64,000 nucleotides of DNA from Blastocystis sp. ATCC 50177/Nand II (taxonomy: Eukaryota). The translations under genes and the position numbers were made by a program. The DNA lies in the NCBI GenBank assembly GCA_039096935.1, contig JBBPEE010000035.1, forward strand, positions 372,001-436,000. The letters are read 5' to 3'. This document shows, piece by piece, positions 1-64,000 of this stretch. The notes under the pieces were generated by a model. The model made no database searches and was not told where the DNA came from. It was given only the letters and a program-made list of their open reading frames with translations. The first letter of the stretch is position 1, and each line of letters starts with the position of its first letter.

Positions 1-2445
1 TTCTCTACTCCGTTGCGATGCCCTACTGCCGACTGGCGACGATCAACTCACAGCTCGCTGTGGTGTGCGAGTACAAGTCGCTCTCCCCCTCGTTCATCCC
101 CGACTCCGCCACTCGCCAACATGTCGACATTGAGTACGAAACGCCCTTTCTTCCTCCTCCCAAATCTCCACGCGGGGTGTCCTTCGACTTCCGCGACGCC
201 TCGTTCATGTCCAAGAAGAAGGAAAATGACAGCAGCGCTGCGAAAGCCAAGGAGGTGGGGGCCCCTAGTTTTGGCAAGAACGCGTTTGTGTACGACATCG
301 ACTATTCGGGGAAACTCGAAATGAAACTGTCGTTTCTCCACACGATGTCCTCAATTCTGAAGGTTCTCGAAGCGTTGTTCTCTGAATCGTAGTTGAGTTG
401 GTTCTCGAAGCAAGAGCTGTTTATCGCGGATTCCCGCGGTTACGTCATCGTGAACACGTGGACGGGCGAGGTGTTGCGCTATGTGTTCCCCAATCATGAT
501 TCGCGCGTGATTCAGTGCGCGATCGACAAACTGGAGCATCCAATCATCACACGCGTCATCGTGTACATGGAGAATAAGTCCCTGTTTTGGGACACGATCG
601 TGCCGGTGTTGTACCGTTGCATGAACTTCGCGAACAATCATCTGTTGTGGTGGTGGGTGCGTGGGCGTGTGAGGCGTAGCGTCTCGAAGGACACGACGTC
701 GTTTGACTGGGAAGACACTCGCGCGCTGGTGGGCGACGACGTGTTTGACGTGGTGCTGAAGCGCTCCGGTCAGTCCTATGGAAGAGACGTGAGAGAAAGG
801 GGGGCGTTTCACCCAAAGGTTGCCACCACCGTGCAGGTGTGCGCGGAGGAGTTTTTCGCCTCGCGCACCAACACCCACACCGATCTCTTCTTCTTCTGGC
901 GAGCGTTCCTCCTCCTCAGCCAGCTGGAGGACGAGGAGAACGCCATTCCCACAGTTGCCTCCATGGGGTCCCAACTCCACACGCTGCGACGCGTGGCGAG
1001 AGAAAGCCCATGGATTCAGAAGGGCATCATCGAAGTGCTCGGCACCTGTTCCACCGGAAACAGGGGTATTTTTGGAGTGCGAAAATCAGGGGTAGAAGAG
1101 AAGTGTGGGCGCATTCGCGTGTACATGCAGGAAAAGAAGGAGCGACTGGTGAAGAAGATGCTGGAGGCATACAACGGCTTTGCTGAAATGAGGGAGAAAA
1201 TGATGGACGGTCAGCATGGCGGAAATAGTCCCGATTTCCGCCATGTGTTGATTCTGGTCGTGCAGTGCAAGTTTGAGGAGGCGATCATGTTCATCAACAA
1301 AGTGGCTTCCTCGATGACCCCCGAAGTGAGGGACCCCAAAGCCACGAGCGAGATCGACCGGTTGTTGGTGATTTGCAACATTCTCACGAGCATTTCTTCC
1401 AAGGGGGATTTGAAACTGATCGAGAGCAACATCATGTTCCAGCTGAACTATTACATGTGGCCCCCTGTTTTTGAGTTCACGAGTAGCAAGGAAGTCACGC
1501 CGATCATGTTCAAAATCCTCCATTTTTTGCTCATGTACATCCGATACAACGCAGACATAAATTACACCCGAATTCGGGAGCAGAACGATCACGCCATCAT
1601 CGAATACCTCGAAGTGACAAACACGGGCTGTTTTATGGCGTTCGAGGACCTGTTGGTGGTGCTTCGCTATCTCTCCTTCGCTACCATGATGGAATACCGT
1701 CGTTCTGGGCTGGTGGGTTGATGACTAGTAAAGGAGCTGGGAAGGAAGTGCGTGTGCGAGGGCTATCTGGTGGGTCTGGTGCTGAAGGGCATGGGCTCGT
1801 CGTCGATTCAGCAGTTGTTGCAAGTAGCGTCGTGTGGCGAGTGAGAGCGTAGCACTTCGTGAACCGGACGAGCGACGTGCAAACGGTGTCGGTGCTGGCG
1901 CTGTACAACTATAACGTGTACAAGGAGAGTGAGCTGTGGATAAAGAAGTGCCGATTTCTGTCGTGCGTGAGGCATAGTTATCTCGACCTGCTGAGTCAAG
2001 CCAGTCTGTTCTGCGAACGCTGTGCCCTCGAGAGCCGGATCTACGCGCAGTATGGAGAGATCATAACCAACCAGGACGAGCACTCCGAGCGGTTCATTCC
2101 GGGGTTCGGGTTTTGGCGGCGACTGAGGAGTAGCGTGATCGTGTGTCCGAACTGCAACACGAAGATTCTGCCTCTGAACACCAACACGTCGTCGTGGAAG
2201 GCGCAGAGTCTGAAGACGCCCGTCTGCGTCACGTGCCAGCGGGAGCTGTTCACGTGCTCGCTGTGTTCGCTTCCGGGTGGGAGAAGGAGGAGGAGGTGAC
2301 GCGTAGTGCGCCAGGAGTCGTCGGACTGGCTGGTGTGGTGCAGCTCCTGCCACCACGGCGGGCACTACGCCCACATCACGCAGTGGTTTGCCTCGCATGA
2401 CGAGTGTCCGGTGAATGGCTGTTGTTGTCACTGCAGTGAGCTGTG
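1..2445 (+). CDS. MIOS: GATOR2 subunit MIOS/Sea4-like protein (5' partial, spliced)
   Basis: Exons in ORFs 18-392, 393-1721, 1859-2299, 2306-2445; C-terminal Zn module WCSSCHHGGHYAHITQWFASHDECPVNGCCCHC matches the MIOS/Sea4 RING tail; likely ends at TG(2444-45)+poly(A). Confidence 0.75.
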
Positions 2446-2598
2446 TGCGTGTTTGTTTCACAGTCTCTTTTTCCCTTTTACAGGAGTGACAATCACTTCT
2501 TCTCATTGCAGATACTGACAATCACCTCTTCTCATCGTAGACACAAACCACCTCCTATCACATCACTAAACACCACCGCTTTGGAACAAACACCCCGA

Positions 2599-5509
2599 CT
2601 AAATACCATATCTCTTTCTGTACTGCACGGCGGGCAGGTTCGCCGCAATCTCCAGCATCGTGCGCTCGATCACCATCGCCTCCGTCTCGCCCACCTTCTC
2701 GCAGCACAGCACCGACGCGCACTTCTTCAGCTTCCTCATCCGCACGTCCGCCCACTCCTCCACCGCCACTTTCTCCTTCTTCGTCGACTTCTTCCTACTC
2801 CTCACGCATCCCGCTCACGCCCACGCCACCAATTGCTCCAGCAGCATCTTCCCCACGTTCAGAATGCGTCGCTGCTTCGTCTTCGACAGGCTCGTCGTGG
2901 CTTTGCCCGTCGCCATCTCACATACCAGCACGTCGTTGCGGTTGGCAAACAGCGCCAGACGCTTCGACGGGAAGCACGCGACGCTCGAGAACACGTAGGG
3001 CGTGGAGGCGCACTCGGCAGGCATCAGCCACGTGAGAATCGAGTACTCGCGGTTAATCGTGCATTTCGTCAGATCGTAGCTACACGTCAGCGGAGCCGCT
3101 TTCCCTTACGCCAACACCGAATTATCTGCGAGGGTGGCGATCAGCGTCTCCGTGCAGGGCAGACTCTGCTTCAGGACCGATTCCGTCAGATGCAATGCAT
3201 CGTCGCTCTTCATCAAACTCATGGCTGTGATCGCATAGGGCGGCGAAGGAAGAAGCGTCGTGACCACAGAACCGCTCTCGAACGCCACACGCGCCTGATA
3301 CACGCCCTTACACAGCGTCGAGAAGACGACAGAAAACGCCTTGTTTTTGGCATCCACGTCGTACACCAGAATGGCATTGATGGGGTGACGGTACGCCTCG
3401 TCCACACCCGTGAACAGGAAGCCCTGCACAACTTCTCCCTCCAACGGATACAACATGAAACTCCCCGTGGACTCGACTCCCAAAATCGCCACGATTCCGT
3501 CCATCTCGAAGAGAGTGGAACACATAAAGTGATGGTTCTGCAGCGCCGGAGGCAGCGTCAGCAGTTTGCACTACGGATGATTCCAACGTGCGGGCGTTAC
3601 AGTGAGCATGGTTTCATCGAACATGAAGCACTTGAGCTGGCTCATGTCCTGCGCCAGAATGTACAGTGATTCTTGATTACGAAGCACCGCCGATGACTGT
3701 ACGTTTTGCCCGCCCTCCAGCTTCAAGCCTATTTGTCACTGCCTCCTCTCTCGCCTACGCAGCAGGAGCTGGAAACTGCTGGACAGACCCACCGGCACCG
3801 TCTTCACCTTCTCCTCCTCCTCTTGCTTCTTCTTCTCCCTTCTTCTCTCCCTCTTCTCCCTTCTCTTCTTCTCTTCCATCTCTTCCTCCTTCTCCGCCTC
3901 CACCTTTATCTCTTCCATCTCCTCCTCTTCCTCCACCGAATCCTCCTCCTCCTTCTTCTTCACGACTTGACCCTCCTGCGCCGCGCCCAGCTTATACAGC
4001 ATCAGCTCGTGGTCGTACTACACTCACACGCCACCACCGCCCCTACCTTCAGCACGCAGTAGCCCTCGCAGCACGCCGCCGCCGGCGTGAAGAACCCGGG
4101 GTAGTCGAAGCACTTCATCGCGCTGTGCTCGTCGCGCGACAGCGTGCTCGCCACCGCCAGCGACCCGTCCACCGCGCCGCTCACCACCGCGATCATGTTA
4201 CACCGCTCGCGCCCCAGCGGCCGCAGCGCCGGGTACTCCAGGCCCTCCTCCGCCGCCTGGCCCTGCTGTGTCTGCTGTGACGGTGCCTGTGACGGTGCCT
4301 GACCCTCCTGACCCTGCTGTGACGGTGTTTCCACCTTCTGCTTCTTGGCAGGGGGAGCCGTGTCCACGGCGGACGTGGCAGCGGGCTGCTGGGCGGCCTG
4401 CAGGAGGCGGGAGACCTGCTTCACGGACATGACGTTACAGAGCGCCGTGCGGTTGTTCTTCAGGACCGTCACGGCGGAACACAGAATGTCGTGTGTGTGG
4501 AGGCGCAGCGCTGAGGTTTTGACCCATTTGTCCGGCGAGACGAGATTGGCGAACATGCACAGCTGTTGGTTATCAGGCGCGCGCTCACACTACCTTCGCG
4601 TCCACGCCGCCGGAGACGATGAGCGTGATCGGCATGCAATCGGTGTTGCGGTCCATGCAGTCCAGGTACGAGAACACGGAGAGCGTGAGGACGTCGTGCT
4701 CGTGCGCGATGAAGCTCTCCTCCATCACTCGCTTCTCCACATCCCAGATCTCGACATTACCGCGGCTGTCGCCTGTAACGATTCTAGGAGTCAGAGCGAA
4801 CGAGCGAAGCGTGCCTTGTGGAAGCAATGAAGCGGATGCACCAAATGATGGTGGATTCGCCCTTGTACTGATTCAGGAGCAATGAGCTCGTGGCTCCGGT
4901 GTCCATGTTGTATATGTACACGTGGTCCTCGCTGCTTCCGCAGGCAATCATGGACCCGTCTTCGGACCACGCACAGCAGAGAAGGCGCGTTTTGCACCTA
5001 CAGGGTGAAGAATCTCCGCCGCGCGCAACATTTGAATGGAACGCAGGTAGACAATACGCTCACTCGAAAGGTCGAATAGGCGGATCGAACCGTCCTCACA
5101 TGCGCACGCCACAGTGCTGTTGTTGGAATTCTTGTCCATCATCCACACGGGACCGCCGTAGGAGTCGCTCTGGTTCTCCACGCACATCGTGTGAAGGTTC
5201 ACTTCGAAGATCTGTCCCTGTAGGCCGGAACCGAACAGGCGATACTTAAAGAACTCGCTGTCAACGATCTGATCGCTCTGAACCCACACGAGCGACCGAA
5301 TCGAGAGGTTTTCGTGACCAGGAATTCGCTACGTCTCAGACAGCGCCGCGACAGCGCACAATTTCGCAGAACCACTTCTCCTCCACGTTCCACAGCTCAA
5401 TGTCGCCATTTTCTCTACCCACTGCTAGGTAGGGCAGTTCGGGGTGGAAGACGGTAGCACACGCTGCTGACGGCATCCATTCTGAGAATTTGCATCGATG
5501 AATATCCAT
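2599..5509 (-). CDS. UTP4: U3 snoRNA-associated protein 4 (Cirhin), WD40
   Basis: N-terminus MDIHRCKFSEWMPSA, AVGRENGDIELW, SDSYGGPVW, VSGGVDAK; C-terminus VIERTMLEIAANLPAVQYRKRYGI resembles the UTP4 tail; several ~30-nt introns. Confidence 0.85.
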
Positions 5510-5631
5510 GGCTGACTACTCAACGAGAAAACTGGAAGGAAAGGGGCAACCGAAATCGGCCTGCTTTCTGGAACGCTTCTTACGACGCGCTGAGTGGCAT
5601 TTCTTTCGTTATCGTGCTTCCCTTTGGATCC

Positions 5632-6896
5632 ATGATCGCGGCCCACTTCATTCTTGTGTACAGTCTATCGCTTTTGGCCATACAAGTGACGAACGGGAAC
5701 ACCTCTCCTGTTTCTACACATATCCCGTGCATTTCGCGTAAGAGCGTTGCTCCGAGACAGATTCCGACTACAATTCCTCCTGTTGATTCCAATCCTCCCA
5801 TCCACACCGCTTCTTCTCATTCTGGGTCCTCAAACCAGAAGGACGTATATTTTCCTTGGAATGATGGTTATGGTTCGTGCTTCTTGTTTTGAATGAAGGA
5901 GTAGACTACGATGGCTTTTGCCAACGGATCCTATCCGTCGTGAACTCTCCAGATAACAATCTGACAATTGTGAATTCCGGGGCGGGAGGAGGATTGGGTC
6001 ACAAGTACTATTCGATGGTTGAGAGCTTGATCTATGCGTTGCTGCTGCACCGAACCTACCGAAGTGCTGCTTTGAGTGCGTGCTGAATTGTAGTTTCCAT
6101 GCCCGCTATCTTCTGGACAACCTTCAATTCTTGCTTGCGTGTTCTTCGCTACGACGGACGTGAGTCAAACTTTGCTGTTTAACCGCTAGCCGTGAATCAA
6201 TTCGCTCTGTGTGACAAGAGGCACCGGTGCATGGTGTACAACAACGTGTGGACGTTGCGCAGAGCAAATCTGCTGATGGTTGACTACCGCGTGGATCTCT
6301 ACCGTCTGGGCACTCCCAAGGTCGTAAAGAAACTCAAAGCTCTGGGCGTGATGAAGCCGAACGAGTGGTGGAGCTCCTTCTGCCAGCACCTGCTTCGCCT
6401 GCTGCTGAACCCGACGCCGGACATCCAATCCCTCATTCAGTCTGAGCGTCTGCGAATCGGTCCGGCGCAAAACCAGCTGGGCATCCACGTGCGGTGTGGC
6501 GGCAACTTGGCGGACAGCAACGAGCAGACGTGGATGGTGTCGCCCGACCGGTTGAAGAAGGTGCCGGACCAGGTGCGGAGGCTGATTAAGGCATCTCCCA
6601 TTCCTCGCGATGAACTGTATCTGTTTTTGTCTACGGACTCAACGATGGCTGCTGGAAACTTGAGCGTGGCCCTTCACCCGTACCGCATTGAATCCAGCAA
6701 TGTCTTCTACCGCGGCCATTCCCGAACGCAGTTTGTCGACAACAAATCGTTGATTCGATCGTACGTGGATTTGTTTTTGCTGTGCCAGTCGAGATCAGCG
6801 TTGTTGACGTCATCGAGTTCTTTTAGTCGTTTGATCACGATCATGTCAATTGCGGCTCCCAAATGGTATATATCTGCAAAGCGTTTTATTTCATGA
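5632..6896 (+). CDS. Putative fucosyltransferase (NodZ/GT23-like GT-B fold), membrane or secreted
   Basis: Hydrophobic N-terminus, GGGLGHK, LGIHVRCG, LFLSTDS, DLFLLCQS...SSSFS motifs typical of GDP-fucose-binding alpha-1,2/1,6-fucosyltransferases; start uncertain. Confidence 0.6.
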
Positions 6897-6962
6897 TGTG
6901 CGTCGTGTTTGTTCGCAGTGCATTTGAATTGCTAGGTGTGGGGTACAAACAGGGAACAGGGA

Positions 6963-8937
6963 TTACTTTCTCTTCTTCGGACACACCGGGAATGTCCATT
7001 CTGCTTTCGCACTCGATGTGACATAGCGTTGAATCACACCAAACAAATCCACTGCTGGCAAAGCGGCTCCATGGCGTCGCATGCTCCCATATTCTTCAGA
7101 AACAAGCGACCTACACGTGAACTACCTCCGCCCACACGAACTTGGGATGCGGGTAATCAAACCCAAAATCAGACACTAACACATAAAATGAATAGCTTTC
7201 AAATCGTAAGCGGAGCGTGAACTCCATTTTATTCTTCCCATAGTCCACAAAGTACGGATGGTAAATCGGCATCACATCATAACGTCTCAGCACCATGTAC
7301 GGCTCCATCTCCGTGTAGTTCATACACGGCACCTTGTACAGCGTATCGCCACCATCGAAGTACGAATCAAGGCTCACAATCCTCTACCGATCAAAAAAGT
7401 TGGGATCCCCCACGTGCGCCTTTGCGTTCTTGAACAAATTGCACTTCTTCTGCTCCACACAACTCTTCAGCGCCGTCTTATTCCTCGGGATCATCTCATT
7501 GACCCTACGCCTCACCTTTCCTGCCAACCGTCACTCCGAGATGTTCCGCTGTGCCGATGTGATCTGCTCTGTGGTCCACATGGAGAAGCTGAACGTCGGC
7601 AGCATCACCGCTGCTCGCTTCTCCTGCAGCACCGCGAAGTCGATCGCCTTCAGGTCCTCGTACAGCGTCGCTACACGTCACACCACGGCAGGATTCCAAA
7701 CGTGAGGGCCATAAGTCCATATCCAGCAGCATCACATGACTCGTCACCACGTTGTTCAGCGCGTAATCACGCAACAAGTTGATGGGGAAGATGCGTCGTG
7801 TAGTCATTCGCATGTGCGAACGCTCTCGCATGTACACCACGTAATTCCACGGCGACACGGTGAAGGCGACATACACCGTCACACGGAAGCGGGGCAAGGA
7901 TGCGTGCTGCGCCAAAAAGGCGTCGACTTTGGGCAGCTCGTATTCCGAAGCAATAATAGCAAGTGAAAACGGGCCCTTCCAACGAGCAGCCAGAAAGGGC
8001 ATATAGGAGAGACGGTCCACTCTACGCATAACTGACCCTATTGTGGTTTACGAGCTGACCATGCAGTACGTGAAATCGACGTCTCGCGTCGAATTCACAT
8101 CTCTGTCTAGGCGTCAGAAATAGGGCCGATTTTGGTACAGGGCTGGACTTGGTAGGCACGGAAGGCGCGCGAGTCGGAGTCCCACGAAACGACGACGTGA
8201 ACCTGGCAGATGGCGAAATTGCGGGAGTCCTTGCAGTTCACGCGGAGACGCGATTTCCAGCTGGAGAACCAGCTCGTGATGGGCTCCGTGGAAATGACGT
8301 CTCCCGGAGCGATGGACTTGTCTTCCCACAGAAGCGTGCGATTGAAGATCTCGACCGTATTGCCGATGTGCTTCAATTCAGGAGGAAGACGCCACACCTC
8401 CCTTTCGAATCGCGTTCTGTTGATAAGACGAGGAGGGATGAAGAGCAGCTCCTTCTTGACTTCCTTCTTCAGAGCCTGTTCCACTTTGGCCGGTTCCTTG
8501 CTCACAACTCTTCCAGTCGTGTTAGGAGCCTGCGTAGTAGTATGTACCCCAACAGTGGGGATGGACGGCGTTGGCTTCGGAGTATTGATTACCTCTCTCT
8601 TTGGAAGCGGCATTTCAGAGGCGGTTGGCTGCACGTCGCCTTCTTTTTCCGTCTTTGATGCGTCTTCTAGAGATTCAGTAGGAGAGGGGGAAGTCGTGCT
8701 CTGTGCAACATCAACACTTGCAAATGCATCTACTCCATTACACTCAACCAGAAGATGAAAACCCTTTACGGTTAAAGTGCTGGGAATAGACACGAAAGAA
8801 GCGTCAGATGGTTTCCCCTCTGACGGGTCTACGTATTCGTAGAAGGACGTGGCAGCAGATGGGTCAGCGTTGTAAATCAGAGTAACGTATCCATAGAGAA
8901 CAAGAAATACAAACAATAATAGGCTAGGCAACTTCAT
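6963..8937 (-). CDS. GT49 / LARGE-like beta-glucuronyltransferase, type II membrane protein
   Basis: N-terminal TM and S/T/P-rich stem; RWKGPFSLAI, FPINLLRDYA, LLDMD (DxD), EPYMV, YGKNK motifs; ends IPVCPKKRK*. Confidence 0.75.
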
Positions 8938-9067
8938 TTTGAATTAGTATACAGAGAGAACAAAGATAAGCAGCGCTTAACAGAACAGCAAACAATAGAA
9001 TGGGGAGTGATGCATTGTTACCCCTGGAGAATTCACGGAATCAGAGGAATTCAATAGGAACACGGTC

Positions 9068-10275
9068 ATGGATGTAACAGAATTGCCGAAAATCGTGTTC
9101 TGATGGGTTTGTGTTGAGGCATAGGAATTGCACCAACACTTACAGGGAAGCATTCGAAATGGAACCTTCTTGGAGCTCGCATTACTCAAATACGGAAAGG
9201 AGAGAATGGACGAGTTGAATTGCCTTTTGAATGGAAAGCGTTCTCTGAAGGAGTAATGACAAGATCAAAGCGTAATGGCATAGCTGCTTTCGGTTGTTTG
9301 ACATTATCCACGATATCATCGATTCGAGGGACAGTTTGGAAAGAATTGTGCGTGAAGTGGTTGAGGATCTTGTTGACCAGCATGTGGTGTATGCAGAATT
9401 GAGAACCACTCCTCGGCAATACACTTGTGGCGAGGAGATTGGCGAAAAGGAGGGAATCGATATTATTCTGAATATGCTACGTACTCTAAACGAGAAATAT
9501 GAACATCAAATTCGCGTTCGCCTCCTCGTCAGCATTAACCGCAGTGAGAGTCTGTGGGCATTCTTAACACTGTTCATGAGGTAGAGAGAAAGCAGTGCGC
9601 ATCGCACACATGGCAGTGGATTACATTTCAAAGGGGATTCCGGAGTTCGTGGGTGTGGACTTCTCTGGCAATCCTACGGTGGATGCGAAATCCGATCTTT
9701 GATGTTTAGACGGCTCCCTTCTCGTTCTTTTCCGAAGCCTTCACCATTCTCCGCCAACACAACGTGCCCACCGTAATCCACGGAGGCGAAGTCCCTGATC
9801 GCTTGGTCTTAACGACTTCGTGCTGTTGCAAGAGTGCATTTACCCCAATTCAGGATTGCAGAGACATCATTGCTTACCGTCCGAATCGGATTGGCCATGG
9901 ATTGTTCTTTGTAGGCATCACGTGTCGATTTGACTGTAGACTAGGGAGGATCTGGAGCAGTGTCGACGCGATGGAATTGCCATTGAAGTGTGTCCCACCT
10001 CAAATTTGATGACGCTTGGACTCACTGATCTGCACCAACATCCTGTCCTTAGTCAATTGCCTGATGATCTGCAATACTCGATAAACACGGACGACCCCTT
10101 CATTTTTGCTATCACTTTATCCGACGAGTTGCACCTGGTGTCGTCCCTCTTCTCCTGGAACATGTGTAACTACATTCAGTTTCTGGAGAGTGTCAAGGAG
10201 CAAGTTTTGGACAAGAGCCCTGCTACACACGACTTCATTGAAGCGCAAATTGCCAAATGCAGGAAGGAATGCTGA
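9068..10275 (+). CDS. ADAL: Adenosine deaminase-like protein
   Basis: Spliced LPKI-ELHQHLQGSIR, VYAELRTTP, HGGE, RIGHG, CPTSN, NTDD. Confidence 0.85.
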
Positions 10276-10355
10276 AGAACAAGGAATACTCATTTTTGTT
10301 ACAACACACTGCTCTTTTTCCTTCAAATCGTTACGGTTGGATCTTCGTTGTCGAA

Positions 10356-11863
10356 ATGGCAGAGAAAACCGTCGAGGAGATCGTGGGACTGTCGTTTTGG
10401 TATGGGCGCTTTATTGCTTAGAAACCTGGAGAAGCTGATATCACGCGACGCGTTCGCTGCACTGAGTGATAAAGAGAGTAGGAATCTGCAGTGGGCGTGA
10501 ACTGACGACTAGAGACCGAAGAAATCAGCAGAATGCAGGCCCTTTGTGTACGGTTCAGTGGAGGTGCAGTTATCAATTAGAAACAGCTTCAAGATCTCTG
10601 CGAAGAGAAGAGAAAAGAAAGGAATGAGGAACTGACAAAATGGAATGCGCTAAAGTCTGAGATCGAGGAATCTACAGTGCTACAGAAGAAACTGAATGAA
10701 AAGGAGGCGCTAATCGAACAATTGGAGTACTACGACGCTGTAACTCCCTAGTTGATTCTACTGACCGTGTAGAAAGAGAAGGAAGGCAATAAGGAAGATG
10801 CAAAGACCGTGTACAGTTCGTATTCAGAAGAGCCCCGTGCGTCTTGTCAGTGCTCATTACGAGTAGTATTCCCCGACGGGATCCTTACGGCGCAAAAGAA
10901 CAGAGTGGTCAATCTCAAGCTGCTCTTCCGCCAAGCCAACCTCTACGTAGTCCCCTTATGTCTTCTTACCTCTAGTTCTTCACGGGTAAAATGGACGGCA
11001 TTGAAAACGAGGTGATGGTGAAGTTGTTCATCGATCCTTTTTTCTTCGCCACAGACAACTCCACCGTCAATTCGCAGGAGTCCGGAAGCCTTTCCTGTTA
11101 CCCAGATTCCGTGTACGACGATCTGCGTCGAGAGATCTCCATTGTCAGCAGCTTGTTCCACAGCAACATCGTGATCTACTACGACGAGATCAGCGGCAAC
11201 GGGCTTCTCGGCTATGTGATGGAATACTGCCCCAGAGGCAATCTGCACGACTTCATCGTGAAGAATGGCCCGATGCAGGAAGCGGAGATAAAGAAGGTCT
11301 TATTCCAAATGCTGCAGGTTCTCGCATACCTCGCCGAGTCCCGCATCGTTCACCGCGACATCAAGACCGCGAACATCTTAATCGTGAAGGAGGGTTCGTA
11401 CAAGATGTGCGACTTTGGCTCTAGCGTGCTTCTCGATGTACCCTCGATTCCCTTTCGTCATCCGTAGAAGGAATCACGGAACACAATTGTTGATGATGGA
11501 TCGTACCGCGGGACGGACGTGTTTATTGCACCAGAGTGTGGCCGCGGTATGCAGCGCGGACGATCCGATATTTGGAGTCTGGGCTGTTGTTTGTACGAGA
11601 TGCTGACGGGGGAGCTGCCGTGGAAGGAAATCAAGGAGAACAGCACAACGCGCGAAAGCGTGATGTTTACCGTGGCGAAAATGCGCGCTGGTCCGAAAGT
11701 GGGTGAGAAGATTTGGAATGGGGTCAGTCAAGAAATGCACGACTTCTTCAACAAGTGCTTCGATTACGTGAGGATGGAGAATGTGGGTTATGGATAGAAT
11801 GACGCAACGCGAGCAACGGCAACAGATTTGCTAAAGCACCCCTTGTTTCGTGGTATGTCCTGA
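10356..11863 (+). CDS. Ser/Thr protein kinase (STE/MAP3K-like) with N-terminal coiled coil
   Basis: HRDIKTANIL, DFG, FIAPE, DIWSLG; upstream coiled-coil exons splice in frame (EYYDA|KEKEG, SEEP|LFPDG). Confidence 0.75.
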
Positions 11864-11974
11864 TGTGTACAGTTTGTTACAACATGCATACCACAATCAT
11901 CAATGCAATTGGAGCAAACGGGCTGTTCCCTTCAATTACCAACGAATTCAAACAAACAGGCCGCAATGACTAGT

Positions 11975-13710
11975 TTACACGCGCGGAACCAGTTGCGGTT
12001 CCGTCCACTCATAATCCACTGTCCGAACATAACCAAATCGATCGCGCAGCACATCCGCCTCCTCGGGGCCGCGCGTGCCGCGCACATACGGCAGCGGCTT
12101 GATCTTCTTCTCCTCCAGCTCGTGCAGCACCGGCGTGAAGATCTTCCACGACAATTCCAATTCATCGCTGCGCACGAAGTTGCTACGCTTCACTCCCCTC
12201 CCTTTCCACTACCTATGATCCCCGCGAATAATATCCAGGATCAGCCGCTCATACGCCTCGGGCAGCACGAAATCGTACTTCTCCTTGTACGTCATATCCA
12301 ATTCCGTCATGATCGGCTGCGTTTCCAAACCCGGCGTCTTCACGTTCGTCTTCATGTAGATCGCCGTGTCGGGCTGCACGCGCAGCACCAGCTCGTTGCG
12401 GTTCGACTGTGGGAACAACGGGCAAGCCATGTCCTTGAACTGAATGCGAATCTCAGCCTTCGACTCGTCCAGCGCCTTGCCGCACTTCAGGTAGAACGGC
12501 ACGCCTGCCCACCGCGGCGTATTCACCTTCCTAACCCTCACACGCCCGTCTTGCCCTCACAGCACCGTCGCCGCGAACGTCGCCGTCAGACTGTCCTTCG
12601 GCACCGTGGGGTCGTCCAGATACCCCGGCTCCGTCGCGCTGGCCACGTACTGCCCCACCACGGTGTTCTCCAGCGTCATAGGCTCGATCGCCTTCAGCAG
12701 TCTCGCCTTCTCGTCGCGGATATCGGCGCTGTGAAGTGACAAGGGCTGTTCCATGGCAAGCAGACACACCATCTGGAGCAGGTGGTTCTGCATCACGTCG
12801 CGGATGATGCCGTAGTTGTCGAAGTAGCCGCCACGGCCGTTCACGCCCAGCGTCTCCTTGAAGACGATCTGCACATTGCTGATGAAGGTCCGACTCCACA
12901 GCGCGCTGATGATCATGTTGGAGAAGCGCGTGACGAGCAGATTCTGCACCATTTCCTTTCCCAGGTAGTGGTCAATTCGCTATGCGTGACATCTCCAACT
13001 CATGGCCACGTAAATATCGTCTTCGGAGAAAAGCTCCTTGATGTAGTTGTTCAGCTCCTTGCTCGTGTCGTAGTCGCGGCCGAAGGGCTTTTCCACCACC
13101 AGGCGGTGGAATCCGCTGTTGTTGATGCAGGTGTCTTTGCGTTAGTGCGCTGATGTTGGGGGTACCGTGGATACACTTGGAAACGGGAGGGAATTGACTG
13201 GGCGGAATGGCGAAGTAGAACAAACGGTTCTTGTTGCACACCCACTTCTGCACGCCCCCTTCGGTGTACAGCTGGCACTGCGTGTTCTCGTGCTCATCCA
13301 GCTCCGCGCTCAATTTGGAGAAATCCTCGTTGGAATCGTACTGGCCCGAGTGGTAGTAGCAAATCTTGAGAAAGCAGTCCACGCAGCGCGCGTCCTTAGG
13401 CAGAGCCTTTCGCAGCTTCTCGCGGAAGGCCGCCGTATCCATCTTCGTTCTCGCATAGCCGACAATGGTTGTGTACATCGGGAGAAGAGAGTGCGTGAAG
13501 AGCGAAAACAGCGCGGGGTAGGTCTAGTCGTTATTCCCACTATGCAACCCACACCTTCAGCATAGCGAGGTTGCCCGATGCGCCGACAACGACAATGGAC
13601 AGGGTTCCGTCATAATCCGGATTGCCCTTCCCCCACACTCTCCGCATGCCGGGAGTATTACTATCAAATGCATCACAAGAGGAATCAGAACTCGATCGAA
13701 GATTCGACAT
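11975..13710 (-). CDS. G6PD: Glucose-6-phosphate 1-dehydrogenase
   Basis: [53 protein letters not shown]. Confidence 0.95.
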
Positions 13711-13909
13711 TAAAAGAAAGAATGACACATTGTCTTCACACGTGTTTGCTGTCATATGACATGTCATTTGGCCCCAATTGCATGCCACTGAATTGGGCCA
13801 GGGAGATGGTGTTTCGGTTCATTCGCGAATAGTGGATCCGCGCCCATTCCCGTGATCTGCGCACAGGTGAAAGAACAAACAGCCCTGCTTTTCAAAACGC
13901 ACTGGTTCA

Positions 13910-15962
13910 TCACATATAACGAAGAATTGCAATCAGAAGGAGAAAATGAATGACAACGAGATAGAGGGACACAACAGACCGGAACTTGGGCGACTGAATC
14001 ATCTCCTGGGCAACGCGGAAGGCGACCTTCTCCAAGGGGTTGGAGGACGACTCGGACGAATGATACTTGTTGAAGGAGTTCCGGATGGAATAGTCGCTCT
14101 AGGCATTACTTTAATTTACTAGTAAACACAGAAAAGGGCCTCTTCTCGTTCAATCTACACGTCACATCGACATCGCACATCCCACTCTCTCTTCAAGCTA
14201 TTCACCACCGAATATAGCGAATCCAATGACGCTCGGTCCTTCTCCTTCTCGCTCTATCCTTCATCCTTCCATTTCACACTCACCTCCAATTCATCCACGC
14301 GTCTCTTGTACCGGTCCCTCTGGTCCTTCAGAATCCTCTCCACATTCCCGCCTTCACCTCCCACATCGCCGATCACGCGCTGCTCCAACTCCGCGATCTG
14401 ACCCTCCATTTTCTCCATCGCATCGCGCGCGTCGCCCAACTGCTCCTCCACCTCGTGTCGCTTGTTCTCACTCGCCATGTACTTGTTGTAGATGTCGTTG
14501 AACGTCGAGCGCAGCTCGCTGTTGCCCGTCTCCAAGTGGCGGATCTTCTCCAGCAAAATCGCCTCCGTTTTGGGAATCGGCAACTCCGTCGTCTCGTTGA
14601 AGTCCACCGCAATGCCCACTTGTTGCAGCGTGACCAGAATCCGCTTGATTTTCGCCATCTCTTTGACTGACACGCGTGTTCTCAGCTCCTGGTTCAAATC
14701 CTTCACCTGCGCTTGGAGCTGCGTCGCCTTCTTCGAGGCCTCCTCCTTCGCCTCCTTGACCTCCTTCGCCAACGTGTCATTCTTCGCCTTCAGCTCCTCA
14801 TTCCTCTCCTTCAGCTCGTTCACCGCCTCTTCATCCACCTTCACGCTCACTGCAGGCACTTCTTGCGTTTTGGCCTCCCGTTCTACTCATCACATTCCCA
14901 TTCCTCCTCCACTCATCCGCTCAATCTCATTGGACTGCTCCTCGATCTCCTCGTTCAGCATCGCGATCTGACTCTCGTAGCCTTCGATCCGACGCTCCAC
15001 ACTCTCATCCCTCTCCTTCTGCGCGACGACATACAGCCGATGCGACTCCTTCTCCTTTTCAAGGTCCATTCTCGTCTTCTCCAACTCCATGCGAAGAGCC
15101 TCCGTTCCTTCGGGGGCTTCCTCCTGACTTGCCACATTCATCACCGAATAGTACTGATTGATCTCCTTCGTCTAGAATCAAAAAGGCGCAACACACCCAC
15201 CAGCGTCGCGATCTGCAGCTGCATGCGCACGTTCTCCTCGTGCGTCTCCGCCTCCTTCGCCAGCAGGTCCTTCTGCTCCCGGAGTGTTGCGTCCTTTCTA
15301 GGAATCAACGGTGATTCAAAGAACGACTCCTCCACCTGCTTCTGCAGCGATGCGATGGATTCCTTCTAGCGGTCAGCAGAATAAAGCAAATCGTACGTAA
15401 CGAGCAACGTCCTTTTGAAGGGAGAGGAGGTCATTCTCCGAGGCGGAAATCTGTTCCTTCTGAGTTTGCAGCTCCTCGATATCGTGGCGCAATCTACTAT
15501 TCATTCCATGATAGCAACAAAAACTCGCTATTCTCCGTGTCCACTCTCTCCGACTCCTTGATCAGCTCCGCATACTGCTGATACACGTCCCTTGACTGCT
15601 TGAGAATGGTGGAAGGCTCCAACAGGGTGCTCAACTCCGTTAGGTACGAAGAGAACAGGTTTTCGGCAAATCTAGGGGGAATCGCTGACTAAACTCAAAT
15701 ACTGGGAGCGCACGGTGAGGTGATCGATTTCTTCCTGGTAACTCTTCAGGAGATTCTTCATATACGTCATTCGCTCGTTTGCTGCCACCGTTCGGATATC
15801 CTTCGTCTTGGTCGCCAGGTCCTTTCTCGCCTTCTGACTCGACTCTTGCGATTTGACAATGGTCTGCATACTCGCCTTCATCGATTCGATCTTCGTCTGG
15901 AGTTTGAATTCATCCCAAAACTGGATAGTCGTATTCAAAGTCCGCAAATAGGGGTTCTCCAT
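13910..15962 (-). CDS. CASP: CASP/Coy1 golgin (CUX1-CASP family)
   Basis: FWDEFKL...SQKARKDLA...LLKSYQEEIDHLTVRS N-terminus, long coiled coil, C-terminal TM YLVVIHFLL with the family Y/H residues. Confidence 0.8.
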
Positions 15963-16039
15963 CGCAAAACTGTTGACAGACAAAACGCGCAAAATCGGGG
16001 GGATTTTGCATTTCCCTGCGAATCAGTCTTTCCTTCAGG

Positions 16040-18372
<2,333 letters not shown>

Positions 18373-18534
18373 TGTGTGTTTGTTGAATGAAAAGCGCGGC
18401 ATTCTTCGCGACGGCGTTTTGGCTGCGTGTGGTTCTCACTTTAAATCAAACTCTCGCTTTTCCTCACGTCGGTTTGGTTCCTGGCACTCACGTCGTAGAG
18501 TTCGTGCATTCCTGAGAAGAAATACGGGAAGAGT

Positions 18535-21500
18535 ATGCCGCCAAAATCGAAGAGAGCGAAGCAGTCCGCGAAGCTGTACGACCAGCTGTCGTCGCTCAAG
18601 GGCGCTCAGTTGACAAAGAAATTGGAGGAAGTGTACCAAGCGCTGCGGAAAACCATGTCGGAGGAGTCCTTCCCCGGATTTTCATCGCTGGTCGAGCAGC
18701 TTGCCTCCGACGCCCTGCTGAAATCGGGAAACAAGAACGCGACGCAGCTCCTTTGCTACTGCTTGGTGGAGGTGTTCCGGATCAACGAGGGAGTCTGTTT
18801 TCCCGACTCCAGCTGTGCTGCCGCGCTGAGTCTCATCATCCATAATCTTCGAGCCCTGGAATTGCCTTCGAAAACTGATGTGTACACGCGTTCCTTCGAG
18901 ATGTTCGAAAAGCTCTATCAGACGTCGTTGCTGAAGGTCATGGTGTCGCTGGGGAGCGAGGGAGAAGAGCTGGCGATCGAACTTGGCCGCGTGATCTTTT
19001 CGGTGCTGGAGTCCTTTTCCACCTCCTCGTCCCCGAAGAAGAAGGGAAAGCGAAAATCGCCGCCCAAGAAAGCGCAGCCGGCTAATCAGGATTCCTCCTC
19101 CCTGCTGAACGAGGAGGAGATGCAGGCGGAGAAGGAGAAGATCAAGCGCGTGAGCATTGAGATCCTCATCTCCATCATCGACCTGTACAAGCACATTCCC
19201 GAATCATTGATTGACATGGTGTTGATGCACTTCGTCGAGGACGAGGAGGAGCAGGCGTCTCTCTGCCAGGAGGTCGTTCAGGACCTGCTCATCGCCAAGA
19301 AGGCGAAATTGACATCGGCCGTCCAGAAGTTCTGCACGAGCATCCTGTGCGCAGAGACATCCGAAGGCAGCGAGTACGAGTCCAGCGAGCACGTACCCCT
19401 TCTCTTCTCCATCAATCGCAGATCTACCCGATCTTGGTTCGACTGAGCGCCGTCTCCTCCGACTACATCGTCGTCCTCCTCCCGCTGATCACGCGGCAGC
19501 TCCACATCGAGAATGACAGCAGTCGATTGGAGGTGGTGAATTGCCTGAGTCAGATCTTCAGCAACGCCGACAGCGACCTTATCACTCAGTTTTTTTATTT
19601 GATTCTCCCTGATTTGGTAGAAACTCCGTTCCTTTCGGCGAATACCTCAATCGCTTCCAAGATCGCTCCACGGAAATCCGAATCGCCATGGCCTATGTAT
19701 TTTCGCTTTGTGTGCCTTATTCTCGCTAGGCGGCGCGAGATATCAGCTTAGCGCAGGAATCGACATTGCCGACCATTCTGCCGTTCCTTCAAGATCACAT
19801 CAAGGACACGCAGTGGGAGGTGCGGCGCGCTGTCGTGGACTCGCTGTGCAACATTATCAACTCCTACTTCGACAAAGTGCCCGACGATTGCATTCGTCTG
19901 TTGGGCGAGCGTGCTCTGGACCGGCGGTCCGCCGTGCGCAAATACGCCATCACCGGACTCACCAATGTTGTTTTGGTAGCATTTCGTTCATGTCCAGATC
20001 ATCGCGATTCATCTCTCCGATGCGTGGAACGCGCACCAGCGTCCCTCCGCCGCCCTCTCCTCCAAGCTGGGCTTCGTCGCGCCCATTCTCCTTCGCTGCT
20101 ACGGCGTTTCGGAGGACGACACACGAAATCGATGCTCGCGATTGCTGAACGAGATTCTTGTTTCCAACTGCGCCGACGAAGAAGGTGAGTGCCGGTCGCA
20201 GAAATATGATCATAGCCGTCGCCGCGGCGTATGTTTGGTTTTTCGAGCAATTGCAGATTTCGCACCCGGTTTTGGAATTCCAGGAATCGGGGGAGGACTC
20301 GATCAAGACGTCCATGCTGCTGTTCCGAACGGTTCTCTCGGACTGGAAGAAGTGCGTTTTTGACTCCGATGTCATCATCAGATTGCAATCGTCCCTCCTC
20401 CTCCTCCTTCGCTGCATGCGCTCCGAACTCCCCATCGACGTATCCATGCAACCCAAACCTCATCGGTAGCACGAGGAAACCAGCAAAACGCTCCTCGCCC
20501 TTTCCCGCCAACTGTCCATCAACATTACCGCCAAGGGCACAACCGCGGGAATCTACTCCTCCACCAACAACTGTCTGTACGCCTTGTACGCCGCCGCCTT
20601 GGAGGGAAGTCGAGACACAATTCTGGAATCCCTCGGGATTTTGGCATCCCCGCTGAGCGACTTGTCATCCTTGTCTTCGGCGAAGAATGACATCCTCACT
20701 CTCCTCAAATCGCTTCCAGAGGGCGACAAACTGCACGTGCAGTTCAAATCCCTTTTCCCGCGGTTCTACTGCACGTTCAGTAATCCCACCACGCTCCACA
20801 CCTTCTTGCAGTTCGTCGCCCAATCCAGCCATTTCCGGGAATCTTCCCTGAAACTCCTCCAGGTGGTGGGAGAAGAACGAAGCGACGCTTTCATGTGTTC
20901 CTCCATTCAAATCGCGCTTTTCGCCATTCTAAAGCTCTCTCTGGCGGCGTTGGCGGCAAACGAGGAGGACCCGCTCGAAAAACTGCCGGGTCGGAAGAAG
21001 AAGGACAAAACGGGTGCGCACCGAATCCGCACGCAGTTCTTGCGGTTGATGGCGACGGTTTCGCAGAGTTACGAGAAGTTCCCTCTGTGCCTCGTGGACA
21101 ACACAGAAGCTCAGGAATGGAAGGAAGAATACTCGACGGAGCTGCTGCCACTAATCGACCTGTTTTTGGACAATCTGCGGCAGTTCGAGATGGCGGAAAT
21201 CAAGCCGATTACGAGCATCGTCAGCAACTTCTGCCGCTTCGTGAAATCGAACGACCCGGCGGTGGACGGTCGCATTCGCATCATCTACAACGAGTGGGTG
21301 AACGAGTGCCTGCCCGCGCTATCGCTGGAGAAGCCCGCGGCGGAGGTGGCGGTGGATTTGCGTGTGGTGAGCCGTCTGCTGAAGAACGAGAAGGGCAACG
21401 CGTCGCACATGGGGATTCGCAACCTGGTGGAGATGCTGGTGAAGAGAATGGCGGCGGGCGAGGAGGACGCGATGATGGTGCTGGGCGTGTCGGTGGTGTG

Positions 21501-22663
21501 TAGTTACCTGTTGGCGTATGACGTGTTTGTTGGGGCGGGGCGTGAGGTGTAGAGGGACACCGACACCTCGCTGGCTATGCTGACAGCGCTGTTTCAATAT
21601 GCGACCGGTCCGCTGACCGAGCGCAATCTGAAGGTGAGGGAGAAGGCGTGCGTGAGTCTGCTGAAGCTGGCAGCCACGCGGGCCTACGCTCCCTTCTTCA
21701 CGCCGGAGCGCTTCTTCGCGCTGGGCTGCTGGCTGGAGGGAGTGAAGGACGCGGAGGCGATTCGGCACTTCGTTGCGAAGGTGTCGCAATTTATCCAGCA
21801 ACGACAACTGCCCTTCAAGTACTGTTGTTTCTTTGTCGTGTTTGTTCCGCCGCGTCATGTCTAGTTGCTCTTTTGGTTCTCCAACAACGCCGCCATTCAG
21901 TCCGCCATCAAGTCAGAGTTCTCCGCAGTGATCAAGGTCCTCTTGGTAATCAAGCATCACGGGTAGTACCAACGACAGTTCCTCGTCCTCTTCCAACTCG
22001 CCAATCCGCGGTCCTCCACGCCTCTCTATCAACTCACCCCCGAGTACGTCTTCGTGTTCGGGTTTCTCGCCTCCCTCACTTGCAGCTATCTTCTTCCTCT
22101 CTTCTCCCGCCTCCAAGTCTACAAAGACATGACCTCCACGCCCTCCAAGATCCAAATTCGGTCCGAATTCGGGAGTTTCGTGACCCCTAGCTGTCTCCAC
22201 ATCATCCTCAACTGCCTCGTCGCTGACAACTCCGACAGCTTCGGTCTGTTAAGCGCTATCTTCGTCGCCATGGGTCAGAGCGACGATCGTCTACTCCCTC
22301 GCAACGCTACGCTGCTCAAACTCATCACGCTGTCCGCACAGCTCCTGCACAAGCGCCTGCAGACGCAGAAGACGGTGGACGTGTCCTACACGGAGGTGGT
22401 GCGGTTGCCCTCGCAGTACTACACGCGCAGGCATGGAACGCCGCCCTCCACGCCCACCAAGCGGCTCACGCCCACTCCCGACATTACGCCGGAGAAGCCG
22501 AGTAGCAAGAGGAAGTCACCCACCGCAGATGTCACGCCAGAGAAGCCGAGCAGCAAGCGGCTATCGCTGTCGACGCGAGGAAGGAGCGTGGAAGGAGACA
22601 CGCCAGTGGCACTGCGAAACATGTCCCCCATCACCGACAAGGAGAAACGTGATCTTGTAGAAT
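18535..22663 (+). CDS. PDS5: Sister chromatid cohesion protein PDS5-like (HEAT repeats)
   Basis: LVEVFRI, RLEVVNCLSQIF, EYLNRFQDRSTEIR, ERALDRRSAVRKYA, VVRLPSQYY; S/T-P-rich basic tail; stop probably T(22663)+poly(A). Confidence 0.75.
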
Positions 22664-22710
22664 CGCCTGTTTGTTCCACTCATCACCCCATGTGCAACAA
22701 ACACCCAAAA

Positions 22711-24608
<1,898 letters not shown>

Positions 24609-25063
24609 TGCGTTCTGGTACGAATTGTTTGTTGCCAGCGTGCGAAAAAGAGTGGGCAAACCAATACCCACAATTTGGGAAAGAAGGGCTGATATGTGGG
24701 AGGGATTGTGGGTGAAATGGGGACAGAATGCTTTAATTTATCATGGAGTTGTGTTTGAAAGAAAGAAATCAGTCAACGTACTTGTACATGGCACCAATGT
24801 CTATTGGTGAAAGAAGGGGTGAAAAGAAGCGACTAATTGTTGTTTTAGGGGTGAAGGAGTGATACAAGACTGGTAGTACTACATTTGTCACATTTGGAAT
24901 ATCTACTTATAACAAGGCTAGAAAATGGTCACTTTCAAGAGTGATGAAATGTGGATTGCTGAATGAGCAGCTATTCTTTGCTTCATTTGTTAATGTGGTG
25001 AGTTTAGGCAAGTCTAATCATTGCTTTCGTTGATAGCACTCACTTTGGATGATCAATTCAGCT

Positions 25064-25071
25064 GTCTTATC
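25064..25071 (+). repeat. Left target-site duplication GTCTTATC
   Basis: Identical to 28571-28578. Confidence 0.85.
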
Positions 25072-25093
25072 CAGAGTTGTCGATTTCTGGCAA
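25072..25093 (+). repeat. Left TIR CAGAGTTGTCGATTTCTGGCAA
   Basis: Reverse complement of 28549-28570 (TTGCCAGAAATTGACAACTCTG), 21/22 identical. Confidence 0.9.
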
Positions 25094-25448
25094 GCCTGAC
25101 ATGAAACTCCCTTGACATGAAGGTGTCAAATTCTGTCAATGGCAATATGTCAAGGATATTTGACAGATTGACATATGGCCCTATTATGGGTTATGTGCTT
25201 TGTTATAACACCCTAAAGTGAAGCTAAGTTCGATCTTCAACAGTACTCTATTGGGTTGACAGATGCAGAAGAGAATAGTCTTTTGATCAAATACTTGGAC
25301 ACCCCAACTGTCAAAATTCGTACAAAATTTGGATAGTCATTTTGCCGTGTTTGTGATTCATGAGCCAGTTTGTATGTTTTGTGTGATAGAATGATTATTT
25401 GTTGAACAAACACTCATCCTGCTGCAGGAAAACGATGATGAACAATTG

Positions 25449-26603
25449 ATGGCCTTCAGCGCTATATACACCACTATGTATAAGTGGGACCATCGCAGGA
25501 GCTGCTGGCGCTACAAGGATAAAGTACCTGACCTGGCAGACAAGTTCCCGAAGGACGTGAATCCGTACCAGTTTGCGGATGTTTTCAAGATCACCTACGA
25601 ATGCTTCGTCGTTCTTGTGGACTGGTTGGTCGAGAAGTGCAATGAGGACCAATCTTGGGATACGCCGTGGAGCAGGTGGCTACACTCTCGTAGATCAACC
25701 AGCATGAGTCCGGAAACAGCAGTGGCGTGCGTCGTTCTTCACCTGTTCACAACAGGGACTTGCGATCGCAATGCTTTCATGCTGGGAGTTCCAGCGTCAA
25801 CGTACTTGCTCATCGCAGATATCTTGACCCTGGAACTGGCGATGAGAGTCTCTGAAGTGATTCGTTTTCCCCCAAAGAAGGACCAAATCTGCATGCGCTC
25901 CAACGAGCTAAAGCAGCCTATGCCGGGAGCCCTGTTTGCGATGGACGGAACCCTCTGTCGGCTTCCACATAGGGGGAAGTACAACGAGTTCGTCAGTCGC
26001 AAGAGCCAGCCCCAGATCAACGTGTTGGTTGTGTGTGACTGGAACAAGAACCTCGTGTACGTCGAGCCTGGGTTTACCGGAAGAACCCAGGACAACGACA
26101 TGTTCAACAACTCGGTTCTTCACGAGGAGATGAAACTGCCGGACTTCCCTCTGAAGGAAGGGGGATACATCCTAGTGGACGAAGGATTTGCCTGCAACGG
26201 CCGAATCATCCGTCCCTACTCGAAGAAGCGAGATGAACTAGACATCCAGTTCTTCAACAAGGTTTTCAAGTCGACACGACTGATTGTGGAGAACGCGATC
26301 GGGGCATGGAAGGAGAAATGCCCGCTGCTGAACATTGGAATGCATGATCAAGATCCAGAGGACCTAACCGTGACGATTCTCGCTTCAGCAGTCCTGTACC
26401 AGTTCTGCAAGACCACAAATGAAGTGCTGGAGAATGTTGACAACTCTGCTTACGAGAAAAAGGCGAAGTTCATCCCACCTGAATTCATTGGACTCAAGGG
26501 TGACGATCTACGTTCGACGATCAAGCTGTACTTGATTGAGCATTACCCAGAGCAGTATCAGAAGTTTGTCAATGAAACTCCAGAAGAGAGAGACCGTTAT
26601 TGA
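25449..26603 (+). CDS. HARBI1-like DDE transposase (DDE_Tnp_4)
   Basis: Uninterrupted ORF with AMDGT, INVLVVCD, GRTQDNDMF, LVDEGF, FNKVFKSTRLIVENAIGAWK; putative catalytic D, D, E present. Confidence 0.9.
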   Translation: MAFSAIYTTMYKWDHRRSCWRYKDKVPDLADKFPKDVNPYQFADVFKITYECFVVLVDWLVEKCNEDQSWDTPWSRWLHSRRSTSMSPETAVACVVLHLFTTGTCDRNAFMLGVPASTYLLIADILTLELAMRVSEVIRFPPKKDQICMRSNELKQPMPGALFAMDGTLCRLPHRGKYNEFVSRKSQPQINVLVVCDWNKNLVYVEPGFTGRTQDNDMFNNSVLHEEMKLPDFPLKEGGYILVDEGFACNGRIIRPYSKKRDELDIQFFNKVFKSTRLIVENAIGAWKEKCPLLNIGMHDQDPEDLTVTILASAVLYQFCKTTNEVLENVDNSAYEKKAKFIPPEFIGLKGDDLRSTIKLYLIEHYPEQYQKFVNETPEERDRY

Positions 26604-26633
26604 AGCAAACATGTTTGTTGAAAACAGGCTAAT

Positions 26634-27991
26634 TCACACAGGAACAATCTGTTCATTGTTATCACTTGGTTCACTCGCAGAGGCAGTACTCGGAGCAGTA
26701 TCCCTCTCACCCAGTTCCTTCTTCTTCAAGTTAAGCTCTTCAATCTCCCTCTCTTCTCTTCTCTTCAGATACTCTCTCTTCTCCTTAAAATACAACGCCT
26801 CCTCATGGCATAGAGCCTCCTTCTCTTTCATGTACTTCTTTCTTTCATCGTCCATGGTAATGCTGCGTTTTGCGCAATTCTCTTGCAAGTCCAGCATTCT
26901 GTTGAAGTACGATTTGTCTGTATTGCGCTTCCTCTTACGTGTCGTAGTTGCTGACTGATACTGCGCATCACTACCACGTGGCTCGGGAAGAGTATCATCC
27001 TGCTCATGAGCATCAGCAGGAACGCGTGTTGAATCCGTTGGATCGGGAGAATCCGATGGATCGGAGGGATCCGGTGCAGCAGATGGAGATGCCAGAAATG
27101 AAGGGAGTGTATCTTGGGTCGGAGCAGGGGCGGCAGGAACAGCAAGAGAAGAAACGCCAAGGATGGGTGAAGGAGAGGGAGGGACATCAGAGCGTGACTC
27201 CTCACTTGGCTGCACAGCCAGCAGCGGAGCATCGGACGGTGTAGTATTCGAGTTTGCTTGGGGAGCTAGACGAGAAGGCTGACTGTTACTGCACCCTGAA
27301 TTGCTTACGAGGAATCCATTCTCCCGCAAATGGTCACATCGCTGTTGGAGGTTAGCGGCAAGGATCGGATTCGTGTTGCGGAACATATTTGGTTGGTTTA
27401 TATCATGATGAACGAATTGGGTTAGAGTCATAGCACCTACAATCAAGAGATGAATCAAAACAAACGCGCATTAACCCTCAGCCAGGCAACAACATTAGTA
27501 TTCACTTGCTACAGTTCACTATCAATAGAAACACCCACCACTCCTTTACGGTGAGTGCTGTTGATCAGTTCATGCAATGCGGCATAATACTCCCTTTGAC
27601 GGGGATCTGGGGGATCCTTACGATCAGCAATGTACTTCACAGCACGCTACAATATAGAAAAGTATCAAGAACTACAGCAGCAAAGTCAACAACCTTTAAT
27701 GTATGCGTGAAGAGAGCATTCAGAGTTCTTGTATCACTGGCAACGAGTTCGTAATCATTCAAAAAGGCTTGCCACTTCCCCTAATCATTATACCCACTCC
27801 CTTGCAAAATCAACCATGTTTGTTTGAAGCTGCTCATCTCTATTCTTATAGCGATTATCACCAAAGCCTAACTCCTTCCATCTTGTTTGAAGAAGATAAA
27901 CTATGGCATCTTCGAGATCCTTATTCCAGTTCTTTCCACGAGGTTGCCGTCCAGATTCAGTGTTATCAGAAGACTGGCGTGTGTTCACCAT
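26634..27991 (-). CDS. Myb/SANT-like DNA-binding partner protein of the transposon (spliced)
   Basis: N-terminal KNWNKDLEDAIVYLLQTRWKEL, short introns, P/S-rich linker, NLS RKRKR, C-terminal coiled coil; matches the Harbinger ORF2 layout. Confidence 0.65.
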
Positions 27992-28548
27992 AGAGGGAAT
28001 CACAAATCTCCCTAAGATGAAACAAAGAAGTGACCGGAAAGGTTTTCACTTTTTGAATCACAAACGAGCATAAAATAGTGACAACTTTTGGAATTCTGTT
28101 TGTGCAAAAAAGGCCTCTTAAGGACGGACACCAGAATTTTGTACAAAATTGGACAGCTAGGGTGGTCAACTCATAGAATTGATTCGATTTATACCAGGAA
28201 CTCCTGATAAGCAGCACAATATGGGATTTGGAGGAGAATCCAGATTGTGCAGACTAAGGGAGAGTGAAGCAGGGTAGAGAAGCCCGACTCTTGGGTATTG
28301 TATTGTTACATTGAATATCAAAGGATCGTTGTCTGCCCATGTATGATGACACTTTGACATAGAGTTATTACTCTATTTAGGGCCTGGGAGATAATAGCAA
28401 CACTACGTGAAGGAAATAAAGACCAGTGGATTATTGTTGTTTGTTAACAACCAACAAAACAAGGCCAGTTCTGGCACTGATAGTGGCAAGTGTCAAAATC
28501 TGTCTGTCATGCTAGTTGACATCTGTCATGTCTGTCAAGAGGCTGGAG

Positions 28549-28570
28549 TTGCCAGAAATTGACAACTCTG
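28549..28570 (-). repeat. Right TIR
   Basis: Inverted copy of 25072-25093. Confidence 0.9.
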
Positions 28571-28578
28571 GTCTTATC
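28571..28578 (+). repeat. Right target-site duplication GTCTTATC
   Basis: Identical to 25064-25071. Confidence 0.85.
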
Positions 28579-31500
28579 GTCATTGAAAGAGAACGCGTCT
28601 TCACCCAGTTGAATGGAAACAAGCTCAGGCAAGTCTATTCGTTATTCATCACTCGAGCAGCAACTCTCAAGGAAAGCAAATAGGCACTGTTTAAACGAGC
28701 TATGACCGATGAGGAGTGACTTCAACTTGGGCAAACCTATTCGTTAGTCCCCTTCCGTAAGACCACTTCTCAGCTCCAATGAAGCAGAAAAGAAGTTGTA
28801 ACTTGGCTCCTTCAAATCCCCAATCTCAATCACTTCCAAGGAGGGAACACTCTCGATTTCACAACGGGAATAATCAGAGAAAGAGAAACGGCCGATTCTC
28901 AGTTCCCTCACTCTCTGGCAGTCCCTCAGCCTGAAGACTCCTTCATTGCTCAAAAAGCAGCTTGTTCCAATCTGAACTCTCTCCAAGGCGTTCACTCCAA
29001 TCATCTCGAACTCTCTAACATGGGCAAAACACTCATTCCCAATATTCAGCACTCTAAGCTGCGTTAACTGATTAATCTTCAGCTCAGTGATGGAATCGTC
29101 AGAGCAAGAGCCACTGGCAACCACAAGGCTCTCGATTGGTCTATTCAAGGCATTGAACTCCTCAATCGAGTGCACGTTTGGATTGGAGGGATTGGTCACT
29201 TCATTCTGTTGGATCGATACTCCCACATCTGTTCATTACTGAAGAGTGAGAGGAGTACTTGAAATAAACACATAAGACGAATTGAAGAACATCATAGGAA
29301 GAACTGAGTTCTTGAGTGAGGGAATGTCTATTGGTTGTTTCAATGAGCAACACTCACTTTCAAGAGTAATGCGATGAGGCCACTTCGATACACCATAATT
29401 GGCCTTGCTTATACGAAGAGTAGCCAGTTTTGGTAAGTCTAATCATGATCTCCCTTCGTGAGACTCACTTCGCATAGTAAACTCCGTCACTTTCTCATCA
29501 GTATGTAAACCAAAGGCTCTATCACCAATTTCAATGGAAGTCAATTCAGGCAAGTCTATTTCTCATTCTCTCTCTAGCTGATTCACTCTCAAACACTGCA
29601 CGGGAACACTCTTCAAATGCCTTATCACCAAACAGAAGTGATTTCAACGAGGGCATGTCTATTCGTCATTTCCTTCCTTGAGAAACACTCTTCAATTCCA
29701 ATGAAGCGAACCAGAAATTGTAACTCTCTTCATCCAATTCTCCCATTTCAATCACTTCCAAAGAAGGCACATTCTCAATCTCACACACGGAATAATCAGC
29801 GAAGGAATGACGACCCATCTTCAATTCTCTCAATCTCTCACAATTCTTCAAATAGAAATGACGACTTGCGCTATACCTACAATTACTCTTATGCTTTGTG
29901 AAACTACCCATGCCAATCACAACTCTCTCCAATTGACTCAATCTAATCAACTTCACTTCTTTCACATAGGAAAACGAATAATAGCCCACTTCAAACACCT
30001 TTAGACTCGCGAAACGCGTCAAGTCAAGCAAAACGAAATCTGTATCGTTGCAAGCATTGTTGTCGACAATAATCGAATCGAAAGTACCACTGCAATTGCT
30101 CCATTCGATTGAGGAATGAATGGAGGCTTCAGGATTGGATGGATGCAAGTGTTCATGCTTTATCAACTCTCCAACGTCTACGAAACACAGCAAAACACAA
30201 CTGTTACTCTTATACTGCAAATCATGACGATCAATGAATGCTTCGGGGAGAGAGACTCGCGTGAGGGAAGGCATATCTATTCAACAATGCAACAGTGGAA
30301 CAATCACCCTCCAGAATGGCATGATGCGGTAAACAGAATGAAGCACTTTCTTCTTCCGTCGTGAGTGTTGAGAGTCTGGGCAAATCTAGTATTCAACAGG
30401 AACATGATCCATACTTCGCATAATCAAATCGGATGAAGCATTCTGGTTGAATCGGAGCGCATGATTGCCTAGCTGAATGGACTCCAACTCGGGCAAGTCT
30501 ATTCATCATCTCCTTTCTTCACAGTGCACTCTCCAACACGACATGCGAACAACGACCAAATGCACTACCTCCGAAGGAGAGTGATCTCAGTTTGGATAAG
30601 TCTATTCATCACTCTCATCAATGGAAATCACTCTTCAATTCAAATGTGGAAGCAAAGATGAAGTTGTCACTTCTCTCTGCATTCCCCATTTCAATCGCTT
30701 CCAAGAGGGGAGTGTTCTCAATAACATATCGCTCATAATCGCAGAAAGAGTGGTAACCAATCTTCAATTCCCTTACCTTCTCACAGTCCTTCATGTAAAA
30801 GCGACCGCGATACTCCCTGTTGAAAATCTCACATTCATCCTCTTTCTCAGTAAAACAATCCTTTCCGATTACCACTCTCTCCAATTGGTGTAATGATACT
30901 AGACTCACTTTATTCACTCTTTTGAAGGATCCATTACCTACTCTCAACTCACGCAACATGCGCAGGAGAGAATAGTCGATCATTCTCCATTCTTCCCCAT
31001 TGCAGCAATAATCACCAACAATCAGCTCCTCTACCATCGTGTGATACAACACGGAACGATAGTTATCCTTATTGATTAGGATGATCTTCCCATCCTCATG
31101 TGTGTTGTTCAACCATCCCCCTTCGTAAATCACAACACCCGTCCGGTCATATTGCGTTCCTCTTCCCCAGCGCTTTCCTTCATAGATCCCGCCTTCATAT
31201 TCAATCACTCCAGTGTCAGAATAGTAGCTTCTTCCATAACACACATTCACATCGCCAATTCGGAATCCCTCAAACACCAGTCTGTTTTCACTGTCATACA
31301 GCACACCCCAACCATAGGGTTGATTATCCAACACATCGCCTTCCCATCTCTCTCCATCGTCACTCAAATCCAACACCTGAGCATGTTCGATTCCAGTCAC
31401 CTCCTCTCCATTCACTTGCAACAACTCCTTTCTCTTTACGTCCACTTCAACACAGTAACCCTTCGTGGTGCTGATGACTGTGGATGGTAGTTCCATCACT

Positions 31501-32671
31501 CCCTCGTAGTACCAACAGGAACCTTCATGATGATGAACAATAAGAAACTGGCTCTTGTTCGTTTCTTTCAAGCACTTCTTGAAGCGTTGCTGACTCTTAA
31601 AGGCGTTAGCTAGTTGAGCCAACACCTCGGAATAGCCGTCTCTCCTGATTCTCTCCACCGACTCCCTTACGAAGGGATGCTACTCATTAACGTCTCACAC
31701 CACACTCACCTCCATCAACTCACTAACTGAAGATCTCTGTTCCATATTGCTCACCAAACACTTCTCCACAAAGCTCTTTGATTCTTCTGACCATTTACCT
31801 TCGGAGAAGTCGGGTTGAAACCGTTTACGCACACAGTCAATGGTAAGCATACCATCATTAAACAACGGGTTCACCCCTTCAACCATCTCAAGCATGGTCA
31901 TGCCCAGAGACCACACGTCATTCTTCAGTTCCTTGGTCAGTTCCACAACATCAGATGATCTGTAGTATGAAATGTTCCATGTGGGAAAGGAGTGGTAAAG
32001 CAGAGACATCATTCCAAAGCCACCCAACTTGACAACTCCATTGTCACACAGAAAAAGGCTATCCGGTTTGATCAACTACGCATTCACTGCTAGAAACAGA
32101 ACCTACACATTCCAGCTTCTTTCTCTGAAGATAGTCCATTCCCAGCAAGCAGCAACTCACGATCTCACGCAGCTCACACTCGGACATCACATTCCCGTTT
32201 CCTTTGAAGGCATACAACGATTCCTTAACTCGCTGCTCTTGTATGATCTACGGCATTACGATTACACTCAACCACTACCCATAATACGTCTTCCTCCCAA
32301 TATATGTCTGCGTAGTTCATGACATAGGGAGAATTGCATTCTTGCATCAACTGGGCCTTAATGCGATCCTCACCGATTGTCCGTTGATTTAGTATTGTCG
32401 TTGCATTGTAATGAATATCAGTGTCAGAATCAACAACTTCAAAGAACTTCATATGCCCTCTAACGCTCAATCGTTCAGTTAGTGCAATACCCATTTGTGA
32501 GTCCAGCCTGCTTATACACAACCCCTGTGCGATGGAGGTGCATGATTCTTCTGTTCCACTGAAGAGAATACTGAGAATCCCTTCCCAATCACATCTGTCT
32601 CCCAAAAGAGTGTACTCATCATCCTCATCCTTCACAGCAAAAGAACAAGAAGACTGCCCACCCAGGAAGTG

Positions 32672-32812
32672 GAAAAAGAAACTCTCCCAGACGGGGTTGA
32701 ACCGTCGACCTTGCGGTTAACAGCCGCACGCTCTAACCAACTGAGCTATGGAAGACCTGTTTGGGTTTCGTCCCTAGCCTACTTCAAACGCACGTGTGCC
32801 AACAAACACCCC
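32672..32812 (-). repeat. 141-bp inverted repeat arm A (tRNA-Asn, upstream flank, TGTTTGTT)
   Basis: Reverse complement of 36039-36179, one mismatch seen. Confidence 0.9.
32682..32755 (-). tRNA. tRNA-Asn (GTT)
   Basis: TCTTCCA acceptor, TAGCTCAGTTGG A box, CT-GTT-AA loop, GGTTCAACCC B box, T-run terminator. Confidence 0.95.
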
Positions 32813-33500
32813 TCACAGCTTAATCATATTCCTATACTGAATGAACTGCAACAGGCAGCACACAAGCATCACAATCGTTTCAAACACGGAAGAGAGAATC
32901 ACCTTGTTCTTCAGCTTTTGCAGATCTACTTCTCACCACGTCACTCCTCACTCACCCGCCTTATAGTTGTGCTGCTTCTCTCTCGTGTAACGCTGCTCAT
33001 CCTGCATGGCGTAGATTTCAGTAGCAATCGCTTGCAGCTTATCTGCTAAGTTGTCCACATCGCCTACTCCTTATGGCCATTGCGCACGGCTACTGGATGT
33101 CACGTACTCCGTGCGCGGCGCTTTGTTAATGGGCTTCATCTCGTTGCCGATCTGATAACGGAAGGAAATGCCGACTTCGTCCGACTTGGAGGTGGAAAAG
33201 CACATCGTCAAGCGAAGCGGCTTGTCGAACATGAAGTTGAAGTCATCCTCCGCCTTGGAGTTGGATGAATAGAGCTGCTTTCCAGAATTGTCCTTGATCT
33301 ACGAAAACAACAGACAGGAAGACACGTACCGTAACGATCAACCCCTTCGAATCTCCCTTTGTTACCTCGTACGACGCATACAGCTGGTCTCCAATCTTGC
33401 CCTCCTCCCAGATGCACTGCTCCTTACCTGATTTGAGGTTGATTGTTAGTCCCTGAACGCAGATCAAGCAGACTGCCACAAGAACGGCGATTCCTTTCAT
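32813..33500 (-). CDS. p24/emp24/gp25L (TMED) family cargo receptor
   Basis: Signal peptide, GOLD-domain start INLKSGKEQCIWEE, coiled coil, C-terminal TM ending LQFIQYRNMIKL*. Confidence 0.75.
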
Positions 33501-33748
33501 TGCTTGAAGAGATGTCTGATTGAATGCAAAACTGTGGTTGGTGAGTGGCAGTGCATCAGTAGTGTATTGCGTGTGTGAAGAAACGCGATTCACAGTGATC
33601 CACTTCTTATCCCATTTACTACGTCAACAGCCTCCTATGAGTGGTTGCAATATATTGGTTCATTTTGAAAGCAAATGAAGTGCTGAGAAAACCAAACAGT
33701 GAAAAAGAGGGCAAACAACCATTCATTCCTTTCTCTTCTCCGAACAGA

Positions 33749-36030
<2,282 letters not shown>

Positions 36031-36038
36031 CGTCATTT

Positions 36039-36179
36039 GGGGTGTTTGTTGGCACACGTGCGTTTGAAGTAGGCTAGGGACGAAACCAAAACAGGTCTTC
36101 CATAGCTCAGTTGGTTAGAGCGTGCGGCTGTTAACCGCAAGGTCGACGGTTCAACCCCGTCTGGGAGAGTTTCTTTTTC
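36039..36179 (+). repeat. 141-bp inverted repeat arm B
   Basis: Reverse complement of 32672-32812. Confidence 0.9.
36096..36169 (+). tRNA. tRNA-Asn (GTT)
   Basis: Identical inverted copy of 32682-32755; followed by TTTCTTTTT. Confidence 0.95.
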
Positions 36180-36189
36180 ACTGATTCAG

Positions 36190-36952
36190 ATGAAAGGACT
36201 GAGGCTTCTTCTTTTATTTGGTTTCGTACTTGCCAGTGCGTCGGCAGGAATTGGGGACTTGTCGTTGCGGAATAGCTCGCACATCAGCGACAAGCAGTCC
36301 ATTCCCCGTTCTCTCACGGCGTTGAATGTTTCTCGTGCTTACCATTCAATAACGTCATGCGTAGTATGTGGTTTCTACAGCAGTGATTGTCAGTATAGAA
36401 AGGGCTGCTTGTTCTCTTCTCTTTATTGATGACTAGACAAGCGTAGTTCCTTTCACATTGCAGGATGGCGATATGCACAGCCGTCTTCGATTGTCCAAGT
36501 GGAAGAGGATTTTGCATCATCGTCGTGCTCTGAGCATGACCTCAACGCAGTGTATCGACTGCTGTATACTATTGTTGAAGTGGATGGCTTCTTCGTGCGC
36601 GTGCAGTTGGATCGAGTGCTCTTCACGTTTTACCCCTCCTACGTCATCCAATCGGGGTGTCAAATCGATCCGAAGAAGGAGTATGATGTGACTGCCGTGC
36701 CTTGCAGCGCTTTTCGACTTGCGACGCTTCGGAAATCCATCGGAACAAACAGCTGGTTATATCATGGAGGGGAGCAAGATTCCTGTTGATGACTACTTTT
36801 GCAAGCGACAGGGTGACGATGGGTGTGCCGATGAGAAGAAGGAGGATGACAATGATACGCACACCAATATCATTGTTGTGATTGTTGTTGTGGTGATTGT
36901 GATTATCGCTATAATCGGCATGATTGCATTATGCATGAACTGTTCGTTGTGA
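36190..36952 (+). CDS. Hypothetical Cys-containing type I membrane/surface protein
   Basis: Signal peptide MKGLRLLLLFGFVLASASA, Cys-rich ectodomain exons, C-terminal TM IIVVIVVVVIVIIAIIGMIAL. Confidence 0.55.
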
Positions 36953-37004
36953 TTGTCCTTTCGGTGTTTGTTTCCTCAAGGCGCACACAAATCCATCTCC
37001 CCGA

Positions 37005-40000
37005 ATGGAAGTGGAATCTGCCGTTCCACAGCCCCTCACGTCTCCAACGCTGGAGTCGTTTGAGGACTACATCTCTGTGTATGTGCGATTTGTCCCGGAA
37101 CGGATAAAGGTGGAGAAACGGCTTTTGGAGATGAAAGAGAACGCGAAACAGAAGCGAGTGAAGAAGGAAATGCCACGCTATCCCGAGCGAGTCTTCTCCT
37201 TCCATTCTCTCTCATGCAATAGACGCACTGGGATTTCATGATGGCGGAAATGAAATGGCTGGCCACCGATTTCTTGGAGGAGCGGAAACGGTTCAGCAAG
37301 CGGCGAAAGGAGGTGAACAAGGCGGTGATGTCGATTTCAAAGATGAAGGAGCAAGCGATGGAGAAGAAGAGGCTTGTTTGGATTGCTTTCCTGGAATGAT
37401 GGGATAGGAACTCGTGAAGGAGCAAAAGACGGTGGCAAAACAAATAAGCACACACGTGGCCATGTATTGGTCGAAGATTGACAAGATCGTTGTGTACAAA
37501 CACAAGGGGTTGCTTCCATCCATGCGGTTGACACCTAGACAACTGTATGAGCGACGCAGCGAGCTAATGGACCGCCACCTGCAGTTCATGCTGAAACAGA
37601 CGGAGGACTACACCAGCCGTCTCTCAAAGCGCATCGTCGCCTCCGACAGCGACGGTGATTTCATCCACCCATCTCTCACATCTAGCGGCGAATGGCGTCC
37701 AGGCGCCCTTCCTGCTCAACCCCGCCTACACGCTGCGCCCGTACCAGCAGAAGGGCCTGGAGTGGCTGGTGTCTCTGTACGAGCAGGGCCTCAGCGGCAT
37801 TCTGGCGGACGAGATGGGCCTGGGCAAAACGCTGCAGACCATCTCGCTGCTGGCGTACCTGGCGGCCACCAAGGGCATCTGGGGCCCGCACCTGATCGTG
37901 GTGCCGACGAGCACGATGCTGAACTGGGAGTGCGAGTTCAAGCGCTTCTGCCCGTCGATGAAGGTGCTGACCTACTACGGCTCCGCGAAGGAGCGGCAGG
38001 TGAGGGCTGTGAGAGGTGCTGAGGGGTAGGAGAAGCGGAAAGGGTGGGGGTCCCCCAACTCCTTCCAAGTGTGCATCACGTCGTACCAGCTGGTGGTGAA
38101 GGACGCGGCGGTGTTCCGGCGGAAGAAGTGGGTGTACATGGTGCTGGACGAGGCGCACAACATCAAGAACTTCCAGTCGGAGCGCTGGCAGGTGCTGCTG
38201 CACTTCAACACCAAGCGGCGGCTGCTGCTGACGGGCACGCCGCTGCAGAACTCGCTGATGGAGTTGTGGTCCCTGATGCACTTCCTGATGCCGGCGCTAT
38301 TTCGCAGCCGCGGCGAGTTCGCCTTCTGGTTCTCGAACCCGCTGAACCAGATGGTGGAGGGCGAGCGGAGCATCAACGCGAAGCTGGTGCACCGTCTCCA
38401 CGAGGTGATGCGACCGTTCATTTTGCGGCGCCTCAAGAGCGAGGTGGAGAAGGAGGTGAGTGTGGCGTGTCGGCGTGAGGCGCAGATGCCCAAGAAGTTC
38501 TTCCACATCATCAGCTGCCCGCTCAGCAAGCGCCAACGCTTCCTGTACGAGGACTACATCGGCCGCCGCAACACGCGCGAGCAGCTGGCCAGCGGCAGCT
38601 TTCTGTCCATGATGGGCGTGCTCATGCAGCTCCGCAAGGTCTGCAACCACCCCGACCTCTTCGAGACGCGGCCAATCTGCACGCCCTTCGTCTGCGACGC
38701 CATCACTCTTCGTCTCCCGCGCGGCATCGACCAGGCTATGGGTGGCGGCGTGCGGGGGCACTTGCTGAATCGCGCCGTGTGGGAGAGCAGTCTGACCGAC
38801 GAGGCGCTGGAGGCGTGCGACTGGCGCCGCCAGCTGCGCGTGTTCCCCGCGGCATGCCGCGATGTGGAGTGTTGTCGTCGCGACGCGCTGTTGGTGCGTG
38901 AGGCGCGGTCCCTGCTGGGGGTAGGTGTGATCATGGGGGTGTGAGAGTCAGACGGGGATGGCGCGCGAGCTCGCACCGACGCCCGCCGCGTTCCTGGCAC
39001 AGGTGCGAGAGCGACAGCGCAGCTTTGCACCGGAGTCGCCGCTGGTGCGCGAGGCGGAGGACGCGGGCTTCAACTACCGCTGCTGCGCGGACGTCGCTAG
39101 TATCTGTTGGCAATTCCTTTCACTCGCAGAGGTGTGGTCCGCCGGTACGCAGCAGGTGGTCCGGACGCTGCGGCGCGGCGAGGTGGAGGAGGTGGTGCTG
39201 ACGCAGCAGGAGCGCGTCGTCCGCCTGGCGCGACGCAACACAGTTGCATTCGTCGCTCCGCAGATCGGCTGCGACGGCGCGCGTCTGCTGCGCGTGTACC
39301 ACGCACCAACGGAGGCCGTGGCGGACGCAACACGCGCGTGGGATGGCTTCACGCACGCGCTGACGGCCGCCGCGCCGTCGTTCTCGGCCTTCTGCGCGCA
39401 GCACGCGTGGCTGGTGGAGCACTTCACGGTGCTGACGCCGCGCGCCAAGCCGATGCACCCCATCGCGCCCTCCACCGGCGCCGCGCCCGTACCCGCGCCC
39501 CTGGCCGAGGCGATGGAGGCGTACTCCGCACTGTGGGTTTCGTCGCCTCTCCTCACTCGCAGACCGGCCATCCACCGCTGGCAGACGCTGCGCGCCGTGC
39601 AGTTCCCCGAGAAGCGTCTGTTGCAATATGACTGCGGCAAGCTGCAGGTGCTGAGCGAGCTGCTGCCGCGCCTGCGCCGCGAGGGCCACCGCTGCCTGCT
39701 GTTCACGCAGATGTCGCGCATGCTGGACATTTTCGAGACGTTTTTGAACATGCACCACTTCTCGTACCTTCGCATGGACGGCTCCACCTCGCTGCCACAG
39801 CGGCAGAAGATGATGGAGAAGTTCAACAACGACGCGCAGGTGTTCATCTTCATCCTCTCCACGCGCAGCGGCGGGCTGGGCATCAACCTGGTGGGCGCCG
39901 ACACGGTCATCTTCTATGACTCCGACTGGAACCCCGCGATGGACGCGCAGGCGCAGGACCGCGCGCACCGCATCGGGCAGACGCGCGACGTGCACATCTA

Positions 40001-40783
40001 CCGGCTGGTGAGCGAGAGCACGGTGGAGGAGAACATCCTGAAGAAGGCAAACCAGAAGCGGCACCTGTCGCAGCTGTCGCTGGAGGAGGGGCGTTTCACC
40101 ACGCAGTCGTTCGTGAAGGAGATCACGATCGCCGACATCATCGGTGCGCAGCCCGAGGAGAACCAGGCGGGTGGGAATGAGTGGCGGGTTTGAGACATAG
40201 AACGCATCAGTCTGAAGGACCTGTCGCACGTGTCGGAGAGCGACGTGCAGAAGGCGATGACGGCCGTGGAGGACGCGATGGACGCGCAGGCGGCGGAGCA
40301 GGCAGCGGCGGAGACCCAGCTGGAGGCGAAGATGGACGCAGAGGAGCCGGACGAGGCTGTTGTGGAGGAGAAGGACGGGTTCGCGAAGTCGCTGGAGCGG
40401 GCGGCGACGGCGACGAAGACGGAGCTGAAGGCGTGGGCGGGAAAGAACTCGGAGAACCTGAAGAAGCTGGAGAAGGCACTGCCGGGCATCCAGCAGCGGT
40501 CGATCCGGTTCAAGGAGGTGTGCGAGCCGATCGCGGAGGTGACGCCCGAGGCGTTGAAGGCGGAGTTGGAGGGGTTGGAGGAGGAGGAGCGGGAATGGGA
40601 GGAGGAGCAGACGGAGGCGATGAAGCAGGCGGAGGAGGAGATCCAGATGAAGGACAACGACCCCACGCTGCTGGAGACGACGGGCGTGGGCTCGGTGGAG
40701 GAGATGAAGAAGATGTACCTGAGCTACAGGAAGGACATTGCGGCGAGGATCCGAAGGGCGGAGGTGACGGGGAAGATTGTGTG
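37005..40783 (+). CDS. SWR1: SWR1/SRCAP/EP400-family chromatin remodelling ATPase
   Basis: HSA-like [38 protein letters not shown], split ATPase insert, [21 protein letters not shown]; stop probably TG+poly(A). Confidence 0.92.
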
Positions 40784-40833
40784 GGGGTGTTTGTTTGCAC
40801 ATTTCTGTTTAGGGAGTGGGCGCTGCGATAGAA

Positions 40834-41726
40834 ATGAGCGTTTCCAGTAACTGGACGTTGAAGAACAACGACAGCCTGCAAGACTGCTTCACGTTGGTGC
40901 ACAATGAGTCTGGAACGTATTCTTCACTCGTTATCGTTGAGATTGTAGTGCAAACATCAAGGATCACGTTCTCTATAAGGAACAATGCGCAGAGTCGTGT
41001 GAATTGCATAGTGAGCGATTTGAATTGGTTTGAGTGTAGTCACATTCGAAAGAGGATGTATTCTCCATTCGCTAAAGTGGATCGTGTCGGCTCGCATATG
41101 CGAAGTGTATGTGACCGAGTTGGAGAAAGCGACCCCTACATACATTGGAACGGTACGAGGGACCATGGAAAACGAAAAGATGAACGTGGAAAACAAAGTG
41201 GTGTCTCTATTCAGCGGGAGCTGCACTCTGAGTCAGCCGCTCCGGTGTTCGGCTGTCCGCATCCGTTGCTTGTCCATAAAGGAGAAAGTGCACCTCTCAG
41301 TCCGATCGGTCGCGTGTGTGGGAACCCTGCTGTGCATCGATCTTCCCGAGGCAAAGAAATCGGCGCAGGAGCAGTACCCGGAGAGATTGATCGTGCCGAA
41401 CCCGATCAAGTTCATTCAGAGCGACTGGGTGATTTGTAGGCCAGAGGATTCGCTCAGTGCCTCCCTGCAAACCACCTTCGCGCAGCAGGTGCTCTTTGAG
41501 GGGAAGATGAATAGCATGGAGGAGCGGTTGGGATTGAAGATGGAGCGACTCATCACTACCCTTACCGCCTCCTTCAGGGCACAGAACGAAGAGATGCAGA
41601 AGCGGATGACTGTACGGGTGGTATTGGAGGGTGTTGCGTAGATGATGGAGGATGTGGTGCTCTCTCTCGTGGACAAGGTGAAATCGCTGGAGAGTGAAGT
41701 GGAGGAGCTGAAGAAGTCACGTGCAT
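40834..41726 (+). CDS. Hypothetical protein with C-terminal coiled coil
   Basis: Spliced ORFs 40816/41030/41642 (SARICEVYV...YIGTVRG); T(41726) followed by 4 nt and TGTTTGTT. Confidence 0.5.
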
Positions 41727-41737
41727 TGCGTGTTTGT

Positions 41738-42762
41738 TCAATAATCAATCGAAGCAAAAGAATCGAGCAATTCCTTCGGAGCGAGGTCCAGCGAATAGGG
41801 CAGGCAGTCGCTCAGGCGCGCTCCCTTCTGTAACTACGGATCACACACAGCAGAGAGGGGAACGAGCAGCGTGGCGATCTCATATTGTTCGCACACAAGC
41901 GCATTGTCCAATGCGGTCATCTCGTCCTGGTCCTTGATATGAACGTCGCATCCATGCTCCAAGAGCTTCTCCACAATGGGCAGGCTGCCACGGTCGCACG
42001 CCCAATGCAGAAGACTAGGGATGAGGGAAAGGCAGAGAACGAACGTTCTTCCGTTGCTGTCCTGCTTGTTGATGTCTTCTGGGTGAGACTCGATGAACTT
42101 CAGCACCTTCTCCTCGTTCTTCTCGCCCATGTAGGTAAACACGTCATTCCCCTCCTTCCAGTCCTCCTCATTGCTACGATCAAAAGAAAATGAGGGAAAT
42201 ACCCCAATTTCATGGTGCTGACCTTCAAACCGAAACCGCTATCAGTTGATGCTACATTTCCCTCTGTGGTTTCCATCTGTTGCACTTCATCCGCCTTCTT
42301 CCAGAGAGGAACCAGTTTTGTCACATAGTCCACATACTTGGATTGCGCCTCTCTTTTTCGTCATCCCTTCAAATCGAATTTACTCCTTCGACAGTCCCTT
42401 ATAAGAAGACCATGATTTCCACTTCGCAGCGCCAACCATGTCGAAACTCGGGCAAGCCGTGTTTACATCTCCCACTGTCGCTTGCTTATAGAGTCCGTAG
42501 AGGGCGAGCTTCTAGAATGAAAAGAGGAATTCACGCAAACAGCAGCCTCGCTCAAACGGCACTTTCCGGAGCGAACGAAAGCGACAGCCATTTCGTATTC
42601 ACTCATGCCCTCCTCGAAAATGTTCTCGCAATTGTCCTCATCCTCAATCACTACACATCAACCAGACTGGCAGAATGGACCCTGCTTCGTTCTTCTCTTC
42701 TCTATGATGGCCTTCAGCATCAAATAGAGCAAAAGGAGAGTCGCAATCCAAGAGGCAATCAT
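41738..42762 (-). CDS. Acyl-CoA-binding protein with N-terminal TM and ankyrin repeats (ACBD6 / plant ACBP1-2-like)
   Basis: MIASWIATLLLLYLML TM exon splices to EYEMAVAFV; DYVTKLV..W; ankyrin LLHWACDRG, DEMTALDNA. Confidence 0.75.
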
Positions 42763-42783
42763 TGTTTGAACAAAGAGAGCAAC

Positions 42784-44027
42784 CTATTTCTGCTCCGAGT
42801 GCAGCTCCTTATCCGCTTCCACAGGGAGATTCCACCTTCTCAGGGTGGAGTCGTCAATCTGCTTGTACCACGCTGGCTGGCCCTTGGGCGGCAAGCGATA
42901 GTCCAGCAGCAGCTCCTCGTTTTCGATCTCCGAAATGCTGATCAGTCCAAGGCTCTATCCATCATCACGCATTTCCACCGCCACTCTCACAAACGAGTTG
43001 GCGATCACGTGGTTGTTCGCCACTTTGTACATAAACTTCTCGGGCGCGACATACCGGTTGGGGATGAGATGCGGGTACATCTGTCCCTCTCTCCGCGTGA
43101 ACTCGAACGGCACCACCATCACGTTCGGCTTGAGCGTGGCGCGCGCGGGGTCGGCGGGGTGGTTCACGAGATGACCCAGAGCCACAGGCGATGTGGGCAC
43201 TAGTGTGAAGGAGAGACGTGGAAACTACCGTAATTGGTGCTGTCGATGATGAGGCCATCATAGCTCCAGTATTTGTAGTCGGATTTGACCTTGGTCAGCG
43301 GCTGGAAGTACTGCGGCTAGGAATAAGTGCGTGTGTCAGGCGTCACGTCCACGATGTGCTGGCGCAGGTAGACGGTGCCAGGGAGGACGGTCTAGGCGTG
43401 AGAGAGGGGCAAGAAGGGAACGAGAAATGTGCCGGGACGGATACGACCGTTCAGGAAAACACCCTACGAATCAGGCTTCTGGTGGAGTGGATACATTGCC
43501 CGCGTGAGGAATGGAGGACTCCTTCACCTCCAGACCCCAATTCATACTCTCCTTCTGCTTTTGTCCCATTAGATTCACCCTATCAAACGCACTCTTCTAT
43601 ACATGAAAACACGAACAGAAAATGACAGTAGCGGCAAGCACCTTGGCATCTAGAGATCCACAAACCTCGTTCACACTCTTTAGGTAGTCGTCCATCTAGT
43701 GATGATACTCAAGTCGAATAGCGCACTTGCTTCTCCATATACGTCTGAATCGTAGATTGCATTTCCCCCACAGGCATTGCAACAATCTCGTCTGCCAAGC
43801 GATCGAAGTCCTCCTTTTTCCTACCGGTGAAACTGGGAAAAAGGCAACACCGATCGTCCTTGTACATTCCGTCACCGAGAGCCTTCACTAGCATTGCCGC
43901 CTTGATGAGGTCGAGTCGCTCCTCTCCGTCAGTCACTTTGAGACAGTCCTACCTGCAATTCGGCCCCGCTCAGCTCGCTCAACTTCCTTCCCGTTCGGCT
44001 GATTTTTCCGATGACAGACTTGAACAT
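42784..44027 (-). CDS. SET-domain protein, SETD9-like
   Basis: SSIPHAGNGVFL, ALGHLVNHP, PNVMVVPFEF, ELLLDYR, PAWY; upstream exons join in frame. Confidence 0.65.
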
Positions 44028-44126
44028 TTCAACCACGACTGGCGGAAAGGGGTTGTGCCAACAATAGAGTGGACTGCGCTTGGAAAAGGGAGTTTGCTCC
44101 ACCAAACAGGACAAAAGACAATTCGA

Positions 44127-44448
44127 CTAGCCCCCGCGTTGTGTTTGAACGAGGAGAGATGTTCTGCGGAGAAGCTCCTCGTCCTCCTCGTCTTCCAGCG
44201 AATTGATCATATCCTCGAAGTCGATCAGAATGCTTCCAGCTCCAGTCAAAAGAACCGAGATGGCTCCCACTTGAACCTTCTGCAGCTAGTTCGTCATCCC
44301 ACGCCATCCTTGTGCGTACCTGAAGAGTACAGAGGCGTGTTGACTGCTTTGCCATCTTCACAAGCTGCGTAATTCTCTGGTTTTTCGCCATCATCTCGGG
44401 GAACGCAACGCTTATCGGGGACCCCATCGGTTTCGCTTTGAACATCAT
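44127..44448 (-). CDS. Small hypothetical protein
   Basis: Two exons joined across a GT-AG intron (LCTLQ|LQKVQ); no recognisable motif. Confidence 0.3.
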
Positions 44449-45134
44449 GGACGGAACGCCCTTCCTATGCAATCGTGGAATGCCTCCGTTCCTACATGGA
44501 TGCAGCGCGGAACGTCTGAAAACGCCCGAAATTTCGGGAAAAGGCTGAGAAGGCAGCGCGGGACATGGTCACGTTATAGAATGGGGCGAAACAAGAGTTG
44601 CCAAAAATCGGGCACATATTGGTTGCTTCCTTGGGAGGGGCGAAATGTCTGAATCTGCACAACCAGTCGATTGGAAATGCAAGCATAGCGAAAATGTACG
44701 TGTTTCTACCATTATTGTGGATGATGGGCTGTTTTGTTCCAATTTCTTGCCAAAGCAATGTACAACCACTAGATATACGTTTCCCCATGTTTCATCCCTT
44801 TTTCACCATCCCATTTCAGAACACTCAGCATACGACCATTGATTCAACACCTACAGTACTGCACATTCCTTGCCTCGATTGGGGTGAAGAATGCCTCGGG
44901 CGATAATGAAATGGGAGGGGCCGGATCCGATTTCCGATTATTCCAATGCTAAATAGGCCGTTCCTAGTTGGGAACCCCATACGGACTCTTCCTCCTTTTC
45001 GATTCACTGTCCAGAAACTATCTTCACAGAAGTAAGTGCTGATGCTCTGTTTTTTCCTATTCCCAGTGGAGCTGTTGGAGCGTGTACCGCTTCTTTTGGA
45101 ACAGCGTTTCTAATTCTTGCTGTAGAGGCGTATA

Positions 45135-45698
45135 ATGTCTAAGGCTGTTGCGAAGTTCTTCCCCGTCGAAGCTGCTGCTCCCGCTAAGGTCAACCCTTGC
45201 AAGCTGCGTGCTACCATTACCCCTGGAACTGTGCTCATCATTCTTGCTGGCCGCTTTGCTGGTAAGCGTGTTGTGTTCCTGAAGCAGCTTCCTTCTGGAC
45301 TTCTTCTGGTCTCTGGTACGGAGTGGCGTTGTTTTTCTCATGCGCAGGACCCTACCAGGTGAACAAGGTGCCTCTGCGCCGCGTGAACCAGGCCTACGTC
45401 ATTGCCACCTCCACCAAGGTCGATATCTCCAGCGTGAAGATCCCCGCTGCTGTTGATGACGCCTATTTCAAGGCCCCCGCCGTGAAGGCCCCCGAGCTCT
45501 TCACCAAGGAGTACAAGGTTGTTTGCTCTCGCCTCTCGTCATTCGTAGCCTGTGGTCTCTGAGGAGCGCAAGGCCAACCAGGAGGCTGTCGATGCTGAGC
45601 TGATGAAGTGCGTCGAGAAGGTCCCCATGCTGAAGGAGTACCTTCACGAGAGATTCACTCTGCGCAAGGGTGAGCGTCCTCATGATATGAAGTTCTAA
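45135..45698 (+). CDS. RPL6: 60S ribosomal protein L6 (eL6)
   Basis: [55 protein letters not shown]. Confidence 0.97.
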
Positions 45699-45768
45699 GC
45701 CACGGTATTCCTTTGTGTTGTGGATGGTTTTCTATATCTTCCGTTGTTTGTTCACATTCTTCTTCACG

Positions 45769-47106
45769 ATGTCTGTGGATGTGAGTGCGTGCTACAAAAC
45801 CACCCCGAACATTGCTCTCGTGAAATATTGGGGAAAGCGGGATGCGCAGCTCAATCTCCCTGTGAATTCCTCCCTCAGTCTCACTCTCGCCGATGTGCCT
45901 CCATACTTCACTTGTTCATTGCTAGAATGGAGTGCACACAATCACGAAGGTCCGAATTGCCGACGATTTGCAGACGGATGTGCTGGTGTTCAATGGAGTG
46001 TATCTTTCTATATTCCCGTTATTACCGATGTAGTGAAAAGCAGTTGTCAGAAGATACGAAGATCCAGAAGCTCGTACAGCGTTTTCGCGAGATTGCGCGT
46101 GAAAGGAGGTTCATTTCACATGGTCGTATTCACTAGCATAGTTCATCCGATATGGAGAAGCGAAATGCCTACGAGAAACTCGCGAATTGCTGCATCCGAA
46201 TCGAAACGATGAATTCCTTCCCAACCGCATCCGGTATGGCATCCAGCGCTTCTGGCTTTGCTTGTCTCGCGAAAGCGCTTGCCGATGCCTACGGCGTATT
46301 GAACACCGAGCAGGAAGAGTCAAAACTGAATGCGATCACACGGCAGGCGAGCGGCAGCGCCTGTAGGAGTTTGTACGGTGGACTCGTTCACTGGAAGAAG
46401 GGATCGAAGGCGGATGGTTCGGACTCTGTTGCTGTTGTCATTCCACGCTTTCTCTGATTCATAGCACCAAGTTGTGGACGAGACCTACTGGAGCACTCTT
46501 CGCATCGGCGTTTGCATCGTTTCTCACACCGTCAAGTCTGTCGGCAGCACCGATGGTATGAATCGCTGTGTTGCAACGAGTCCTGAAATGGAAATCCGTA
46601 AGACAGATTTCGTAGAGGAGCGCATTGCTGATGCGATCCAGGCTTACAAATCTCGTGACTTTGACAAGCTGGCATCCATCATCATGGCAGAGAGCGACGC
46701 CCTTCACTCCATCTGCCACTCGGCAAAGCCCTCCATCGAGTATTTGTCCAATCAGAGTTACTATGTCATAAATCTGGTCCATTTTATCAACGCCTTCTTT
46801 GGAAGGAATCTAGTGAGTTCTGGGGCGCTCCTTTCATGTAGGTTGCCTATTCGTTCGATGCCGGTTCCAACGCCTTTTTGTTTTTTGAGGAGAAGGACGA
46901 GAGTGTGCTGATTCCCATTCTGGCGACTCTTCTGAATCCCCAGGAAACGTCATTCTCATTGTATTGTTCTGTAGTACACGTGATATCTAGACCGCAGAGC
47001 ATCAATTCGCACGTTTCAGAGTGTATTGCGAAATGGGGAAGGGAGCCCATTTCAATCCGATCGTTTATCGCAACGCAAGTAGGATGTGGTCCTGTCCATT
47101 TGCCGT
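45769..47106 (+). CDS. MVD: Diphosphomevalonate decarboxylase
   Basis: [53 protein letters not shown]; stop probably T+poly(A). Confidence 0.93.
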
Positions 47107-47141
47107 GGTCTGTTTGTTCCCATTCAACACAATACTCCAAA

Positions 47142-50100
47142 TCAACTAAACCACCCCTTAAACACAGAAGAACCGTACTTCTTCATGAACTTTTCGTTCT
47201 CTTCAGAACTACACCTCATCCAACCTATTCATCCCCACTTCAGGTTCAGCAATTGCGAAATCGCGGGCATCAGCATCTGCTGTTCCGATCCGCTGCTATT
47301 GCACAAGAACTTCACGAGCGTATGACGCATGTACTGTAGATTCTCCTGGTTCTGCACTCCGCTCAGCATCTTCAAATCTCCCTCCATCTGCTCGATTCGT
47401 TCGTCCTTATGTTCGTTCTCCACTTGCAGAATCGACAGCGATCTACCCTTCATGTCGCCTCCCTCGTCTACTTTTCCTGCTCCGCCAGCCGTGTTCGGAG
47501 ATGAATGATTTCGTCCTTGAGGGATTGAATCTGTGTATGGGGGAGGGGTGAAATACCCAGGGGGTCCTCGCTCGTGTCGCCCAGGATGCTCAGAAGGTAG
47601 TTGGTGTGTGCTTGATTGTTCTCTGTTTCTGTTGTTTCCTGTTCCTGTTCCTTCTCTATCTCTTCCTCCTCTTCCTTCTCTTCCTCTTCCTTCTCTTCCT
47701 CTTCCTTCTCTTCCTCTTCCTTCTCTTCCTCTTCCTTATTCTCCTCCTTCTCCTCCTTCTCCATTACCTCCTCGTCCTTATTCTCCTCCTTCTCCTCCTT
47801 CTCCATTACCTCCTCGTCCTTATTCTCCTCCTTCTCTTCCTTCTCCTCTTCCTCCCTTCTTTCCTCCTTCATTTCCTCCACAACAACTCCCAACTTCTTC
47901 TCCTCCTCGCTGATACTCAGTTTCTGCTCCGTCTTCTCCTTCTCCTCCTCCGCCACCTTCACTCTCTCTTCCAACGCCTCCACACACACTCTCATTTCAT
48001 CTACTCCTCATCCCACTTCTCTTTCTTCACTCATTCTCTCCTTTAACGCCTCCACCTCCTTCTCTCTCTCCTCCAGCTCCTTCACCTTCTCCTTCAGCTC
48101 CGCCTTCTCCTCCTTCAGCTTCTCCGTCGCCTTCTTCTCCGCCTCCAACGCCTCCCTCTGCTGCGCAATCGTCTCGTTCTCCGTCTTCTTCTCCAACTCC
48201 TCCTTCTCCGTCTTCTCCTTCGCCTCCGCCACCTTCTGCTGCAGTTTCACCGTCGCCACACGCGTCTTTCGCTTGTACGCCTCGAACGACTCTTTCACCT
48301 CCTCCAGCTCCTTCTTCACACAGTTCGTCTCACGTGTCAGTGCCGCCAGCGCCGCACTGTTCGTGTTGTGGGCCTCCACCGGGATCTCTATCATCACTCA
48401 CACCGCGCACACCCACTGGCCAGAGGGAAGTACTTCTTCAGCGTCTCCAACAGCAGCCACTTGCACTTCGGCATCTCTACCCCTCACGCCCAACACTCGC
48501 CTCCACCCAGCGCCGCCGACTCCTTCGAGTGAAGCTGGCAGTAGCACATCTCCGCGCCGTTCACCACCACGTACTCCAACACCGTCACCGCTACATCTCA
48601 CATCATCACCCCATACCCACTCTCCGCGTCATGCGGCACACAGTCCATCTCGTACTCCTGCACCAAATCGTTCATCTGCTCCTTCAGTTCCGTGTTCTTG
48701 TTCGACAGCGTCGTGTTCAGGTCCAACAGCCGCGTCTCGTTCTTTCGTCTATCCCTCAACGCCCGCTGTTAGCATCACTTCAGACCCAACTCGTCGTTCT
48801 TGGCTTGAATCATCTGCTCGTTCACCTTCTACTCCTCACCCCTTCCCCAAAACACTACCTGGATTTGAGTCAGTTGCTCCACCTTCTCCTGCATTGCCAG
48901 CTACCCATTACCGTCTCCTCCTACCCTCACGAGCTGCGTGCTCTGCGTCTCGAGAGACAGAGAATGCTCCTCCTACACTCACACCCACACCCCATTCCCA
49001 CAATGTACTTCGTCTTCTCCTCCAACTCCTCCTGCAGCGCGTTCTACACTTCAGACTCCACCACCACCGCCACGATCGCCTCCTCCCTCTTCTTGTTCTC
49101 TCCGTTCACCGACAACTACTCATCACCTCATCACACCACCCCCACCAGCTCCGACTTCAGCTCCGCAATACTCATCAGCCCATCGTTCTACGCCTCACCT
49201 CTCTCTCCTTCTCCAACTCGCTCCTTCTCCAACTCGATGATCTTCTCGTTCAGCATCGTCTAGTCCTCATTCCTATCACTCTCTCTCACCTCCGCGTTCC
49301 GCTCTGCCATCGATCGCTTCACGATCGCGCGCAGCTGCGTCTCGCTCTCCGCCAGTGTCGCCTTCTCCTTCTCCACTTCCTGAAGAGATGCCTGGCAACG
49401 ATCCTTCTCCTCACATCCCCTTCACACCTCTACCAACTCCTCCTTCACGCCCTGCACCTGCGCCGCCTGCTCCGCCAGCTGGGTCTGTAACCCAAGCACT
49501 TCCTTCTGCTTCGCCTCCTACGCCATCACTCCTCTCACCTCACACCACGTTGTCCCTCTGCAGCGCGCCCACCACCTCCTCCAGCTGGTTCTACGGCTAA
49601 CCACCTCACAGCAGCCGCACCGTGGAGTTTTGGGTTGCCTCGGACTGTGACAGGGACTGCTTCAGCTCCTCCACCAGCTTCTTGTCGTCTTCCTGCTGCT
49701 GTTCCAAGGACCGGATGCGGTCGTTCAGCTCCGCCTCCTTCGCCGCGGCCGTCTCCAATGCCTTCTTCTGTTCTGCGTTGTCACACTCGGATGCCTTCTT
49801 CAGTTCTGACAGTTCGTTGGATTTCGTGACGATCTCTTCTTTCAATTTCGCCACTTCAGCATTCAGTTCTCTTTCTCGTTCCAATTCCTTCTCTTTCGAT
49901 TTCAAACTCTCTCTCAATTCTCCAATCTCATTGTTCAACTCCTCCAACGCTCTCTCGTTCTTACGCTTCTCTTCCTCATAGCCATTCTCCTTACCATTCA
50001 TTGAGTCTTTCAACGACTTCAATTCAGCATTCAGTTCCTCCACCTTCATCTCAGCTGCATTCTTCGCTTCCTTCAACTCCTCCATTTCTCTCTTATTCTC

Positions 50101-53100
50101 ATTATTTGCCTCATTCAACTCATTCTCTCTCTCCTCTCCACTCTTCTTCGCCTCCTCCAATACACTCTTCATTTCATTCAATTCTCTATCCTTCGCTTCA
50201 CAACTCTTCAACAACTCCTCTATTCTCTCTCCCATCGATACCTTCTCGGATTCACCCGCACTTTTCATTTCACTCATCTTCTTACTCAATTCTTCCATCT
50301 TCATCTCAGCAGCATTCTTCGCTTCCTTCAACTCTTTTCTCATCTCCTCCACCTCCTTCTCATTCACACTCTTCATTTCATTCAACTTCTTCTCTCTCTC
50401 TTCATAACTCTTCTTCGCCTCTTCCAACTCCTTTCTCATCTCCTGCTTTTCCTTCTCATTCTCATTCTTCATTTCATTCAATTCTCTATCCTTCGCTTCA
50501 CAACTCTTCAACAACTCCTCTATTCTCTCTCCCATCGAGGTCTTCTCGGATTCACCCACACTTTTCATTTCACTCATCTTCTTATTCAATTCTTCCATCT
50601 TCATTTCAGCAGCAGTCTTCACCTCACTCAATTCATTCTCCCTCTCCTCTCCACTCTTCTTCGCCTCCTTCAACTCATTCTCCTTCGCTTCACAACTCTT
50701 CTTTGCCTCCTCCAATTCCCTTCTCAACTCATTCACTTCCTGTTCATTCACGCTCATCATATCACCCTCTTTCTTCATTTCCTCAATCACCGTATTCAAC
50801 TCAGCAACCTTCGACTCATGCTGGTTCTTCTCCTCCTCCATTGCCTTCTCCTTCTCAGCCAGAGCCTCCTTCAACGCCTCCACCTCCTTCTGCCATTTCT
50901 GCTGCTCTTCTTCCGTCTGTCCTTTCTCTTCATTCCTCTTTGCATCCTTCGCCTCTCCCTCCTTCTTCATTTCCTCCATCGCATGAGTCAACTCAGCGAT
51001 CTTCTTCTCTCTTTCATTCTTTTCCTCCTCTCTCGATGAATACTCCGTCTTCAACTTCTCCATCTGGCAGTTCAACTCTTCAATGCGGGATTCCTTCTGC
51101 ATCTTCTCTTCTTTCCATTCGCTCTCCTTCTCGCTCATATCCCTTCTCAACTCTTCGATTGTCTTGGTCAGTTCTGCGTTGTCACACTCGGATGCCTTCT
51201 TCAGTTCTGACAGTTCGTTGGATTTCGTGACGATCTCTTCTTTCAATTTCGCCACTTCAGCATTCAGTTCTCTTTCTCGTTCCAATTCCTTCTCTTTCAA
51301 TTTCAAACTCTCTCTCAATTCTCCAATCTCATTGTTCAACTCCTCCAACGCTCTCTCGTTCTTACGCTTCTCTTCCTCATAGCCATTCTCCTTACCATTC
51401 ATTGAGTCTTTCAACGACTTCAATTCAGCATTCAGTTCCTCCACCTTCATCTCAGCTGCATTCTTTGCTTCCATCAATTCACTCTCCTTCATTCCTTGAC
51501 TCTCTATCGTCTTACGCAACTCTTCCACTCTCGATTCAGCAGCATTCTTCGCTTCCTTCAACTCGTTTTCCTTCGCCTCTCCACTCTTCTTCACCTCTTC
51601 CAACTCCCTTCTCAACTCCTCCATTTCTCTCTTATTCTCATTCTTTGCCTCACTCAATTCATTCTCCTTCGCTTCATAACTCTTCTTCGCCTCTTCCAAC
51701 TCCTTTCTCATCTCCTGCTTTTCCTTCTCATTCTCATTCTTCATTTCATTCAATTCTCTATCCTTCGCTTCACAACTCTTCAACAACTCCTCTATTCTCT
51801 CTCCCATCGATGTCTTCTCGGATTCACCCACACTTTTCATTTCACTCATCTTCTTATTCAATTCCTCCACTCTCGATTCAGCAGCATTCTTCGCCTCTTC
51901 CAATTCCTTTCTTATCTCCTCCACCTCCTTCTCATTCACATTCTTCGCTTCCTTCAACTCATTCTCCTTCTCTTCACAATTCTTCTTCGCCTCCTCCAAC
52001 TCCTTTCTCAGTTCATTCACCTCCTTTTCATTCACACTCTTCATTTCCTTCAACTCATTCTCCCTCTCTTCTCCACTCTTCTTTGCCTCCTCCAACTCCC
52101 TTCCCAACTCCTCCACTCTGGCCACGCACTGCTCGTTCTTCGCCTTCAGCTTGCACAGATACAGCACTCCCTGCGTCACCACCTCCTGCGCGTCCTCGCT
52201 GTCCTCGCCGCTCAGCGCCTCTGCCGGCACGCTGCCCAGCACCAGCTCCTTCTGCTCCATCGTCTTCTTCTCCAGAGCAGCCACACGCGCCTGCAGCCCG
52301 CACTACCGAATCATTCTCTCTCCACAGTTCGTACCGCCTTTTGCTGCTCGGACTCCTTCTCCTCAGTTAACGCCTTCACTCGGTTCTTCTACTCCATCAG
52401 CATGCAGAGACAAAGCAACTTCGTCCTCCACCTCCTTTTCCTTGTTGACGAGAATTGCCTTCATCTCCCCCAATCTAGGCATTACGCATCAAATTCATCG
52501 AGTGCAGTTTGTCTTTGTTGCTCTCGACGGCCTCCAGCGTCGAGCTCATCTCCGTCTACGCATTACGTTCATTCCATTTCACTACGATCCGATCCTGGTG
52601 TTCCTTGATTTCTCCTTCGAGACTACTCACTTTCGACGTTAGCTCCTCCTTCTCCTTCTACGCATTACTGCTTTTGCGAATGAACAACAAGGAGTCCATC
52701 GATTGTATTCTGCTCCGTGGTCGTTGTATTCTATTCATCAATCATCACTCCAAAGTCAACAGATACGCTCTGGTGAAGGGAATCGAGATCCTTCTTCAGT
52801 GTCTAGGATGATACTAGCAATACCAAGCGTACATCTCTTTCTGAAGCAATCTCACTATTTTTTTGGTTCAGCACCTTCTAGGGATAAAAAGAGGCAACCG
52901 TTGAGACGATCTCTTCTGTTAATGCCGCAATCTTCTACACGTTACGAACTACGCACAACAATACCTCGCTCATTTCGTTCTGACCCTCCTTCTCGGGAGA
53001 AGAAGCGGTTGACGCACCAGTCCCCTCCTTCAATCTTGCTACTTCCGCCTCAGCCTCCGTCTGTATGTATTAGGACAAACCAAATCCACATACAAGCTTC

Positions 53101-53265
53101 TCCCTCAACTTCTGCGCCGTCGCGTAGAGATTCTTAAAATCGGCTCTACATTTCTTCTACCTGATAAAGAACCTCCAAAGAGCCCACATTCTCTGTAACC
53201 TTCTTTGTCAGCACCTCGATCAGCTGCTCCTTGCTGTAATCCTGTAGTTGTTGATTTGCACTCAT
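47142..53265 (-). CDS. Very long coiled-coil GRIP-domain golgin (GCC2/GCC185-like)
   Basis: Multi-exon E/K-rich coiled coil incl. 892-aa exon ORF; C-terminal GRIP ENLQYMRHTLVKFL...LMPAISQLL; continuity of all exons not fully verified. Confidence 0.7.
49770..51465. repeat. Intragenic ~295-bp direct repeat (49770-50064 and 51171-51465) within a region of shorter reiterated units
   Basis: Near-identical copies 1,401 bp apart; one substitution seen. Confidence 0.85.
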
Positions 53266-53378
53266 TCACACGCTAGCAAATCAAGCACCGTTTGTTCTTT
53301 TGGAAACACCGAAATAACTTCAAATTCTGGAAATCGTTCCTCTGTAAAGAAAACAGTCAATCCAAAAGAGAAAACAGA

Positions 53379-55905
53379 TTAGCTTCGCTTCGAACGTCCC
53401 TTCTTCCTCGCAGTCTTGGCCTTTGGCTTCGTACTCGGCTTCTTCACCGCCCCCGTCTCATCATCATCCAGCATGGTTATGGACTGTCTCTTCTCCTCCG
53501 TCAGGTCCAGCTTCACTCTCTCCCTCTTTCTCCCTGACTCCCGAGACAGCATCGGCATGCCCAATCCGGTTGCCTTGCTTCCCGACAGCAGGCTGTCCAG
53601 CAGCCGTTTTCCCTCTTCTGCAGGGTCCTTTTCGTTGTTTGGCGATAGGATCTGCTGACTGGCCTGCTGAATCACCTTCTCTTGTTCCAGTGACTGCTTC
53701 ACCGACACACCCGACGGCGCAGGCTTCTCGCTCTGCAGCAGGTCGCTGAAGCTGGTGAACAGCACCTCCTGCTTTTTCGGCTCTCCGAACAGCGAATCGT
53801 CCTCCGCTTTGCTGTTGCTGCCCCCGGTCGACACGGTGAAGAAGGAGGACGCGGGTGACTTGGTGCTGGCTGTCTTTTCCAACTCGGTATTGTGCGCATC
53901 GGCCTTCTCCAACTCGGTTGGGTGTGTGTCTGTCTTCTCCAACTCGGTATTGTGCGTGTCGACAGCAGGGAGGGGCAGCGTGTGGGTGGTGGCGAGAGAA
54001 GTCACCACTTCGGAGGACACATCGGCGCAGGAGGCGTGTCGCGGCAGAAGGGAGTCACTCACATTCTCTTCCTTCTCCTCCTCCTTCTCTTCCTTCTCCT
54101 CCAGGAGATAATCCTGGGCGTTAGCTGTCTCTTTCTACGCGTCATTCAGGCGTCGCACACACACATAAACAATGAGATGGTCGATCCACTCACGCTTCAC
54201 CACCAACACCCCAAGCTTTCGAGCTGCCGCGATCTTCACGTTGTATTTCACGTGCTCTTGGCAAATCAGGGCATAGGTCGAGGGCGTTACACTGTTCTCC
54301 AACTTCCCGCCAAGTGCACTACAGATCACTTTCCATCCTCATCATCACATCACTAAACTCTCCATCTTCACCTTGTCATCGTATCCAAAGCCCGTCAGAC
54401 ACACCACGCAATCCTTCAATAACCGCGGGAAGGGACGATACAGCAGAGAGGAGTTTCGCGGCACTAGTTTCTTCATTTCCAGACACATTTTCAGCCACCT
54501 GGCAGATACCGCTCGATCGTCCCTGAACACGTCGGAATCCACGGTGCGCGGACACACCCAGTACATCGCCTTGTCCGGCTCGTCGACCACCTTACCGTCG
54601 TTGGCTTCGATGCTGCGCCGCACGGCGTCGGCGTCTCGTTTGAACTCCAGGACGCAGAAAGTGATGTTGGAGAAGAAGCCGCGACGCCACACGTAGGCGT
54701 CGATGTCGCAGACGCGGTAATTGGAGTGCGTGTCGTACACCCATTCCGTGTTGAGAATGGGGATGTGGGAGAAGTCGTCGGAGGCGGCGGCGTCGCTGGT
54801 GAGATGTGAGGAGCGGGCGGGTGGGTGAATCAGTTGGGTGACGGACTGGAAGTCGGTGAGCGTCTCGGCAATGATAAGACTGGTGGAGTGCAGGAGAGTG
54901 TCAATGCTATGGGGAAGGAGAGATGCTGAGGCTACCAGAAGGCGCCGTGGCCGCACAGAATCGACTGCACGCGCGTGTGGCTGGCGGGGTTGGCGATGGC
55001 CAGGAAGAAGATGTACCCGTCCAGAAGCAAGTCCACCTCTATGCATGACAGTCTGCCGTAGCAACCACCGCGCGTCCGAGCCACTGTCTTGTTCGGAGTC
55101 AGGTACTCTGTGTTTCACACCGCCACCTCACCCGAACCCTTCTCCAGCGGCTGGATCATGGACAGACACGAGTCGGTGAAGGAGGTCACGGCGGAATCGT
55201 CCTTCGCGCCGCGCTGCGATGGCGTGGCGGAGTGGGAGGTGAAGGCCGATTGCGGCTGCGTGTAGTTCTGGTAGTCCGATGGGTTCATCAGCTCTAGAAT
55301 GGATGGAAAAAGAAAATGCCTACTGCCGCAGCGCGTGCTGTCCTGAATCCAGTACTCATTCACGATGATCACCTTCTTCCACTGGATTGCGGTCAGATAC
55401 TTTTCACTCGTCGTGTTCCGTGCAATGAGGTAGTTTGTATGGTCGTAAACCAGCTCCCGCTCGAAGATCCCGCCATGCAGCTCCACCTCCGATTGGATGG
55501 TGTACCGTTCTTCTAGCCATAATTTCAACATTTGGGCAAAACGGAGGTCAAATCCAGTCGTCGTAACGACAATTCCCTCAAACAGTTTAAAGCGATAGTC
55601 TGAAACATCCTGCAACGTTCCACTATTGATGCTGTCGTAAATCCACTTAATGGGGATGATGTTGATTCCTCGCTCTCTCGCCAACTACGCCATGAGCAAA
55701 GTACGCTCCCATTACGAAATAGTTCCGAGATGCAACCCTCTTGATGATCAAATACGAAACATCTTCATCGAGAAACTCCTGGTATACACCGTTTTCCTTA
55801 TCAATCACCCTTTTCAATTGCTTCTATGCATCATCATCATTAGCTACCATCTACGGATTCTTCTGTAGTCAACTCATCCCCGCAGAAGTGTAGTTGAGTA
55901 AACAT
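53379..55905 (-). CDS. Multi-BRCT protein, TopBP1/Dpb11/Rad4-like
   Basis: Several BRCT repeats (IIPIKWIYDS, FEGIVVTTTG, VNEYWIQDS, LNTEWVYD, VSARWLKMC, VKREWID). Confidence 0.75.
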
Positions 55906-56082
55906 CACTGAATCGTTGCGCTTCCCCTTTCAATAGCAGCAATTTCACACAGCACAAAATGCAATTCAAATGCGGCTATCAAATCGATTCGAGTCCAATT
56001 CAACAATGAGCCACCAAAATAGCGGCGATTTCGCGACTGCTTTGAAGTGCCAATTCTGAGGTTAAGAGGAAGAGATAGCGTA

Positions 56083-56482
56083 ATGAGCAACGTGCTTCGC
56101 AGTGCCTCCTTGATAACGAGATGTGTGGTGTGCTGTAGATGCATAATATCTAGTCGTACGCAGAGCATCTACCGTTCCCTCGGTGAAGGTGGTTGCCGAT
56201 GACGTCCCGATTGTGGTGAAGCGGGCAGCAACCAAGGCAGTGAAGGAGGCTACGAAGTTGGAGAAATCAAAGCAGAGCCGCAGCACATTCAGCCAGAGAA
56301 TCACTCCCTTTTTGTGGGGCTTTGTGCTCATGTCTTTCGGCGGAATGTACCTCCTCAAGGAAGACTTGAAGAAGTCAAATATGGAGCTCAGCAAGGCACT
56401 GATGGCGGTGAAGAACGACAAGGACATGCAGCTTGTACAACTAGAGGATAGAATAGAGCAGCTGGAAGATGCGTTGAAATAG
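56083..56482 (+). CDS. Small hypothetical single-TM coiled-coil protein
   Basis: ORF 56183-56482 with TM PFLWGFVLMSFGGMYLL then coiled coil; start uncertain. Confidence 0.45.
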
Positions 56483-56562
56483 TTGTGTTTTCTATCACAA
56501 AGGAGTAAGTACAGTGTATCCAGGAGCAAAAGGAAAAGAGAGTCAACTGGAGTGAAAAGAAG

Positions 56563-56692
56563 AAAGGGATAAAAAAGCGACCTGCCGGGATTGAACCGGC
56601 GACCTCTCAATCTGCAATCGAATGCTCTACCACTGAGCTAAAGTCGCTTTGTTGTTTCCGATCCTCCAGTAACTTACTTGAGAGACAGAATT
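56563..56692 (-). repeat. 130-bp inverted repeat arm A (tRNA-Cys and flanks)
   Basis: Reverse complement of 56983-57112, one mismatch seen. Confidence 0.9.
56576..56647 (-). tRNA. tRNA-Cys (GCA)
   Basis: GCGACTT acceptor, TAGCTCAGTGG, TT-GCA-GA loop, GGTTCAATCC, T-run terminator. Confidence 0.93.
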
Positions 56693-56982
56693 CGACGAAA
56701 ACGAGGGGAGAAGACAGGTAATTCAAACCCTAAACAAACTCACTTCCATGTATACAATCATATCGCTGAAGAGAAATGGATTTGTGGGAGATCTCATTGA
56801 TAGGAGGAAATGATATCATTTCCTGTATCCACATGTCTTACGGTAGTGATTCGAATTGCCGGAAGGGGTTTCAACTGAAATGGACAGTGAAGAGAAGAGA
56901 GCATTCCCAACGAACATATTCCCCCATTGCTGATCACGTAGAGGGGATGGAATGCATCGCTGTTATCGAAGCGAAACACAGT

Positions 56983-57112
56983 AATTCTGTCTCTCAAGTA
57001 AGTTACTGGAGGATCGGAAATAACAAAGCGACTTTAGCTCAGTGGTAGAGCATTCGATTGCAGATTGAGAGGTCGCCGGTTCAATCCCGGCAGGTCGCTT
57101 TTTTATCCCTTT
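56983..57112 (+). repeat. 130-bp inverted repeat arm B
   Basis: Reverse complement of 56563-56692. Confidence 0.9.
57028..57099 (+). tRNA. tRNA-Cys (GCA)
   Basis: Identical inverted copy of 56576-56647. Confidence 0.93.
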
Positions 57113-57362
57113 TCGATTCAGACCCCCTCTTTCCTTTTTTGCAGAATTCCGATTAGAGAAACTGTTCACAGGCCATAGACGCAGTTGGAATGAGAAAACG
57201 AAATCGAAACTGATGTGCGGATGACTTTGATCGTTCCGATGAGTGGGCATACGAATAGGGAATGAAGTGGAATCGATTTAAACAGGAACAGAGTCCCATT
57301 TGGGAACAAAACCAGGGCTTTCCAGAACTTCTGCATTATTTCTTTGTACAGTGGATCACAAG

Positions 57363-58796
57363 ATGAGTGGCGGATTTAAACATGTTCGCAACTATCTCAG
57401 TAACATAATCAACATCGTGCTACTGTGGATACTACAGTACATTTGGACCTTGCCCGGGTTTGTCGTGGTGATTAGCTACTTATATTCAAACCAGTCCATC
57501 CGACATGTAGCCCGTTATTTTCAAGTACCTAACTTGGTAGATCGCTGATCACGTGATGAAGTGGTTTAACCGCAAGATTGAGGATTACGTGTACCTGATT
57601 GATGACGAGAAAAGAGTTGCTCTCATTATCGGTGCCGATAACGCCGTGGGGTACTGTCTCGCCAAGAAGCTCGTCCGTAAGAACTACCATGTGCTCATGG
57701 GAGTGAAGTCGATCAAGGTGGGACTTCGGTACGGTTTTACTGCGGAGTTCTTACAAATAGGATGAAACGCAAGATCGTGACCAACTACCCCTTCTGTCAT
57801 GTGACGGTGCTGTCCGTGGATATGGGCAACCCTATGAGCGTCTTCTACTTCGCCAAGCGTATTCGCCACATTTATCGCCGTGTCGATGTTCTCTACCTGA
57901 ACAACAGCGTTGTCAACATCGAGTCCATGGACTGGAACGTGATGTACGAGGCGCTTCGCTCGAAGTCGATCGACTGTCTCTTCACCACGGGAAGGTCGTG
58001 CTCGCTCCGCCCATTCACTTCTAGAGCGTCGGAGCACGGAAAGTATATGATTACGCCGGTGAACCTCGGTACGAACGATTGCGGGTTTGGCATCGAGTTC
58101 TGCCAGCAAGTCCTCTCTCCCTTCATTCTGGTGGGTGTCCTAAACCCTCCTAACGCAAAGATTCAAGAATTGCGAGTGCTTCTCAGCAATGCGAACATGC
58201 CGGGTCGTGTTGTGTGGAGCGGCTCCTCCACCTGCAGCCGCGACGCCTTCAACTGGAGCGACCCGCAGCACCTCCACGGCCACCTCTCCTTCTACTCCCA
58301 CAAGTGGCTGACCCACCTGCTCCAGCCGGCGCTGAACGAGGCGCTTCGCGACACGGGCGTGCAGAGCTTCGAGGCGTGTCCGGGCCTGGTGCTGACCGGC
58401 ACGTCCCCGCGGTTCTTCCGCCGCATGTCGTGGCTGATTTATATTCTGGGGTAGGCGTGTGAGGCGCGTGTGAGCTGCAGATTCTTCTTCCCGACCATTC
58501 AGCTGTGGCCGGCGACGGGCGCGAGGACACTTCTTCACATCGGCACACACCGCAAGGAGTACAAGGACCTGAACCCGAACCACCTGTACTACATGCAGTG
58601 GAGACTGCAGGGCCTGGTGCAGAGCCCCTTCGTGGAGGACGTGCACCTGGCGGAGAGTCGCTTCGCGTACAACTGGTTGTTTAGCCTGTATAGGAAGTTG
58701 AAGAACTCGAGTATTCTGCTGGGCGACATGTCGAAGTCGGTGATGGCGTTGCAGGATACAAATATGGCTCCGAGAATGAGAGCGAACAGTCTCTAG
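57363..58796 (+). CDS. SDR, 3-keto-steroid reductase (HSD17B7/ERG27)-like, with N-terminal TM
   Basis: VALIIGADNAVG, VDVLYLN, VVWSGSS, FNWSDPQH, CPGLVLT. Confidence 0.65.
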
Positions 58797-58956
58797 TGCT
58801 TGTATCATGTTCTTCTTGCTTTTGTTGGAAATGTGTCGGTTTATCAGTTCCTCCATGCATTGACACTTCTGTCTTGAACAGATACTTGTAAGATGACACA
58901 CCCTATAGTGAAGGCAGTACCACTTCCACAAAACAAGCCTCTTCAACAAACAGGCC

Positions 58957-60867
58957 AGTACACACTCGGTCGCTGAGGCAAGCACAGGCTGTAGAACACG
59001 TTGTCCTTGAAGACGTCCTTCAGCGACCGCCACTCGCAGCACATCGCCCGATACCCCTCCATCTGCTTCTTCTCCCGCAGGAGACCCTCCACATCATCGT
59101 CTCCCACATAATGCGGATCCTACGCCTCACCCCACTCCACCTCCTCCACCAGAATCAGCAGATTGCACTGGCCCGTCTTCTCATTCCAGTCTACCCCCAG
59201 ACACGTCAGTGCCAGCACGCCACCGCCAATCATCACGGGCGTGCCCTGCAACACGAAGTGCTCCTTCAGCTTCTGAAGGTGGTTTCGGATCTCCTTCCCC
59301 TTGTCCAGAATGATGTATTTCGATTCCACGTCCAGCAGGTACCCCAACACATACCCCACCTCGTGACTCCCGATCCAATCACGGGAATGCACGAACGCGG
59401 GCGGCTTGTCGCTCATCGCCACCAACATTTCTTGAATCTACGTGAAAGGCAGAAATCGGGACTACTTCTGGAATCGTGGGGATCCTCATTTCATAGTAGT
59501 GGTTCAACACGAAGAAGGAAATCAGCGTTTGAAGCGAGCGATATGCACAGCCCCAGCCCTTGTCGTGCGTGCCCTGCTGTTCGTAGTGATAGTAAAGGTA
59601 GTGGCCCTTCACACACACCACACCCTCGCGCTGCGGCATGCGCTCGTGCAGACTCTCGACCACTCTGCCCTCACAGCATCCTGCCCACACCTACGATGCT
59701 TGGCCGGTGATGCGATCCCATGTCGCCGAGTCCGTTTCTATGCCTCACCAACCAAGTCAACACACACCAGCAAACAGGTGGTTCGAGATGCGAAAAACGG
59801 GACGATTCTGGGGAATCCCGAAGCAGTCGAGATAATGCCTCCGCCATGCCTTGTACTCCGATTCCTGCTTCCAAAGCTGGCGGAATGCACTCAGCTCGGA
59901 GTATTCCCATTGTATGGCTTCTTTCTGGGATGTGTAGAATAGAGTGACTGGCAGAAACGGCTCCACTGCAAAATGAAACGCCTCGGGAGTTTCGTTGTTC
60001 GTTGGGAGAAGGAAGGGGAGCTGTCTTTTCATTTCTAGATGGAAGGATGTCAGAAAGCATACCGATTTTGAGGAGTGGAAGAAGGGAAGAAGAAGGGAGG
60101 GAATTCTCCACAAAGAGAAGCACATCAAAGGGAATGCAGATGTCTATTGGTTATGCGTATGAGCGAAGAGTACAGTCTCTCTGGTCGCTCTTGGAAACAG
60201 CACCGGCTGGCTGGAATTGAGAGACGACATCACATGCTTCGAGACACAACAGAGGTCGCATCCATCTCTGTTTGTTCAGGTAATAGGGCGTTGCAGGTGC
60301 TGTTTTCACTTCCTGCAGCTCCGAAAGCGGCGTGGCTGTAGATGCGTCAATCACGCATCCTCCGCCAAGGACCATCTGCTCCTTGTCAAGGGCATCCAAA
60401 ATGAGCTGCTGTCGTTCCTCCTCCGAAGCAGAAGTGGGAACACTCAGTTGAAGGGGATAGTACACGCGAATCCAGGTGAACTTCTCAAATTTGGATGGAA
60501 TCGCCGAGGGGTTGTGGCATTCGATCGGAGATCCGTCAGAACAAGCGACATCGACACAACCCCTAGGATTGAAGAGAAAAGAGATGTGAAACCGGAATCG
60601 GTTGTAGGTGCCGACAAGAATAGGCCCCGAAGCGAGCGATGATATGGCCTCAAACAGCCGTTCGTTCGTTTGGGAGGCTACGTAGCCGAGAATGGAATAG
60701 CCATAGGGGAGAAACGCCATTGTTTTGTCTACACATGCGGGACTATAGCTCATGTTCTCATCAAGCAACAACATATCCTCCATCACCTTTGCACACCCGA
60801 ATATGTAAAAACTGCTTTCATTTCGGAATCCGAGCAAAAGCAGCAGATCTATCGATTCACTTCGCAT
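58957..60867 (-). CDS. UFSP2: UFM1-specific protease 2
   Basis: YYHY, DKGWGCAYRSLQT, WIGSHEV, PVMIGGG, LILDPHY, FYSLCLPQRP; stop probably T+poly(A). Confidence 0.9.
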
Positions 60868-61028
60868 TCTCCGCTTTCAACCCTCTGTATTTGCGGCGAT
60901 GCGCGATTCGATGGATCTGATAGGGACGTTCCAGTAGCAGGACACCATTTTCGTCCTCAATTGCCGCTCGAAAGGGATTGCCAAAAAAGGGAATCCTTTT
61001 GGAACGGGCCTCATTTTGCGTATTGAAG

Positions 61029-62323
61029 ATGGAGAGCAGTGCCGTGGGGGATATGAAGGACCGTCTTAAGCAATACTTGGAGTATGCGGAAGTAGGAGTG
61101 TGAATGTGGGCTCATTCGCAGATGGTGGAATCCAAGTTGACTCTCGTGATGAAGGAATCGAAATTGGCGGAGGAGGACTTGGTTCTGAAGGACGAAGAGG
61201 ACTATGTGCAGTGCCCCTTCGATTCGTCCCATCGAGTGTACAAAGCAACGTATGATGACCACATGGTGATTCCCGTAGGGATGATGTGAAGAGTAGTGGC
61301 ATGTTCATCACTACGACAAACGGATGGAGCAGCCGCACGATATTGATTTCTTCTACCAAAGCGCTCCCAATCTCCGACATATCCATGTCGAATCCGAGGT
61401 ACAACCGTCTGGTGGGATGGAGGGCGATTCGCTGACGGCTAGAACAGAATATAGTGACAGAGAAGGAGGAGGTTGACTACGAGCGGCTCCCCATTGTGGA
61501 TACGACCGTAGTTGCTGCATTTCCGCGTGACCACGTAGAGTCTGGTTCCAATTGACTTCTTTTCGCGAATGGACCCGTCCGAAATGGAGACGACTGTGAA
61601 CACGATGAAGCAATTGCCGCTCACCTTTTTGAATGTGCAACTGCCGCTGATACCCATTGCCAAGCTGGATTCGCACCTCTCCATCCTCTTCGGCAAGCTG
61701 TCCATTCTGTATGATCAGGATCTCATCAACATGGTCATCGCGCTGCTGCTGAACAAGCCTACAAGCCACCCGGATGTGATGACGAAGGAACTGAAGCCCT
61801 TTTTGGGATCGCAAACACGAGTAGCTCTTTCTGTGTGGGTGCAAGCTAGAACCTTGTTCTCGGCCTGTGGAAGTTTTTGGCGAAGACGGAGATAAAGCGG
61901 ATTCGCGAGGGAGTTGGCTAGGGGGGATGCATTGATGCGTAGCTGATTCGCATGGACGATCCTAACGTATTGACGAAGCGTGTTCCAAGCAAGTCAGAGT
62001 CGATTCCGACGATAAAATGGGAGCTAACGGACACGGCTGATTTCAAAATGGGTTTGGGTCGTCATAAGGAGTCATAAGCAGAACGAAAGGATGCGAAGAA
62101 CTCTGGGCCGGTCATCGATTACAAGCGACGACGGCAGAGCTATCGGGCGAAGATGACGCATCTGACGAAGAGAACCACAATCCAGGAACATCGTGATATC
62201 ATCAACATGAGGATGCTCATGCTCGCAGAAGAGAAGGGCTACAAACTCGAGGGAGAGATTGATCGCGTGACAACCAAAACAACGCCAAAGGACATCGAGG
62301 ATGAGCTGCGGAGGAAGAGGTAG
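61029..62323 (+). CDS. SNRNP48: U11/U12 snRNP 48 kDa protein-like (minor spliceosome), with a central PWI-like segment
   Basis: YVQCPFDSSHRV...H zinc-finger region; last exon (not in the ORF track) reads DYKRRRQSYRAKMTHLTKRTTIQEHRDIIN, matching the conserved SNRNP48 C-terminal motif. Confidence 0.8.
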
Positions 62324-62675
62324 TTTTACACTCACGGACTCACGAATAGGATCACTCCCAAGGAATTACAGTTTAGGAACCCATTGGACGCGCGTAACCA
62401 TGTGAGAAGGCGCATGGCCAAGTAGCTCCAGCTCGCTCTGGTGTTGGATATCGTAATTTGGGTTATTGTTTCTTCAACCATGCGCTTCATTCCGACACAT
62501 GGGAACATATCAAAATCCCCGTTTTTGTCGACTCCTTTTGTAACGTGCAGCAATTATTCTCTTCAACCTGTAAATCAGTTGTTGTCTCTGTACGTGTTTG
62601 AGTGAGGTGGATGTTGAGCGTTGCTTTCTCGTGTCAGCGGTGAAGTTGACAGCCTCGCTAATCCCTTTGTAGAAA

Positions 62676-63269
62676 ATGCTCATTCCGCCTACCTTTCTTG
62701 AAATTAAGGGAATGAGATTCCTTATCACTGGAGTTTGGGGCCCGGCGTTTGTGTTCCCTGTAGATGCCCCGTGACTTCGAGCTTAGCGAGTTTGAGAGAC
62801 TGTACCGCCAGTACAACGTCACTGATGTCGTCAGAACCTGCGAAGAGTGTCAGTATACTGATGAGTTTTTGAAGAGTCTGAATATCGAGGGACACGTGAC
62901 CTTCTTAGGTGAAATCCTCATCGCTAGGTGTTTGTGTTCGCCGATGGTAGCCTGCCTCCCGCCGAAGTCGTTCAGCAGTTTATGGATTTGTGTGAAAGCC
63001 GTTTTGGTCCTGAAGCAACGAATCCAAAGGCAACCATTTCCGTGGTGATGCGAGCTGCGTTTGAGGGCTAGATTCATTGCAAGGCAGGTCTTGGTAGAGC
63101 GCCCACGCTGGTCACCATCGCTCTGATCGAGCACGGAATGAACAACTTGGAGGCGATTCAGACGGTGAAGAAGTACAGAAACGAGGCCTTCAATCAGAAG
63201 CAACTCATGGCTCTCTCTCAGTATGTTCCTCTTAGCAAGGAGAAGAAGGGCTGCTGTGTCATCGCATAG
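62676..63269 (+). CDS. PTP4A: PRL/PTP4A prenylated protein tyrosine phosphatase
   Basis: GMRFLIT, VVRTCE, IHCKAGLGRAP, AFNQKQL, C-terminal CCVIA (CaaX). Confidence 0.88.
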
Positions 63270-63351
63270 ATTGTGGCCATTCGTAGTATTGCCTCTTTGT
63301 TCTGAATCGCAACAAACACGCCAAGTTGTGCCTTTCCACGGAATCTAGTGC

Positions 63352-64000
63352 TTAGAGACGGCCTCCGTTTCCAGCGAGAGGCGCGACGGGCTCCTCGACC
63401 TTGGCGCCCTCCTCCTCCTTCTTCACCACCTCCGTGTGCTGCTCCATCAGCTTCGCCAGCTCCACCTTGGGGGCCTTCAGCATCTTCACCTTGCGGATCA
63501 TGGTGTTCTCGATGGGGTAGATGCGAGTGCACTCCTTCTGGATTCTGGCACCGATCAGCTCAGCGCAGAACTTGTTCACCAGGGAAGCCAGGTCCGACTT
63601 GGACACCTCCTCCGTGATAATCTCCACCATCTTCGCGCGGATGGCGTGGATCTGAGAGGACTGCGCGTAGCACGTCTTCTTGTTCTGGTTCTCCTGCTTG
63701 CGGGTGAACGCGATGCAGAACACGCGCAGCTTGTAGCCATCCGTCGTCGTCACCTCCACGTTCGCCTCGATCAGCGTCTTCCACTTCTTGATCATCGAGC
63801 ACAGCTTGTCGCGGGTGATGTCCATGCCGTAGAACAGGGTGATGCACTTGTCGCCCTGCACGTCCTCCACGCGCAGCTTCATCTTGCGGAAGCCCTGATC
63901 CTCGTTCTTGTTCAGGTCACCCAGGTTGGCCTCGAAGACGCGGCCCTTCAGGCTGTCGGAAGCGATTCTCAGACCAGCAGTGCGGTTCACCAGCGTCTTG
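63352..64000 (-). CDS. RPS3A: 40S ribosomal protein S3a (eS1), 5' partial
   Basis: [54 protein letters not shown]. Confidence 0.97.

Follow-up and report, generated by a model that had tools for sequence, protein, structure and literature searches.

Is the 3.5-kb insertion at 25072-28570 of the window, the 64,000-nucleotide stretch of DNA that we analysed as a whole, one transposon or more than one? The earlier note had treated it as a single, recent and probably autonomous DNA transposon. We find instead that this insertion in the gut protist Blastocystis consists of two mobile elements, the inner lying within the outer. We hold it highly probable that an intact, spliced, two-gene transposon of the PHIS/Harbinger type, 2873 bp long, likely autonomous and recently mobile, sits at an ACT inside a 623-bp gene-less element, likely of the hAT type, itself the product of an earlier insertion into a coding exon of a Blastocystis LRR-like gene.

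The host is indeed Blastocystis, as the earlier note supposed, and likely its subtype 1 (ST1). Among the proteins clustered with the transposase and its relatives are some named Blastocystis sp. JDR, Nand II and subtype 1. The motif TGTTTGTT occurs 27 times in the window versus 1.3 times in shuffles, near the published ST1 density of one motif per 3.1 kb (PMC5608401).

Two nested pairs of ends

The outer terminal inverted repeats, 22 bp each, lie at 25072-25093 (+ strand) and 28549-28570 (- strand) and match at 21 of 22 positions; about 0.001 such pairs would be expected by chance within 5 kb, with the duplication left uncounted. They are flanked by a perfect duplication on the + strand at 25064-25071 and 28571-28578, which is 8 bp long (GTCTTATC) with the ends placed at 25072/28570, or alternatively 6 bp with the ends at 25071/28571; both lengths fit this single insertion with both flanks. 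A classical Harbinger target, read from the central TTA of the 8-mer, was rejected because the ends would then form no inverted repeats. Subterminal TGACA motifs are clustered inside both ends, seven of them in both orientations at 25097-25173 and five at 28491-28537, reaching 7 per 100 bp, whereas 200 shuffles of the window never exceeded 4. Repeats, duplication and motif arrays are therefore present as the earlier note had described them. What does not hold is its assembly of these features into one element, for a second inverted repeat with its own ACT duplication bounds the two genes, and the arrays lie outside it.

This second repeat occupies 25296-25329 (+ strand) and 28135-28168 (- strand) and is imperfect, matching at 27 of 34 positions; our repeat search displayed it as 25295-25329 / 28135-28169. 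It delimits an inner element of 2873 bp (25296-28168), with ACT on the + strand at 25293-25295 and again at 28169-28171. By sequence, a 3-bp A-N-T duplication looks no different from a 1-bp duplication combined with T-A as the terminal pair; following the other PHIS groups, we take the duplication to be 3 bp.

Other copies end at these inner boundaries. A metagenome scan with the transposase returned relatives at a minimum of 29 loci. Among the 29 listed, four belong to the same family at 93% identity or more, and none matches the outer parts. Of the same-family copies, two extend to the left end, beginning at window position 25295, and three to the right end, stopping at 28169. The copy at locus L001 differs from that in the window at 7 of 2873 bases (99.76% identity) and has unrelated flanks. 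A relic at L014 aligns for 8 bases beyond the inner left end, which we read as a chance extension. We also rejected a preference for insertion into outer-type elements: L011 does have a hAT-like end 90 bp away, but with 6 mismatches in 22, and a rough estimate puts the expectation at about one match of this kind across 29 loci.

Six related families, whose transposases are 41-51% identical, provided 25 ends chosen by eye for their likeness to the repeats. A-N-T flanks were found at 19 of these 25 ends versus a background of 5.9%, TAA or TTA at none of them, and run X1 added two further A-N-T flanks. The eight loci with both ends carry the same 3-mer on either side in three cases (the window, L003 and L008) and different 3-mers in five, which may reflect short-read chimeras or age. 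Sixteen ends could be aligned without gaps, outlying ones among the 25 being mostly left out; all sixteen begin with T (TG, TA or TT), and most share AAC(A/T)GT at positions 11-16. Some of the related families have decayed ends.

Three states of the site and a shortened host transcript

The site exists in three states: empty, with the outer element only, and with outer and inner elements together. In contigs from runs X1 and X2, both of one study, 25292 is followed by a single base and then by 28170; these contigs thus represent the outer element without its insert, at a variant ACT site, and relative to this insert-free form the inner insertion adds 3 bases net. Over 593 bases, the X1 contig shows 14 substitutions and one gap. 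The X2 contig continues for about 410 further bases that are not placed on the flank in the window, which suggests that it comes from another locus. A contig from run X4 joins 25063 directly to 28571 and so omits 3507 bases, equal to the complete insertion (3499) and one 8-mer. This is the empty site that the earlier note had predicted, although the contig, being single, of depth 2.76 and about 90% identical, may be a paralogue. Among the contigs listed, none spans the outer junction on the left or either of the inner junctions at this locus.

Without its insert the outer element is 623 bp long, composed of a left part (25072-25292) and a right part (28172-28570), and its longest ATG frame has 65 codons. 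It contains 16 TGACA motifs versus 4 in the 2873-bp inner element, which has one per terminal 120 bp. Because the arrays belong to this separate, gene-less element, the suggestion of the earlier note that TGACA is the site of the Myb-like protein is unlikely to be correct.

The coding exon that the outer element interrupts belongs to an LRR-like gene on the - strand. The upstream part of the interrupted gene (28571-29232) matches LRR_4 at E 0.009, below the cut-off, and has a spliced intron at 28635-28664; the downstream part (24761-25063) shows, by eye, LRR-like exons separated by GT-AG stretches of about 30 nt. A host-gene contig from run X3 is spliced at 28635-28664, enters the outer element with no difference and meets a stop some 20 added codons on, and it thus both supports the outer right junction and reveals the effect of the insertion on the host gene. 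The host-gene transcript is polyadenylated at 28461 (X3 record 17, with 26 T before 28461), and back-to-back poly(A) motifs lie at 28438-28461 of the outer element. Another X3 contig (28178-28431) ends near a + strand poly(A) motif without a tail and was not counted. All expression evidence in this study comes from X3, a run guessed to be RNA that behaves as such, lacking the short GT-AG introns and carrying a poly(T) end; it may derive from the strain of the window itself. Pieces from metatranscriptome X14 are unspliced. Our data show the order of insertion, the boundaries, the open and spliced state of both genes, and the truncation of the host transcript.

Two genes inside the inner repeats

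The transposase gene occupies 25360-26603 on the + strand. Its uninterrupted frame, 25395-26603, matches DDE_Tnp_4 (E 4.6e-21), as do all 21 aligned transposases, and the D-D-E catalytic residues that the earlier note had seen in this frame correspond to D177, D255 and E292 of the spliced protein. An X3 contig covers 25428-26603 with 0 differences, and 16 loose bases at its end match 25356-25371, which gives a 56-nt intron (25372-25427) and a protein of 395 aa. The predicted structure (pLDDT 80.8) has its best, weak fold matches (TM 0.2-0.3) in the piggyBac and TnsB transposases, consistent with a DDE fold and nothing narrower, and a sequence search among solved structures with the transposase profile returned no relative. 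The profile retrieved 1609 of 1.84 billion proteins at E up to 1e-10. Close relatives form a tight set, followed by a drop to outside proteins that are at nearest 22-31% identical; the 15 close rows make up one long-branch group among unnamed outgroups, a grouping set by score. Some related copies have broken frames.

An in-frame 39-nt GT-AG stretch at 25934-25972 matches 13 residues, D177 included, that are absent from two JDR gene models. As the X3 contig is unspliced there, we regard splicing that would remove D177 as a lead only.

The partner gene lies on the - strand at 26634-27991. An X3 contig lacks its five introns of 29-34 nt, whose removal leaves an open frame of 401 aa from 27991 to 26634. 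The spliced contigs of X3 thus bear out the expression of both genes, and, both spliced frames being free of internal stops, the element appears intact and probably autonomous, as the earlier note had proposed. The partner protein has a predicted Myb/SANT-like N-terminus, a low-complexity middle and a basic, charged C-terminus. All six families have homologues, which share its three tryptophans and the position of its first intron. The three tryptophans and a final amphipathic stretch fit what we take to be the trihelix (Myb/SANT-like) pattern. Scanned as pieces of the domain, exon 1 and the long exon gave no match in Pfam or the PDB, nor did alignments of exon 1; a search with exon 1 likewise found no match among longer proteins, which is weak evidence.

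The two genes converge on a shared 3' end at 26604-26619, where a 12-bp palindrome (26606-26617) carries the Blastocystis poly(A) motif, as defined in PMC5608401, on the + strand and a one-mismatch copy on the - strand, both candidate polyadenylation sites.

Affinities, alternatives and significance

Judged by its sequence features, set against Pangu by way of descriptions and motifs, the inner element is of the PHIS/Harbinger type with a Pangu-like target and unusual ends that start with T. It has a DDE_Tnp_4 transposase and, within the same inner repeats, a second gene with a spliced frame of 401 aa. The Pangu group, named Harbinger2 in Repbase and including Pangu_CGig, Pangu_AGla and Pangu-2_LDec (PMC4482050, PMC12730594), is defined by its A-N-T duplication; in some of its members DDE_Tnp_4 is accompanied by a Myb-type gene (Han et al. 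2015, PMC4482050). The inner element resembles the group in its A-N-T duplication, two genes, size near 3 kb and repeat length within 11-40 bp, and Pangu_CGig and Pangu_AGla in joining DDE_Tnp_4 to a Myb-type second gene, the label of our partner being predicted. It differs in its ends, which begin with T whereas Pangu repeats usually begin with AG or GG, and in a catalytic core that, by eye, looks Nuwa/Harbinger-like (NV..VCD, G.T.D), in contrast to the K.Q...PDG of most Pangu rows in Figure S3 of Han et al. With PIF/Harbinger sensu stricto (Harbinger3_DR, Pong, PIF) and Nuwa it shares a DDE_Tnp_4 transposase of about 400 aa, a partner of 300-400 aa whose Myb/SANT-like domain is here a predicted one, and a 3-bp duplication, but the targets of those groups are TWA, CWG or C-TNA-G rather than A-N-T.

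The outer element is an ordinary short element, and its ends, on which the label depends, make it likely to be of the hAT type. hAT termini are of the CAG type. Published descriptions give hAT elements terminal repeats of 5-27 bp together with subterminal repeats (PMC4316626, PMC10368747); the outer element has 22-bp repeats and 12 clustered TGACA motifs. Like the non-autonomous hAT elements (Ds-like, mRover1, Mar), it is short and gene-less, with 22-bp repeats, a duplication that can be read as 8 bp and numerous short subterminal repeats lying in either orientation; unlike them, it brings Blastocystis poly(A) motifs at which a host transcript terminates. No parent element and no transposase with outer ends was found, and the outer repeat had no match in viral and prokaryote contigs, collections that are uninformative on Blastocystis.

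How might the two elements have moved? By analogy with elements of zebrafish and rice, the Myb-like domain of the partner would bind DNA near the inner ends and bring the transposase to the nucleus and to those ends, where the DDE enzyme would excise the element and insert it, with a 3-nt stagger, at an A-N-T target. Both proteins are needed for Harbinger3_DR and the rice elements to transpose, and in these the Myb-like protein binds close to the ends and delivers the transposase to the nucleus (PMC9710019). The candidate site for the partner here is the AAC(A/T)GT block of the inner repeats, in register in most ends of the six families. A different transposase, reading the TGACA arrays, would have moved the outer element in trans and left 8-bp duplications.

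Could a single autonomous element of 3.5 kb explain the locus after all, its transposase acting on the outer 22-bp repeats and making 8-bp duplications while the Myb-like partner binds TGACA? Such an element would be a new PHIS type, and it gains something from the outer repeats being more perfect than the inner ones (21/22 versus 27/34) and enclosing both genes. However, every other copy listed stops at the inner ends, the outer element occurs without the insert, and the related families have inner-type ends with A-N-T flanks; moreover, an 8-bp duplication misfits a DDE_Tnp_4-type enzyme, since the known PHIS groups are described with duplications of at most 3 bp (PMC4482050). We judge this reading very improbable. 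We give next to no credence to the idea that the two genes are a pair domesticated by the host and fixed here: their host-type short introns and poly(A) motifs and the decayed ends of some related families would suit it, but the site is empty or holds the outer element only in other samples, and near-identical copies have other flanks.

Two further alternatives, each unlikely in our view yet well short of negligible, accept the nested arrangement and revise one of its parts. In one, the inner family is young and transcribed but now immobile, silenced after transcription, for example by splicing out the first catalytic aspartate. The JDR gene models without the 13 residues around D177, the inner repeats that are only about 80% complementary and the broken frames among relatives speak for such silencing; against it, the X3 contig retains the 39-nt stretch, near-identical copies lie at unrelated sites, and the 39-nt version of the stretch occurs in only two of six families. 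In the other, the outer element descends in shortened form from another superfamily (Mutator, P, Merlin, or a superfamily that makes 6-bp duplications). The duplication, known from a single insertion with both flanks, can be read as 6 bp, ST1 annotations contain 2 and 6 Mutator-type transposases, JDR has no annotated hAT dimerisation domain (PMC12129017, Table S5), and Merlin likewise makes 8-9 bp duplications (PMC4482050). The 22-bp repeat, the duplication when read as 8 bp and the asymmetric short subterminal repeats nevertheless match hAT (PMC4316626, PMC10368747), and Nand II has three annotated proteins with the hAT dimerisation domain (PMC12129017). We retain a two-gene PHIS/Harbinger-type element nested in a likely hAT-type one. 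From the near-identical copies at different sites and the filled and empty states of the site, we infer recent mobility of the inner element; the near-identical copy with other flanks and the empty site also agree with the earlier note in dating the insertion as recent.

The premise of the earlier note that Blastocystis genomes are very poor in transposons finds no support in published repeat figures (PMC12129017, PMC3129679). Interspersed repeats make up 4.2-6.7% in human isolates (Lind et al. 2025, PMC12129017) and 6.5-6.8% in ST1, and repeat coverage in ST7 is 25% (PMC3129679); the available text of the ST1 paper contains no word beginning "transpos" (PMC5608401). Lind et al. report Harbinger-type nuclease domains, four in Nand II, eight in JDR and one each in ST3 and ST4, the elements themselves being undescribed in the available parts of that paper (PMC12129017). 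Han et al. screened the ST7 genome, and the available parts of their report name B. hominis among the screened species only, with no PHIS family given from ST7 (PMC4482050). In the literature we found no description of a Blastocystis DNA transposon with its ends, target site and genes, although a consensus may exist in Repbase or Dfam. The inner element is thus one for which we found no published description, while nested insertions and A-N-T Harbinger-type elements are both already established.

A bolder proposal, which we put forward as speculation with the odds well against it, is that Blastocystis harbours its own PHIS radiation, a seventh PHIS group whose six or more families have A-N-T targets and ends that start with T, still jumping without end-joining repair and throttled by short-intron splicing able to remove the first catalytic aspartate. 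Blastocystis genomes apparently lack end-joining repair (PMC5608401), and tools for integration and loss of function are described in a 2026 preprint as yet to be established (10.64898/2026.04.28.721505). For both reasons a cut-and-paste element that is native and expressed is of interest as a candidate tool for integration, and also as a candidate source of insertion markers that differ between strains. The distinction between the two elements is of practical consequence here, as a construct built on the outer repeats would mismatch the inner transposase.

Candidate transcript-processing signals in the nested elements

The poly(A) motif of Blastocystis occurs as back-to-back pairs in both the inner element, the two-gene PHIS/Harbinger-type transposon (window positions 26604-26619), and the outer element, the gene-less 623-bp, likely hAT-type element around it (28438-28461). 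It is at the latter pair of motifs, within the outer element, that the transcript of the interrupted host gene ends.

The transposase gene of the inner element also contains an in-frame GT-AG stretch of 39 nt (25934-25972; protein P0021), which spans the first catalytic aspartate (D177). Two gene models from Blastocystis sp. JDR are without the corresponding stretch, and the single RNA contig seen, from run X3, retains it unspliced. The stretch may represent a regulated intron, a cryptic intron or an annotation error.

Genomic surroundings

The insertion is surrounded by tandem LRR-like gene pieces belonging to a large multi-copy family (28744-31679). Elsewhere in the window, the interval 47616-52642 displays a strong skew and 96-bp tandem repeats, and its minus-strand frame of 898 amino acids looks like a coiled-coil protein. 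Because an identical 18-bp repeat occurs in three copies at each of two places, 17551-17604 and 35227-35280, the pair suggests a duplicated gene.

Related families and variant copies

Among the metagenome loci matching the transposase, L003-L010 and L013-L016 represent at least five more two-gene families of the same lineage as the inner element, with ends intact in some (L003, L008) and decayed in others. Loci L020-L026 are degenerate related-family copies of 28-42% protein identity, interrupted by stops; their sequence is heavily altered and strand-skewed, and they recur in several samples.

In contigs from runs X1, X2 and X4, the joint after position 28169 looks like a copy of the inner-element family inserted into an element of a related family, with ATT as the insertion site and the insertion lying in the 5' region of that element. 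Joints and loose ends in the same three runs (25436-25854, 26313-27147 and 25229-28227) suggest that the inner and the outer element both also exist in versions that have diverged or carry internal deletions.
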